From Candidatus Latescibacterota bacterium (GTDB taxonomy: Bacteria; Latescibacterota; UBA2968; UBA8231): DNA of 64,000 bases. Position 1 is the stretch's first letter. Every line of letters begins with the position of its first letter. The stretch is taken from contig CBDAOB010000005.1 of the NCBI GenBank assembly GCA_965197905.1, positions 1,568,001 through 1,632,000 on the forward strand, in the 5' to 3' direction. The position numbers and the translations under genes are program-made. A model generated the notes under the pieces. The model searched no databases. It was not told the DNA's origin and was given only the letters and a program-made list of their open reading frames with translations. Positions 1 to 64,000 of the stretch are shown in pieces.

Positions 1-766
1 GCATCAAACCCTCGCCCGCGGTGCACCATACAACCGGATACGCCCCCCAACGAGCGATCAGATAACGCCAGTGTTTCTTGAGGACCTCGGCGCCGGCGAA
101 TTTCAGGAAATAACCCCAGAACCCGACGATGCACGGCATCAGGCCGGATTGCACCAGATAACCGATGCGTAGATCCGCCATGTCAAAGTACTCCGGGTTG
201 ATGCGGCCGTACTCGGGCGTCCAGGGGAAACCCGCTTCGTTTGCGCCACGCTCGTCGAAGGGCGGCATGTCCGGATAGAGGCCGGCCACTACCTGGATCA
301 CGCTGAACCCCTTCTGCAGACGATCCGCCACTATGGTGCGCAGGTCCTCCGGCCACTTCCAGCGTTTGCACAGCGCCATCCACCAGGTGTCGCCGAGCCA
401 GAAGAACGGGGTGCCATCGATGTGCTCCAGGTGCCGGCGGTCGGCATGGACCCGCAGTGGGCCATGGCTATACAGGGGATTATCGCCGTCGTATGGAGCC
501 ACCTCGATCTCCCCTTCGCGGCCGTGAAGATCGGCGTTGTCGGCGTCCGAACAGACGGTGCGGAAGTTGTGGCGCCCGGGAACTGGGGAAGCGTAGCGCA
601 CGCCCCAGTTTTGCTCGCCGGCCCAGAAGGCGGGCACCTTTCGTTTGACACCCACGGGGTCGGTGAACACCACATCCATTTCCAGATCGTGGAAGGGATC
701 CTCGTACACCTTCGTGGATGCGTACGACCATTCGATGACGGAATTCTGGACGGCGTGCAGCATCAT
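1..766 (-). CDS. DUF5060/DUF4038 (apiosidase-like) glycoside hydrolase-family protein, 3' end truncated by window edge
   Basis: Manual translation from ATG at 766 (RBS AAGGA upstream): MMLHAVQNSVIEWSY...FWAGEQNWGVRYASP...DGTPFFWLGDTWW...KGFSVIQVVAG...INPEYFDMAD...LIARWGAYPVVWCTAGE, typical DUF4038 motifs. Absent from the ORF track because it has no stop in the window. Confidence 0.8.
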   Translation of the reverse strand, partial: MMLHAVQNSVIEWSYASTKVYEDPFHDLEMDVVFTDPVGVKRKVPAFWAGEQNWGVRYASPVPGRHNFRTVCSDADNADLHGREGEIEVAPYDGDNPLYSHGPLRVHADRRHLEHIDGTPFFWLGDTWWMALCKRWKWPEDLRTIVADRLQKGFSVIQVVAGLYPDMPPFDERGANEAGFPWTPEYGRINPEYFDMADLRIGYLVQSGLMPCIVGFWGYFLKFAGAEVLKKHWRYLIARWGAYPVVWCTAGEGLM

Positions 767-1094
767 GCTGTTCCTTTGCGAAGCGTTGACGACATAGGGG
801 GGAGAGGCGTGTCGATGACGAATTCGCCCAGAAGGCTTTGGTGGACCGAAAAAAGTGCTACAATAAAACACCTGATATTCTTCACCGCCAACGGACCTTG
901 CCCGGGGCATCTGATGCGACGAGCCGACACTACATCGAGGAGGGATTCGCCATCTACTATCTGGAAGATATCGTCAAGCGCTATAATCACGCGCTTAACG
1001 GATTGGACCTGGAAGGCATTGGCGCAAAGTACATTGCCGAGCACCCACGTTTCTGAGCACGCGCTCGGCTATGGAAACCTCTAATGATGGTTGG

Positions 1095-2381
1095 CTACGA
1101 ACCAGTCGCCTTGCGCTTTCCGATCTCGACCAACGTAAAATCGGCCATATCGATCCCCAACTGATCGTTTATCTCGACAGCCTGCTTCCTCAGTTCGTGA
1201 ACGAGTCCTTCGATCACCTCGGTCTGAGGCGGTGTATTTCGGAATCTGTTGTGTGTATCCTCGCGCGGTGTCCTGTAGATGTTGAGCTCTTCCTCCGGAT
1301 CATTCACCAGGTCGTAGAGTTCGTTCAAAGCCGTGTAGCCCTGGAGAAACCTTACGGAACGCGTTAGAATCAGCTTCCACTCGTTCGTTCGTATCGATCG
1401 CTGTTCGATAAAGGGACCGCGAATCACATTCTCCGTGTAATGCGAGTCTCGCCACGGAACAGACTCCTCTCCGAGCAGCGGCACGATGCTGGTACCGTGC
1501 AGATAGCCGGGAATGTCCAGACCCGCCCACTCGAGAATCGTCGGCATCAGATCCTGAAGACCAACGAATTCCTCAACAACTTGACCTGCAGTGATCGTTC
1601 CAGGCCAGCTGATCACCATCGGTACCTTGATCGAATCGTCGTGGCACGTAAACTTGTGGTCGCTCCCCCGGTAGCTGAAGTGATCGCCGTGATCCGAGTA
1701 GTAGACGATGATCGTATCCTCGGTCAGGCCAGCTTCTTCAATCGCCGCCACCAATCGACCCACGTTGTCGTCGATCGCGCTGACTGCCGCGTAGTATCCG
1801 GCATACGGAACACCCTGACCACGATACGGTTCGTAGAATCGCTCAGGCGCGGTATACGGATCGTGAGGAGGATAGTATCCGTTCACCGCAAAGAACGGCT
1901 TGTCGCCATCTGTCTGCGCCTTGATAAACGCGATCATCTGATCCGTCTGCTGATCGGGCTTGTAGACACCATCGCGAACATCATCCACCCAGTGACCGCC
2001 CGAGCTGTTGAAACCGCTCCACACATCAAACATCCCCGGGTCGGTCTCGCCGAGGTGCCACTTCCCGAAGTACGCCGTCGTATATCCACTCTCCCTCAGA
2101 GGCTCGAACACGGTCCGCTGCTCGTGCGAGGTCTCCTTCAGAACGTTGTCCATCTTGTACGCATTGTAGATCACCTGGTGCTGGTGGGGGTAAACCCCGG
2201 TCCACATCGTTGCCCGTGCAGGCGTACAGACCGGCCAAGGCGTATAACTGTTCGCGCAGTTCGCCCCTCCTTCGGCCAGCCTGTCCACGTTGGGCGTCGA
2301 CACAAATCGATTCCCGTTGCACCCCAGACTGTCCCACCTCTGCTGGTCCGTCATCAGAAGAATAATGTTCGGCTTTATCAC
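1095..2381 (-). CDS. Sulfatase (Cys-type, formylglycine-dependent)
   Basis: PNIILLMTDQQRWD start, CTPARA (CxPxR) motif, GKWH, SDHGD, ELYDLVNDPEE. Confidence 0.92.
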   Translation of the reverse strand: MIKPNIILLMTDQQRWDSLGCNGNRFVSTPNVDRLAEGGANCANSYTPWPVCTPARATMWTGVYPHQHQVIYNAYKMDNVLKETSHEQRTVFEPLRESGYTTAYFGKWHLGETDPGMFDVWSGFNSSGGHWVDDVRDGVYKPDQQTDQMIAFIKAQTDGDKPFFAVNGYYPPHDPYTAPERFYEPYRGQGVPYAGYYAAVSAIDDNVGRLVAAIEEAGLTEDTIIVYYSDHGDHFSYRGSDHKFTCHDDSIKVPMVISWPGTITAGQVVEEFVGLQDLMPTILEWAGLDIPGYLHGTSIVPLLGEESVPWRDSHYTENVIRGPFIEQRSIRTNEWKLILTRSVRFLQGYTALNELYDLVNDPEEELNIYRTPREDTHNRFRNTPPQTEVIEGLVHELRKQAVEINDQLGIDMADFTLVEIGKRKATGS

Positions 2382-2409
2382 ACTCCCTTCGCATTCATCA
2401 CTTAGCTAG

Positions 2410-2492
2410 ACCCTCTCCCGCGAGCGGGAGAGGGTGGTTTGACAGCCGGACCGTCAAACCGGGTGAGGGCCGGACACCCGTCTTACCCTCAC
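2410..2492. repeat. REP-like cluster of three inverted repeats
   Basis: ACCCTCTCCCGC-GA-GCGGGAGAGGGT (2410-2435), GGTTTGAC..GTCAAACC (2436-2460), GTGAGGG..CCCTCAC (2463-2492). Confidence 0.55.
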
Positions 2493-2770
2493 GTCCTACG
2501 CATCTAACGGCAATCGCCTATCCGTATACGCATCGATTCTCTCTGTGCGGGGGAATCTACCATCCGTGCACCCAATGCCCACCGTCGGGAAAGAACGTCA
2601 GATCGATAATGCTATCCGCCCCCACTCCGAAAAGATACCCCGTCACCATCCCAAACGCGAAAGGCATCGCTTTCCGATATCCCAGAACGCCCCATTACTA
2701 CGGAAGGCAGCTGAGAACTACGTGAAGGCGCAGTGCCGGGGAACCCGCACAAAGGAACAGGAGAGCTAAA

Positions 2771-3840
2771 ATGGCTCGGGGAACCATCCGAACCCGCACA
2801 CGCGCAAGCACGCTGAACAGGTGCTTGCAGAGCGGCTCGCGCAGATTAGCCGGGGAGAGTTTATTGAGCCGTCCAAGATGCTTTTTCGGGAGTTCAAAGA
2901 CAAATGGCTCAAAAACTACGCGATAGGCCAAGTCAAGCCTGGGACTGTGGCAGACTACACGGGATATTTCAAAAACCATCTGCTGCCGGGCTTTGGAGAT
3001 AAACCGCTTTCCCGTATCTCCGTGGAGGACGTGCAGGCGTTCAAAGCCGCCAAACTGGCGGATGGCTACAAACCGCAAACGGTGAAGCATCTGTTGCGTT
3101 TGCTGCGGCCGATGCTCTCCCACGCGGTTGATTGGGATTATATCCGGGGGAACCCCGCTGGGAAGGTGGCAGATCCAAGAATACCGAAGGGCGAGATGGA
3201 TTTTCTGGCACCCGAGGAGGTGCGGGTTTTCCTATCGGCGGTGCCCGCGACCTGGTACGCCTTTTTTCTGATTGCGATCACCACGGGCCTGAGAGCTGGG
3301 GAGCTCCTGGCGATGCGCTGGGGGAACTTGGACTGGAACCGTAGCCGCTACTTCGTCAAGGAAACGCTCTCTCACCCCCGCTATGATTACGCTGGCGGAT
3401 TCACGGAACCCAAGACGGAAGGCTCCGCGCAATCGGTGGATCTGACACCCTTGTGCCTGGAAGCCTTGCGAGAGCACCGCAAGCAACAGGCGGAGGTGAA
3501 ACTGGCGATGGGCGCCCAATACCAAGACACGGACTTGATTTTCGCAACAAAGAAGGGGGCGCCCCTGGAGCAAAAGAATGTCATCCACCGACAATTCCAT
3601 GCCGCTCTAAGTGACGCCGGGCTGCGGCGTATCCGATTCCACGACTTGCGCCACACGACGGCATCGTTACTCATCAACCAGGGGGTCTCTCCGAAATACA
3701 TACAGCGTCAATTGAGGCACGCTTCGATCGATACTACCTTTGATCGCTACGGGCACTTGTTTCCCGAGACAAACCAAGAGGCCACTGAAAAATTGGACGC
3801 GCTGTTAATAGGGGATCGGGTAAAACGGAAGGCAGTTTGA
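2771..3840 (+). pseudogene. Phage/ICE-type tyrosine integrase with frameshifting N-terminal deletion
   Basis: Catalytic residues are intact (GLRAGE, PKT, HDLRH, LRHA, DRYGH). The RBS-supported ATG at 2771 (MARGTIRTRT) is out of frame with the body (RKHAEQVLAER... from ~2803), and the arm-binding domain is missing. Confidence 0.75.
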
Positions 3841-3862
3841 GCGTCGCCGGATTTTCCCTAAT

Positions 3863-3892
3863 GCCCTCTGGGAAATCAGGGGGCCATTTTTT
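3863..3892 (+). terminator. Intrinsic terminator after integrase
   Basis: GCCCTCTG-ggaaat-CAGGGGGC hairpin followed by CATTTTTT. Confidence 0.55.
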
Positions 3893-3908
3893 CGTTCCAA
3901 GGACCGTT

Positions 3909-4847
3909 TTGTCGGATCGATTCCTAATCGCGATCACTGGGCCAACGTCATCGGCCAAGACCGCCGTCGGAATCGGGGTGGCGAGAGCCCTCGGCGGCGA
4001 GGTGCTGTCTGTAGACTCGCGTCAGATCTTTCGTCACATGGATATCGGGACGGCGAAACCGACGCCCGCCGAACAGTCTCGCGTTCCCCACCATTTCATC
4101 GATGTGCGTCAGCCAGATGAGGAATTTAACGCCGGCGCATTTGGTCGGGCGGCGCGGGCCTGCATCGAACAGCTCACCTCCCGGGGGATTGTGCCCGTTC
4201 TGGTAGGTGGCTCAGGTCTCTACATGCGGGCGATTCTCGACGGTTTCTTCGACGAGCCTCGAGAATCGCGGCTGCTGCGCTCGGATTTACAAAGGCGTCT
4301 GAGGTTGGAGGGGTTACCCGCGCTCCGCTCCGAGCTTGAGAAAGTCGATCCACAAGCGTACGAGCGGGTCTCGCCGAAAGACGCACAGCGGACTCTGCGC
4401 GCGTTGGAGGTCGGCTTGATCGCCGGGAAGAGTTTGACCCACTTGCAACATGGTTCAACAGGTCACGCGTTGGGGATCACGCCCATGCTGTTCGGCATCG
4501 GTATGGATAGAAACCGTTTGTACGCGAGGATCGATCAACGCGTCGATGACATGATGAAAAGAGGCCTTCGCGAAGAGGTAGCCGGCCTATTGAACAGGGG
4601 ATATGATCGAGAAACAAGGTCGATGGGTAGCATGGGATATCGGGAGGTCTTGGACGCCATCGAAGGTCGGTACTCGTTGGATGCTGCAGTAGAACTGGTG
4701 AAGCGCCGATCTAGACAGTACGCCAAGCGTCAGCTGACCTGGTTCCGCAAAGACAGGCGAATCCGCTGGCTCGATTTGAGCACGTGGAAAATCGAAGGGC
4801 TTGTAGCCCGCATTGTAGGCCAATATTCCTTCCAAAGAGCGGCTTGA
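3909..4847 (+). CDS. miaA: tRNA dimethylallyltransferase
   Basis: ITGPTSSAKT, SVDSRQIFRHMDIGTAKP, VGGSGLY, RQYAKRQLTWFR. Likely TTG start at 3909 with AAGGA RBS. Confidence 0.95.
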   Translation: MSDRFLIAITGPTSSAKTAVGIGVARALGGEVLSVDSRQIFRHMDIGTAKPTPAEQSRVPHHFIDVRQPDEEFNAGAFGRAARACIEQLTSRGIVPVLVGGSGLYMRAILDGFFDEPRESRLLRSDLQRRLRLEGLPALRSELEKVDPQAYERVSPKDAQRTLRALEVGLIAGKSLTHLQHGSTGHALGITPMLFGIGMDRNRLYARIDQRVDDMMKRGLREEVAGLLNRGYDRETRSMGSMGYREVLDAIEGRYSLDAAVELVKRRSRQYAKRQLTWFRKDRRIRWLDLSTWKIEGLVARIVGQYSFQRAA

Positions 4848-4878
4848 CTGCGGGTATCTAGGGAGGTCGCTTTTGCTG

Positions 4879-4907
4879 TTGACAGTTGAAGATAGCGCGA
4901 TTAATTT
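4879..4907 (+). promoter_or_regulatory. sigma-70 promoter of tRNA-Gly
   Basis: TTGACA-17 bp-TAATTT. Confidence 0.6.
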
Positions 4908-4965
4908 AATGAAAATGTTAAGTAATGTTTTGGTCTCCTAGGAGATCCAAATCATGCTTCGCGGA

Positions 4966-5040
4966 GCGGGAGTAGTTCAGGGGTAGAACGCAAGCTTCCC
5001 AAGCTTGATGTCGCGGGTTCGACTCCCGTCTCCCGCTCCA
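4966..5040 (+). tRNA. tRNA-Gly(CCC)
   Basis: GCGGGAG acceptor stem / CTCCCGC-T-CCA, anticodon arm CAAGC-TT-CCC-AA-GCTTG, T-loop GGTTCGACTCC. Confidence 0.97.
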
Positions 5041-5063
5041 ATTCATACCCGATGCGGTTCCCG

Positions 5064-6206
5064 ATGAGATATCTAAGATGGATAGGCCTGGCGGCACTTC
5101 CGCTGGTCGCCTGTGGACCAAAGTCGATCCCTTCCCAATCGCCGCTCGATTCTCCTGAAAATCACTACGAACGCGGCTTACGCCTGATGGAACGGGAGGA
5201 TACCTTCGGTGCCCAACGCGAGTTCGAGCGAGCGAGGTCCCTAGACGACGATTTTCCTGGCGCCTATGTTGGCATGGCGTTGGTGGCTATGGAACACAAG
5301 GACTTCTGGCGCGCACGGAAGGACGTGGAACAGGCACTACACAAAGAGAACCGTTTCGCGGATGCCTACCTCGCTCTCGGCAGAGTAGCCGTGGCCGAAG
5401 GGATCGACCGTGGAGAGAAGGCTGGAGCGTGGCTGAAGGAAGCCCTGGCTGCCTTCGAGCGGGCGCGCAAGATCGAACCCGAAAATACGGAGGTGCCCCT
5501 TCGGCAAGGTCAAGCACATCTGGCCGCTCTTGATATGCCGGGTGCACGGCGCGCCTTTTCACAGATTCTCGAACTCAACCGCGGACCCTACGTCGAAGCG
5601 GCTATGCAGGAGATCGAGAGGATACAGATGATCGAGCGGGCCGCGCCCGGCACGAAGTTGGGTCTCAAGATCAGCACCGTGCGAACCCTCACTCGGGCGG
5701 AATTGGCCGTGCTCCTGCTAGAGGAACTAAAGCTCGAAACCCTGGTTCAGCGCCGACGCGCGGCCAAAGGCTTGCCCGGGTTTGAGCCGCCCGGTTCCGG
5801 CGGTACTGATAATCCGGTTGCTACCGATCTCGCCAGTTCTTGGGCAAAACCGTGGGTCACCGAGGTTCTACATCTTGCCATACCCGGTCTCGAGCTATTC
5901 CCAGACGGAACCTTCCAGCCCGATCAACCCATCAGTCGCTCCAGTTACGCGATGGTTAATCAGGGCATATTGGTCCTGGTTACCGGCGCCGATGAATTGA
6001 GCACCAAATTCGTCGGGGAAACCTCTCGCTTCCCCGATGTTCGAGGTGACAACTTCGCCTACAATGCGATTGCCTTGAGCACCTCTCGGGGCATCATGTC
6101 AGCCGACAAGATTTCCGGTCATTTCAGACCGAACGACACGGTATCGGGTGCGGAGGCGATGGTGATCATACGCGAACTGCAAAATGCTCTGCGCATGGAG
6201 TTCTAG
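5064..6206 (+). CDS. TPR-repeat lipoprotein with C-terminal S-layer homology (SLH) domains
   Basis: Lipobox LVAC, TPR helices, SLH motifs FPDGTFQPDQPISR and GHFRPNDTVSGAE. Confidence 0.8.
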   Translation: MRYLRWIGLAALPLVACGPKSIPSQSPLDSPENHYERGLRLMEREDTFGAQREFERARSLDDDFPGAYVGMALVAMEHKDFWRARKDVEQALHKENRFADAYLALGRVAVAEGIDRGEKAGAWLKEALAAFERARKIEPENTEVPLRQGQAHLAALDMPGARRAFSQILELNRGPYVEAAMQEIERIQMIERAAPGTKLGLKISTVRTLTRAELAVLLLEELKLETLVQRRRAAKGLPGFEPPGSGGTDNPVATDLASSWAKPWVTEVLHLAIPGLELFPDGTFQPDQPISRSSYAMVNQGILVLVTGADELSTKFVGETSRFPDVRGDNFAYNAIALSTSRGIMSADKISGHFRPNDTVSGAEAMVIIRELQNALRMEF

Positions 6207-7423
6207 TGTCCTGTCGCAGAAATCCGTCAACATTGTGCCACTGGGTGACGTTCCGCCTGAAAGCGTGCTTTGTTTTGGCGGTCGTAGTCTCGACCCTTCC
6301 GCTCGCCCCGGCGGAAGCAGAAGGTGCCGTCACCAAGTTTGTCCGTGCCAAAGGATTGGCGGCAATCATCGAAGGGGACGAAGCGGCGGCCTTTCAGCGA
6401 GCCAAAGCAGCGGCGTTGAGGGAAGCTGTGGAAGAGGCCGTGGGGACCTTGATTACGGGCGAAACCAGGGTTCGTAATTTTGCGGTTATCGAAGATCATA
6501 TTCTCACCAGTACGAGCGGATTTGTTTCTGATTTCGTCATCGTCGAGCAGGGTCCTCAAGGCGACAGCACCTACCTCGTGGTCGTCGACGCCTCCGTGAG
6601 TCTGACAGCACTGAGCGCCAGTATCCTGGGGTCGAAGCTACTGTTGGAGGCCATCGACCATCCCAGAGTAGTCTGCATCGCTCGCATGCGCACCGCATCA
6701 GAGGACGGATCCCGAAGTGAGGACTGGGGCCAAGCGACGGCGGCCCTCCAGGAGGCTCTCGAGATCGAGCAGAAATCCATCGATCTGTTGAAACCACAGC
6801 TTGAGGCGGCCGAGTACCGAGAGGTCCTGGATGATCCCGCGGTTGGGGCGGCGTGGGGACGTAAGGAGGGGGCTGACATCATCGTCATCGCGCAAATAGC
6901 GCTGCAAGGCCAGAAGAATCTGCCGATCCCATTCGCCGACAGCAATCTCGGCGAACTGTCGATTCACTCTGTTGTCACCAACGCCCGGATCGAGGCATTT
7001 TGGTGCGATTCCCGCGAGATCGTCAGCAGCATCTCGATATCAAAGCGGGCTGCGGGCAGCAGCTTCGAAGCTGCCGCTAAAATCGCCACGGATGCTACGC
7101 TTGGCGCGTTGGCCGAACGCCTTGTCAAGGAGATGATGGAGAATTGGCGTGAGAAGGTGTATTCGGGGCGCACGATCTCCCTTACCGTGCGTGGAACTCG
7201 ACCCCAGGCGGATTATTTCGAGCGCGAATTTCCGTTGCGGGTCGCCGGCATCGAGAAGCTGTATCCACGAAGCTTCGAAGCTGATCTTGCCATCTACGAT
7301 GCGCGGTCCAAGACGCCCGCTTTCCATGTGGCACGAGAGTTGAGTGCAAAGGGTCTAGGGGACCTCGACGTAGAGATCGTCCAGGTTACTCCCAACACGA
7401 TGCAGCTGGTGCTTTCAAATTGA
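6206..7423 (+). CDS. Secreted protein with FlgT N-terminal-like domain
   Basis: Signal peptide then AKGLAAI...AKAAALREAVEEAVGTLITGETRVRNFAVIEDHILTSTSGFV (FlgT_N/LPP20-like). Start uncertain. Confidence 0.6.
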   Translation: MSCRRNPSTLCHWVTFRLKACFVLAVVVSTLPLAPAEAEGAVTKFVRAKGLAAIIEGDEAAAFQRAKAAALREAVEEAVGTLITGETRVRNFAVIEDHILTSTSGFVSDFVIVEQGPQGDSTYLVVVDASVSLTALSASILGSKLLLEAIDHPRVVCIARMRTASEDGSRSEDWGQATAALQEALEIEQKSIDLLKPQLEAAEYREVLDDPAVGAAWGRKEGADIIVIAQIALQGQKNLPIPFADSNLGELSIHSVVTNARIEAFWCDSREIVSSISISKRAAGSSFEAAAKIATDATLGALAERLVKEMMENWREKVYSGRTISLTVRGTRPQADYFEREFPLRVAGIEKLYPRSFEADLAIYDARSKTPAFHVARELSAKGLGDLDVEIVQVTPNTMQLVLSN

Positions 7424-7436
7424 ATCGGCGTCTACA

Positions 7437-8786
7437 TTGATCCAGGTAAGCGACGTTGAATGTGACAGTGTTGGTGAGGAGGCCGGATTCGCGGCGGGAG
7501 ACCGGATTCGCGCCATAAATGGTCACCCCATCGCCGACCTGATCGATTTTCGTGTCCACAGTGCGGACGCCCAGCTTACCATTGAAGTCGAGCGTAATGA
7601 CGAACTCTATGAGGTGGATATATCTCGGGTACCTGGCGTCTCGATGGGGCTCTCCTTTGATGAGATGCGGCTCCGCAAGTGCAACAACAAATGCGTCTTC
7701 TGTTTCATTCACCAGATGCCCGAAGGTATGCGCCCCAGTCTCTATTTCGAAGACGACGACTACCGGCTTTCCTTCCTGCACGGATCCTATGTCACGCTGA
7801 CTAATGTCAAAGAGTCTGATCTGCAGCGGATCGCGGAGCATCGTCTTTCGCCCCAGTACATCTCGGTCCATGCTACGAATCCGGAACTGCGGCAGCGGAT
7901 GCTGGGCCGGAAGCTTCCGGTAGATATCCTACAGCGCATCCGCTTCCTCGCCGAGCACGACATCGAGATGCACGCCCAGGTCGTCGTCTGTCCCGGCTGG
8001 AATGACGGCGACGACCTCAAACAGACGATGAGCGATCTATCAAGTTTTTATCCCGCGGTTCGTTCAATCGCGCTCGTTCCGGTGGGGTTAACGAAGTTTC
8101 GAGAAGGGCTTCCAGACCTCGATCCCGTTACGCCTGTGCTTGCCAGGCGATATGTGGAACAAACGTTTGCGTGGGGCGAGGGATATCGAAAAACCCACGG
8201 GGAACGCATCGTCTACGCCGCCGATGAGCTTTTCCTCACTAGTGATACTACCCTTCCCGCTGCCGAGTATTACGACGCGTTTCCACAGCTGGAGAATGGC
8301 ATTGGCATGACCAGGTCGTTCATCGACCGGTTCGCGATCGGCTGCTCCGCGCTCCCGCGTCAGTTTGAAAAGGACATTCGGATCGGGTTGGTTACGGGCT
8401 TGTTGGCGGCGCGGTTTATGCGAGGCATCGTCGAGCAGCTCAACGGGATTCAAGGTTTGGATGTTGAACTTCTACCAGTGGAGAACGCGTACTTCGGCAG
8501 CGATATTACGGTCTCCGGGCTTTTGACCGGTACCGACATGGTGGATCGGCTGCGGGGAGGGACCTGGGACCACGTGATCTTGCCTCCCAACTGCGTAAAT
8601 GGTGACGGTGTTACCCTCGACGACATGACCGTTGTCGCAATGAGCGAAGCTGTTAAAATCGACCTGTCCGTCGGCAGTTATGATATTGCAGGCGCGGTCG
8701 AGTCGTTGCTTCTCCCTCATCCGGTTAGCATCAAGGGAGAAGGGCGCCAGTTGGATGAGCTCGGATTTCAGATCGAGCGCCGATGA
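7437..8786 (+). CDS. DUF512 / PDZ-radical SAM-like protein
   Basis: N-terminal PDZ-like region, CNNKCVFCFIHQMP, DDDYRLSFLHGSYVTLTN, PQLENGIG. Usual neighbour of der. Confidence 0.9.
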   Translation: MIQVSDVECDSVGEEAGFAAGDRIRAINGHPIADLIDFRVHSADAQLTIEVERNDELYEVDISRVPGVSMGLSFDEMRLRKCNNKCVFCFIHQMPEGMRPSLYFEDDDYRLSFLHGSYVTLTNVKESDLQRIAEHRLSPQYISVHATNPELRQRMLGRKLPVDILQRIRFLAEHDIEMHAQVVVCPGWNDGDDLKQTMSDLSSFYPAVRSIALVPVGLTKFREGLPDLDPVTPVLARRYVEQTFAWGEGYRKTHGERIVYAADELFLTSDTTLPAAEYYDAFPQLENGIGMTRSFIDRFAIGCSALPRQFEKDIRIGLVTGLLAARFMRGIVEQLNGIQGLDVELLPVENAYFGSDITVSGLLTGTDMVDRLRGGTWDHVILPPNCVNGDGVTLDDMTVVAMSEAVKIDLSVGSYDIAGAVESLLLPHPVSIKGEGRQLDELGFQIERR

Positions 8787-10126
8787 CTGAACCAAACACT
8801 CCGCAATCGATCCAACCAGCGGGCCCAATCGTGACAATCATAGGCCGTCCGAATGTGGGGAAGTCGACCCTGTTCAACCGTTTGATTAGACGGCGCACGG
8901 CGATAACCGACGATCGACCAGGCATTACTCGGGATCGCATCTACGCCGAAATAGAATGGGCGGGTCGTTCGTTCACCCTGGTTGATACCGGCGGTTACCT
9001 GCCAGAGACGGGAGACGTAATAGAAGCGGCGATTCGCGAGCAGGTGGAGGTGGCACTCCGTCAGTCCGACCTCATTCTGCTGCTTGTCGATGCCACGACC
9101 GGGATCACCGACTTGGATCAAAAGGTGGCACGGATCGTGCGTCGTCAGGAGGTTAGAGCGCTGGTGCTGGTCAACAAGGTGGACAATCCGTCGCTGGAAC
9201 CGGCGGTAGGCGAATTTTCGACGCTGGGTCTAGGAGAAGCGCATCCGGTGTCGGCCGCGACGGGGCGACGAACGGGGGATCTTCTCGACCTGGTGCTGGA
9301 ACGCATAGGGGAGCGCGTCGCCCCCACCGACGAAGAGGATGATCTGGTGCGGATCGCGGTTATCGGCCGCCCCAACGTGGGCAAGTCGACCTTCGTGAAT
9401 CGCCTTGGCGGCACACAGGTCTCGATCGTCCACGAACTACCGGGAACAACTCGGGATACGACCAGCATTCGCGTCGAGTGGAACGGCAGCAGGTTCGAAT
9501 TACTGGACACTGCCGGTCAACGGCGGCGCTCGCGGGTGGAAGATCCCGTCGAATATTACAGTACGTTGCGCTCGCAGGGCACCGTTGCCAGAGCGGATGC
9601 GGCCCTGCTGCTTCTCGATGCCGCGGAAGGCTGCACCTCGCAGGACGCGCGCATCATCAGTCAGGTGATCGAAGCGGGTTGCGCTATGGTGGTAGCCGTT
9701 AACAAATGGGACCTCATCGACGATGCCACCACGAAGGCGGCCGAATTCCGCGCCGATCTGCAACATAAATTTCCGTTTTTGCAACACTACCCGATCCTCT
9801 TTATCTCCGGTTTGACCGGGAAAAGGGTGTCTCGCTGTTTGGAGGCGATCGCCAAGGTGACAGATAGTCGCGGGCACCGGGTCTCGACCTCTCAATTGAA
9901 CCAGTTGTTCGACGCCATCAACCAACGGAATCCGCCGACCAGCGGCGGCAAGCAGATCAATCTGTTGTACGCTACCCAGCATGCAGTCCGACCGCCGACG
10001 TTCGTAATATTTACCAACCGGCCCGACCTCGTTTCCACTTCATATCGTCGGTTTGTGGAAAACAGATTGCGGGATAGATTCTGCTTCGAAGGGACACCGA
10101 TACGCACCATTTGGCGCAAGCGATGA
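8783..10126 (+). CDS. der: Ribosome biogenesis GTPase Der
   Basis: Two GRPNVGKST G-domains, DTGG/DTAG, C-terminal KH-like FEGTPI. Confidence 0.97.
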   Translation: MTEPNTPQSIQPAGPIVTIIGRPNVGKSTLFNRLIRRRTAITDDRPGITRDRIYAEIEWAGRSFTLVDTGGYLPETGDVIEAAIREQVEVALRQSDLILLLVDATTGITDLDQKVARIVRRQEVRALVLVNKVDNPSLEPAVGEFSTLGLGEAHPVSAATGRRTGDLLDLVLERIGERVAPTDEEDDLVRIAVIGRPNVGKSTFVNRLGGTQVSIVHELPGTTRDTTSIRVEWNGSRFELLDTAGQRRRSRVEDPVEYYSTLRSQGTVARADAALLLLDAAEGCTSQDARIISQVIEAGCAMVVAVNKWDLIDDATTKAAEFRADLQHKFPFLQHYPILFISGLTGKRVSRCLEAIAKVTDSRGHRVSTSQLNQLFDAINQRNPPTSGGKQINLLYATQHAVRPPTFVIFTNRPDLVSTSYRRFVENRLRDRFCFEGTPIRTIWRKR

Positions 10127-10163
10127 ACCTGTTACGGCGATCTCAAGAGACGGGGGACCAATC

Positions 10164-10658
10164 GTGAAAAGCCCCCTCAAAACCAAGCTGTACTACAGCA
10201 TTAGCGAGGTCTCACGGTTGACCGAGCTCCAGCCTTACACCTTGCGTGCTTGGGAGAAGGAGTTCAACTGCTTGAAACCGCGCCGAGCACGGGGCAAGAA
10301 TCGCGCCTATCGGGAGCGGGACATTGGAATCATTCTACTGATCAAACACCTCCTCCATCGCGAGCGTTATACCATAGCGGGCGTTCGGCAGAAGATCAAA
10401 ACCGAACCCGAACTGCTGCGACACGCATCCGACAACGTAGATTCGTGGCGCAGCGCCGCTCGCCATGGCACCGCGCCCGATCTGCCTTTGCTCACCGTTC
10501 CTGCCGCGGAAGAAACGGCCGAAGCGGGGGTGTCGACGACCGCAATGGCCCCCGCAGCCGGCCGAAGGGAGACCGGACGGACGCCAAACGAGGCCGATTT
10601 GAAAGCACTTCTGGAATCGACGCGAAACGAGCTGCGTTCCCTCCTCGAGAAGCTCTAA
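10164..10658 (+). CDS. MerR-family HTH transcriptional regulator
   Basis: KLYYSISEVSRLTELQPYTLRAWEKEF...RAYRERDI. GTG start at 10164. Confidence 0.85.
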   Translation: MKSPLKTKLYYSISEVSRLTELQPYTLRAWEKEFNCLKPRRARGKNRAYRERDIGIILLIKHLLHRERYTIAGVRQKIKTEPELLRHASDNVDSWRSAARHGTAPDLPLLTVPAAEETAEAGVSTTAMAPAAGRRETGRTPNEADLKALLESTRNELRSLLEKL

Positions 10659-10750
10659 ATCCTTGGGCAAAAACAAATTAAAGCCGCCATTTAGGTGTGC
10701 GTGTAAATCAATCTTGCCCAATGCCCTATATTGCCATATTTTCTAGGGTT

Positions 10751-10773
10751 GTGGGCCCTCGCCCGCCTTTTTT
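10751..10773 (+). promoter_or_regulatory. rimP-nusA leader attenuator hairpin
   Basis: GTGGGC-cctc-GCCCGC-CTTTTTT just before the rimP ATG, matching the widespread rimP-leader terminator. Candidate promoter TTGCCC-17-TATTTT at 10714-10742. Confidence 0.6.
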
Positions 10774-10778
10774 GTATT

Positions 10779-11252
10779 ATGGGTGATTCGGGATCGGATC
10801 GGTTCGATCAAACCGCCATAAAATCAAGACTTATCGCCGTCTTGGAACCGACGGTTAAGGCCCATGGCGCAGAGCTGGTTGATATCGAGCTCAAGGGACC
10901 GGTTCAAAACCAGACGTTGCGAGTACTGGTACATAAGGACTCCGGTTTGGGTGTCGACCACTGCCGAGACATTAGTTTGGAAGTCGGCGATATCCTGGAC
11001 GTCGAAGATCCGCTGCCCGGGCGGTATCGTCTCGAAGTAACTTCACCGGGCTTGTCACGACCCCTTACCTCGGATCGCGACTTCAGCAGGGCCCTTGAAC
11101 GAAATCTGAAGGTCGTGACGGATTCTGGGCACACTATCTTTGGGCGCTTGCTTCGGTTTGGCGAGGAGACAATCACATTGGCGGTAGAATCCGGACCGGG
11201 CGAGATTGTCCGTGCGGAGATAGCGAAAGCAACGATCGAAGCTGAGTTGTAA
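10779..11252 (+). CDS. rimP: Ribosome maturation factor RimP
   Basis: YRLEVTSPGLSRPL motif; first gene of the nusA-infB operon. Confidence 0.93.
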   Translation: MGDSGSDRFDQTAIKSRLIAVLEPTVKAHGAELVDIELKGPVQNQTLRVLVHKDSGLGVDHCRDISLEVGDILDVEDPLPGRYRLEVTSPGLSRPLTSDRDFSRALERNLKVVTDSGHTIFGRLLRFGEETITLAVESGPGEIVRAEIAKATIEAEL

Positions 11253-11283
11253 CGTTGAAACGCGAAGAGAAACCGATCCAGAT

Positions 11284-12771
11284 ATGAACAATTTTAATGT
11301 GGTCGAGGCTCTTGGTCAGATCGCAAGAGAGAAAAACGTCGATCGCGAGATGGTCGTGCAGACGCTGGCTGACGCTCTTGTTTCGGCCGCGAAGCGCCGT
11401 TATGGCGATACCGAGAACTACACAGCTGAGATCGATCCGACATCTGGTCAAATGGAGGTGGTAGCCCGCAAGATCGTCGTGGAGGAGGTAACCGAACCCA
11501 GCGCGGAGATATCTCTCGACGAGGCAAGGGTCCTGGAGTCAGGAGCTCAACTAGGCTCTGAGATCATCGAGCGTCTGGACTTTGCAGATTTCGGCCGCAA
11601 CGCCATCCAGACGGCAAAGCAGATCCTCATTCAGCGCGTTCGGGAAGCGGAACGGGAACAGATCTTCGAGGAGTTTCGGGGGCGGACGGGCCAAATTGAA
11701 TCCGGAATCGTACAGCAGATCAGCCGTGGCGATATCATACTGACCCTCGGCCGCGCCGAAGCGGCTATCCCTTTCAAGGAGCAGATCCGGCGAGAGCGGT
11801 ACCGGCAGGGTGACGCTATCCGCGGCTATATCTACGAGGTGTTGGCTTCCAGCCGCGGCCCTCAGGTGTTGTTGTCGCGCACCCACGGCGAATACCTTCG
11901 CAAGCTGTTCGCGATTGAGGTTCCGGAAATATCTGAAGGCATCGTCGATATTCACGCTGTGGCCAGAGAGCCTGGCGAGCGCGCCAAGATTGCCGTCAGT
12001 TCCCACGACGAACGGGTCGACCCGGTCGGCGCCTGTGTCGGGATCAAGGGTTCCAGGGTTCAAGCGATCGTACGCGAACTGAGCGGTGAACGTATCGACA
12101 TCGTCCCTTGGAGCGAGGAACCGGATGTCTTCATTGGCCGTGCTCTGAGTCCGGCCAACGTGTCGCGGGTGATCGTCGACAGCCGGAGGCATCATGCAAC
12201 GGTTATCGTTGACGAAGACCAGCTGTCCCTAGCTATTGGTCGTTCCGGTCAAAATTCCCGTCTGGCAGCTCACCTAACCGGCTGGGGATTGGACATCATT
12301 ACCGATGGGGAATACCAGAACCGCAGGCTCCAGATCGAGTTGAGCCAGCAACATTTGCGGAAGATGTTGGGGGTCAGCGAACTCATTGCGTTGAGCCTTG
12401 CGACCTCAGGATTCGTCTCGGTGGCGTCCATAGCCGAAGCTGAGGAGGCTCTCCTGAAAACGGTGCCCGGATTGGAGGAGGAGGGCGTCACCGCGACGTT
12501 GAAAGCCAAAGCGACCGTCTATGTCGACGAACATGGCTCCGACGAAGATTTGGTTGCAGTGCCCGAGCCGACGGAGGAAGAAGGGGCGGATCTTGGAGAC
12601 CCCTCTGCCACAACCGATTTGGAAACCTCAGACGCGACTGAGCCCGAACCCGCCGAAGCGGAGGAGACTGTTCAGGAGGCTGTTGGACAGGTGGGTATGC
12701 CGGTTGAGGGAGAGGATCCCGCATTGGGCGAAGAGGCGGCGGACGCAGCCGTCGATGAAAACGAGAATTAA
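11284..12771 (+). CDS. nusA: Transcription termination/antitermination factor NusA
   Basis: FGRNAIQTAKQ, AREPGERAK, DPVGACVG, LSLAIGRSGQN. Confidence 0.97.
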   Translation: MNNFNVVEALGQIAREKNVDREMVVQTLADALVSAAKRRYGDTENYTAEIDPTSGQMEVVARKIVVEEVTEPSAEISLDEARVLESGAQLGSEIIERLDFADFGRNAIQTAKQILIQRVREAEREQIFEEFRGRTGQIESGIVQQISRGDIILTLGRAEAAIPFKEQIRRERYRQGDAIRGYIYEVLASSRGPQVLLSRTHGEYLRKLFAIEVPEISEGIVDIHAVAREPGERAKIAVSSHDERVDPVGACVGIKGSRVQAIVRELSGERIDIVPWSEEPDVFIGRALSPANVSRVIVDSRRHHATVIVDEDQLSLAIGRSGQNSRLAAHLTGWGLDIITDGEYQNRRLQIELSQQHLRKMLGVSELIALSLATSGFVSVASIAEAEEALLKTVPGLEEEGVTATLKAKATVYVDEHGSDEDLVAVPEPTEEEGADLGDPSATTDLETSDATEPEPAEAEETVQEAVGQVGMPVEGEDPALGEEAADAAVDENEN

Positions 12772-12828
12772 CGGGTACTCCATGTCAGGACACAGTGTCA
12801 TCAGTTCCATCGCACGGGAGTAGACCTA

Positions 12829-15213
12829 GTGGAAAAACGCAGGGTATATCAGGTCGCCAAGGAACAGAAGCTCTCCAGTGATGCGTTGATTTCAATGCTC
12901 AAGGGGATGGGCCACGAGGTCAAGAGTCATATGAGCGTGGTCACCGAGGATATGCTACAGGCGATAACGCGCAAGATCGAGGAAGAAAAGCAGAACTCGA
13001 TTGAGGAAGTAAAACGACAGAAAGAGAAGGAAGAATCCCGCAAGAAGGAACAGGCGGAGGCCGCCGCTACTCGCAGACGGGAGGAAACGGAAACGGCCAA
13101 GGTGCAGAGCAAGCGCCCGGCGCGTAGCGGTGGGGCACGGGTTGGCATTTCCCGCGAATTCAGGACCGAGGTTCCGTTGCCGACCAAGGATGACGACGAT
13201 CGGCGCCGGAAACGCCGCGATCACAAGGATAGCGAACCGGCAGCGCCTCGGGAGCGCGCCGCGAGCCCTGGACCGCAGGGCGGCCCAGGGATGGCTGGCC
13301 GCGGTGGCCGCACTAAACGGCGCCGAACGGTCGATCGCAAGACAGCTCGGGAAAACATCCGGCAAACCCTGACGCAAATGAGTGAGGGGCGGACACGCAA
13401 GCGCTACGAGAGGGTTAGCAAAGAGGATGGGGAGAGTGGTCCGGAAGAGACGCCGCAGTTGACGATTAGCGAGTTTGTCACGGTCTCCGATCTCGCCGAA
13501 CAGATGGGCGTGAAATCGACCGATGTCATCGGCGCCTGTTTGCAACTGGGACTCATGGTAACGATTAACCAGCGTCTCGACATGGACACCATCGTAACGG
13601 TTGCCGACGAATTCGGTTTTGAGGTCGTGCCGATGGAAGCGGAGGAAGTTCAGGACTTCGAGGAGATCGCCGAGGAGCAAGAGGTCGGTGATCCACAGCC
13701 GCGCCCTCCGGTAGTAACCGTCATGGGGCATGTGGACCACGGCAAAACCTCACTTTTGGATCGCCTCAGAGATACGAATGTGGCCGAGGGGGAGTCGGGG
13801 GGGATCACTCAGCATATCGGAGCGTATGTGGTTCAGTTGGACGATGGTCGCCGCGTCACCTTCCTCGATACCCCAGGACATGCCGCGTTTACGGCGATGC
13901 GCGCGCGCGGAGCTCGCGTCACAGACATTGTTGTGCTGATCGTAGCCGCCGAGGACAGCGTAATGCCGCAGACGATAGAGGCGATCGATCATGCAAAGGC
14001 GGCTCAGGTGCCGATTGTTGTTGCAATTAACAAAGTGGACCTGCCGGGCAGCGATCCCGATCGCATCAAGCGGGAACTGTCCGAGCGTGATGTCCTCGTG
14101 GAAGAATGGGGTGGCAAGGTGCCGTGTGCTCAGATTTCAGCCAAAACTGGGGAGGGCATAAGCAATCTGCTCGAGTTGATCCTGCTGGAGGCCGACCTCC
14201 TGGAGCTGAAGGCAGTCCCGGACAAGAGGGCGCGGGGAACCATCGTCGAAGCGCAGTTGGACAAAGGACGCGGTCCCGTCGCGACGGTCCTGGTTAAAGA
14301 CGGAACTCTGCGCAAGGGCGATCCGTTTATTACCGGCGTTTTTAACGGCAGGGTTCGAGCGCTGCTGGACGAGGCCGGGCAAATAGTCCCGGAGGCCACG
14401 CCTTCCATTCCCGTTCAGGTGCTGGGCGTTACCGGCATTCCGCAGGCAGGGGACAGCTTCGTCGTCACCGCGGCGGAACGGGATGCCAGGGACTTGAGCC
14501 AAAAACGCCAGCAACTGAAACGAGAGCAGGAGTACAGGAACATTCGCGGTGTCTCGCTTAGCGACTTGCACTACCAGATTCAGCAAGGGGCGATCAAGGA
14601 TCTGAAGGTTATCGTAAAGGGGGATGTGGATGGGTCCGTGGAAGCGGTAACCCAGGAACTTGGCGGTATTACGCACGAAGAGGTCCGAGTTGCGGTCATA
14701 CACAGCAGCGTGGGTGCCATTTCGGAATCCGATGTCCTGCTGGCTTCCGCCTCGAGTGCAATAATCATTGGTTTCCGCGTTCAACCCGAGGCGTCGGCCA
14801 GGGAGATGGCTGAAAAGAACGGTGTGGAGATTCGGCACTATAAGGTCATCTACGAGGTGTTGGATGAGGTCAAAGCGGCACTTACAGGGCTGCTGGCCCC
14901 GTCGCTCGATGAACACGTGATAGGCAGCCTGCAGGTTCGTCAGATATTCAGTTCGTCCCGCATGGGCACGATTGCTGGTTGTATGGTTCAAAGCGGCAAG
15001 ATAACCCGAAACAACAGAGTGCGGGTTGTTCGGGACGAAGAAATCCTGTTCAAGGGTGGAATCTCATCCTTGCGCCGCTTCAAGGATGACGTGCGCGAGG
15101 TTCTGGAAGGGTTCGAATGTGGAGTGGGGGTCGAAGGGTTCGATGCCATCCAGGAGGGAGATGCAATCGAGGTAGTGGAAGTGGTTGAGACCGCGCGTAC
15201 GTTGGAGGAATAG
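12829..15213 (+). CDS. infB: Translation initiation factor IF-2
   Basis: [38 protein letters not shown]. Confidence 0.98.
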
Positions 15214-15228
15214 AACGGGTCTTCGAGG

Positions 15229-15510
15229 TTGATCGTTTTTGTTTGCGAAGTGCAGCTCTTCCTGCCTGAAAGTTCATCCCTGAAAGACAAGCGTGGAGTA
15301 ATCAAGAGTCTGAAGGAACGGATTCACAATCGGTTTAATGTCTCGGTATCCGAGGTTGCCCACAACGATCTGTGGCAACGCAGTACCCTGGGTATGGCCG
15401 TAGTAAGCACGGCGGCGCAGCATGCCAACCAGGTGTTGTCCAAGACGGTAGATTTCATCGAGCAGGATAGACGCGTCGAGCTGCTCGACTATTCCATAGA
15501 ATCCTGGTGA
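15229..15510 (+). CDS. DUF503 (YlxP) protein
   Basis: SLKDKRGVIKSLKERIHNRFNVSVSEV; conserved position between infB and rbfA. Confidence 0.9.
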   Translation: MIVFVCEVQLFLPESSSLKDKRGVIKSLKERIHNRFNVSVSEVAHNDLWQRSTLGMAVVSTAAQHANQVLSKTVDFIEQDRRVELLDYSIESW

Positions 15511-15517
15511 GCCCCTC

Positions 15518-15877
15518 ATGGCGTCTCAACATCGCGTCAATCGGGTGCGCCACTTGCTGCATAGAGAGCTCAGCGCCATCGTCATGCAGCTCAAGGATCC
15601 GCGTACGCAAATGGTGACCGTGGTGGATGCGGAAATCAGCCGAGATCTCCGCACCGCAAAGATGTTCGTCAGTCTGGTGGGTAGCGATGAGGAACGAAAA
15701 GAGGCCATGGCGGCCTTGAAAAATGCTTTGGGATTCATCAGAAAAGAGATCGCAAAACGGGTGCAGTTGAGATACGCGCCCACAATAGACGTGGCGTACG
15801 ACGACACCGCAGAACGAGCCGCCCACATTACGGCATTGCTGGACAGTCTGGCGATAGATGGGGATGGAGCTAAATAA
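15518..15877 (+). CDS. rbfA: Ribosome-binding factor A
   Basis: KDPR...SRDLRTAKMFVS...LRYAP; operon context. Confidence 0.93.
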   Translation: MASQHRVNRVRHLLHRELSAIVMQLKDPRTQMVTVVDAEISRDLRTAKMFVSLVGSDEERKEAMAALKNALGFIRKEIAKRVQLRYAPTIDVAYDDTAERAAHITALLDSLAIDGDGAK

Positions 15878-16781
15878 CAGGACCGGCATCCTTGTCGTTG
15901 ACAAGGAGAGCGGTCCAACCTCGCACGACGTGGTGGCCAGGGTAAGGCGGATACTAGGTGAGCGCCGGGTCGGACATTGCGGCACGTTGGATCCACTGGC
16001 GACCGGGGTTCTGGTAACTTGCACGGGTCGATTTACGAGATTAAACGAGTGGCTTAGCGCAGGCGACAAGGAGTATCACGCCGAACTGAAGCTCGGAGCT
16101 GTCAGCGACACCTTCGATGCGCAAGGCAGGATCGAGACGATAGAGGGTGCAGCCGCTCCTAGCTCCGATCTCGTTGAGCGAGGCTTGGATCGTTTCCGGG
16201 GCACGATTATGCAGCGACCACCGGCCTACTCGGCAGTGAAGATCGATGGAAAGCGCAGTTACGCGCTTGCCCGCCAGAACAAGGCCGTGCCGCTGCCAGC
16301 GAGACCGGTTACTGTTTCAGAGTTGACCTTATCATCCTACGAATATCCCAGGCTGGTTCTGCGAATGGTGTGTTCACGTGGAACGTATGTTCGCAGCATC
16401 GCACACGATCTTGGTGAGCTGTTAGGATGTGGCGCCTATGTGAGTAGATTGAGGCGCACAAGAGTGGGTTGTTTGGACATGACGATGGCGCGGTCGCTCA
16501 CTGAAATCGAAAAGGCCGTTGCCATCGGCGAGCTCGAGGCGTGTTTTGTGCCACCGCATCTCGCTTTGAGTGGCCTGGATCAGGTTTCTCTGCAACATTC
16601 ACAGCTGGACTCGTTTTCGCACGGCAACGCCGTTCCGTTCGCTGGCTCGGGAAGAGATACTGCCGAGGTCTGCGCCGTTTTTGACGACAAGCGAGACCTG
16701 TTCGGCATTGGTGAGTGGCAGGGGAAGGGGCGGTTGCTGCAACCAGTGCGAGTTCTGCGGGAGCCGGCGTATGCCAACTGA
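15858..16781 (+). CDS. truB: tRNA pseudouridine(55) synthase
   Basis: DKESGPTSHDVV, GHCGTLDPLATGVL, PPAYSAVKIDGKRSY, CSRGTYVRS. Confidence 0.96.
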   Translation: MGMELNNRTGILVVDKESGPTSHDVVARVRRILGERRVGHCGTLDPLATGVLVTCTGRFTRLNEWLSAGDKEYHAELKLGAVSDTFDAQGRIETIEGAAAPSSDLVERGLDRFRGTIMQRPPAYSAVKIDGKRSYALARQNKAVPLPARPVTVSELTLSSYEYPRLVLRMVCSRGTYVRSIAHDLGELLGCGAYVSRLRRTRVGCLDMTMARSLTEIEKAVAIGELEACFVPPHLALSGLDQVSLQHSQLDSFSHGNAVPFAGSGRDTAEVCAVFDDKRDLFGIGEWQGKGRLLQPVRVLREPAYAN

Positions 16782-17238
16782 GCTTGGTCGGGGTGCCGGC
16801 GTTGCTTGCAAGTCGTTGCATGGGTCAATCATCAGTGGCACCGTCGGCGCCGGATCTGCAAGAGGGAAGAGCTTGGGATTTCCCACCGCCAATCTGCAGA
16901 TTGATGGTGATACAGCTGTCGATGTGGCGCCCGGTGTTTATGCTGCTTGGGTGGAGTGGGAGGACGGTCCTCGATATGCGGCCGTCGTGAACGTCGGTTG
17001 TCGGCCTACCTTCGGCGAGGGGGTGATTACGTTCGAGGTGCACGTGCTGGATTTTACGGGTGATCTCTATGGGAAGGATCTCGATGTGACGCTGGCGGTG
17101 AGGATTAGAGATGAAGCGCGATTCGAAGGTGTGGGAGCGCTTGTCACTCAGATCGGCAGGGACATAGAGCAGGCCCGAAATTGGTTTGCCAAAAAACGAA
17201 GTTCACTAATTAGTGGAGGAAATGACAGTGTCGATTAG
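16771..17238 (+). CDS. Monofunctional riboflavin kinase (RibF C-terminal domain only)
   Basis: GSARGKSLGFPTAN, PGVY, NVGCRPTF, FEVHVLDF...DLYG, RIRDEARF. About 155 aa with no N-terminal FMN adenylyltransferase domain. Confidence 0.88.
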   Translation: MPTELGRGAGVACKSLHGSIISGTVGAGSARGKSLGFPTANLQIDGDTAVDVAPGVYAAWVEWEDGPRYAAVVNVGCRPTFGEGVITFEVHVLDFTGDLYGKDLDVTLAVRIRDEARFEGVGALVTQIGRDIEQARNWFAKKRSSLISGGNDSVD

Positions 17239-17497
17239 TGCTGAGAAAACGAGGGAGTTGGTCGGGAAGTACGGGACCAATGAAAAGGATACCGGTTCGG
17301 CGGCGGCGCAGATAGCTATTCTAACCGAGCGCATTGCGAACCTGACCAAACACCTGCAGAGTCACGAGAAAGATTTTGGAACGCGGCGCGGATTGCTGAA
17401 ATTGATCGGCAAACGTCGACGTCTACAATCCTACTATCAACAACAGCACCCTGCGGACTATGCCGAATTGATCAATAGTTTAGGTTTGCGGCGATGA
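17228..17497 (+). CDS. rpsO: 30S ribosomal protein S15
   Basis: DTGSAAAQIAILTERI...RRGLLKLIGKRRRL. GTG at 17228 after GGAGGA gives 89 aa. Confidence 0.96.
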   Translation: MSISAEKTRELVGKYGTNEKDTGSAAAQIAILTERIANLTKHLQSHEKDFGTRRGLLKLIGKRRRLQSYYQQQHPADYAELINSLGLRR

Positions 17498-17525
17498 AAC
17501 CGTTTGCGGAGACAAAAGGAGAATA

Positions 17526-19610
17526 ATGATTCAAAGAATCGAAAAGGAATTTGGCGGCCGCACCCTGTCCATAGAGACTGGAAGAGTCGCCAACCAGGCG
17601 AATGGAGCCGTATGGATCCAGTACGGAGAGACGATCGTCCTGGTCACGGCCTGCCGAACGAAGAATGCTGAAGATCGCGGATTTCTACCTCTTACCGTCG
17701 ACTACCGCGAGAAGTCGTACGCCGGCGGGCGCATTCCCGGCAACATCTTCAAGCGCGAAGCCAGACCAACCGAAAAGGAGACCTTGAGCGCCCGGCTCAC
17801 GGATCACCAGATCCGTCCCATGTTCCCGAAGGGTTTCCCATATGAGGTGCAGGTCTATATCACAGTGCTTTCCGTGGATGGCGAAAACGATGCCGATGTG
17901 CTCGGGATGTTGGGAGCATCGGCGGCGTTGTGCATATCTGATATCTGTTTCGAAGGACCCATGGGGGCAGTGAGGGTTGGGCGGGTCGATGGCAATTTCG
18001 TAATCAATCCTACTTACGAGCAGCTGGAGGAAAGCGATTTGGACCTGATTGTTTCAGGTACGGCTGACTCTATCGCCAGCGTCGAGGGTGGGGCCCACGA
18101 AATATTGGAAGCGGATCTCTTGGAGGCTTTAAAGTTCGGCCACGAGCATATTCGCGCACTTGTCGAATTTCAAGGCGATCTGGTCGCAAAAGTCGGTAAG
18201 CCGAAGTTGAAGTTTGAAGCTCGTCCCATCGATGAAGAGCTTGCCAACGCAGTCGAGGAGCTGTCGAAAGACAAGATCTCGGCGGCGAATCGCACCGAAG
18301 GCAAAGAAGCCCGCGAGTCACAATTCGATGAGCTGAAGACCGACACGATCGACCAGTTGAACGAGCGTTTTCCGGAGGCCGAGAGGCAGATAGCCGATGT
18401 TCTGGATGACCTCGCCAAGAAAGACATGCGGCGCATGATCATCGAGAACAAACGACGAATCGATGGACGGGCGCTTAACGAGGTGCGGCCAATCAATTGC
18501 GAGACCGGATTGCTGCCCCGGGCGCACGGGTCGGCTCTCTTCACCCGCGGCGAAACCCAGGCCTTGTGCACCTCGACGCTAGGTACCAAGATGGACGAGC
18601 GCATGGCTGACGATCTTCGCGGCAAGACGTTCAAGTCTTACTTTCTCGATTACAATTTTCCGGCCTTCAGTGTTGGCGAGGTCAAGTTCGAACGCGGACC
18701 CGGGCGCCGAGATTACGGCCACGGACACCTGGCCGAGCGCGCTCTCGAGCCGGTGATTCCAGCGGTCGATTCGTTCCCCTACACTATTCGGTTGGTTTCG
18801 GATATAACGGAATCGAACAGTTCCAGTTCCATGGCTTCGGTATGCGGGTGCTCCCTGGCTTTGATGGAGGCGGGGATCCCGATTCGGACTCACGTGAGTG
18901 GGGCGGGTGTGGGGCTGGTCACCGAGGGTGACGACTGGGAGTTGCTGACGGATATTCAAGGAGCCGAGGATTTTCTCGGAGACATGGACCTCAAGGTTGC
19001 GGGCACCGAAGACGGGATCACCGCGATCCAAATGGATATCAAGATCCGCGGCATCAGCTTCGAGATAATGGAACAGGCCTTGGAGCGGGCTTTCGAAGGG
19101 CGCATGCACATACTCGATATCATGAAGGAGTGTATTGCCGAACATCGTCCCGAACTGTCCAAGCATGCTCCAAGAATCGAATTCATGAAAATCGACCCTT
19201 CGAAGATCGGCACCGTTATCGGCCCAGGAGGGAAGATGATTCGCGAGATTGAAAGCTACGGTGTAACCGTTACGGTAGAGGACGACGGGACCATAACGAT
19301 TTCGTCTGCCGATTCGGAGGCGTCCAACCAGGCACGCAGCACCATTGAGGCACTCACTTCCGACGCGGAAATTGGCAAGGTCTACAAGGGCACCGTGCGC
19401 AGCATAAAACCGTTCGGCGCCTTCGTCGAGATTTTGCCAGGTAAGGACGGCTTGTTGCACATATCCGAGCTTGCCCATCGACGGATTGACCGGGTCGAGG
19501 ATGTGGTTAAGGAGGGACAAAACATCGAAGTCAAGGTCCTAGACATCGATCCCGGTGGTAAGATTCGACTTAGCCATAAGGCGCTTCTTACCAAGGATAG
19601 CGACAAGTAA
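17526..19610 (+). CDS. pnp: Polyribonucleotide nucleotidyltransferase
   Basis: FLPLTVDYREK, HGSALFTRGETQ, GDMDLKVAGT, KH and S1 domains. Confidence 0.97.
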   Translation: MIQRIEKEFGGRTLSIETGRVANQANGAVWIQYGETIVLVTACRTKNAEDRGFLPLTVDYREKSYAGGRIPGNIFKREARPTEKETLSARLTDHQIRPMFPKGFPYEVQVYITVLSVDGENDADVLGMLGASAALCISDICFEGPMGAVRVGRVDGNFVINPTYEQLEESDLDLIVSGTADSIASVEGGAHEILEADLLEALKFGHEHIRALVEFQGDLVAKVGKPKLKFEARPIDEELANAVEELSKDKISAANRTEGKEARESQFDELKTDTIDQLNERFPEAERQIADVLDDLAKKDMRRMIIENKRRIDGRALNEVRPINCETGLLPRAHGSALFTRGETQALCTSTLGTKMDERMADDLRGKTFKSYFLDYNFPAFSVGEVKFERGPGRRDYGHGHLAERALEPVIPAVDSFPYTIRLVSDITESNSSSSMASVCGCSLALMEAGIPIRTHVSGAGVGLVTEGDDWELLTDIQGAEDFLGDMDLKVAGTEDGITAIQMDIKIRGISFEIMEQALERAFEGRMHILDIMKECIAEHRPELSKHAPRIEFMKIDPSKIGTVIGPGGKMIREIESYGVTVTVEDDGTITISSADSEASNQARSTIEALTSDAEIGKVYKGTVRSIKPFGAFVEILPGKDGLLHISELAHRRIDRVEDVVKEGQNIEVKVLDIDPGGKIRLSHKALLTKDSDK

Positions 19611-19635
19611 CCCGGATTTCTCAGGAGTGATTTTC

Positions 19636-19672
19636 AAGACTATCGGAGAAATCCGATAGTCTTTTCCATTTT
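19636..19672 (+). terminator. Intrinsic terminator after pnp
   Basis: AAGACTATCGGA-GAAA-TCCGATAGTCTT followed by TTCCATTTT. Confidence 0.75.
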
Positions 19673-19688
19673 ATGGACACAGTTTGAC

Positions 19689-20981
19689 ATGGCACAGACC
19701 AGAGTCTTCAAGGTAGGTGATCACGAGGGTCGGGAGATCGAGCTGCGCGGATGGCTTTACAACAAGCGATCGAGCGGCAAGCTCCACTTTCTCCAGCTTC
19801 GCGATGGAAGCGGCACGATTCAGTGCGTCGTATTCAAGGGGGACGTCGAGCCTGATGTGTTCGAACTCTGTGAAGAGATTCCCAACGAATCCTCGTTGGT
19901 AGTTCGGGGATCTGTACGCAAGGATGACCGCTCGCCTCTGGGATTCGAGATCGGCGTTTCCGCTGTAGAATGCCTACAGAAGGCGGAGCCCTACCCGATC
20001 ACGCCCAAATCTCACGGCGTTGCTTTTCTGATGGACCATCGCCACCTCTGGCTGCGGTCGACGCGACCAAATGCCATTCTTCGGATACGCAGCGAGGTAG
20101 TCAAAGCATGCAGGGATTTCATGGAGGAGAGGGAATTCACTCTGGTTGATGCACCCATTTTTACTCCGGCTGCGTGCGAGGGCACGACTACGCTGTTCAG
20201 CACAGACTACTTCGGAGAAACGGCGTACCTGACGCAGAGCGGACAGCTCTATATGGAGGCAGCAGCCATGGCCTTCGGGAACGTTTACTGCCTGGGTCCG
20301 ACGTTTCGTTCGGAGAAATCGAAGACGCGCAGACACCTTACCGAATTCTGGATGATAGAGCCGGAAATGGCGTACTGCGATTTGGAGGGGGACATGGATT
20401 TGGCGGAAGAAATGGTCCGCTATGTGGTTCTCCGGGTCCTGGAACGCAGGAAGACGGAGCTCGAGATTCTCGAGCGCGACCTCTCCTCGTTGGAAAAGAT
20501 TACACAGCCATTCGCACGTATCAGCTACGACGATGCGATCGCGATTCTAGCCAACAAGGGGATACCCTTCCAGTGGGGTACGGATTTGGGTGGTGATGAT
20601 GAGACAGTCGTTTCGAAGGAATTCGGGACACCGGTGATCGTACATCGTTATCCTAGGAAGGTCAAAGCGTTCTATATGAAGGAAGACGAATCAAATCCCG
20701 ATCTGGCTCTATGCATGGATATGCTCGCTCCGGAGGGATACGGAGAGATCATCGGTGGGGGGCAAAGGGAGGACGACCTGGCAATCCTGCAACGGAAACT
20801 GGAAGATCACGATCTTCCGAAGGAAGCGTTCGAATGGTACCTCGATCTTCGCCGCTATGGTTCGGTTCCCCACGCGGGTTTCGGCATGGGCATTGAAAGG
20901 GTCGTTTCCTGGATATGTGGACTACACCACGTCAGGGAGACCATACCATTTCCGCGCACAATGCAGAGAATCTACCCATGA
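19689..20981 (+). CDS. asnS: Asparagine--tRNA ligase
   Basis: [60 protein letters not shown]. Confidence 0.96.
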
Positions 20982-23890
20982 ACGCCAACCAAGAGCGAAC
21001 AGATAACACAGCCTCGGGTTCCTACGATTTTCGGGAGATCGAGAGGCGCTGGCGCACCTATTGGTTAGAGCAGAAGACCTTCAAGACGAACGGGCCGGGG
21101 GAGGAAGGGTTTGATCAGTCCTGCCCCAAATGTTACGTGCTCGACATGTTTCCGTATACGAGCGGATCTGGTCTGCACATGGGTCACCCCAAGGGGTACA
21201 TCGCCAGCGATATCTACTGCCGCTTCAAACGCATGCAGGGTTTCAACGTTCTCCATCCCATGGGCTTCGACAGTTTCGGTCTCCCTGCCGAGCAGTACGC
21301 CATAGAGCACAACGTGCATCCGGCGGCGGCTACCGAGGAGAACATCGATATCATTCGCAGCCAGCTGCAATACCTGGGGATGGCCTACGACTGGGATAGG
21401 GAAATCGCCACCTCTCGTAGCGAGTATTACAAATGGACGCAGTGGATCTTTCTGCAGATCTACGACTCCTGGTTCGACTCGGACTGCGAGTGGATCAACG
21501 CTTCCGGTCGCCGAGTTCAGGGCCGCGCTCGTCCCGTGTCCGAGCTGATTGCGGATTTCGAGTCGGGTGCCCGGTCGCCGAGTGCGGACGACCTGGAGAC
21601 GTTGAGCGGCGACCGTTCCGTGTGGAGTGAGCTCTCAGAAGAGGAACACCATCAGGTCCTGAACAATTACCGGTTGGCTTATCAGAAGGAAGTTACGGTG
21701 AACTGGTGCCCCGGGTTGGGCACCGTTCTGGCCAACGAAGAGGTGACTAACGAGGGCAAAAGCGAGCGTGGTGATTTTCCGGTGTACAAGAAACCGCTGA
21801 GGCAGTGGATGATGCGGATTACGGAATACGCGGACCGGTTGCTGGCGGATCTCGATTCCACGTCACTCCCTGCAGGAAACGGAGAGACGTTCGAACTGAA
21901 CTGGCCTGAACCCATAAAACTCATGCAACGGAATTGGATCGGTCGCAGTGAAGGGGCAGATGTGCTGTTCGATCTGCTCGACGAGGCCGGAACAACTGTA
22001 CAGCAGCTGAACGTATTCACCACGAGGCCGGACACCCTTTTTGGTGCGACATTCATGGTGTTGGCACCCGAGCATCCATTGCTGGCGCCTGAATCCGAGC
22101 TGTTCGCCGTTCCGGAAGTATGGCCTGCAGGGACCGACGAGAGTTGGAAGGGTGACGACGGGGCGTTGGCAATCAGGGGTGCCATCGCAGCGTACATCGC
22201 CGCCGCTGCCTCCCGGTCTGCGCCGGACAGAGAGGAACGCGAGAAGACTGGGGTGTTCACAGGTATCATGGCGCGGAATCCCGTAAACGATCGGGAGATT
22301 CCGGTATTCGTAGCGGATTACGTGAGTATGGAATATGGCTCTGGGGCGATTATGGCCGTGCCGGCCCATGACGATCGAGATTTCGAGTTCGCCCGGAAAT
22401 ACGGTTTGGAGGTCGTGCAGGTCGTTTCAGACCCGAAAGCAGGATCGGAAGATTGTTTTACGGGGGAAGGCATCTCTATCAACTCGCCCGAGCTCAAGAA
22501 TGGTTCGTATGCCATCACAGGACTGCCAACAGGAGAAGCCGCAAAGACGATTGCGGCTGCGCTGGAGGCGTCCCAACGGGGCTGTCTGGCTGTGAACTAC
22601 AAACTGAGGGATTGGGTATTTTCCCGACAACGTTACTGGGGAGAGCCGTTCCCTTTGGTCCAGAGCAGCAATGGAAACGCCCTAACGACAGACATACCTG
22701 TTCTCCTGCCCGAAATGGACGACTTCCAACCCGCGATCTCCGACGATCCAGACCAGCCGGTGACACCGCCGCTGTCGCGAGCGCCGGAGGCATGGAGCAT
22801 GGTGGAGATCGATGGGGTGAACTACTGCAGGGAATTGAACGTGATGCCCCAGTGGGCTGGTTCCTGCTGGTACTTTCTACGGTTCATCGATCCGCATAAC
22901 AGCGAGGCCTTTTGTGCGAAAGATAAAGAGGCCTTGTTCATGCCGGTCGATCTCTATATCGGCGGCGCTGAACATGCGGTCCTACACCTGTTGTACACGA
23001 GGTTCTGGCACAAAGTTCTGTTCGATCTGGGGCACGTCTCAACGCCGGAGCCGTTCAAGAAACTGTTCAACCAGGGCATGATAACCGCCGATGCGTTCGT
23101 TGACGAGCGTGGCGCCTACGTGGATATCCGCGAGGTGGAAACTCGCGATGGGGAAGCGGTGCACGTCCCCTCGGGCAAGACTCTGCAACGTTTCTCGGGG
23201 AAGATGGGAAAGCGGTACAAAAACGGACTGCCTCCGGAGGAGGTCGGAGACGAATTCGGGGTCGATACGTTTCGGCTCTACGAGATGTATATGGGTCCGC
23301 TGGATGCAGGAGCGCCATGGAGCATGGAGGGCATTCGCGGCATGCAGCGCTTTCTGCAGCGGGTGTGGCGCAACTTCGTCGATCAGGACCGCAAAGCAAA
23401 GAGGGGAGGGGAACTCGCGGTCGAACTGGAAAAGAGGTTACACAAAACAATAAAAAAGGTCGCCGAAGATATAGAGGCGCTTCGATTCAATACAGCTATT
23501 GCGGCACTTATAGAGCTCAACAACGAATTGGTGCAGGCGGAGGAACACCACGACACCCTGGCGCGAACCTTTTTTCTCTTGCTGGCCCCCCTGGCTCCAC
23601 ACATCGCCGAGGAGTTGTGGGTTCTGTGGGGGTTCGGCAACGGGGACATATCATGCCAGCCCTGGCCTGTAGTGGATGCCAATCTGATAGTCGAGGAGAC
23701 TGTGGTGTTGCCGATTCAGATCAATGGCAAGGTACGAGGCAGCATCGAGGTTCCGGTTGACATCGCGGAAGCGGAACTGCGAAGAGAAATTCTGGATATG
23801 GAGAACATCCGCAAACACATTCCCGATCCATCGCTGGTGGCACGTTTTATACTGGTGCCGAAGCGCATCGTCAATATTGTGGTCAAATAA
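20978..23890 (+). CDS. leuS: Leucine--tRNA ligase
   Basis: [56 protein letters not shown] overlaps the asnS stop. Confidence 0.97.
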
Positions 23891-23947
23891 GCAGTAGTCC
23901 TATGTTTAGTCTCAATTTCTCTATTCTGTGCGATGATTGTATCTTGA

Positions 23948-23975
23948 GCAGCGTATAATGTATAATATGTTACTT
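23948..23975 (+). other. dif-like Xer recombination site
   Basis: GCAGCGTATAA-TGTATA-ATATGTTACTT; 22/28 identical to E. coli dif GGTGCGCATAA-TGTATA-TTATGTTAAAT. Intergenic, at the gene-strand switch. Confidence 0.7.
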
Positions 23976-23996
23976 AGATGCCCCAAAAGCTTGTAT

Positions 23997-24935
23997 TCAG
24001 GAGATGTGAATGTAATCTGAAGCATTGTCTGTCAGCTTTTCCCGGTTTTCGTAATAACGCATGGTTGTCTTGAGATCCTTGTGGCGCAGATGTGCTTGAA
24101 CCTGTTGTGGTTTGGCTCCGCCCTCAATCGCCAGCGTGCAGCAGGTGTGTCGGAACATGTGGGCGGTTACGACGCGAGACAAACCGGCCCGGTTGGCGTA
24201 TTTCTTGACGATGAGATTGATCGACTGATCGCTGAGCGGCTTTCCGTGGGACTGATTCCGCGAAAGGCTGATAAACGCCTTCAGCTTCGCCTCGTACCCG
24301 CGGGCCAAGAGTGCCTGTCTGTAGAGGCTAAGGTAATGGGAAACAACGGGTTGTATCTTGATATCCTGGGGAACCCCGCTTTTAGTCTCGGGCAACTTCA
24401 AAACCGTAAATGCACCCTCCTTGGAGAGATCTTCCCATGAGATATTAGCCGCTTCCGAGCGGCGCAATCCGCCATAGGTGAGCAAATGCAGCAAGGCTTC
24501 GTCGCGGCTGCGAACCAGATCATCCTGCTCCTCTCGGACCGCGTCGAGTATGCTCTTGATAGCTTTGTTCGATATCGCTTTTCCGGTCAGATTGTCCTCC
24601 ACCCGGTAACCCCTTACGAGGGTTGCGTCGGCCGGATTATTCTCCACAAGTCCTGCCGCTAACAGCATGCGGAAGAAGGCTTTAAGGCTCGAAAGCTTGC
24701 GGTTGATCGTGGTTCGCTTGTATCCAGATTCAGCCAGCTCGTTGCGAAACGCGATGATGTCGTGGAAGGCAATCTGACGGATTTCCGTCATTGTGGCGTT
24801 TTCGTTGCCGAAGAAGTGGACGAGGTCTCGTTTATAGGCTCGACGGGTGCGCTCGGACAGTTGGCCGGCGAGGAACTGCTGCAGCGGTGCCTCGGCAACG
24901 GGCGCCAGAACGGACTGGGTTGTTAGCTGGGTCAA
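23997..24935 (-). CDS. Tyrosine recombinase (Xer-like/resolvase, no arm-binding domain)
   Basis: SERTRRAYKRDL, TINRKLSSLKAFF, GGLRRSE, TKSG, AHMFRHT, LRHKDLKTTMRY: full R-K-H-R-H-Y set. Confidence 0.92.
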   Translation of the reverse strand: MTQLTTQSVLAPVAEAPLQQFLAGQLSERTRRAYKRDLVHFFGNENATMTEIRQIAFHDIIAFRNELAESGYKRTTINRKLSSLKAFFRMLLAAGLVENNPADATLVRGYRVEDNLTGKAISNKAIKSILDAVREEQDDLVRSRDEALLHLLTYGGLRRSEAANISWEDLSKEGAFTVLKLPETKSGVPQDIKIQPVVSHYLSLYRQALLARGYEAKLKAFISLSRNQSHGKPLSDQSINLIVKKYANRAGLSRVVTAHMFRHTCCTLAIEGGAKPQQVQAHLRHKDLKTTMRYYENREKLTDNASDYIHIS

Positions 24936-24945
24936 TGTTTTTACA

Positions 24946-25659
24946 GAGCTTGGGTCAAATGGTGTGTAAACGACTCAGGCGGCAATCTTCTTCCTTTGCG
25001 CGATGTGTGATCCATTTTCTTTTGACGTAGATCCGGTCTGCCCAGGCGTACACCAGCTCGCGGTCATCCAGCCGTCGGCTGCGCCAAGCGTGGTATTCGA
25101 CGATCCACTTATCCCGCAAACGCGCGATTGAGGACGGCGACAGCGGCGCTCCCGCTCCCAGCAGGCCGCGCAGCGCCAGCTCGAAGTCGCCTTGGGACAG
25201 ACCGTGCAGATACAGTTCCGGCAACAGCTGACCCACCTCCTTCGTACGCCGCGCAAACAGCGGCAGAATGGCGCTCTCGAAGCGCTCTTCCAGACCTCGC
25301 ACGCGTGGACGTTTTACCTCGATCGTGCCCGAGGTACAGGACAGTCGCCGCCGCTTCCCGTAGCCATTTCGATAGCCGCCGGGTGCGTCCAACGGGGCCT
25401 GACGCTGGTAGCGCGACCGCCCCAGCACCTGCGTCACTTCTTCATCCAAAACCGACTGCATCAAAGACTGAATCTGCGACCGCGTCCACGCTTCCAACGT
25501 TTCGAACGTGGGCATGGACATTTCCGCGGTGCTCAGCTTAGGTTGTGGCATGGCGATTCTCCTCTTCCTGCCGGGACAGCCCCGGCGCGTGTAATGTCTA
25601 ATTACAAAGGAAGGGTCGGATCGCCTTCTGTGTATTTCCACACCTTTTGATTATAGCTC
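24946..25659 (-). mobile_element. Internally deleted IS256-family element (714 bp)
   Basis: TIRs GAGCTTGGGTCAAATGGTGTGTAAA / GAGCTATAATCAAAAGGTGTGGAAA; 8-bp TSD TTTTTACA at 24938-24945 and 25660-25667. The transposase (GYRNGY, ELYLHGLSQGDF) is truncated just after the first-Asp region (YAWADRIYVK). Confidence 0.9.
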
Positions 25660-25780
25660 TTTTTACATTTTACAAGTGTTACAAAGGGGCAGGATTGAGC
25701 GCGGCGAGTATATTCTGCTAGGGAATGGTAAATATAAGGACGCGCGGTCAGATTGTCACTTCAACATCCTTATAGCTCCA

Positions 25781-25810
25781 AACTAACGATAACGGGTATT
25801 ATCGTTAGTT
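25781..25810. other. Perfect palindromic tyrosine-recombinase crossover site (12-6-12)
   Basis: AACTAACGATAA-CGGGTA-TTATCGTTAGTT: dif/loxP-like geometry with ATAA-N6-TTAT core, upstream of the recombinase gene. Confidence 0.75.
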
Positions 25811-25852
25811 AGATTTGGGGAGTATGAAACCCGCCAAGTAGCGTTTGACGGC

Positions 25853-27646
25853 TCAGGTGCGCTCAAAATGTCGGTCCAGCTCGGTCAGCGGAATCCGCAA
25901 GATGATCGGTCGTCCGTGTGGGCAGACGTTTGGCTTTCTGGTATTGAGAAGCCGCTGCACCAGAACCCGCATTTCCGACTCCGAGAGCTTCTCGCCCGCT
26001 CTGATCGAGGTATGACATGCGTATGAGGCTGCCACCGCTTCTTTAAGAGTGTCTCGGATCTCCTTTTCCTCAAGGATTTCCGATACGATCCGGTGAAACA
26101 AAACGCCGTCATCCCAGTTGTTCAGGTTGGCAGGTATGGAATCAACTATGACGCTGTTGGGCCCAAAATCGCGGATACCGAAACCGAGCTTTGTCAGCAG
26201 TTTACGGCTTTCGCGAATCGCTTCCATCTCCGTGTGATCTCCGCCGACGGTGAGTGGAAACAACAGCTGCTGGGAGGTGACGTTCTCGGCCTCGAAAGAG
26301 TCTATGGCTTCCTCGTAGCGGATGCGTTCGTGCGCCACGTGTTGATCGACGATCATAAGTCCGTCGCTCGACGGAGCCATGATGTATTTTCGATGGACTT
26401 GCCAGATCGGGCTGTCGTCAGAAAGTCCATCTCTGCCCGGCGAAACAACCCTCTCGAGACCGGTATGCTCCTCTACTACACCTTTTGACTGTGGCACTTG
26501 CAATTGGAGTTGTCCCGGGTCTTCGTCGGTACCTCGAGTTTTGAATCGAACGACAGACAAATCGGTGAGTTCGGTACCTCCCTCTCCGCGGTAGAGACCG
26601 GTGGGACTCGACTCTGTCACTCGGTCCGCCAACGCAACCGCGCGACCGGGAGCGCCTTCCCTGCCCAGAGTATCCATCAACGCGCTGTGAACAGCCGCTT
26701 CCAATCGTGAGCCAATCTCCCGTTCGTTCGAAATTCTGATCTCTCTCTTGCTTGGATGCACGTTCATGTCGACGGAACGGGGTTGAACCGTCAGCCAAAC
26801 CAAAAATGAGGGATGCGAGTCTCTCGGCTGCAAACCGGCGTAGGCGCGGTAGACGGCCTGGCTCAGGGTCCGTGAAAAGACAGGTCGCCCCCCGACGATG
26901 ACGAATTGCTTGGCTTTGGAGCGCCCACATCTGTCTGGCCTGCTCAGATATCCCTCGATGCGAATCTCCTGGCCTTCGTCAGATACTCCGATCAGGTCGT
27001 TCGCAGATAACAACACTCCCCCGCGGGCTGCCGGGGTCCCTGGGTGCATCTCGACAATCGTTCGCTCGCCGTGGGAAAGAGTGAAACCGATCTGCGGACA
27101 GGCGGCACCAAGTTGCGATATAACCTGGGTAATATGGCGCATTTCAGTATCGACGCGGCGCAAAAATTTTCGTCTGGCCGGTGTGTTGAAAAATAGGTTG
27201 CGCACGTGTACGGTTGTACCGCGCGATCTGCCGATCGATTCAAGGGTCCGCCGGATCCCCCCTTCTATGACGAGGCGGGTGCCCGCAGCATCGTCACCGA
27301 AGCGGGATTCGATCGTCAATCTCGAGACAGCTGCGACGCTGGCGAGAGCCTCGCCGCGAAACCCCAAGGTTGCAATGTCAGAAAGATCAGCTGCAGATCT
27401 CAGTTTGCTGGTAGCGTGCCGCGCGACCGAGAGTTTGACGTCTTCAAGCTTCATGCCACTTCCGTCGTCCGTGACATGTATGGCATGTCGGCCGCCCTCC
27501 ACGACGTTTACGACGATGGTGCGTGCGCCAGCGTCGACGGAGTTTTCAATCAGTTCCTTTACCACCGAAGCGGGACGTTCGATCACCTCTCCCGCGGCGA
27601 TCTTTGAAACCATGCTGTCCGATAACACTTGAATCGTTGGGGCCAT
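25853..27646 (-). CDS. mutL: DNA mismatch repair endonuclease MutL
   Basis: KIAAGEVIERPASVVKELIENSVDAGA, GFRGEALAS, DQHVAHERIRYE, CPHGRP. Confidence 0.97.
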   Translation of the reverse strand: MAPTIQVLSDSMVSKIAAGEVIERPASVVKELIENSVDAGARTIVVNVVEGGRHAIHVTDDGSGMKLEDVKLSVARHATSKLRSAADLSDIATLGFRGEALASVAAVSRLTIESRFGDDAAGTRLVIEGGIRRTLESIGRSRGTTVHVRNLFFNTPARRKFLRRVDTEMRHITQVISQLGAACPQIGFTLSHGERTIVEMHPGTPAARGGVLLSANDLIGVSDEGQEIRIEGYLSRPDRCGRSKAKQFVIVGGRPVFSRTLSQAVYRAYAGLQPRDSHPSFLVWLTVQPRSVDMNVHPSKREIRISNEREIGSRLEAAVHSALMDTLGREGAPGRAVALADRVTESSPTGLYRGEGGTELTDLSVVRFKTRGTDEDPGQLQLQVPQSKGVVEEHTGLERVVSPGRDGLSDDSPIWQVHRKYIMAPSSDGLMIVDQHVAHERIRYEEAIDSFEAENVTSQQLLFPLTVGGDHTEMEAIRESRKLLTKLGFGIRDFGPNSVIVDSIPANLNNWDDGVLFHRIVSEILEEKEIRDTLKEAVAASYACHTSIRAGEKLSESEMRVLVQRLLNTRKPNVCPHGRPIILRIPLTELDRHFERT

Positions 27647-27673
27647 TTTTGGCAGTCTATTGCGCGGAACGCG

Positions 27674-28540
27674 CTAGTCCAGCTGTACTTCCCTCTCGTT
27701 TAGTTCCCTATCGAAGCGTGCGGATTGCAACATCCATCCAGCCAGGCGGTGGCCGCGCGAAATTTCCCCGACATCGGACAGTGCCTGGTCATCGTCGTCA
27801 AGCCGAGAGGTGAAGTTGGTAATCTGCTCTCGGATCGAGCTGGATCTGTTGACATTTTTTTGGGCGAAGGTGGCGTGGCCATGTCGCCCGTAGAACTCGG
27901 CGCTCACAGTATCCGTCGCTCCCAGGCCGTTGAATTCCACACTTGCCTCAACGCCCGTGGAAAACCGCACGAACCCGACAGCCAAATCCTCGGTGGGTCG
28001 ATTGGCGACCAAACTTCGGGCACGCGCGAGCACCGTGTCCACGGTGCCGAAGCGGCCGAGCAGAGCGAGATACGGCACGGCGTGTCGAAGGAGTATGCCT
28101 TCAGCGTCTCCTTCAAGCTGGTTTCTTGGTATCGACACATCCAATCGAAGATAGAGAATTGCTCCTACACGCCCATACTGCTGGGGTGTTGCAAGCCAGT
28201 TGGAAAGCGCAGCCACGCCAGCGTGAGTAAGGCATGCGAGGCGGCGACCCGCATCGGCATACAATCGCGTCAGCCGTTGGAGTCGGCGAATACTCGAACT
28301 GAGTGGAGGCGCGCACATGGCGTGTTTGCCTGCCGCCGCCACCTCCTGCAGCCAGTAGCTACGGTCCCTCACGGACGAGCACAGAACCATCACATGGGTA
28401 GAGGTGTCTCGCAGCGCCTCGCGGGGATCAACAAACGGACGAACAACCAGGCTCTCCCTGTTCATGGCGCTGCAATGCTCGCGGCTCAGCTGGTCAGTCG
28501 ATGCAACAACCGCAACGCCGAGCGGTTCCGATGCTGTCAT
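27674..28540 (-). CDS. Divergent Gfo/Idh/MocA-fold protein
   Basis: AAAGKHAMCAPPL, GRVGAI, EDLAVGFVRFSTG resemble the family, but GxGxxG and EKP are missing. Confidence 0.55.
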   Translation of the reverse strand: MTASEPLGVAVVASTDQLSREHCSAMNRESLVVRPFVDPREALRDTSTHVMVLCSSVRDRSYWLQEVAAAGKHAMCAPPLSSSIRRLQRLTRLYADAGRRLACLTHAGVAALSNWLATPQQYGRVGAILYLRLDVSIPRNQLEGDAEGILLRHAVPYLALLGRFGTVDTVLARARSLVANRPTEDLAVGFVRFSTGVEASVEFNGLGATDTVSAEFYGRHGHATFAQKNVNRSSSIREQITNFTSRLDDDDQALSDVGEISRGHRLAGWMLQSARFDRELNEREVQLD

Positions 28541-28718
28541 GGATTGTTTTCGATAATCGGGCTACTGGTTTTTCTGTTGCGCGATCGGGCGAGTGGCGAG
28601 ATAAGATACAGGCGGCTGAAATCGTTTGCAACGAACCAGGGCTCTGGATAGCGGATACCGTTTTTCTTGACACCTGATCGGAGTAAAACTAGCTTTGATC
28701 AGGGTAAAGGAGCTCGTT

Positions 28719-28979
28719 TTGAGCGGAATTTTCTGGGTCTTACTGGTTTTCTTGCTGGTGGCAGCGAGTAAATACGCCACCTCCGTCCGCCTTCGACATC
28801 TGCGTCAGCGAATGGAGAGAGACAAACAAACTGCAGACGACCTTTCCCGCGTACTGAACATGGCCGCAGAGCGGGAAGATGAACTGAAATCTGAGACGGC
28901 TGGTCTGCAGACGAAGCTGACAACGTTACGCAATATCGTGGCTGGTCTAGAGTGCGCAATCCTCCGCGCAGGGCGCTAG
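28719..28979 (+). CDS. Hypothetical membrane-anchored coiled-coil protein
   Basis: TTG after AAGGAG; N-terminal TM helix then heptad-rich helix. Upstream TTGACA-17-TAGCTT. Confidence 0.6.
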   Translation: MSGIFWVLLVFLLVAASKYATSVRLRHLRQRMERDKQTADDLSRVLNMAAEREDELKSETAGLQTKLTTLRNIVAGLECAILRAGR

Positions 28980-28996
28980 GGATGCGGTCGTCCTTC

Positions 28997-30013
28997 TCAC
29001 TGCCAACGCTCGAGAACGTCGTCGCGTATTTCCCTTCTAAGAAGCGGTTCGATCCTGGTTTGCGCCGCCAAGCGAATGGCAGGATCCCGTTCGTCAAACG
29101 AGAGCTGCTCCAATAGATTACGGTCGGATCGCGGATGATTGGCGACCGCCACGACCACTTCTACCTGATTGTCCCCCGATAATTGCCGCAACGTCTTTAG
29201 CGAGGTTTGTGGATGTTCCGCTACAGCCTGGCGTACCGTCGGATCGGCATCCTCGGCAAGTTTTTCCAGGATCCGCAGCGGGGTATTGATGTTCATGGCA
29301 ACAGCATGTCTCAGGGAGATGTCCCGTTCGGTGCTGGCACTGTCCAGGGAGGCCACGGGTGTGTTCCGATGTTTCAACGCGCTCAGCTTCACGGTCACCA
29401 CCGAGTCTGCCGCGAGCACGGCCAGCGAGCGTTGGGTCGCATAGATATTCTTGGTCAGCTTCTGTCGCACCACCGGATCCGGATCAAGGGCCAGGAAATC
29501 GAAAACACCCTCGGGTATCAGCTCGTTGGAGGCCAGTGCTAGGCGGACCAGGGGCTGGCTGTCACGTGCCAGCCGCAATGCCAGCTTTTCAATCGATTCA
29601 CGCAGCTCCTTTGGTGCCAGGGGTTTTCTTGTGAGGTTCAAGGCAACGCCGCTGCGAACGAAAGGGACCGGGTCGGCCGAAAGAACCCAAAGCACGCCGA
29701 GGGGCGTATGCCGGTTCGTAGCGACGTAGAACCTTACTCCTCCATCCTCGTCGTCGGCCAGCAATCCGAGCTCAGCGCCATTGGTACTCGTATTCGCCCT
29801 GAGCTTCTGCTTATTGTCCACCTGAGATTCGGTGTACAGCAGCTGTCTGACCTTCCAGCGGCCAAGCCGGCGCAGACGATCCCTGATCTTCTCTTCCTGT
29901 TCTGGCTCGTCCCGAGGTTTCGCCTTTTCCTGCGCCAACGCGGATTCCGCTGCGCCGAGGAGCACTCCAACCGACAGCACCGTCAGTATTCTCAGAAAAA
30001 TAGACATTTGCAT
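28997..30013 (-). CDS. Secreted HEAT/LRV-repeat protein
   Basis: Signal peptide (…SALA-QE) and repeats of the type VRQAVAEHPQTSLKTLRQLSGD. Confidence 0.75.
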   Translation of the reverse strand: MQMSIFLRILTVLSVGVLLGAAESALAQEKAKPRDEPEQEEKIRDRLRRLGRWKVRQLLYTESQVDNKQKLRANTSTNGAELGLLADDEDGGVRFYVATNRHTPLGVLWVLSADPVPFVRSGVALNLTRKPLAPKELRESIEKLALRLARDSQPLVRLALASNELIPEGVFDFLALDPDPVVRQKLTKNIYATQRSLAVLAADSVVTVKLSALKHRNTPVASLDSASTERDISLRHAVAMNINTPLRILEKLAEDADPTVRQAVAEHPQTSLKTLRQLSGDNQVEVVVAVANHPRSDRNLLEQLSFDERDPAIRLAAQTRIEPLLRREIRDDVLERWQ

Positions 30014-30042
30014 AGATATACCTGTCTCACGAGGCGAAGACA

Positions 30043-30059
30043 TGGCAAAATACATGCCA
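30043..30059 (-). promoter_or_regulatory. sigma-54 (-24/-12) promoter
   Basis: TGGCAT-GTATT-TTGCC about 30 bp upstream of the ATG at 30013. Confidence 0.55.
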
Positions 30060-30165
30060 GGTTGTGCGCTGTCGATCTATGCCGGGGAAGGACGAGCGCC
30101 CAAGCCGATATTGGACGGATTGGGGGTGAAAGCCCCGTTTTCCACCACAGCACGGGAGCGTCTGG

Positions 30166-31101
30166 CTACTTTTCCTGCATTTTGCGGATAAGTCGGCGGT
30201 TGAACTCACGAGCGGGGTGCGTACCAGAGACGCGCAGCAGGTAGTTGCGGGCAATCGTTTCCACGATCACAGTGATATTCTTGCCCGGGAAGAGGGGGAC
30301 GGTAATCTCCGGCACCTCGATTCCGAGGATATTGGTTGCCCGATCTTCTAGGCCGATGCGCTCAAATTCCAGATTGTCGTCCCAATCAACGAGATCGACA
30401 ACGGTTTCTACACGTTTTTGTCTCCGTGTACCTCTGATGCCGAAGAGGCGACGCACATCGACGATCCCGATTCCACGAATTTCCATGTGATTCTCCAACA
30501 CCGCCGGGCAAGAACCGACCAATATGCCCTGTGCCATTCTAGATATGACCACGGTGTCGTCGGCGACCAAGCGGTGGCCCCGTTCAACGAGGTCGAGGCC
30601 GACCTCGCTCTTGCCGATACCGCTTCGGCCAGTAAACAGAAGGCCGACGCCATCAACGTCTACAAGGGTGCCATGAACCGTCACCTGCGGTGCGAAATGA
30701 CCGTCCAGATAGAAATGTAGCAGGTGGGTGAATTTAGCGGTGTTAAACTCGGATCGAAGCAGCGGAATATCGTGAAGTTTGGCCATCTCACGCAATTCGG
30801 GTAACAGGCGACCAGTACCCGTAACAACCACGCAAGGCATTGGAAACTGGTAGATGATTTCCAAGGCTTCCCGGCGATTGGCGCGCGGCAGGCTGCGGAG
30901 GTATTCAAGTTCGTGATTGCCGAGCAGCTGTACCTGATCGAAGGTGAACAGTTCCACGAAACCTGTGAGCGCCAGACCAGGTCTATTGACATCGGCGCTA
31001 TTAATGGTCCGATCAATCCCTCCTTCCCCTGCCACCATCCGTAATCCGAGCGAACGGCCGTGGGTATTGAGAAATTTTTTAATGGAGAGTTCTGCCATCA
31101 C
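30166..31101 (-). CDS. hprK: HPr(Ser) kinase/phosphorylase
   Basis: NRPGLALTGF, HGTLVDVDGVG, GRSGIGKSE, HRLVADD, HMEIRGIGI. Confidence 0.96.
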   Translation of the reverse strand: MMAELSIKKFLNTHGRSLGLRMVAGEGGIDRTINSADVNRPGLALTGFVELFTFDQVQLLGNHELEYLRSLPRANRREALEIIYQFPMPCVVVTGTGRLLPELREMAKLHDIPLLRSEFNTAKFTHLLHFYLDGHFAPQVTVHGTLVDVDGVGLLFTGRSGIGKSEVGLDLVERGHRLVADDTVVISRMAQGILVGSCPAVLENHMEIRGIGIVDVRRLFGIRGTRRQKRVETVVDLVDWDDNLEFERIGLEDRATNILGIEVPEITVPLFPGKNITVIVETIARNYLLRVSGTHPAREFNRRLIRKMQEK

Positions 31102-31997
31102 TCTGTCAGTGTTTGAATGATTCTCTCGTAGCCTGCGTAGCGCGCGGAAGAGATTCGGTTTTCCTCAACGGCAATCCGGATGACGCATCCGGGTTCGCTC
31201 AAATGCAGACAGTTCCGAAATCGGCACTGCTGCAACAGCGGCGCCATCTCAACAAAATAGTCTGCCAACGTCGCGCGTGAAACGTCCCACAAGCCGAGCT
31301 CCTTGAGACCGGGAGTGTCAGCCACCATGCCACCACTGTTGAGCTTGTAGAGATGCGCGGCGGTAGTGGTGTGTTTGCCCCGATTGTGTTTTTTCATGGT
31401 GGTATCGGTCTTGATGGAAAGGCCAGGCTGAAGCCTGTTCAACAGAGAGGATTTTCCGACCCCGGATTGGCCCACGAAGGCGGTGACTCGATCTGTCAAG
31501 TCGCTCCTCAGCGCTTCGATGCCTGTCCCCGTTCTGGCGCTGGTGAGATGAACCCGATATCCGAGGTCGCGATAGGTTCGCTCCAGCGATTCGCTTTCTC
31601 CATCGGCTAAAAGGTCGTGTTTGTTGATACAGATGGCGGGCCGAATGTTGCCTTTGAGCGCCATGACAATGGCGCGATCGATGAATCCAACCCTGGGAGA
31701 TGGATTGTGTAGCGACACTATGGCCACCAATGTGTCGATGTTCGCGGCCAGCAACTGTTCACTGGGGCGCGAACCTGATGATAACCGCGAGAACAGAGAA
31801 TGGCGGGGATAGACCGCTTCGACAACTCCGACTTTTTCGGACACCGCAGCCACTTCCACCAAGTCCCCCGTGACGACCGGAGCGTTTGTCACGCGGGTCC
31901 CAAGCTTCAATTTTCCGCGTAACTCACACTGCCATTCTTCAGGTCCCACATCGACCAGACACTGCAGGCCGGATACCCGCAGGACACGCCCCCGCAT
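31098..31997 (-). CDS. rsgA: Ribosome small subunit-dependent GTPase A
   Basis: NKHD, GQSGVGKSSLLN, RGKHTTT, DTPG, CRFRNCLHLSEPGC. Confidence 0.95.
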   Translation of the reverse strand: MRGRVLRVSGLQCLVDVGPEEWQCELRGKLKLGTRVTNAPVVTGDLVEVAAVSEKVGVVEAVYPRHSLFSRLSSGSRPSEQLLAANIDTLVAIVSLHNPSPRVGFIDRAIVMALKGNIRPAICINKHDLLADGESESLERTYRDLGYRVHLTSARTGTGIEALRSDLTDRVTAFVGQSGVGKSSLLNRLQPGLSIKTDTTMKKHNRGKHTTTAAHLYKLNSGGMVADTPGLKELGLWDVSRATLADYFVEMAPLLQQCRFRNCLHLSEPGCVIRIAVEENRISSARYAGYERIIQTLTE

Positions 31998-32002
31998 CGC
32001 TG

Positions 32003-32725
32003 CTATTCACCGCGGGCGAGTCGATCGGCCAGGTAGTCGGGCCATCCCGCTTCGAGCATCTTCTTTTGAGTTTGCGCAAAGGGATATTCGACTCGGTGGA
32101 TCTGAACATGTCCTTCGTTCACTTCCCACATGGCAAAAGAAGCGCGGCGATCCCCGTCCCGCGGTTGCCCGACACTCCCTGGATTGATCAGACACTTGTG
32201 CTGGCCAACAGCGACAACGCTGGATGTCAACGGCAGCATTTGGCCGTTCATTTGGCAGTAGATGCCGGGAAAATGCGTATGACCAAAGAATCCGATAGGC
32301 CAATCGAGCCTCTGCATACACCATTTGATCTCCTCGTAAAGGAAGAGATGGGACCATTCCTCAGGTCTTATGGGATTGGCGTGCGCGAAGACGGCCCCGT
32401 AGGCGCTCCGCCTATATGCTAGATCGGAGAGGTATGAGAGGTCATCAGGACCCATACGGTCCATTGACAACAAGATAGATTCCCGGGCGAGCGAATTGAA
32501 CGCGCGGAGCTGGTTCAGTTCCAGAATGGCGCTATCGTGATTCCCAAGAACGGTCACCGCATCCACTTCGACGAGGCGATGGATACACGCTGTCGCGTCG
32601 ACGCCGTATCCGACAATGTCGCCCAAGCAGACGTAACGCTCTGCGCCTTCCTTGTCGGCGTGAATCAAGACCGCCTCCAGCGCCTCCAGGTTGGCATGTA
32701 TGTCGGCGAGCACCGCAATCTTCAT
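32003..32725 (-). CDS. Metallophosphoesterase (calcineurin-like)
   Basis: DIHAN, LGDIVGYG, GNHD, GHTH, NPGSVGQPRDGD. Confidence 0.92.
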   Translation of the reverse strand: MKIAVLADIHANLEALEAVLIHADKEGAERYVCLGDIVGYGVDATACIHRLVEVDAVTVLGNHDSAILELNQLRAFNSLARESILLSMDRMGPDDLSYLSDLAYRRSAYGAVFAHANPIRPEEWSHLFLYEEIKWCMQRLDWPIGFFGHTHFPGIYCQMNGQMLPLTSSVVAVGQHKCLINPGSVGQPRDGDRRASFAMWEVNEGHVQIHRVEYPFAQTQKKMLEAGWPDYLADRLARGE

Positions 32726-32738
32726 TGAAATCGCCGCA

Positions 32739-33701
32739 TTACCCGGTGGGTTTGTCTTCGACGGTTACCTTTCCTGGCTTGTTGCCTCCGCCCTTGCCCG
32801 GAGTCTTGGGTGAGCCGGACCGCTTCTTCCGTTTCGGTTTGGGTTTTGGTTTGGATTTCGCAGCTTCGAGATTTTCGTACACAAGCTTTATGATTTCCTT
32901 GCGCCGCTCATTTTCGTAGGGAGTGAATCTCATGCGAACGATCGTGCTGTCCTGTTCTTCCACCTTCTGCAGCTCTGTGACCTCAGCGATAAATCCGTTC
33001 AAGTCGATAGGTAGCGACTCACCATCCCCTGAGATACTGATATAGTCGGTCGCATCCACATCGATCGGCCCTCGGACCAAGAGTGCAGCCCCTCCGGCGC
33101 TCACGTCAATGATCTGGGCGTTTACCGGAACGAGATCGGCACAAAGTTCCGAGATCAACGCATTGAACTTCTCGTCCCCTTCTTGGGGTGGATCGTGCAG
33201 CCCATCGCGAAGGGAGTCTTTAGAAACCACGAACGACTGTACGGGAAGCGAACAGGGGGCCCTAAGGTGTTGCCTCCGCTCTTCATTCTTTTTTCGCGGC
33301 TCGACGGCTGCTGCGGTAAGCAGCTTGTCGCGAATCGTTCCGACGATCGCTATTTCCAGCTCCGTCAAGTCACCCCGGTCCATCGACTGAGCTACGCAGC
33401 GTTCAAACACTTGAATCGAGCCGAGGGCTTGAGCAGGCCGCTTTATCTTGGATTTGCGCACAACGGTGGACATGATGTCGATCTCCCTGTGCTTCAACCC
33501 CCTGGCGAGGGCTATCTTGCGAAAGGTTTGCCAGGAAGATTTGCGTAGCTGGCGCCGCTCGGCGATCTTCCCGAATCCTCGAAAGATCAGCAGGGCTACG
33601 GAAAGTAGGGCTATAGCGACGCCGAAGTAGTACACCATTTTCATATCGGGACCGCCGAATCCCAGGTAGTTTCCGGAAGATGCCGCTAACATGGTGAACA
33701 C
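32739..33701 (-). CDS. Membrane-anchored PilZ-domain protein
   Basis: N-terminal TM; PilZ motifs ERRQHLR (RxxxR) and DVSAGG (DxSxxG). Confidence 0.7.
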   Translation of the reverse strand: MFTMLAASSGNYLGFGGPDMKMVYYFGVAIALLSVALLIFRGFGKIAERRQLRKSSWQTFRKIALARGLKHREIDIMSTVVRKSKIKRPAQALGSIQVFERCVAQSMDRGDLTELEIAIVGTIRDKLLTAAAVEPRKKNEERRQHLRAPCSLPVQSFVVSKDSLRDGLHDPPQEGDEKFNALISELCADLVPVNAQIIDVSAGGAALLVRGPIDVDATDYISISGDGESLPIDLNGFIAEVTELQKVEEQDSTIVRMRFTPYENERRKEIIKLVYENLEAAKSKPKPKPKRKKRSGSPKTPGKGGGNKPGKVTVEDKPTG

Positions 33702-33704
33702 TCC

Positions 33705-34643
33705 TCAGTTAAAAAGCGCGCTTATCGAGGTTTCCTCATAGATCGCCTTGATCGCTGCCGCGAACAAGGTGGCGACGGAACAAACTTCAATCTTGCCAGA
33801 GCTGTCGATTCGTTGGAGCGGCACGGTGTCGGTGATTGCCAGGCGTTCGATCGATGAGGCCCCGATATGGCGAATGGTTTCTCCAGCCAAGGTTCCGTGC
33901 ACACACCCGGCGAAGATCCTCCGAGCCCCGCGCGCGGCGACGGCTTCGGCCCCACGCAGGATCGACTCCCCGGTTACGACCTCGTCATCGAAGAACAGGA
34001 CATCCTTGCCGTCCACGTCGCCGATAACGCCGTGAATTGATGTATCGCCGGTGGGTCCCTGCCGACGATCGATAACCGCGAGCGGCAAACCCAGGCGCCG
34101 GGCGTAGGACTCCGAAACCTTTGCCCGACTGATATGGGGAGAAGCGACGACGCTGTTGTCCAGGTTCCGCTTGGAGTAATACTCGCAAATGGTGGGTACG
34201 CCGCTCAGCTGGTCCACGGGCACGCGACTGAAGCCCATGATCTGCGGCGAATGCAAGGTCATGGTCAGGATCCTCTGGGCTCCTGCCTCCGCAATCAGAT
34301 CTGCCATGAGGCGGCCCGATACCGAAATGCGCGGTTCGTCCTTCTTGTCCATGAGTGCGTACGGAAAATACGGCAGGACCGCAGTAATGCGCTTGGCCGA
34401 GGCGAATTTCAGGGCATCGAGGGCAATGAGCAACTCCATCAGGTGGTCGCTCACTGGAGGGCAGGAGGTCTGCACAAAGAATACATCGCAGCCGCGCACA
34501 TTTTCGCAGATTTTGACCTTGATGTTTTCATTGCTAAAGCGAACAAACTCGATCTTGCCGGGCTCGACGCCGAGGGACGAGCAAATGCCATCGGCAAGAT
34601 TAGAATTGCTCTGTCCTGCGAATACTTTCAGTGTATTACCCAT
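33705..34643 (-). CDS. prs: Ribose-phosphate pyrophosphokinase paralogue (degenerate motifs)
   Basis: FSNENIKVKI, RITAVLPYFPY, LHSPQIMGF, DDEVVTG, but with YALMDKK and SPHISR substitutions. Confidence 0.85.
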   Translation of the reverse strand: MGNTLKVFAGQSNSNLADGICSSLGVEPGKIEFVRFSNENIKVKICENVRGCDVFFVQTSCPPVSDHLMELLIALDALKFASAKRITAVLPYFPYALMDKKDEPRISVSGRLMADLIAEAGAQRILTMTLHSPQIMGFSRVPVDQLSGVPTICEYYSKRNLDNSVVASPHISRAKVSESYARRLGLPLAVIDRRQGPTGDTSIHGVIGDVDGKDVLFFDDEVVTGESILRGAEAVAARGARRIFAGCVHGTLAGETIRHIGASSIERLAITDTVPLQRIDSSGKIEVCSVATLFAAAIKAIYEETSISALFN

Positions 34644-34651
34644 GCCATCGC

Positions 34652-35314
34652 TCAAAGCATGTTGATCTCTAGCTGCGCGCGGCCGGCGACCGGTGAGTCG
34701 GCAAACTCGGTTGTGATGCGTTTCAAAACGCGCAGCTGAGAGGACTCGTCCCCCGAAATGGCGAAACACCTGGCGGCCTCCATCAGGGATAGAGAAGACT
34801 GAAAGCTTTCGGGATGATTCGCGGCGTAATCCTCGTACTTGCGCGCGGCTTCGAGAAGCTTCCCTTGGGCTTCGTAGCAGGCTGCTATTCCGCTCCAGGC
34901 GGCAAACGTCAAGATTTCGTTCTCACCAGAATCTGCGAGAAAGCGCTCGTACATCTGGAGGGCGTCGTCGTGTCGATCCTGGGTGTAATACCGATTCGCC
35001 AGTAGCAAAATCCCTTGGTCTGCCGCCGGCGTCCCTGAATACTCGTCGATCAGCTTCTCACAGAGCCTGATCGCTTCCTCGGGCTGGGCGCTGCCTTCGG
35101 CTACCAGAACATCCCCTAACAGGGTGGTGGCCTCCGCCTCCGCCTGTAGGTGTGAGGTGGTAACCAGATTTGCCACGACGACCAGGACCACGATGCCGAC
35201 AAGGCCGCCTAAAAAGAACTGGCGCTTGTCCTGGACGAATTCGACGACATCCATCAGCCATTGAACTGCCCTGTCTTCTTCGAACTCGTTCCCCGTCTTG
35301 CGTTCGTTCGGCAT
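34652..35314 (-). CDS. Membrane-anchored TPR protein (YfgM-like)
   Basis: Single TM followed by TPR helices (YSGTPAA...). Confidence 0.75.
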   Translation of the reverse strand: MPNERKTGNEFEEDRAVQWLMDVVEFVQDKRQFFLGGLVGIVVLVVVANLVTTSHLQAEAEATTLLGDVLVAEGSAQPEEAIRLCEKLIDEYSGTPAADQGILLLANRYYTQDRHDDALQMYERFLADSGENEILTFAAWSGIAACYEAQGKLLEAARKYEDYAANHPESFQSSLSLMEAARCFAISGDESSQLRVLKRITTEFADSPVAGRAQLEINML

Positions 35315-35329
35315 CCGAATACAACCTTC

Positions 35330-35851
35330 CTATTGACTGAATTCCAGTACTGATTCGATGCGGTGGTTGGGTAGCTTCTTCCTGCCGCCCAAGAACAACA
35401 GCTCAAGCAGAAAGCTGAGCCCCACTATTTCGCCACCTAAAATATCTGTCAGTTTGCAGGTGGCTCGCATCGTACCTCCCGTCGCGAGAACATCGTCGAC
35501 AATCAGCACCCGATCACCCTCTTCGATAGCGTCCCGATGCATTTCGACGGTGTTCGTGCCATACTCCAGCTCATACGACTCCTTCACGGTCTCGGCGGGT
35601 AACTTGCCCTCCTTGCGTACTGGAACGAAACCGCAATTCAACTCTAACGCGATCGGCGCACCCAATATGAAGCCCCTTGCTTCGATACCCAGCACCTTCT
35701 GGATGGCGGAGTTGCCGAAAGGTTGAGCCATCAACCTAACCACCTCCGCCAACGCCGGAGCATCGGCCAAAAGGGTGGTAATATCCTTGAACGAAATGCC
35801 AGGTTCCGGAAAATCTGGAACCTCGCGAACCAGTTTCATCAAGTGCTCCAA
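35330..35851 (-). CDS. apt: Adenine phosphoribosyltransferase
   Basis: VPDFPEPGISFKDIT, EARGF, VRKEGKLP, YELEYG, VDDVLATGGT. Confidence 0.97.
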   Translation of the reverse strand: MEHLMKLVREVPDFPEPGISFKDITTLLADAPALAEVVRLMAQPFGNSAIQKVLGIEARGFILGAPIALELNCGFVPVRKEGKLPAETVKESYELEYGTNTVEMHRDAIEEGDRVLIVDDVLATGGTMRATCKLTDILGGEIVGLSFLLELLFLGGRKKLPNHRIESVLEFSQ

Positions 35852-35862
35852 CAGCTTCTCTC

Positions 35863-36152
35863 CTAATGAATTACGAACTCACCAAGATCAGAATCAGGGA
35901 GGATACTTGGTTGGATGTCGCAACGAGCCACGCGGCTCAAGGGAGGACCGCATCGCAGTTGCTCCAAAAATAGCTCCATGGAACCAGGCTTACCAGCCGC
36001 GATTACTTCGACCGCGCCGTCCTGGAGATTCCGCACGTAACCGCAGATGGAATGGTTTGTTGCAGCGTTTAGCGTGAAATATCGAAAACCAACTCCCACA
36101 CGCGTCCGGAAAGGACAATCTGCTTAGTGACGTTGTGTGTTGTGTTATTCAT
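35863..36152 (-). pseudogene. acyP: Acylphosphatase with 1-nt frameshift
   Basis: ATG 36152 MNNTTHNVTKQIVLSGRV, then a frame change to GVGFRYF...GYVRNLQDGAVEV. One base is missing in the GRVQGVGFR motif (~36097). Confidence 0.8.
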
Positions 36153-36309
36153 CTTGTTTGGTGGTGATTTGGGAGTCTAAGTGTAATGATAGGTGAGGGT
36201 TGCAGGAGTGTCAATTTGTTGGTGTGTTACATATTGATCATTATGCGACATTTTCGCATAGTCAAACCTTCGACAAAACCACCTTTTGACAGTCAACTGT
36301 ATCAATCGG

Positions 36310-36471
36310 TCAAAAAAGAGCGTAAATAAATGGGGCTGCCGCCGAACCTTCGGTGAGCACAATCAACATACCTAAAAGTACTAGTGTGGCTATGATCGGT
36401 GCCAACCACCACTTCTTACGTACCCGCATGAAGTGCCACAACTCGACAAAGATTAACAGCTTACTGGGCAT
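36310..36471 (-). CDS. DUF5989 (SxtK-like) small membrane protein, 53 aa
   Basis: Manual translation: MPSKLLIFVELWHFMRVRKKWWLAPIIATLVLLGMLIVLTEGSAAAPFIYALF, with the RKKWWLAP...APFIY signature. Confidence 0.85.
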   Translation of the reverse strand: MPSKLLIFVELWHFMRVRKKWWLAPIIATLVLLGMLIVLTEGSAAAPFIYALF

Positions 36472-36479
36472 TTTATCCG

Positions 36480-37418
36480 CTACAACAGTCGGCTCACTGA
36501 CTCACCGTGATGAATCGCTTTTATGGCATCGCCGAACAAACGGGCCACGGAAATGATTTCCAGCTTGTCTCTAGGTTGGTTGGCGGGAATCGGTATAGTG
36601 TTTGTCGTTACAAATGTCTCGACGTCGGAGGATTCGATTTGCTCTAGGGCGTTCCCAGAAAAGATTCCGTGGGTGCAGCCAGCAACGACACGCCTGGCTC
36701 CCTTGCTCTTTAGGATCTTGACCGCTTCGATCATCGATCCGCCCGTCAACACCTCATCGTCGAAAAGCAGCACATTCTTGCCCTCAATATCCCCGATAAT
36801 GTTCAAGATCTCCGCTTTCTCTTCATCACCGTGTCGGCGCTTGTCCATAATCGCCAGCGGCAGGTTCAAATTGTTGGCGTACGTGCTCGCCTCATCGGCG
36901 CTTCCAACGTCAGGAGAAACCACAACGGAATTGCCTAAGTCCTTCAGCCTGAAGTGATTACATAGGAGGCTCGTAGCCCAGAGCTGGTCTACAGGTATGC
37001 GGGAGAAGGCGGCAATCTGCGGCGCATGGAGCGTCATCGTGAGGATTCTGTCGGCTCCGGCTGTTTCCAGAAGATCGGCCGCCAAGCGGGCAGTGATCGA
37101 AATTCTCGGTTCGTCTTTCTTGTCAGATCGGACATACGGATAGTACGGCAGGACAGCGGTAATGCGCCGCGCTGAGGAATATTTCAGCGCATCTACAATG
37201 AGAAGCAGCTCAATGAAGTGGTCGTTTACAGGAGAACAAGAGGTTTGAATCACGAAGACATCGTCCTCTCTGACGTTTTCGTTGATTTTGACCTTGATAT
37301 TGTCGTTCGCTTCGCGATTGATAGCGATGCGGCCCGGACTCATGTCCAGATAGCCGCAAATTTCGTCGGCTAAGTCAGGATTGCTGTTGCCGGTTATGAT
37401 TTTGAGGTAATTCTTCAT
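36480..37418 (-). CDS. prs: Ribose-phosphate pyrophosphokinase
   Basis: PYYPYVRSDKKD, LHAPQI, SPDVG, DKRR, DDEVLTGGS. Confidence 0.92.
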   Translation of the reverse strand: MKNYLKIITGNSNPDLADEICGYLDMSPGRIAINREANDNIKVKINENVREDDVFVIQTSCSPVNDHFIELLLIVDALKYSSARRITAVLPYYPYVRSDKKDEPRISITARLAADLLETAGADRILTMTLHAPQIAAFSRIPVDQLWATSLLCNHFRLKDLGNSVVVSPDVGSADEASTYANNLNLPLAIMDKRRHGDEEKAEILNIIGDIEGKNVLLFDDEVLTGGSMIEAVKILKSKGARRVVAGCTHGIFSGNALEQIESSDVETFVTTNTIPIPANQPRDKLEIISVARLFGDAIKAIHHGESVSRLL

Positions 37419-37527
37419 CGACTGTAAAGAAATCGGTTGCTGGATCTAAAATAGAAAGAATGGGCAGCAAAGCCCGTTGGCAAGGGTCGGCGGATTAACG
37501 GGCGGTGCTTGACATGCTATTTTCTTC

Positions 37528-37842
37528 GTGCCACCTTCCCTGTCCTCCTGTAAAACACGGACCGTTCCCACACGGAAGTCTCGCTTGCCCAGAGTAAATG
37601 TCGTTTTACCCCAGAAGATGCTTGATGAGCTCGACGAGGTTGTCCGTCGCGAAGGCCTGAATCGGAGCAAGCTGTTGCGTAGCGCCGTCGAGCTTTTCTT
37701 TCGTCACCGATTGGAGGAATCCGAGCGCAAGCATCGACAGGCGGATATCCGACAAGGGATCCAGATTCAAGACGAATTGAGGGGAGAAGGCGACTCCTGG
37801 GATGCGTTGAGAGCACTGCGGGACGGCCGCGAAAATTCGTGA
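37528..37842 (+). CDS. CopG/ribbon-helix-helix antitoxin (VapB-like)
   Basis: RVNVVLPQKMLDELDEVVRREGLNRSKLLRSAV; overlaps the PIN gene by 4 bp. Confidence 0.75.
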   Translation: MPPSLSSCKTRTVPTRKSRLPRVNVVLPQKMLDELDEVVRREGLNRSKLLRSAVELFFRHRLEESERKHRQADIRQGIQIQDELRGEGDSWDALRALRDGRENS

Positions 37843-38267
37843 TGTTGTACGCCCTGGATACTTCGGTGATGTTGCATTGGTTCAGCGATTCAAACGATGC
37901 CGATACCGCGCTTTCCCTGCGACTGCGGGAGGAGCACCTCAACGAGTCGGTCCAGTTACAGGTCCTCGATCAGTCCATCTACGAGCTGATGCATGTGCTG
38001 AAGGAGAATCCAAAGTTCAACCAGGGCAATATAACCAGTGCCCTCGACAGTCTCGAGTACATGCATATTGGCGTCGTGCCCTACAGCCACGAACTCGCCC
38101 GACATTCTGCTCAAATTGCGACGGAACACGACATAAGCATCTACGCATCCTGCTTTGTCGCCCTCGGAACCCATTTACGGTGCCAGGCGATAACCAGCGA
38201 CGAGCGGCTGTACCAGAAGGTGGCATCGAATCCGTGGACGATCCTGCTTGCCAATCTAGCTTTTTGA
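37839..38267 (+). CDS. PIN-domain (VapC-like) protein
   Basis: ALDTSV...YEL...ITSDERL PIN pattern. Confidence 0.8.
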   Translation: MMLYALDTSVMLHWFSDSNDADTALSLRLREEHLNESVQLQVLDQSIYELMHVLKENPKFNQGNITSALDSLEYMHIGVVPYSHELARHSAQIATEHDISIYASCFVALGTHLRCQAITSDERLYQKVASNPWTILLANLAF

Positions 38268-39617
38268 GAGCGGTTCGTTGAGTTTTTTCTCCACTGCACT
38301 CAGCACGGCCGCCCTCACCTTCTCATAGTCGGCTTCGATTTCAATGGGACCGTTGGCGTGCCCCGACGTTACCAGAAATTCATCAAGGTCGCGAGCGTGG
38401 TACCTTGATTTAAAATCGGTGAATTTGAGCCCGTGCGCCGTTGAGATCACCACAACCTTGCTTTCCGCGGCAATCACACCGGTTTTCAACAGCCTGTTGA
38501 GCACCGCTAGCGCGACCCCGGTGTGGGGGCACGTGAAGAGGCCCGTACGATCTGCCAGCGCCGACGTATTGGCGAGCTCATCCTCGGTCGCCTGGTCGAC
38601 TACACCTTCGAATTCCCGCAGGGTCCGGATGGCCCGCTGCCAGCTCACCGGAGCCCCTATCTGAATGGCGCTCGCCAACGTGGTGCGAGCGGTTTGCGGT
38701 TCGAACGATTCGAAATTTCTCAGAAAGCTCTCGTATAGTGGGTTGGCGTTGGCTGCCTGCGCTACGGCTATTCTCGGCAGGCTGTTGATGAGGCCGATCT
38801 CTTTCATCTCCAGGAACCCCTTCCCCAACGCGCTGACGTTGCCCAGGTTACCACCTGGAATGACAATCCAATCAGGCACTATCCAATCGTCCTGCTGAAG
38901 CAATTCGATCGATACCGTCTTTTGGCCCTCCATACGCAGGGAGTTCATGGAATTCGCGAGATAGATATTCTCTCGATGGCTCAACTCGTTTACCAATGCC
39001 ATACAACCGTCGAAATCGGAGTCGATCGAGACGGTGACAGCACCGTTGGCGATCGGCTGGATAAGCTGGTGGGCCGTAACCTTTTTCTTGGGCAGGAATA
39101 CGATCGCGGGTATATCGGCGGCGGCGCAGTACGCGGCGAGGGCGGCAGAAGTGTCGCCCGTGGAAGCGCAAGCCACCCCTGGAATCTGCTGGCCGTCCGC
39201 GATCATCTGGTTGACCATGGATACAAGCACCGTCATGCCCAGGTCTTTGAACGACCCCGTGTGACTGTTGCCGCACTGCTTTACCCACAGGTCCTCGACG
39301 CCCAGCATCTTGCCCAGTCGTTCCGCCCAAAAGAGATTGCTTCCGCCCTCGTACATCGACACGACGTTCTCGTCGTCGACAGTCGGGCAAACGAGCTCTT
39401 TCTTGCCCCACACGGAGCTGCCGTAGGGAAACGCTGTGCTCATATAACGCTGATCGAACAATTTGATCCATCCATATGGGGAGCGACTTCGTAGAGCATC
39501 CAGGTCGTGCCGAACCTCCAACAAGCCGCCGCATTTCCGGCACTCGTAGACCACTTCGTTAAGCGGGTAACACTGATCTTCGCAGTGGATGCACTGGAAC
39601 CATGCCCGATAGTTCAT
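38256..39617 (-). CDS. thrC: Threonine synthase
   Basis: HTGSFKDLGM (PLP Lys), CASTGDTSAALAAY, PGGNLGN, STAHGLKF. Confidence 0.95.
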   Translation of the reverse strand: MNYRAWFQCIHCEDQCYPLNEVVYECRKCGGLLEVRHDLDALRSRSPYGWIKLFDQRYMSTAFPYGSSVWGKKELVCPTVDDENVVSMYEGGSNLFWAERLGKMLGVEDLWVKQCGNSHTGSFKDLGMTVLVSMVNQMIADGQQIPGVACASTGDTSAALAAYCAAADIPAIVFLPKKKVTAHQLIQPIANGAVTVSIDSDFDGCMALVNELSHRENIYLANSMNSLRMEGQKTVSIELLQQDDWIVPDWIVIPGGNLGNVSALGKGFLEMKEIGLINSLPRIAVAQAANANPLYESFLRNFESFEPQTARTTLASAIQIGAPVSWQRAIRTLREFEGVVDQATEDELANTSALADRTGLFTCPHTGVALAVLNRLLKTGVIAAESKVVVISTAHGLKFTDFKSRYHARDLDEFLVTSGHANGPIEIEADYEKVRAAVLSAVEKKLNEPLSKS

Positions 39618-39714
39618 AGGGAATTCCCTTGGTGGCGGAAGCAGGATAACGGCACGGGGAGTTATGGAAAGTTATCGAGGCAGCTACACGGCGGCAAGCG
39701 CACACATGAGGTGC

Positions 39715-39745
39715 AAAAAAATGAGGACCCCGAAGGGTCCTCATT
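39715..39745 (-). terminator. Intrinsic terminator after acidic protein gene
   Basis: Minus strand ATGAGGACCC-TTCG-GGGTCCTCAT followed by a T-run (cUUCGg loop). Confidence 0.85.
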
Positions 39746-39765
39746 GGGAGAATAACTTGTTGCGG

Positions 39766-40960
39766 CTAGTTTTCGAAGAGAGCGTCGATCTCATCCTGGC
39801 TTATTGAATCGCCGTCGGCCTCTGTTTCCTCCTCTTCTTCGGAAGCCTCATCATCTTCTTCTTCCACTTCTTCTTCAACTTCGATTTCCAGCATCTCCTC
39901 TTCCTCGTCGTCGGCGCTCAAAAGATCCGCCAGATCCTCCTCTTCACCTTCCTCGTCGTCGCTCAAGAGATCGGCCAGATCCTCTTCTTCACCTTCCTCA
40001 TCGTCGCCCAGGAGGCCGGTGAGATCTTCGTCTTCTTCAGTTTCTCCGCCGGCATCCTCTTCGTCTTCCTCTTCAACCATATCCTCAAGGAGATCCTCAG
40101 TCTCGTCGTCCAGCACGTCCTCCTCCTCATCTTCCTCATCGGCGTCAACAACGACTTCCTCCGCCTCCTCGTCCTCGGCCAATAGGTCGCGCAGATCCTC
40201 GTCGTCGTCATCACTTTCCGGTTCGTCATCGTCACCGAGCAACTCCTCCAGATCCACCTCCTCCTCTTCTTCCTCGACAGCCTCTTCTTCCCCACCCAAC
40301 AATTCTTCGAGATCCTCTACCTCCAGATCATCCTCGATCTCTTCATCCTCTGCAATCTCATCCCCTTCTATCGAGACATTGTCCTCTAACGAACCATCCT
40401 CCTCCTCAAGCTCATCGACGACGTCATCGAGCGCCACATCCTCCTCAACCGGCTCATCAAAGAGGTCATCCGGATCGGCTTCGTACTCGATTTCCTCTTC
40501 CTCAACCTCGGGTCCCCCAAGAATCGCCTCCACCTCTTCAGCACTCGGCCCAACCTGGGCCGCGTCTTCGAACAGATCGTCAGCTCCGGCTTCAAAGTTT
40601 TCGCCCGCACCGTCGTCGGCGAACAGAGAGTCGATGTCGTTCGGTGCCGCTTCCTCTTCGGAACCCGCTGCAGGCGAATCAAGAGAACCATTGTTTAGCA
40701 AACCGGAGGCAAGTCTGTCGAACAGCTGTTGCACCTTGCCTATGTCTCCATCCACAACGGCCCCGGCGCTGTCGCGCACAAACTCGACCACCTGATTGAA
40801 TCCGGGAAATGCGTCGTCAAAAACAGTCAGGTAAGCCCTGACGCGCTCATCCTTGATATCGTTTTTGACTTGAGCAAACCAGAGTTTCTCGAACAGCTTT
40901 GCCAGAGAATCCAGCGCTTCCAGCTGATCCTTGACGTCACGCAGATCTTCCTTTGTCCAT
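39766..40960 (-). CDS. Hyper-acidic low-complexity protein with helical N-domain and C-terminal SQDEIDALF; +1 frameshift at codon 3
   Basis: The open frame extends from ~40953 (KEDLRDVKDQLEALDSLAKLFEKLWF...). The ATG at 40960 is out of frame by one extra A (ATGGACAAAGGAAGAT). Confidence 0.7.
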
Positions 40961-41047
40961 AACTACTGCCCCTGGGTGTTTAAATGAACCGACTCAACGG
41001 TTTGCGCAGTTTGCGGTTGACTGGTAAACCTCTCCAGCCCTGCTCTG

Positions 41048-41063
41048 AGCAATAAACGTGCCT
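41048..41063 (-). promoter_or_regulatory. sigma-54 promoter of acidic protein gene
   Basis: AGGCAC-GTTTA-TTGCT about 90 bp upstream of ATG 40960. Confidence 0.55.
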
Positions 41064-41284
41064 CAATCGCATTGACCATTGTTAGAAGCGATCTATTGTG
41101 ACGCCTGTTCAGCATCCTGGCGCGCTCATCGCAACGAACCAAGATATTGTAGGTGCCCCAACTTCGGCGTTTCTCCGATTCGGTCGAATTTTTTCCCACC
41201 CGGAAACTATTGCTCCCACGACGGATAGGCACCGCGTGTATCCAGTTTCTTAATATACTTCTCAAGGCCTTCAATCCCAACGTT

Positions 41285-41872
41285 TTACTTGCTCATGGGA
41301 ATTGTGTCTCCTTGGAGGGAACGAATTCTTCGCAATACAACCTGAATGAGCACCATGTCGAGAATCGTTTCCACCAGCATGTAACTCCCATTGTACAAGA
41401 GTGAGTAGAGCCAAACCGGCTGTCCCTCAGGCGCAAACTGGGCCCAGAAAACGATTCCCGATACGAAATGGGCGCAAAATCGCAAGCCGCTCGACGCAAG
41501 AACCGCTGCACCGACTCTTAGGCGCAAAAAAACCAGTTGGCTCGATTCGTTGAGGGTGGCAATCCCGGTCAACCCTATAACCCCGAACGCGAGCGGATAG
41601 TCCAAGAGCAGCTGGGCCGGGTGAATAAAGTGCTGCTCTCGCACCAAAGCAACTATGCCGTACATGATACCGGCAACGCCCCCCACCTTCCATCCTCTGA
41701 GCAACGCCAGCACCATGACCGGCAGCATGGCGATGCTGACCGATCCCCCATACGGCAGTCGGGGCAACGGGACAGATTTCGAGAATACATCGAACACCGT
41801 CGCCAGGGCCACAACAATCGCCACTTGAGCGTGAATTCTCACTCTCGAACTATCTAACACACGGCCCGGCAC
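41285..41872 (-). CDS. thiT: ECF S-component thiamine transporter ThiT
   Basis: LPYGGSVSIAMLP, HPAQLLLDYPLAF, RFCAHFVSGIVFW..APEGQ, YSLLYNGSY. Confidence 0.88.
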   Translation of the reverse strand: MPGRVLDSSRVRIHAQVAIVVALATVFDVFSKSVPLPRLPYGGSVSIAMLPVMVLALLRGWKVGGVAGIMYGIVALVREQHFIHPAQLLLDYPLAFGVIGLTGIATLNESSQLVFLRLRVGAAVLASSGLRFCAHFVSGIVFWAQFAPEGQPVWLYSLLYNGSYMLVETILDMVLIQVVLRRIRSLQGDTIPMSK

Positions 41873-41914
41873 AGATATCCTATCTCATTGATAATATTTA
41901 ACTTGTGGATACTT

Positions 41915-42051
41915 GGAGCGAGGTGGGTCGATGTTGGGTGGCTGGGAAACCGGTCGCCACTTGAGGAGTCCTATCCTATGCGGACCATTCCGGTCATGGT
42001 TCGCATCCCTCCCTTGCGGCCAGGGGCAAATGCCCCTGGCCGCGACTTTTT
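41915..42051 (+). ncRNA. Unassigned structured RNA candidate with own terminator
   Basis: GAAA-capped hairpin (41934-41964), 11-bp hairpin (41978-42006), 5'/3' pairing GGAG/CTCC, and a long GC terminator stem plus T-run (42016-42051). G-U pairs favour the + strand. Confidence 0.45.
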
Positions 42052-42078
42052 ATAATGCCGGCTTTCTGGATCATCGAC

Positions 42079-43104
42079 TCAGTTCGTGCGCTGGACGATG
42101 ATAAATCCGAGAGGAACCTCGACGACGTCGCTTATGGCGCCGATGCCAAGTCCCAAGACAGCTTCCTCGAACTGGGGAAGCAGATCACCGGAGCCGAAGA
42201 AGTCGGTATCACCTCCATAAGGCGCGTTAGCCGCTATGGAGAACTGTTCAGCCATTCTGCCAAAGTCATCCCCATTCTCCGCCCTCATACGCAAATCCCT
42301 CGCCTCGGCCTCCGTCTTAACCAAGATATAGCGCGCTCGCATCTTGCCGTCCATAATGGCGCGCACCGCCTCGATCTGAAGATTCAAGGTGTGCATCTCC
42401 ATGGCGTTCTTGGCCTTGGCTTTGGCGCGCCTGTAATATTCGAGGGCCAGCCCGTATTTCCGTTCCTGGGCGTAGAGGAATGCAATGTTGTTGTGGGCTT
42501 CCAAATCGTCTGGAAAAGATTGAATGATGCTCTCGAAGTGGCGGCGTGCCATGGTGAGAGAATCTTGTTCCGTGTAGTAAAAGCCGAAGAATCTATGAGC
42601 TTCGGGATTCGCTGAATCAATGAGCAACGCTGTATCCAGATGTGCTTTGGCGTTTTTGAGATCTCCCGCCTTCAAATACAGACCACCCAGGGAGCTTCGC
42701 ACCATCGTAGCGTTTGGCGCCAGCTGCAACGCCTGCTCGACGTAATGAATTGCTGAATCCAGGCGACTTTGCGCCAGATAGGTTTCACCCAGCTTAGAGT
42801 AGATTGGAAGTTGGCCGGGTTGTTCGCGCAGCGACCTGTGAAATGTATCAACCGCTTTGGCAAACTGTTCACTCCGCAAATAGAGTTCACCCATTCGATT
42901 CAAGAAGCGCGCGCTTCCGGCTCCGGCGGCCAACGCACTCTCGTATTCGACCAGGGCCTCCTCCAGCAAACCCCTCGTCGCGAGGCTATCACCCAGCAAG
43001 GTGTGTCTCACCATGGGAGGTTCTTCCGCCGCAGCGGGAACCCCGCTGCAGAAAAGAAGCGCGAAGGCCAGAGCTATCATTTGTGTCAGAGGTGTTGTGG
43101 TCAT
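42079..43104 (-). CDS. Secreted TPR protein with C-terminal parvulin (PpiC) PPIase domain
   Basis: Signal peptide, TPRs, RARYILVKT...FGRMAEQFS...GGDTDFF...PQFEEAV. Confidence 0.85.
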   Translation of the reverse strand: MTTTPLTQMIALAFALLFCSGVPAAAEEPPMVRHTLLGDSLATRGLLEEALVEYESALAAGAGSARFLNRMGELYLRSEQFAKAVDTFHRSLREQPGQLPIYSKLGETYLAQSRLDSAIHYVEQALQLAPNATMVRSSLGGLYLKAGDLKNAKAHLDTALLIDSANPEAHRFFGFYYTEQDSLTMARRHFESIIQSFPDDLEAHNNIAFLYAQERKYGLALEYYRRAKAKAKNAMEMHTLNLQIEAVRAIMDGKMRARYILVKTEAEARDLRMRAENGDDFGRMAEQFSIAANAPYGGDTDFFGSGDLLPQFEEAVLGLGIGAISDVVEVPLGFIIVQRTN

Positions 43105-44801
43105 GCCGTGCCGAACCGTTCCAGAAAGGTTCGTTCGGACTCCACGCTTCCGATGAGCACCATTTCTCCTCCCGCTGGGAACGGTGCGGTTGGCTCGGGG
43201 TTGGTCTTGAGGGTGCTGTCGTCACCCACCGCGATGACGGTGCAACCAGATTGACGCCGAATCGAGGAGCCCGAAATGCTTTTCCCAACCAGGCTCGAAG
43301 GCACCTTGACCTTGAAGACTTCGAGGCCTTCATCAACGAGGACAGTTGCGGTTCTTTCGAGGGTGCTCAAGATCGCGTTAGCCCCCATCGAAGCGTAGGA
43401 CAACACAAAATCAGCTCCGGCCTCGTGCATCTTCGTGGCGTTGCGCTCGAGAGCGGAACGACTGACGATCTGAATTTCGGGACATAGACTGCGACAATAC
43501 ATCGTCAGATACAGGTTCACATCGTCGTCGTGGGTCGTTATGACAACGCTTGGCGCATCGTGAATTCCTGCCTTCTCCAACACTGCTCGTTCGGCCGCAT
43601 CCCCATGTATGTAGTTGCTCTCTTCCTTCAAACGCTCGGCCACCTTCTCCACAATGCATGATTGGACCCCAATCTCCTTCAGGGCTTTAGCGGTAGCACG
43701 ACCGACCCGCCCCCCACCTAATACGACTATCGGAGAATCGGAGCTGTCATGGGTACGATAAAGTCGGTTAAACTCCTCTATTTGATGGCGGCTACCGGCC
43801 AACACCAATACGGTCTCGCTATCCATCGTGCTACCCGGTAGCGCGGGTTCGAATCGACCTCGCTCCCAAACGCCCGCGATACTCAAGCCGAGGTTCCTTC
43901 GCAAGCCAATTTCTTGCAGCGTTTTACCGACCAGAGTAGTCCCCGCCAGGTTTGCCTCGGCAATCGCCAGCTCATCAAATTCTCCGATCACACTGGCTGG
44001 CACTGCGCTAATCCTCGCGTGCCTTGCCAGACTGGTCCCCATCATTTCGTTCAGCTGCAGGATCTTGTCGACACCCGCAAACTCCAGGATGTCGACCGAG
44101 GCAGGTTCTGTTGCGGTGCCAACCAGCGAGACGGTAGATGAAACCTGCCGGACGATAAAAGAAAGATTGGCGTTAGTAACGTCACTTCCAGTCATGACCA
44201 CCATCGCGGCGGAGTCCACGTTTACGTTCCGGTAGGTGGCGGCGTCGTCCAGATAGCCGGTCACAACATTCATTCCAAGATCTGACAGGCGGGAAGCCTC
44301 AGACGCATCTGCAACCAGGAGAACGTGGTCGTAATGGTGTTGACCGAGCTTGGTGATGAGCGAGCTACTTACCGGGTCGTAATGGGTCAGGAGAACGTGG
44401 CCTTTTACATCGCTCGATAGCTTCCGTGGGGTGCGGAATGCGGATTGGGTTTCAATCCATGGCAGATATATGAACTGGATGACGGTGAACGGCAACAGTA
44501 TCAGAACGAAAACGGTTCCAGACAGCAGGACCATCATCGAAAACATGCGGCCCGCCGTACTGTTGAATGTGACATCCCCGAAACCAAGCGTTGACATCAC
44601 GGTCAGCGTCCAATACACACCGGTAAACCAGCTGTATTCTCTGCCTTCTCTCTCCATGAACGTATGAAACAAGATGCTGTATGTGGCCACCATTGCGCCG
44701 ACGGCGAGCAACAACATCAACAGGATAATGATGTTTCTCCTGCTGGTGCGGTTTCCGATGAAATCGGAGAGGTGGGCGAAAAAGTTTTGTAGATTTGTCA
44801 T
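43101..44801 (-). CDS. Potassium channel protein with tandem TrkA-N/TrkA-C (RCK) domains
   Basis: YWTLTVMSTLGFGD pore motif, GGGRVG Rossmann motif. Confidence 0.9.
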   Translation of the reverse strand: MTNLQNFFAHLSDFIGNRTSRRNIIILLMLLLAVGAMVATYSILFHTFMEREGREYSWFTGVYWTLTVMSTLGFGDVTFNSTAGRMFSMMVLLSGTVFVLILLPFTVIQFIYLPWIETQSAFRTPRKLSSDVKGHVLLTHYDPVSSSLITKLGQHHYDHVLLVADASEASRLSDLGMNVVTGYLDDAATYRNVNVDSAAMVVMTGSDVTNANLSFIVRQVSSTVSLVGTATEPASVDILEFAGVDKILQLNEMMGTSLARHARISAVPASVIGEFDELAIAEANLAGTTLVGKTLQEIGLRRNLGLSIAGVWERGRFEPALPGSTMDSETVLVLAGSRHQIEEFNRLYRTHDSSDSPIVVLGGGRVGRATAKALKEIGVQSCIVEKVAERLKEESNYIHGDAAERAVLEKAGIHDAPSVVITTHDDDVNLYLTMYCRSLCPEIQIVSRSALERNATKMHEAGADFVLSYASMGANAILSTLERTATVLVDEGLEVFKVKVPSSLVGKSISGSSIRRQSGCTVIAVGDDSTLKTNPEPTAPFPAGGEMVLIGSVESERTFLERFGTA

Positions 44802-44880
44802 TCAAGAGGTCGTTGGAAACGGCATTCTCGCCTGGCTGTGGTCGTCGCGGCACACGGCTTCGTAACCTACGCTATTCCTT

Positions 44881-45831
44881 TCACATTGGTGGAATGCCCG
44901 CTTGCTCTCTTCCATCCATCCGGGATACAGGTAGAAACCGGTACACGATGAGCGCTCCGCCGACGATGCCCGGAAGCAGCACATTGATCATAAACAGGAT
45001 AACAGCCGCACCAAACGCGGGAACAGGCTCCAACTCAAGCATCGTAAAAACCAGAACCGCGACGCCCTCGCGCACGCCCAGATCCATGAATGCGATCGGA
45101 AGCAACGACTTCAACCCGAAGATAAGCGGAATCGCCCACACGGCCTTCGCGTCAACCGGGCCCCAGCTGTGCAACAGAAGATAGAACTGAGCACAAAAAA
45201 TAAGATTGAACAGCACCGAAAAGAAAACCACCCGAATCCAGAGCCTCCTGGAGACGGAACCAACCACCGCCACGGCACGCCTGCCCCGTGTGCTGCGACT
45301 GAACAGGGCAACCAGTCTTCGCCGCATGATCCAGATAGCGGCAACCGCTGCCGTCGATACGGCAACAGCTATCAGCCCCATCCGGGGGAATAGAATAACG
45401 GCACTGACACTTGCCAGCAGCACGGTAACTGCAAATGATATCGTTCGATCGAGCGCTGCCAGAACCGAGATCTCGAATCGATCGCCCTCCATAAAGACGC
45501 CGCGTCCTACTTCGCCAAGACGTCCTGGTGAGGCCATGCCAAGGGCGAAACCCACGAAAAGGCTGTTCAAGCTCGACCGAGAGCTGCACGCAGAAATTTG
45601 GTTCTGAACGAGTAGGTGCCACTTGTTCCACTGAACGAAAATGATCGGTCCGACCAGAACGCAGGCCGCGGCAATCCACGGGACTTCGACGCGTTGGGCC
45701 GATCCGACAATGGCAACCGGACCCAAGAGATAGACAACCGACCCAAGGATCAGGGCCGTCGCAACAACCTTGCTGTATGCCAGAAATTTTCGTGGAGGGT
45801 GGTTCACGAAATGGCCGCGTATCGACCTCAC
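44881..45831 (-). CDS. Lysylphosphatidylglycerol-synthase-TM (flippase-like) membrane protein
   Basis: Multi-TM; SPGRLGEVGR, LDR, LPIAFMDLGVREG. Confidence 0.8.
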   Translation of the reverse strand: MRSIRGHFVNHPPRKFLAYSKVVATALILGSVVYLLGPVAIVGSAQRVEVPWIAAACVLVGPIIFVQWNKWHLLVQNQISACSSRSSLNSLFVGFALGMASPGRLGEVGRGVFMEGDRFEISVLAALDRTISFAVTVLLASVSAVILFPRMGLIAVAVSTAAVAAIWIMRRRLVALFSRSTRGRRAVAVVGSVSRRLWIRVVFFSVLFNLIFCAQFYLLLHSWGPVDAKAVWAIPLIFGLKSLLPIAFMDLGVREGVAVLVFTMLELEPVPAFGAAVILFMINVLLPGIVGGALIVYRFLPVSRMDGREQAGIPPM

Positions 45832-45857
45832 CCTTTCAGAGGGGGGTTTCGCACACC

Positions 45858-45928
45858 AAGATACGAGGCGTGAAGTCCGATTGTCAATGTATGCCAGCTT
45901 GACATGCTGAGTGCGAGAGCGGTAAGTT
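45858..45928. promoter_or_regulatory. Divergent sigma-70 promoters
   Basis: + strand TTGACA-18-TAAGTT (45899-45928); - strand TTGACA-18-TATCTT starting at 45887. Confidence 0.45.
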
Positions 45929-45965
45929 TGGACTATTGCGCTCCAAACCCAAAGAAAGATGGACT

Positions 45966-47108
45966 ATGGGAAACCACCGAATGGAAATCTGCTTAATTCG
46001 TGCAATCGCGATCTGCTTGTTGATCGCATGTGCCCTTCCCCTTCAGTTACACGCCGAGCCGTATTTTGCGTTTCGAGAAGGGTACAAGTGCAGCACCTGC
46101 CACGTGAACAAGACGGGTGGTGGCAAACGAAACGAGTATGGATCGTCATTCACCCAGACAGAATTCTCGCCCATCCTGGAAGCTGCCTCGGAAAACGCTC
46201 TCGATTTTTCAACCGATATTGGCGAAAGCTTTTCACTAGGGATGGATTTCATGATCGTGCACGAAACCCTTTTTTCGGTAGAGGAATCGATCGATGAAGG
46301 CGGTCGGAACGAGGTATACGAGCAAGACGGGGGGAACTCCTTCGATGTTCGCAGCGGCAACCTGTATATCGAGGCACAGCTGCTGCCGGACATTTTGACC
46401 TTGTACCTAGATGAAACGGTTTCGCCAACCGGAGCCTCGAACCGAGAAGCGTTTATCTTATACGACAATCTTCCGCATGGAGGGTACGTCAAGGCCGGAC
46501 GCATGTTGCTGCCTTACGGCATTCGGCTGTGGGATGATGATGCTTTCATTCGCCAGATCACCGGATTCAACTACGACAATCAAGACCTAGGTTTCGAGGT
46601 TGGTGTCGAACCAGGCATGTTCAGCTTGAGTCTGGCTTTGAGCAACGGAACTCAGGGCGCTCGCGACGACAACACCTCCAAACAGATTTCTTCTACCGGC
46701 TCGATCATTGTTGAAAATTTCGTTGTCGGCGGCTCTTTCTCATTGAACAAATCCCGCGGTATCGAGCGAACCCTGTTTGGTCCCTACGCTGCAATGCGGG
46801 CAGGTCCGCTTACCCTTATGGGAGAGGCCGACTGGATAGATGAGTCCCCCGGCGGTCAGGAGTTCGTTTTTTACACCAGCGCCGAACTGTGGTTGCGCGA
46901 AAGCCTAAATGTGCGGGCGGCCTTTGACTACTGGGACCCGTTTGACGGGATCTCCGAGGACGAACGAAGTCGAATTTCGGTAGGTGTAAATGCGTTCCTG
47001 ACGCCGTCTCTCGAAGCAAGCGCCTATTACAAGCTGAAGGAGAGCGTGCCGCAGGATGTTCCTGGTAATGCCGACGCATTGACCCTGTCGCTTCACAGCT
47101 TCTTCTAG
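45966..47108 (+). CDS. Monoheme cytochrome c-porin fusion (Cyc2-like architecture)
   Basis: Signal peptide ending LHA-, then EPYFAFREGYKCSTCHVNKTGGGKRNEYG, a beta-strand-rich body and terminal Phe. Confidence 0.7.
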   Translation: MGNHRMEICLIRAIAICLLIACALPLQLHAEPYFAFREGYKCSTCHVNKTGGGKRNEYGSSFTQTEFSPILEAASENALDFSTDIGESFSLGMDFMIVHETLFSVEESIDEGGRNEVYEQDGGNSFDVRSGNLYIEAQLLPDILTLYLDETVSPTGASNREAFILYDNLPHGGYVKAGRMLLPYGIRLWDDDAFIRQITGFNYDNQDLGFEVGVEPGMFSLSLALSNGTQGARDDNTSKQISSTGSIIVENFVVGGSFSLNKSRGIERTLFGPYAAMRAGPLTLMGEADWIDESPGGQEFVFYTSAELWLRESLNVRAAFDYWDPFDGISEDERSRISVGVNAFLTPSLEASAYYKLKESVPQDVPGNADALTLSLHSFF

Positions 47109-47130
47109 CCGCAATCGTCTCGTCCTGCCG

Positions 47131-48834
47131 TCAGGCGGAATCCTTTTCTTCCGGCAGGAGCGCCGGCTCGACGATCAAGGATTTTTCGCGGCGCAGATGT
47201 GCCAACCCCGATGCCCCGCCCTTCGGACGCGTGACATACTTCACCTGGGTAAAGACGACGGAAACCTTTTTCGCCGTCCTTCCCTTGCTCCAATAGGCCG
47301 CAACCCCGGCCGCTTCCTCAAGCGTTCGGCGATCCGGACTCTCTTTGCGGCCTTCCAATCGCAGAACGACGTGCGAGCCGGCGTAGCCGTGCGCGTGGAA
47401 CCAGACGTCGTTCTGCGCCGCGACCTTGTGGGTAAGAATGTCATTTTCCCAATTGTTGCGACCCGCCCAGACGCTCCATCCCGTCGTCGTTCGGTAGCGC
47501 CGGGGATGGGCATCCTGTTTCTGCTGCTTCCTCTGCTGCGCCACGTCCTCGTCACCGTATTTCTTCGTCAGGGCGATCGCTTCCTCTGACTCCGGATCCC
47601 GCTCGATCTCGTCTAACTCCAGTTTGATCGTGCATTCTTCTTGCTGCATCCGTTTCAAACGACATGGCAAGATTTCCAATCGCCTGGTGTACCTTGCCGC
47701 CCTCTTTAGATAGCCCGCTGCGTTTGCTGCCGGGGATTGGGTCGGATCCAGGTCAATCGAGATCTCCCGCTCCGACTCGTCGAAAATGTCACGTACTATG
47801 ACTTCCGTCATACCCGGTTCCGCGAGATCCAGCTGCGCCATGAGCGAGTGCCCCATCCGCTGCGCGACATCGGCGTCGGCAGCCTCCTCCAGATCTCTTT
47901 CCAATGCCGCGATAGTACGCGACTTCCGACGCAAGTCCGCCTTCAGGCGTTTCTTCAAGCCCAGTCCCAGGGTTCCCGTTTTGCCAGCGGCTGCGGTTCT
48001 GGCTTCACATTCTGAAATCGCCGCGCTGATCGAGGACATTGCCGTCACCCCATCGCTGAGACGAGTTGGCTGCAACCCTGAAAAACGCCATTGCTCGTTT
48101 TCGAACCAACAGTACCCTCCTATTCCGGTCTCCCGATAGGCCGCACGCAATACGCTCCAGAGTCTTTCGAGGTCGTCACCCCTTACGGCGGACGCGCGGC
48201 TTCCTGCATCGATGCCGGCGCGAAACAGAAATTCCTTCGCCGCGTCTCCGTCGATAAGTGCGAGGCCGCGCACTAGGGCCAGGCGAATATCATCAGATCC
48301 TTGACGCATGCGCCTGACGAATCCTGCTTCCTCCTCGTCGGGTGGAAAGATCCGCTCCCTCGCGGGCGGACCCACGTACGGAGCATCCACAACAACCCGC
48401 TGCGCCGCCGCCGATCTTTGAGCTGTCGGCCATTTTCCCAATACCACACCCGACTCCTCACTGAGCAGAACCGCCTGGCTTCGCTTCGGCAGTAGCTCGA
48501 AAACCAGTCTGCCATGGGTGACGCGCTCGGAACGATCGATCCGTTGCAGGCGGAGCGCAAGAATTCGATCGGGCCCTGTCATCGAGACCTCGACGATTAT
48601 TGCGCGTAGCAGATATCGCCAGGGGTGTTCCCGATTGGCCGGTGGCACCCGACCTTCTTTGGCGGCCAGAAAGAGGGCTCCCCTTCTGGTAAACCGCAAG
48701 ATCTGCTCTTCCCGTGCGAATCCCCCCAATTCCAGAACGTCGTCTGCGACGCGGGCGTGACAGATGGTTTCCGTCGCGATCTGCTGCCGCAGTTCTTGCG
48801 CCAGGTTTCTCAGGGTACAGTAGTCGTAGGCCAC
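47131..48834 (-). CDS. rqcH: NFACT-family ribosome quality control factor (RqcH/FbpA)
   Basis: DRILAL, LDPTQSPAANA, AGRNNWEND, WFHAHGYAGSHV, AAYWSK. Confidence 0.88.
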   Translation of the reverse strand: MAYDYCTLRNLAQELRQQIATETICHARVADDVLELGGFAREEQILRFTRRGALFLAAKEGRVPPANREHPWRYLLRAIIVEVSMTGPDRILALRLQRIDRSERVTHGRLVFELLPKRSQAVLLSEESGVVLGKWPTAQRSAAAQRVVVDAPYVGPPARERIFPPDEEEAGFVRRMRQGSDDIRLALVRGLALIDGDAAKEFLFRAGIDAGSRASAVRGDDLERLWSVLRAAYRETGIGGYCWFENEQWRFSGLQPTRLSDGVTAMSSISAAISECEARTAAAGKTGTLGLGLKKRLKADLRRKSRTIAALERDLEEAADADVAQRMGHSLMAQLDLAEPGMTEVIVRDIFDESEREISIDLDPTQSPAANAAGYLKRAARYTRRLEILPCRLKRMQQEECTIKLELDEIERDPESEEAIALTKKYGDEDVAQQRKQQKQDAHPRRYRTTTGWSVWAGRNNWENDILTHKVAAQNDVWFHAHGYAGSHVVLRLEGRKESPDRRTLEEAAGVAAYWSKGRTAKKVSVVFTQVKYVTRPKGGASGLAHLRREKSLIVEPALLPEEKDSA

Positions 48835-48882
48835 TGAATAGGAAAGGAAGAAACGCGTGGGTGTACAGCAGGTTCGTTCAGG

Positions 48883-49637
48883 CTACTCCCAAACGATCAC
48901 TTCGATGCGTCGATTGAGCGTTTTGTTCTCTTTCGTGGTATTGTCGACCATGGGGCGCTCTTCACCGTACCCTTTGGCCTCGACCATGGCAGGCCTGATG
49001 AACTCATAGGTGTCGATGAGATACTGCCGTACCAATTTCGCCCGCTTCTCGGATAGCTTCTGATTGCCTTCAAGTTCTCCGTCAGAGTCGGTGTGCCCTT
49101 CAAGCACTAGCTTTGAAGGCGCAAAATTCTTCACGAAGTCTGCCACCTTATCGAACTCCTCAGCAACTCCGGGTTTCAGATCGGCTTTGCCAGGGTCGAA
49201 CAAGACGCTCGAATCTATGATCAGCCGCGGCACTACCAGGTCGTTCTTGAGCGCGGTCTTGTATTTGATACGCGGGTGGGAGATGGCGTACGGATTGGCT
49301 GCAAACCGCCCCAGCGACGAGCCATTTTGCGAATCGATGATGGTCATCGTACCAATATACAGTCGCACCATGAGATTCAGCTCCGCGCTGAGCCTCTTCT
49401 CTCGATACACGTTGAGCACGTCCCCCCCCTATTGATGCTCGACTCGAACCCCTTGCTGATGTAATACTCCCGCTTCTGAGCCAGGCTGTCAGGCAGGTCG
49501 CCTCCGTCGACCGTCTTTAGCGCCACCAGAATCCGGGGCGGGTCGAACTGGCTATAGCTGTGCTCATTGGTGCCGCACAGGACCACAAGGCACAGAAACA
49601 TCTTCCCTAAAGATCGACCGCTCCTCAAAGGTGCCAT
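48883..49637 (-). pseudogene. OmpA-family peptidoglycan-binding protein split by frameshift in a G8 tract
   Basis: Two overlapping ORFs join at C8 (49422-49429). OmpA motifs VLFDPGKADL, EGHTD, NQKLSEKRA, GYGEERP, NRRIE. Confidence 0.8.
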
Positions 49638-49652
49638 GGCGACTTTTCCCAG

Positions 49653-52430
49653 TTAGTTGTGAGAACCGAGCAGATCGAGGCTGGCCTCCAGCTTGGCCAA
49701 GTTTGCCTCGTACTCATCGCGTCTCTTGTGTTCCTTAGCAACCACCTCAGGAGGCGCATTTTCGAGGAAACCCCGATTTCCCAGCTTGGCCTCCATGCCG
49801 CGCACCAAACCCTGAAATTTGGAGACCTCCTTTCGCAGGCGTTTGCGCTCCCCAGCCAGATCGATCAGTCCCTTGAGCGGAACAAAGACTGCGACGCCGC
49901 CTACGGAAGCGCTTCCAGATCCTGCGGGTTGTGGCAGACCGCGCCCGACCACAACCGACTCCGCCCTCACCAGATCCTCCAGGAGCCCGCGCTGTTCCGA
50001 GTAGACGCCAACCAGATCGTCCTCGGCACACGACAACACCAGCTCGATGCGTTTTCCCGGGGATATGTTCGATTCGCTGCGAATCGTGCGCACGGCGGTG
50101 ACCACGTGCTGCAACTGGCTCATCGTCGCCTCGGCCGCTTCATCCAGGTCGGCCAGTGGAAAGACAGGCCAGTCGCAGACCATCAAGCTGGCGGGGGCGG
50201 TCGAGTCCTTCGGCAGCGCCTGCCATAAAACCTCAGTAATAAACGGCATGATAGGATGCATCAGGCGCAAGGCAGTTTCAAGAACTTGAACCAGCATTGC
50301 TTGAGCATTCTGCCTGGACTCGGCAGCACCTCTTTGCAGGCTCGTCTTGCACATCTCAACGTACCAATCACAGTAGTCGCGCCACAAGAAATCATACACT
50401 GCCCGCGTCACCTCGCTCAGTTTGTAGCTATCCAGGGCGCTGTTTACGTCTCTAATCGTGCCAGCCATTCTGCTCCGGATCCAGCGATCGGCCAGAGCGT
50501 CCCCTGCACCGAATGCTCCCCCTCCCGGGGTGTAGTCCTGTAGATTCATTAGGACGAACCGAGCCGCGTTCCATAGCTTGTTACAGAAATTGCGTCCGTT
50601 CTCGGCACTGGGCGAGGACAGAACGATATTGTTCTCGACTTCGGCGTCGAAACGCACGTCCTGCGTGGATCCGACCTGGTGGAGCAGGCTGTAACGTGTC
50701 GCATCCGCTCCATAGAGGCGAACCAAATCCAGAGGATTGAGCCCGGTTCCCAAGCTCTTGCTCATCCGCTTGCCGTCTTTGGTCAACACGGTCGGATGCA
50801 CATATACGGTCTTGAACGGAATCTCCCCCACGAACTCCTCCGCGGTCATCACCATGCGAAGCACCCAGAGGTATAGTATGTCGCGACCGGTTATCATCAG
50901 ATCGGTGGGATGATAGTACTTCAGGTCTTCCGACTCTTGCGGCCAGCCCAGGGTTGCGAACGGCCACAGAGCGGAGGAGAACCAGGTGTCCAACACGTCC
51001 GGATCCTGCACCAGATCCGCGCCTCGGCATTCCGGGCACATTTCCGGCTTCTTGGCGCTGACAATCGCCTTGGCGCCGTTTTCGAGCCTCACCCGAAAGG
51101 TCCCTTCCCTCAATGCAGTCTCGTACGGAATATCGTCCAAAGGTAACAGCCCCTTCCGACTGCATCCGGTACAATACCACGCCGGAATTCGGTGCCCCCA
51201 CCAAATCTGTCGCGACAAGGCCCAGTCGCGAATGTTCTGCAACCACTCGACGGCATATCCCCGGAACCGATCGGGCAGATAAACGATCTCTTCGTTTTCC
51301 AGGATTGGCACGGTCTTCTCCGCCAAAACCTCCATGTTCATGAACCACTGTTCCATAGGCAGTGGTTCGATCACGGTGCCACACTTGTCGTGGTGCGGTA
51401 CGGCATGGAGGTGGTCCTCCACCTTGACGAGGAGACCCTCGCGCCGCAGGGCCTCCACGACCGCCTCGCGACAAGCGTACCGGTCCAGACCAGAGAAATC
51501 GCCCGCGGCCGGCGTCATGGTCCCATCGAAATCGATGACCTGTATCTGTTCCAATCCGTGCCGCTCACCCACCTCGTAATCATTGGGATCGTGCGCTGGC
51601 GTCACTTTGACGGCACCGCTCCCCATCCGCGGGTCGGCGTACTCGTCAGCCACGATCGGTAGCGGCCGCGCCATCAGCGGCAGCTCAACCGATTTGCCGA
51701 CGGCGTCTTTCCAACGCGTGTCGTCGGGATGCACTGCCACCCCACTGTCTCCCAGCATTGTTTCGGGTCGCGTAGTAGCCACCACCACCTGCCGCCCGCC
51801 ATCGACCCCGGGATAAGAGATGTGCCACAGATGCCCTTGGAGCTCGAGCTCCTCCGTTTCCAGATCGGAGATTACGGTGCGACAGTTTGGGCACCAATTT
51901 ATCATGCGCCGACCGCGGTAGATCCAACCCCGCTCGTAGAACTGCTGAAACGCCTTCAACACCGCTTGTTCGTACCGATCGTCCAGGGTAAATCGCGCCC
52001 GCTCCCAGTCGTAGCTACATCCCAACTTTCTCAGCTGGTCGTATATGGTCGTGCCGTACCGTTCCTTCCATTGCCAGACCCGCTCTACAAGGTTCTCGCG
52101 CCCAAGATCATATCGATTCTTGCCTTCGGTCCGCGCCAGCTCAGCCTCCACCTTCATCTGGGTGGCTATACCCGCATGGTCGGTTCCCGGTAGGCAGAGG
52201 GTCTCGTACCCTTGCATCCGCTTCCACCGTATTACCATGTCGTGGATGGCATGCTGAATGGCGTGTCCCATGTGCAGCTCGCCGGTCACGTTGGGCGGTG
52301 GAATCGTTATGGAGAAAGCGCTTTTACCTGGATTGACCCTTGAGCGAAAGTATCCACTTTCTTCCCAAACCCGGTACCAGCGGTCTTCGGATGTCGCGGG
52401 ATCAAATATCTTTGGGATCAGCTCGCTCAT
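49653..52430 (-). CDS. valS: Valine--tRNA ligase
   Basis: PPPNVTGELHMGHA, ATTRPET, SRQIWWGH, DTWFSSALWPF, RMSKSLG. Confidence 0.97.
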   Translation of the reverse strand: MSELIPKIFDPATSEDRWYRVWEESGYFRSRVNPGKSAFSITIPPPNVTGELHMGHAIQHAIHDMVIRWKRMQGYETLCLPGTDHAGIATQMKVEAELARTEGKNRYDLGRENLVERVWQWKERYGTTIYDQLRKLGCSYDWERARFTLDDRYEQAVLKAFQQFYERGWIYRGRRMINWCPNCRTVISDLETEELELQGHLWHISYPGVDGGRQVVVATTRPETMLGDSGVAVHPDDTRWKDAVGKSVELPLMARPLPIVADEYADPRMGSGAVKVTPAHDPNDYEVGERHGLEQIQVIDFDGTMTPAAGDFSGLDRYACREAVVEALRREGLLVKVEDHLHAVPHHDKCGTVIEPLPMEQWFMNMEVLAEKTVPILENEEIVYLPDRFRGYAVEWLQNIRDWALSRQIWWGHRIPAWYCTGCSRKGLLPLDDIPYETALREGTFRVRLENGAKAIVSAKKPEMCPECRGADLVQDPDVLDTWFSSALWPFATLGWPQESEDLKYYHPTDLMITGRDILYLWVLRMVMTAEEFVGEIPFKTVYVHPTVLTKDGKRMSKSLGTGLNPLDLVRLYGADATRYSLLHQVGSTQDVRFDAEVENNIVLSSPSAENGRNFCNKLWNAARFVLMNLQDYTPGGGAFGAGDALADRWIRSRMAGTIRDVNSALDSYKLSEVTRAVYDFLWRDYCDWYVEMCKTSLQRGAAESRQNAQAMLVQVLETALRLMHPIMPFITEVLWQALPKDSTAPASLMVCDWPVFPLADLDEAAEATMSQLQHVVTAVRTIRSESNISPGKRIELVLSCAEDDLVGVYSEQRGLLEDLVRAESVVVGRGLPQPAGSGSASVGGVAVFVPLKGLIDLAGERKRLRKEVSKFQGLVRGMEAKLGNRGFLENAPPEVVAKEHKRRDEYEANLAKLEASLDLLGSHN

Positions 52431-52573
52431 CGGGATGTAACTAGGTTGAATATGAATGATTTAATGCCGATTCAGTCAAATATAGGAGGGGGGTTCTACA
52501 TTGACAATGGGATATAGCTGGACCTGATTTTGCTCATGACAAGCCAGGAATTTTCCCTTCTGAAAAAGAGCAC

Positions 52574-52705
52574 ATGAGCAGACCCTTAAGTTTCTGTCTT
52601 CGAGGAGTCGGCGTCTTCCTCGGACTCTTCGCTTCCATCATGGCGATCGTCTTCGCGACCTTCGCGGTTCCCGTACTGCTTCTTCTTCTTCTGTGGGTAA
52701 CGTAG
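52574..52705 (+). CDS. Putative 43-aa membrane peptide
   Basis: MSRPLSFCLRGVGVFLGLFASIMAIVFATFAVPVLLLLLLWVT; TTGACA at 52501. Confidence 0.4.
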   Translation: MSRPLSFCLRGVGVFLGLFASIMAIVFATFAVPVLLLLLLWVT

Positions 52706-52854
52706 ACGACAGTGCCACTTCTTCCCCGGCGCTAGGAAAATAGTTCCCTGTCAACGGTTTCCCGACCACTTTCCGCTTTACAGATCAATACCTTCCAGGA
52801 TTTATTAGGACTGCCGTTAAGCTGGTCCTTCACGGTAATTAACAGCGGGAAGAT

Positions 52855-53769
52855 ATGGCAGACTGGTCTCGGTTGACGACCGAACAGAGAAACCCTGCGA
52901 GCGAGTCCATAGACGAGATCTCTACGCTGGAGATGTTGCATGTCATCTCGGCTGAGGACGCGAAGGTTGCCCCCGCCCTGCGGCGCGAGCTTCCTGCCGT
53001 TGCGGCGGCGGTAGACGCGGTGACGGAAGCCATGACGCAGAACGGCCGCCTGGTCTATGTCGGAGCCGGCACCAGCGGTCGGCTCGGCATTCTCGATGCC
53101 GCCGAATGCCCGCCGACCTTCGGCACCGATCCAGGTGCAGTACAGGGCGTCATCGCCGGTGGCTCGAAAGCCGTTTTTCGTTCCGTGGAGGGGGCCGAGG
53201 ACGATCGCTATGCAGCAGCAGATGCTCTGCGCAAACTAAATCTTTCTCCCCCAGACGTTCTCGTTGGCATCGCTGCCAGTGGCGTTACCCCCTTCGTGCT
53301 GGAAGGTCTCGCGTTTGCACGCAGCAGAAAATGCGCCACTATTCTCTTCTCATGCAGCCCAGGCGCAGCTGCTTCGGTCGATGCCGACATCAAGGTTATT
53401 CCGCTGGTGGGGCCCGAGGTCATCACCGGCTCGACGCGCATGAAGGCCGGCACGGCAACGAAGCTCTTTCTCAACATGCTTTCCACGGCGACCATGGTAA
53501 AGTTGGGCAAGACGTTCGGAAATCTGATGGTGGATCTGAAACCTTGGAACGCCAAGCTGAGAGACCGCTCGGCGCGCATTCTCTCGACCCTTGCGAACGT
53601 GGAGATTGAGGTGGCAGAGCGAACGCTGAAAAACTCGGAAGGTGATTTGAAGACTGCGCTGGTTATGGAGTTGTGCAAGGTCGATATCTCAACGGCTCGA
53701 GATCTGTTGGAGGAAAATATGGGAATGGTCAAAGCGGCCGTGAGAAACCGAACAAACTCGGAGGATTAA
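52855..53769 (+). CDS. murQ: N-acetylmuramic acid 6-phosphate etherase
   Basis: TEQRNP, GAGTSGRLGILDAAECPPTFG, GPEVITGSTRMKAGTA, GNLMVD. Confidence 0.96.
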   Translation: MADWSRLTTEQRNPASESIDEISTLEMLHVISAEDAKVAPALRRELPAVAAAVDAVTEAMTQNGRLVYVGAGTSGRLGILDAAECPPTFGTDPGAVQGVIAGGSKAVFRSVEGAEDDRYAAADALRKLNLSPPDVLVGIAASGVTPFVLEGLAFARSRKCATILFSCSPGAAASVDADIKVIPLVGPEVITGSTRMKAGTATKLFLNMLSTATMVKLGKTFGNLMVDLKPWNAKLRDRSARILSTLANVEIEVAERTLKNSEGDLKTALVMELCKVDISTARDLLEENMGMVKAAVRNRTNSED

Positions 53770-53770
53770 C

Positions 53771-54703
53771 GTGGAACTGCGGCAGCTTGGAGACACCGAG
53801 ATCCGCCTGTCCCCACTAGGATTGGGCACGGTTGAAATTGGCATGCCGTATGGCATCGGGAAACCGGCCCCACCTCCGGACGAGGAATGTATCGCGTTGT
53901 TGCATAGGGCAGTAGAACGCGGCATAAACTACATTGATACCGCCTCTGTTTACGGTCGCAGCGAGGAGATTGTCGGCAAAGCCTTCGCCCACTTCGAAGG
54001 CCCCCCCTTGATCGCCACCAAAGTAAACCTCCGCCCCGATCAGAGCCCTCCACCGACCCGCGGCCACCTTCGGACCTACGTAGAGGAGAGTGTCCAGCTG
54101 AGCCTTAAACAGCTTTACGCAGAATCCCTGGACTTGCTGCAATTGCACAACGCCCTCGATGAGGATCTCACGCCAGACCTCCTGGAGATCATGGTTGATT
54201 TACAGGAGCGCGGACTCGTGAAATATCTAGGGGCTACAACCTACGGGGAAGATGCACCGGCCCGAGTGTTGGAGCTATCTGATCATTTTCGCATCCTTCA
54301 AGTCGCCTACAATGTACTCGACCGTCGCCTGGAAAAACAGATTTTGCCACTTGCGAAAAAATTAGGCGTGGGCCTCGCGGTCAGATCGGTTTTCCTTCAA
54401 GGGGCCCTGTCCGACCGCGCGACCACGCTGCCCGACGATGTCGCGGATCTTCGCAACGCGGTGGCGCAGGTGCACGAGATCGCCGCAGCAGCAGGCATAT
54501 CTTTGACCGCGTTAGCCTTGCGTTATGTCGCGTTCAATCCCGATACCTATATTACGTTGTTTGGCACCACCAGCTTCGATGAGCTCGACGCCAACATTGC
54601 CGCGTATGAGCAAGGCCCCTTGCCGACGGATGTCCTTGAAGCATTGAACTCCATCGGGCAGCTCGACGAATACTACCTGAACCCGGGAGCATGGAATCCA
54701 TAA
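53771..54703 (+). CDS. Aldo/keto reductase
   Basis: LGLGT, IDTASVYGRSE, ATK, DLLQLHN, QVAYN. Confidence 0.9.
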   Translation: MELRQLGDTEIRLSPLGLGTVEIGMPYGIGKPAPPPDEECIALLHRAVERGINYIDTASVYGRSEEIVGKAFAHFEGPPLIATKVNLRPDQSPPPTRGHLRTYVEESVQLSLKQLYAESLDLLQLHNALDEDLTPDLLEIMVDLQERGLVKYLGATTYGEDAPARVLELSDHFRILQVAYNVLDRRLEKQILPLAKKLGVGLAVRSVFLQGALSDRATTLPDDVADLRNAVAQVHEIAAAAGISLTALALRYVAFNPDTYITLFGTTSFDELDANIAAYEQGPLPTDVLEALNSIGQLDEYYLNPGAWNP

Positions 54704-55140
54704 ACGTCACGGCGGCCAGAAACGAAAAATCGATTGATATGCGAGAGATAGGCTATCTGTCTTGGGGTATGATACCGGTCGACGATAATCCGACCACAGG
54801 AGAGATCACGAGCAGCAACCCCCCGATGTTACCTCCCATAGCACTGGACAAGAATGTCAGTCTCGTCTTCCAGTTCTCCTCGGTACCGCCCAAGCTCTCC
54901 GTCGAGCTGGAGGTGACCGCCTTATCGTCCAGTGCCGCGGGCGACGCGCCATTGGAGTTTTTCACCGGCTCGAGCTCAAGCCGATACAGGTCTATAACTG
55001 CGGGAGACTGGAACCTCAACGCCGCAGGACTAACCATCAAGTGCAGCACCGAAATCAGCGGCGTCGAAAGCTATGTGAAGATCTATCGACCCGACAATCC
55101 GGCCCTCGTTATCAACAGGATAACCTTTTTCGCCCCATGA
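54691..55140 (+). CDS. Hypothetical protein
   Basis: ORF overlapping both neighbours in the operon; no recognised motif. Confidence 0.55.
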   Translation: MESINVTAARNEKSIDMREIGYLSWGMIPVDDNPTTGEITSSNPPMLPPIALDKNVSLVFQFSSVPPKLSVELEVTALSSSAAGDAPLEFFTGSSSSRYRSITAGDWNLNAAGLTIKCSTEISGVESYVKIYRPDNPALVINRITFFAP

Positions 55141-56228
55141 CAGAGCTTATCGGAGTAGAGAAGGACCAGCTCGACACTCCAGCCCTTCTGGTCGACCTCG
55201 ATCTTTTTGAAGCTAACGTCCGAACACTGGCCAAGGCATGCTCCGATAACAGCGTCGCCTGGCGACCACACTCAAAGGCTCACAAATCTCCCGAGGTTGC
55301 CCGCCTCCAGATAGAAGCGGGCGCCCACGGCATTATTTGTGCCAAACTGAGCGAAGCCGAGGTGATGGTCGAGCATGAAATCGACAACATCCTCATAGCC
55401 AACGAGATAGTTACCCCCGCCAAACTGCGCAGGATCGCTGCCCTGCAGCGTCGGGCTACGGTAGTGTGTAACGTCGAGGCAATCGAGGTTGTCGATCTGA
55501 TTTCCGCTGCCGCAGCCGCCGAAGGTGAAACCATACCGGTATACATCGAGATGGACAACGGAATGAATCGCACCGGCGTCGATCCGGGCGAACCGACCCT
55601 CCGACTGGCGCAGAAGATCGAGACGACCGACCGGGTTTACTTGGCCGGCATGATGGGGTACGAGGGACAGGTATTGGACCTGAAACCGCTGGAGAAGAAA
55701 ACAGCGGCCTGCCATCAGGCCCTTGCTCTCTTGGTCGAAACCCACGACCTCCTTGCCGCCAACGGGATCGAGGTGGACATTGTGAGCGCTGGCGGTACAG
55801 GCTGTTACCCTATTACCGTTGCTTACCCTGGCATCACCGAATTACAAGCCGGCGGCGGGATTTTCATGGACCTCTTCTATCGAGACGAATGTTTGATCGA
55901 CGAGCTACACCTTGCGCTTACAGTTCTAACTACCGTTGTCAGCCGCCACCCACACCACATCGTCGTGGATGGGGGTTTCAAGACCATGTGCCAGAACCCA
56001 AAGCCCAGCCCAATCGACCACGACGAGCTGGAGTTGCGCGGCCTCTCTGCGGAACACGGCATCTTCAATGTCAAACAAGGGCGAACAGCTCCCAAGCTGG
56101 GAGATCGCATCGAATTCAATGTAGGATATAGCGATTCCACGAATTTCCTGCACAACCAGTTTGTCTGTATACGCAACGATCGAGTGGAAAGGGTCTGGCC
56201 CCTGTTGGGACGCGGCAAGCTGACCTGA
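55137..56228 (+). CDS. DSD1/D-threonine aldolase-family PLP enzyme (fold III)
   Basis: LDTPALLVDL, RPHSKAHK, CAKLSEAE, RTGV, GYEG, GGTG, ELQAG, LSAEHG. Confidence 0.9.
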   Translation: MTELIGVEKDQLDTPALLVDLDLFEANVRTLAKACSDNSVAWRPHSKAHKSPEVARLQIEAGAHGIICAKLSEAEVMVEHEIDNILIANEIVTPAKLRRIAALQRRATVVCNVEAIEVVDLISAAAAAEGETIPVYIEMDNGMNRTGVDPGEPTLRLAQKIETTDRVYLAGMMGYEGQVLDLKPLEKKTAACHQALALLVETHDLLAANGIEVDIVSAGGTGCYPITVAYPGITELQAGGGIFMDLFYRDECLIDELHLALTVLTTVVSRHPHHIVVDGGFKTMCQNPKPSPIDHDELELRGLSAEHGIFNVKQGRTAPKLGDRIEFNVGYSDSTNFLHNQFVCIRNDRVERVWPLLGRGKLT

Positions 56229-56240
56229 ATCTCTGTTCAA

Positions 56241-57395
56241 ATGAATCTGCTTCTAGTATCGGTTGACAGCCTGCGGCTCGATTCCGTCTCCCGCACCAAT
56301 ACGCGCATTCGCACCCCGCGTTTCGATCACTGCGCGGACGAATTCTGCTTCTACGATCGCCTTTTCTCCGTGTCATCTGCCACCCGGCCTGTACACACCA
56401 GCCTCTTCACCGGTCTTTATCCGTTCGAACACGGCATCGAGGGGCAGCAGTACCGCCACATGCGCCAAGGCGTACCGAATCTGTTGGACCTTTTTTCTCA
56501 ACACGGATATCTAGTGGGCGCGTATTCGGAAGTTCCGGAGATTTTTTTTGGGCTGGATTTCAGCATCCAACCCATGGACGATCTTCCCGGACTGCTGGCG
56601 ACCACTCCGAGCGATCCGACGTTTCTCTTCCTTCACTACTGGCAAACCCACGTGCCCTACGGCGCCCGTGACAGCCGCGCACATGGGCAGACCCTGGAGT
56701 TACTGAGAGGCGGCGATCAGGCCACGGTGCGGTCGCGATATGAAACGGCTGTGCAACGTGTCTTCGAGGACTCCATTGCCCAAGTACTGGCAGGACTCGA
56801 CCTGAGTAGATGGTGCATTTTTATCTTTGGCGACCACGGAGAGAGTTGGACCCACGAGGAGCCGTATCATGGTTTGACTCTGCGCAATTCCGTGTTGCGG
56901 GTTCCGTTGTATCTGCACATTCCCAACAGTGGTAATTCCCTGCCCCCCCGCAAGTTGCTATCCATTGTTGATTTTTTTCCGACCCTGACCGGTCTATTCC
57001 AGTTGCCCAACCAGTACCTGGGTTTTGGTCTCGACATGCGCCAGGAGCAAGCCTCCGACTATTACCTGGCGGAGATCGATCCGCTAGCCGACAACTCGGT
57101 CATTGCGAACGTCCCCGACGAACTACTCATCGGACGCGGTGGACGCGGTCGCCAGTGGGCATTGTTCAACCCTGCTGTGAAGTTGACTCACTACGAGAAA
57201 GCGGGATCTGATCGACTAGAGCACACCTTCGACGAGCAGTCGATTGAAAACCCGCAATTGGTGCGCCAGATGCACGCGGCGTTCGGTGTTTTGCGCGCAG
57301 AGTCGAGCTACGTGCGACATAACATTCCGGAGGGTTCTATGGACGAAGATCTGTTGCTCGATCAGCGTTTGCGGGATCTGGGCTATCTGACCTGA
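56241..57395 (+). CDS. Sulfatase-like/alkaline-phosphatase-superfamily hydrolase (Thr-type motif)
   Basis: VSVDSLRLD, TRPVHTSLFTGLYP, HYWQTHVPY, GDHGE, terminal RLRDLGYL. Confidence 0.82.
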   Translation: MNLLLVSVDSLRLDSVSRTNTRIRTPRFDHCADEFCFYDRLFSVSSATRPVHTSLFTGLYPFEHGIEGQQYRHMRQGVPNLLDLFSQHGYLVGAYSEVPEIFFGLDFSIQPMDDLPGLLATTPSDPTFLFLHYWQTHVPYGARDSRAHGQTLELLRGGDQATVRSRYETAVQRVFEDSIAQVLAGLDLSRWCIFIFGDHGESWTHEEPYHGLTLRNSVLRVPLYLHIPNSGNSLPPRKLLSIVDFFPTLTGLFQLPNQYLGFGLDMRQEQASDYYLAEIDPLADNSVIANVPDELLIGRGGRGRQWALFNPAVKLTHYEKAGSDRLEHTFDEQSIENPQLVRQMHAAFGVLRAESSYVRHNIPEGSMDEDLLLDQRLRDLGYLT

Positions 57396-57425
57396 AGCGG
57401 CAGACTGAATTCTTCAGCGTGATAC

Positions 57426-58040
57426 TCAGGATTGAAGATGCCGATCGATAATTTGGTGGTACTCCGGGCCCAATTCGCCGCCCAACTTCGCCCAGCGGTC
57501 GCGATACGAACCGTGGTCAAAATCAGGCACGAATCCCATCTTCAGATATAGTTTTACGGCGGCCACACGGAAATCGTCGGTCATGAGAAATATCGGTCTG
57601 GGTGGCTGTGTCAGGGCCGTCTCAACCGCCGCGGCGGTGACATGCCAGGCAAGCCCCAGACCCCGGTGGTCGGGGTCGGTGACGACCCAACCTATCTCCC
57701 AACAGGACCTTCCCCGCTTCTCGCTATCGTAGAGACCGGCTCCCGCAATCAGGGTCTCGTCCATGGTCGCGAAGAATTGTCCGTCTGGAAGCAGTGCGCT
57801 GAGAAGCACTTTCTCGATGCGGGCAACGGTCCAAACCCCGAGCTCGCTGGAATCATTTAGCAGCTCCGCCCAGGCAGATTCATCCCCGTCCCGATACGTC
57901 CGCAGCCGGCACCCCTCCTTCAACCTCCGAACTGCGGGCGGAGTCGCGTGCGGGTACCACATCAGTAACTGTGGTCGTTCGTTGTCCTTCTTTCCCAACC
58001 CCAGCAGGCTTCTCGCAAGATTTCTGGCGCTACCCAGCAT
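57426..58040 (-). CDS. GNAT N-acetyltransferase
   Basis: IGWVVTDPDHRGLGLA motif A, TDDFRVAAVKLYLKMGF. Confidence 0.85.
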   Translation of the reverse strand: MLGSARNLARSLLGLGKKDNERPQLLMWYPHATPPAVRRLKEGCRLRTYRDGDESAWAELLNDSSELGVWTVARIEKVLLSALLPDGQFFATMDETLIAGAGLYDSEKRGRSCWEIGWVVTDPDHRGLGLAWHVTAAAVETALTQPPRPIFLMTDDFRVAAVKLYLKMGFVPDFDHGSYRDRWAKLGGELGPEYHQIIDRHLQS

Positions 58041-58443
58041 GGCCCTGGCGGTAGAGCGAGGATTTGAACTTATCGGGAAAATGTGGTTTGAGCACGGTGA
58101 TCTTGCAGTGGGGCATCGCCTCCGCCAACCCCTTGGGCGCGCGCTGATCGTATCCGAGAGCGATGACATCCGGATCGATTTCTCCGACAATGCGAAGGAA
58201 GTCGGGTCCGGGATGCCCTAAGTGAGCGCAATCGACCACTTCGACGCCAGCCACCATGTTGCGACGCTCGTCTTCGTCGTGATCGGGGAGAACCCCTTTC
58301 AACCGTTTGACATTCTCATCGCGAGCTATGACGACATGGAGTTCGGTGCCCAGTTCCGCCGCCTGCTCCAGGAACGAGACGTGGCCAAGGTGCAGGTAGT
58401 CGAAGGTGCCGCAGCACAAGACCCGCGTTCGAGCCGTTGTCAT
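58030..58443 (-). CDS. Archaeal-type FAD synthase (RibL-like FMN adenylyltransferase)
   Basis: GTFDYLHLGH, VVIARD, PDVIALGYDQ, KSS: cytidylyltransferase fold with RibL-type rather than TagD/RfaE-type motifs. Confidence 0.72.
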   Translation of the reverse strand: MTTARTRVLCCGTFDYLHLGHVSFLEQAAELGTELHVVIARDENVKRLKGVLPDHDEDERRNMVAGVEVVDCAHLGHPGPDFLRIVGEIDPDVIALGYDQRAPKGLAEAMPHCKITVLKPHFPDKFKSSLYRQGHAG

Positions 58444-58448
58444 GTTGT

Positions 58449-58958
58449 TCAGTAGGACTCCTGTGAGCGCCTATCGATCCAGTAGTCCAGTCCCCTGTCC
58501 TCTTTGAGCAATCTACCGAACCGCTCGGCTTCCCAGCGCGAACCGAAATAACCGATGCGGACCCTCACCCCCTTGCTTCCTGGATTGGCGATAGCGTAGG
58601 CAGGGTACCCAGCGGAACTGAGTTCGCTTACGATCTTGCCGGCAATCCGGGCGTTCTCGTACAGGCCTATCTGAACCGTAAATTCCCCTTCGGGCTCGTA
58701 CATGATCAGCAAGGTAGAGTCGGCGTTCACAACACCGCCCGCGCTCGCCGTCTCCTGTTCGATGACGACGATTTCGCTTCTCCCGGACCTCCCCTGCAGC
58801 CCTAGCTCGTCGTCCACGCCTTCCGGCTCCTCCTCGTTCCCACAGGCGCTCCAGAAGACTGCCAGAAACAACATGCCGACTCTGGGCCCGGAAGGAACCT
58901 TCGGCGTGCGTTGCCGACGAGGTTCGGTCCCGTGGTTAGTGGATCGCCTTGAGCGCAT
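58449..58958 (-). CDS. SPOR-domain lipoprotein
   Basis: Lipobox-like WSAC; FTVQIGLY...RVRIGYFGSRWEAER. Start may be 58874. Confidence 0.75.
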   Translation of the reverse strand: MRSRRSTNHGTEPRRQRTPKVPSGPRVGMLFLAVFWSACGNEEEPEGVDDELGLQGRSGRSEIVVIEQETASAGGVVNADSTLLIMYEPEGEFTVQIGLYENARIAGKIVSELSSAGYPAYAIANPGSKGVRVRIGYFGSRWEAERFGRLLKEDRGLDYWIDRRSQESY

Positions 58959-60249
58959 CGTAGTGTGCGGTGAGTGTCCGCTCGATGTCCCGATCGGAAT
59001 GAACCGCCGAAACGAACCAACATTCGAATTGCGAAGGGGCCAGATACACCCCGCGCTCAAGCATCTCCCAGAAGAAGAGCTTGAACAACTCAAGGTCGGA
59101 CGAGGCGGCCGAGTCGTAATCAGTTACCTCGGCGTCGGTAAAAAACTGGCACATCATGGCGCCGACCCCGTTTACAGTGTAGTTAAGGCCGAGCTTGCGA
59201 AGGTTGTCCACCATGCCGGATCGTAGGAGATCTGCTTTCCTTTCGAGTTCGACATAGGTTTCCCCCTCCCCCAACATACGCAGCTGTTCCAACCCGGCGG
59301 ACATGGCCAGCGGATTGCCGGCCAGAGTGCCCGCCTGGGAAATCTTTTTCCCCAACGGTGCAAGATCGGTCATAATCCGACTTTTGCCACCGTATGCACC
59401 AACGGGCAAACCACCGCCGACGATTTTACCTAGACAGGTCATATCGGGCTCAACCTCAAGCCGCTCTTGTGCGCCCCCCGGGGCCACCCTGAAGCCGGTA
59501 ATGACCTCGTCGAAGATCAGGATGATATCGTTCTCGTCGGCGAGGTTCCGCAAGCCGGCGAGATAACCCTCCCGGGGCGGTATCGTGCCCATGTTCCCAG
59601 CCACCGGCTCGACGATAATAGCTGCAATCTCTCCACGGTACTCGACCACCGCCTCCGCCACCGCAGAGATATCGTTGTACGGAAGGGCGATGGTATTTTC
59701 CGCGATCCCGCGAGGTACGCCAGGGCTGTCCGGCGCCCCAAGGGTCAGTGCCGACGAACCCGCCTTGATGAGAAAGCTATCGCCATGACCGTGCCAACAC
59801 CCTTCGAACTTTATCACCCTGTCCCTGCCGGTCGAGCCCCTGGCAAGCCTGATGGCCGCCATGGTCGCCTCGGTTCCCGAGTTGACCATACGCACCATCT
59901 CGATGGAAGGAACCATATCAATTATCTGTCGGGCGAGCGCCGTTTCAATCTCTGTCGGCGCCCCAAAGCTGGTTCCTTTCTTACACGCTTCCTCGACGGC
60001 ACTCACCACTCGTGGATGCGCGTGGCCAAAAATCAGAGGACCCCAGGAACAGACGTAGTCGACGTATTCATTGCCGTCGATGTCAAACAGGTGCGATCCG
60101 CTGCCGTGACTTATAAACAGCGGCCCTCTGCCTACGGCGCCGAAAGCGCGCGCCGGGCTGTTGACACCGCCCGGAATCACCTCCTGAGCCTCGGAGAACG
60201 ACTTCCTCGACCTGATCCCGGGATAATTGGGTTCAATTGGAGGGTTCAT
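58936..60249 (-). CDS. hemL: Glutamate-1-semialdehyde 2,1-aminomutase
   Basis: PGGVNSPARAF, NSGTEATM, FDEVITGFR, GKIVGGGLPVGAYGG, APSQFE. Confidence 0.96.
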   Translation of the reverse strand: MNPPIEPNYPGIRSRKSFSEAQEVIPGGVNSPARAFGAVGRGPLFISHGSGSHLFDIDGNEYVDYVCSWGPLIFGHAHPRVVSAVEEACKKGTSFGAPTEIETALARQIIDMVPSIEMVRMVNSGTEATMAAIRLARGSTGRDRVIKFEGCWHGHGDSFLIKAGSSALTLGAPDSPGVPRGIAENTIALPYNDISAVAEAVVEYRGEIAAIIVEPVAGNMGTIPPREGYLAGLRNLADENDIILIFDEVITGFRVAPGGAQERLEVEPDMTCLGKIVGGGLPVGAYGGKSRIMTDLAPLGKKISQAGTLAGNPLAMSAGLEQLRMLGEGETYVELERKADLLRSGMVDNLRKLGLNYTVNGVGAMMCQFFTDAEVTDYDSAASSDLELFKLFFWEMLERGVYLAPSQFECWFVSAVHSDRDIERTLTAHYDALKAIH

Positions 60250-60323
60250 GCAGATTCAGCTTGCTCCCGATCGGACGTTGACGTTTAATTTCAATGTAAC
60301 CGGAATGTTGGACTGGGATAATA

Positions 60324-60734
60324 ATGGCGCTACTGCTTATGATCGATGACAACCCACAAAGCCGTCGCTACGTGGAACGCATCGTACAGCACCGCACAAC
60401 CCACAAGATAGTGTTTGCCCGCACCAGTGACGAGGGTATCGAAAAGATTGTCGAGCGGCGCCCGGATCTCATTTTTCTCGATCTCTTTCTGCCGGGGATG
60501 GATGGCTTCGAGCTATTCGATCTCCTGCGCAATCATCCAGCAACCGAAAGTATACCGATCGTCGTGCACACCGCTGTTCCGTTGGATCCGATCACCGAGT
60601 TACGTATGAAAAAGGTGCGATGCGAGGGTTTTCTGGAGTTCCCTATTGAGGCCAGTGAGTTCAATAGGGTCATCGATATCGGGCTGAAGAGGAACGAGAT
60701 TTCGGTACAGAAATGGGTGCCGCCGAGCGTCTAG
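60324..60734 (+). CDS. Single-domain response regulator (CheY-like receiver)
   Basis: IDD, PDLIFLDLFLPGMDG, HTA; the conserved KP is replaced by FP. Confidence 0.85.
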   Translation: MALLLMIDDNPQSRRYVERIVQHRTTHKIVFARTSDEGIEKIVERRPDLIFLDLFLPGMDGFELFDLLRNHPATESIPIVVHTAVPLDPITELRMKKVRCEGFLEFPIEASEFNRVIDIGLKRNEISVQKWVPPSV

Positions 60735-60738
60735 CTAA

Positions 60739-61248
60739 CTAGCTATCTGCGGCATCGTCTTCGGGAAAATCGTGCAATCGAGTGATGCGAACGGCCATGA
60801 GATCGGTAACAACCACAACCTCTCCCTCGGCGAACTGCCGACCGTTTATCCGTATGTTGAACGCCTCGCCCGCTAGTTTGTCCAGTTCGATCACGTCCTG
60901 CTCTTTGAGATCGGTAAGCTCACGAACGGTCATCTCCTTCGTGCCCAGTTCGACGGCGATGTCGACTATGACGTTGTTGAGTCGATTGACTCTCTCCGTT
61001 GTCCTGGGAACGACGGTCGTATCCAGCTGGGGGAACTGAATGGCTTTGATTTCGTCGCTGTCGTCGAGCTCGTCGAGGGCATGTCCGCCTTCCGACCATG
61101 CCTGTAACGCCTCCTCAACTCTAGAGATATCGGCAAAAGGCACGGCTCCCGCATCGGGTTGATCCGGGGCCAGATCGTCGAATTGAGCCTCTTCGACCTC
61201 TTCTGCCACAATCGTCTCTTGCTCGACCGTATCCTGGGTTTCGCTCAT
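60739..61248 (-). CDS. FliN/FliM C-terminal (SpoA) domain protein
   Basis: IAVELGTKEMTVREL...VIELDKLAGEAFNIRING...AEGEVVVV...AVRIT, with an acidic N-terminal extension. Confidence 0.85.
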   Translation of the reverse strand: MSETQDTVEQETIVAEEVEEAQFDDLAPDQPDAGAVPFADISRVEEALQAWSEGGHALDELDDSDEIKAIQFPQLDTTVVPRTTERVNRLNNVIVDIAVELGTKEMTVRELTDLKEQDVIELDKLAGEAFNIRINGRQFAEGEVVVVTDLMAVRITRLHDFPEDDAADS

Positions 61249-61481
61249 GTGCAGCGCCTCAATCCGGTTCGTCCGAACGAGATGAAACGCCCTCTCCGTT
61301 CGAAAATAATGTGGAAACCTCTATAAATCCACTGTTTACATCGTGGCCCGGTGCATCTCGCTCCCTCGCGCGGCATCGCTGGAATCACACCGCCCACCAC
61401 TATATGCATCGGCAGAATCGCCCGTCGCTCGAACCGAAAATCGAACCTCCTAGATGCTCGAGCGGCCAACCACTCAAATTT

Positions 61482-61497
61482 AGCAAGCATTGTGCCA
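61482..61497 (-). promoter_or_regulatory. sigma-54 promoter upstream of FliN-like gene
   Basis: Perfect consensus TGGCAC-AATGC-TTGCT. Confidence 0.7.
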
Positions 61498-61651
61498 TGC
61501 CGCAACTCGTTTCGACGACCGGCCACGGGCACCTCCCCGCCCGCTCCATCAAGGTTGTATTCCCCCCCTTGACGATCTAGTGCAATCACTGTAACCGTTT
61601 TCATTTCAACGAGTAACAAAATTATTATAACTTGATCTATGAGGTGTTATC

Positions 61652-62395
61652 GTGTCCGTTTTGGATAATGTTCAGATCGTGCTCGTCAACCCATCGGTGC
61701 CGGGGAACATCGGAGCCACGGCACGGGCTTTAAAGAATACCGGAATAAACCGACTATTGCTGGTAAACCCCGGACCTTGGGATACACCAGATGCTCGGCG
61801 GATCGCCCATGGGTCCGCAGAGATTCTGGATGGGTGTCAAGTTTTTCCTGATCTTCCCGCCGCGATTGCCTCCAGCAGCCTTGTGGTAGGCACGACACAC
61901 CGCCGCGGGCGAGATCGTGAGATAACAGCTGCGGCGGATGTGTTGATCGAACGGATCGTTACAACGGCCCAAAACCAGAGAGTGAGTGTCGTTTTCGGTC
62001 GCGAGAAGGACGGTCTTTGGCTGGACGAGCTACAGTATTGCCACGAACTATTGCATTTCCCAACCGCTGTCGACTACCCCTCCCTCAATCTGTCCCACGC
62101 GGTTCTCTTGACCACCTACAAGCTCTACATCGCTTCGCTTCAGCCCCTGGAGACACCCAGCCCCTCGAGTTTGACCTCTGCCGAAAGGGAGCACCTGAGC
62201 CACCACATCCTGGCGGCTTTGGATGCGATCGATTTCGAACACTACAACGGAGACCCAGACCACTTCATGCGGATCTTGCGGCGGGTTTTGAGCCGCGCGG
62301 AGCTATCTGGAAGAGACGCTGTGGTGCTGCACAAGATCTGCGGGCAGATCGAGAAATTTTCCGTCAGGCAGAGTGGAAGCAGGCCCAAGATTTAG
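61652..62395 (+). CDS. trmJ: TrmJ/LasT-family SPOUT RNA methyltransferase
   Basis: IVLVNPSVPGNIGATARALKN, VFGREKDGL, YPSLNLSHAV. Confidence 0.88.
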   Translation: MSVLDNVQIVLVNPSVPGNIGATARALKNTGINRLLLVNPGPWDTPDARRIAHGSAEILDGCQVFPDLPAAIASSSLVVGTTHRRGRDREITAAADVLIERIVTTAQNQRVSVVFGREKDGLWLDELQYCHELLHFPTAVDYPSLNLSHAVLLTTYKLYIASLQPLETPSPSSLTSAEREHLSHHILAALDAIDFEHYNGDPDHFMRILRRVLSRAELSGRDAVVLHKICGQIEKFSVRQSGSRPKI

Positions 62396-62408
62396 TTAGA
62401 GAGATGGA

Positions 62409-64000
<1,592 letters not shown>

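Follow-up and report, generated by a model that had tools for sequence, protein, structure and literature searches.

An armless tyrosine recombinase and its palindromic site, framed by oriented dif-like sites, at the chromosome terminus of a Latescibacterota family: a predicted single-subunit dimer resolvase

The window analyzed here is a stretch of 64,000 nucleotides from the genome of a Candidatus Latescibacterota bacterium. Between leuS and mutL it carries a gene for a tyrosine recombinase together with a dif-like site, a perfect palindrome, a promoter-like motif and the remnant of an insertion sequence (Table 1). The dif-like site lies 21 bp beyond the stop codon of the recombinase and, in a by-eye comparison, is identical in 22 of 28 positions to E. 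coli dif as it appears in PMC3025954, and three of its changes fall in the XerD arm. Once the IS256 remnant is subtracted, 123 bp separate the palindrome from the recombinase start codon. The first-pass annotation had described an intact, armless recombinase of 312 aa, a dif-like site at this distance and with this similarity, a perfect palindrome with a 6-bp spacer about 125 bp upstream when the insertion is removed, and a location at the terminus where gene orientation flips; all of this was borne out, including the domains and all six catalytic residues of the protein and, regarding the location, the flip in the sequence and the GC skew described below.

Table 1. Features of the leuS-mutL slot and its surroundings (window coordinates)
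Feature	Position	Strand	Remarks
leuS	20915..23890	+	Fixed left neighbor of the slot; first marker downstream of the recombinase in 41/55 loci
dif-like site GCAGCGTATAA-TGTATA-ATATGTTACTT	23948..23975	+	XerC arm left, XerD arm right, toward the palindrome; left inner member of the array
Tyrosine recombinase gene	23997..24935	-	312 aa, TTG start; predicted single-subunit chromosome dimer resolvase
IS256-family remnant	24946..25659	-	714 bp, internally deleted, with terminal inverted repeats
Promoter-like motif GTGACA-17-TATATT	25731..25759	-	Putative recombinase promoter, from sequence
Palindrome AACTAACGATAA-CGGGTA-TTATCGTTAGTT	25781..25810		Perfect 12-6-12; predicted crossover site, center of the oriented array
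mutL	25853..27646	-	Fixed right neighbor; in one clade inverted jointly with the recombinase and the palindrome
Second dif-like site ATGTCGCATAA-TGATCA-ATATGTAACAC	36224..36251	-	Inverted; XerD arm toward the palindrome

The IS256-family remnant is flanked by an 8-bp target duplication, TTTTTACA, at 24938-24945 and 25660-25667. Longer copies of the element occur elsewhere in the genome, and contigs from two of four runs join across the remnant, which is recent, strain-specific and outside the recombinase/palindrome system. In this genome it separates the promoter-like motif from the recombinase gene; a similar motif, judged by eye, lies upstream of most orthologues.

The protein is a simple tyrosine recombinase with core-binding and catalytic domains, the residues R-K-H-R-H/W-Y and no arm domain: its domains are a Pfam SAM-like N-domain and Phage_integrase alone, and R158, K185, H259, R262, H285 and Y294/Y295 are present and invariant among 27 aligned homologues. 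The catalytic motifs are intact in all 44 of 44 orthologues. The AlphaFold model has a mean pLDDT of 73.7, with low values at the C-terminus. Scores of 136 and 133 bits against TIGR02224 and TIGR02225 (cut-offs 335 and 330), 75.6 bits against the XerS model NF003462 (cut-off 267) and 111.5 bits against the archaeal XerA model NF040815 (cut-off 220) show that it is not XerC/XerD, XerS or XerA. The match to H. pylori XerH (39.5 bits, E 3e-9) covers the catalytic half only and ranks under XerD and XerA, so the protein is not XerH, and it is not Cre-like, Cre being absent from its PDB matches. A phylogenetic placement, proposed as a check in the first-pass annotation, was carried out as a quick tree, in which the family forms a branch outside XerC/XerD among unnamed metagenome proteins. 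The nearest relatives were found in phage-like contigs and on plasmids; the nearest outside relatives whose context was inspected share 47% identity and lie in contigs of phage-like look. Among the viral contigs searched, no relatives of the recombinase were found.

On the 2.68-Mb contig, cumulative GC skew reaches its maximum at window position 24,982, at the recombinase gene; the remaining four contigs of the genome have a weak skew. In all five single-contig relatives (three with the recombinase, plus G017 and G019, which are discussed below) the leuS-mutL slot lies 171-179 degrees from dnaA. The skew around the slot in three single-contig relatives is positive for about 100 kb leftward and negative for about 80 kb rightward. 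On contig C5, 270 of 405 E. coli-type KOPS are on the leading strand (the consensus is that of E. coli and may not be the host's).

A first survey yielded orthologues at 61-91% identity in 18 of 24 genomes of the same family and in none of 16 others. A profile search then detected the recombinase in 60 of the 76 family genomes, representing 15 of 18 genera (a single genus with 31 genomes inflates these counts, and kin are not independent), and in none of 77 genomes from 12 other families of the phylum. Named relatives mostly carry the label Candidatus Latescibacterota. There is one copy per genome, save for two split matches in fragmented assemblies. The recombinase is present in 26 of the 30 family genomes that are assembled in at most 13 contigs. 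Twelve draft genomes of the family have neither this recombinase nor the Cre-like one described below, and most of them lack the leuS or mutL end or are broken there; three drafts of genus g15 have 1.5 kb of flank next to leuS or mutL with neither recombinase present. Over 44 loci, pairwise distances of the recombinase follow those of MutL (Spearman 0.75), with a mean pairwise distance of 0.27 versus 0.42 for MutL. The gene is probably of mobile origin, yet chromosomally inherited since this Latescibacterota family arose.

The palindrome scores 44 bits with the family matrix, which included the palindrome itself; 1.5 Mb of shuffled genome gives no more than 8.4 bits. It reaches at least 20 bits in 51 of the 55 orthologous loci (of the other four, two have no upstream DNA, one has a degenerate site and one has none) and was found in none of the five genomes without the recombinase gene. 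As to the check that had been suggested, most orthologous loci keep the palindrome, and in the single-contig relatives the slot keeps its place at the terminus. The spacer is conserved and asymmetric, reading TGCCTG in either direction in 30 of 51 loci, and the distance between palindrome and promoter-like motif varies among loci by hundreds of bases. This combination sits more easily with a crossover site than with an operator, and an autoregulatory operator was rejected on account of the variable distance. That the recombinase binds the palindrome is our inference from sequence. Related palindromes also lie upstream of five of the seven plasmid recombinases examined (the best plasmid relatives, at 30% identity), and these near-identical or related sites give independent support to a palindrome type that goes with this kind of enzyme. 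No palindrome was found in the 36 loci of the 47%-identity relatives.

The genome has three more full palindromes with other spacers, in apparently mobile DNA, and the exact palindrome occurs in seven viral contigs, in none of which a recombinase lies within 3 kb. Hybrid sites, made of one palindrome arm and one XerC-like arm, number about 30 in this genome and 18 in G002, where two carry the terminus spacer; none were found in G090, G019 and G032 and one weak site in G017, so that they are numerous in the genus of the window only. An identity of the hybrid sites as Fur boxes was rejected, the spacing being different from the Fur consensus. The arm sequence of the palindrome also turns up in unrelated literature.

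The first-pass annotation had counted canonical xerCD genes elsewhere in the genome against its proposal. To the letter such genes are there, xerD at C4:255930 (above the TIGR02225 cut-off) and xerC at C4:1060733, but with catalytic residues missing: XerD has a serine in place of the catalytic lysine, and XerC lacks the catalytic lysine and the first histidine. Residues were scored in whole or part for 35 of the 76 family genomes. Both proteins are complete for R-K-H-R-H-Y in one of 31 family genomes (1/26 plus 0/5) versus 11 of 11 outgroup genomes. The tyrosine is missing in 17 of 32 family XerC sequences and kept in 15; for XerD, the lysine is missing in 26 of 34 and the tyrosine kept in 33 of 34 (lysine calls depend on the alignment of a hairpin that bears indels, and a change from K to R may leave activity). 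The changes differ between genera; in G005 the pair is complete, and in G011 nearly so. Nearly all family genomes retain xerC and xerD, each as an open frame. FtsK with an FtsK-gamma domain and SMC are present.

The dif-like sites have not gone the way of the enzymes. Decay had been read from the substituted XerD arm of the site at 23948, but the A with which that arm begins is no sign of decay of this site, being frequent across the family (30 of 82 sites), and a counterpart of this site lies downstream of the recombinase gene in most relatives. While the window genome has two dif-like sites, at 23948 (+) and 36224 (-), the second of which is kept at the corresponding place in G002, a genome-wide pattern search gave five or six within about 45 kb in 16 of 26 genomes; most six-site genomes come from one genus. 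The layout is that of a mirror, with plus-strand sites left of the palindrome and minus-strand sites right of it. Within 40 kb of the palindrome the XerD arm points inward at 107 of 107 sites in 22 genomes, a tally that excluded G048, G017 and G019; these add one inward and two outward sites (108/110). In G015 the strict pattern has no matches, and a looser pattern gives an inward pair. Counted over 51 palindrome loci, with data that overlap the previous tally, 102 of 104 sites are inward. Outward sites cluster in G019 and the similar loci L050, L056 and L065, and in several loci of the genus g18 type the innermost site is outward. A site in G017 taken for an XerD-only palindrome was rejected as such, since recognition of the Cre-like gene there makes it read as an inward site of the usual kind. 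The spacers vary and are rich in A+T; every site has retained both arms and the exact 6-bp spacing. Three outgroup genomes each have one dif in 20 kb, which in two of them adjoins leuS.

In 10 of 51 loci the mutL-palindrome-recombinase block has undergone inversion at the inner pair of dif-like sites, and in G011 the palindrome and recombinase are inverted without mutL. The breakpoints are dif-like sites and not the palindrome, and the spacers of the inner pair are identical in 5 of 26 cases. The inversions make occasional cutting by XerCD probable, at least for the clade with complete XerC, and residual XerC-driven exchange could explain them where XerC is complete. No strand-changing joints were found in the contigs of four runs, a sample unable to exclude inversion. 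An integrative element of the IMEX type using dif was rejected, since the flanking dif-like sites are inverted and cargo is absent.

In the four family genomes of at most 13 contigs that lack the recombinase (G017, G062, G063 and G019), the leuS-mutL slot holds a Cre-like one. Its best PDB match is Cre (E 2e-19), and all four genes show Cre homology with a tryptophan at the H/W position. Another symmetric site with a 6-bp spacer lies upstream of them, with dif-like sites around, and the slot is 172 degrees from dnaA in G017 and 176 degrees in G019. XerC lacks the tyrosine in all four genomes. Relatives of the Cre-like gene occur as scattered mobile copies in 10 of 76 family genomes. The four copies at the terminus do not form a single clade (AU p 1.3e-4, for a group defined by position and tested after the tree was viewed), which indicates that the slot was refilled at least twice.

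An XerC without its tyrosine cannot complete canonical dif recombination. The obvious substitute would be the recombinase of the slot, as the sole intact simple recombinase at the terminus and with a dyad site adjoining. Two of the marks of single-recombinase systems for dimer resolution were found here: a location at the skew terminus opposite the origin, and a single conserved intergenic dyad of about 30 bp co-inherited with the recombinase. Regarding the absence of a functional XerCD, the genes are present, catalytic residues are missing in 30 of 31 pairs, and the inversions suggest residual activity in one clade. Taken alone, the assignment of the recombinase as chromosome dimer resolvase is likely. 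The fuller proposition, in which recombinase and palindrome alone resolve dimers and XerC/XerD serve as non-cutting polar markers at inward-facing dif-like sites, is also favored, with less assurance. Counted against it are the inversions, the activity that K-to-R changes may leave, the outward innermost sites, the promoter motif cut off by the IS, the XerC/XerD pairs of G005 and G011, the g15 drafts and the palindrome-free relatives at 47% identity. The first-pass annotation had offered a single-recombinase system displacing a decaying dif: distribution, position, conservation of the site and the Cre-like replacement support the system, whereas the decay is in the active sites of XerC and XerD and the dif-like sites have multiplied.

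The history we propose would begin with an ancestor that captured a resolvase of phage or plasmid type, with its site, at dif. Four subunits on two sister palindromes would exchange strands across the 6-bp spacer in the manner of Cre/loxP. Catalysis by XerCD would then have become dispensable and decayed separately in many lineages, with XerC and XerD retained for binding. The outer face of XerD, turned inward, may stop an FtsK that is leaving the terminus and so hold sister palindromes in a simple synapse. According to PMC2800217, E. coli XerC and XerD with K172Q still stop FtsK although they are cleavage-defective (the latter given there as unpublished data), and the stop by XerD alone is about 5-fold better from its outer face. 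PMC2680272 reports that Cre-loxP can stand in for E. coli XerCD-dif and needs directed FtsK translocation, which lets Cre-type resolution avoid tangled products. An FtsK gate is favored among roles of the array, given that Cre-type resolution relies on directed FtsK and that the XerD face that stops FtsK looks inward; as a claim of its own it stays slightly on the doubtful side. The full E. coli XerCD-dif complex is reported to halt FtsK from both sides (79% and 83%), which would be a difficulty that a one-way gate must explain. A broader and equally tentative picture is that disarmed XerCD on the mirror array might act as a one-way fence that confines FtsK, forks or SMC to a slot for plug-in resolvases, the cutting being done by a resolvase, of either the recombinase family or the Cre-like kind, with its own site.

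It is unlikely that the dimer resolvase works as proposed while the oriented sites serve XerD, alone or together with XerC, to unload SMC or to trap replication forks in the terminus, an alternative that shares the resolvase claim and covers the cases in which the FtsK part of the main explanation fails. The nested, opposite arrays of dif-like sites do resemble the geometry of Ter/Tus, and XerD is better kept than XerC (tyrosine in 33/34 versus 15/32); a role of XerD alone, however, would not need both arms and the exact 6-bp spacing that every dif-like site has kept. SMC is present, and site-bound XerD unloads SMC in the terminus region of B. subtilis according to PMC10945525 and PMC12322038, although the parts of the literature consulted do not state a polarity for this unloading; for forks, the literature searched yielded no Xer barrier. 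Still less probable is that dimers are resolved by residual XerCD catalysis, at a single dif-like site or at several, with recombinase and palindrome as a backup or an aid to decatenation. Retention of xerC and xerD as open frames, an XerD above its cut-off in this genome, spacers that match between sister copies of any site, and the inversions and identical spacer pairs (5/26) at the inner sites would agree with it. Dimer resolution requires both strand exchanges, though; 17 of 32 XerC are tyrosine-less, 26 of 34 XerD are lysine-less, and the lysine is missing from both proteins of this genome. The recombinase is the more conserved enzyme.

Two further readings appear very improbable, and to the same degree. 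One of them, a parked or selfish resolvase cassette between inverted dif sites, similar to a pdif module and without chromosome function, goes back to the first-pass annotation; the closest relatives in phage-like contigs and on plasmids, the location between inverted Xer sites and the tolerated IS insertion speak for it, but it is weakened by chromosomal inheritance and a conservation above that of MutL. A single copy at one position, active sites intact in 44/44, evolution slower than that of MutL, the lack of cargo and of copies in viral contigs, and independent refilling of the slot by another resolvase are all hard to reconcile with such a cassette. The other makes the recombinase an invertase of the mutL block, or a cassette integrase that shuffles genes via dispersed hybrid sites, as the roughly 30 such sites here and the 18 in G002, two with the terminus spacer, might suggest. 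Inversion breakpoints are nevertheless at dif-like sites rather than at the palindrome, which is present once, and hybrid sites are numerous in this genus only, whereas the recombinase is family-wide.

Dimer resolution by recombinase and palindrome, as proposed, has parallels among known systems. According to PMC1914069 and PMC5357621, XerS/difSL of streptococci and lactococci and XerH/difH of Helicobacter and Campylobacter likewise consist of one recombinase with a gene-adjacent site at the terminus and were probably gained from a mobile element. Unlike these, the Latescibacterota recombinase belongs to another protein family and has a site with perfect arms, and disarmed XerC and XerD persist in the family with oriented sites of their own; as far as PMC1914069 deals with it, the only XerD-like protein there does not bind difSL. 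XerL/dif of Legionellales is also a single recombinase with perfect inverted arms of 10-12 bp at a skew maximum, mimicked by mobile elements, but XerL has about 400 aa with a catalytic Y387 and lies more than 400 kb from dif, and the Legionellales are described as having no XerC/XerD (PMC9765430). By description, XerL (Lpg1867) and the recombinase differ in length (about 400 versus 312 aa) and in gene position. Cre/loxP, and dif::loxP in E. coli, share the homotetramer on a symmetric site replacing XerCD-dif, here a prediction from the DNA; the recombinase of the window itself is not Cre-like, and the four Cre-like slot genes are a natural counterpart of the dif::loxP experiment.

Plasmid recombinases of Pseudomonas and other proteobacteria (among them WP_079329438.1, WP_135848104.1 and WP_021035849.1; 30% identity) likewise have a near-identical or related GATAA-N6-TTATC palindrome upstream in 5/7 loci and are often located beside toxin-antitoxin pairs, but are mobile, sporadic and on a separate branch of the tree. 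A literature search gave StbA, a different resolvase, and no experiments on these proteins. Canonical XerCD/dif shares the 11-6-11 sites with XerC and XerD arms, and the outgroup families follow it with one dif and intact enzymes; it differs from the up to six chromosomal sites mirrored here around a foreign site, between essential genes, with XerC and XerD catalytically eroded. Inverted site pairs around a gene are also found in pdif modules, and a non-recombination role at the terminus, as proposed here, in the SMC-unloading XerD of B. subtilis. The type of resolvase is therefore known; a mirror array of several dif sites, a disarmed XerCD beside a third recombinase, the repeated swap of resolvases and Latescibacterota Xer systems are not described in the literature that could be searched (few subscription journals).

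The family offers a new recombinase-site pair, whose site is backed by family-wide evidence, and what seem to be natural relatives of Cre turned chromosome resolvases. It also presents a plausible route by which single-recombinase Xer systems may originate, seen at a stage when XerC and XerD have not yet disappeared: a mobile resolvase is captured at dif, XerCD catalysis is lost time and again, and one resolvase is exchanged for another more than once. The catalytic and structural roles of XerCD would here be separated in nature, so that a non-recombining role of XerD at the terminus becomes testable. If the array does act as a fence, two recombinase systems would share the work of dimer resolution, one providing the positioning and the other the catalysis.

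Hybrid 12-6-12 sites, in which one palindrome arm is joined to one XerC-like arm and followed by TATACT, occur about 30 times across the source genome (G000). There they terminate a dispersed repeat whose length reaches 450 bp, and accessory genes usually follow. Among five genomes tested, they were numerous only in the genus of G000 and G002, the latter a genome of the same family. Four of the hybrid sites in G002 are direct repeats with alternating spacers, two of the four being the terminus spacer, i.e., the 6-bp middle of the palindrome beside the new recombinase gene. The hybrid sites could represent a cassette or mobile system run by this recombinase together with XerC.

The DNA holding three further full palindromes in G000 is apparently mobile; repeat arrays and phage-like genes lie nearby. 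Exact palindrome arms are also present in seven phage contigs (G+C 28-49%), in several of which the copy is flanked by a small and a large terminase-like gene; none of the seven carries a recombinase gene within 3 kb of a palindrome copy. An abundant phage-like element in marine metagenome contigs (L262-L297, P0124 family) encodes the closest outside relative of the recombinase examined (47% identity) and lacks the palindrome.

At the terminus locus of relatives, an outward-pointing dif-like site beside the recombinase gene, contrary to the family rule that the XerD arm points toward the palindrome, was found in G019 and in loci L050, L056, L065 and L098. In the closest relative (L046:7002-10598), leuS seems to have a partial duplicated 3' end adjoining the recombinase gene.

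Coordinates of sites and genes
Feature	Location	Remarks
Full palindromes	G000 C4:34508, C4:2146858, C5:1382520	Other spacers
Hybrid sites, examples	G000 C4:922096-1005064 (cluster); C5:668070; C5:1566515	
Hybrid sites	G002 C1:5655215-5664845 (L228:2350, 4345, 6817)	
Outward-pointing dif-like site	L163:9606-9756 (G019)	Adjoins recombinase gene
Two half-palindromes	L099:2661 and L099:5611	Direct repeat, terminus spacer; either side of mutL
Arm-domain-type integrase	Window 2821-3840	Ends where miaA starts
Leucine-rich-repeat-variant/HEAT protein	Window 28997-30055	Directly downstream of hprK

The GC skew of G000 is irregular and weak on contigs C2-C4 and strong around the terminus on C5. The arm-domain-type integrase apparently marks the edge of an integrated element, and the half-palindromes in L099 are possibly attL/attR-like traces left by a palindrome-using element.
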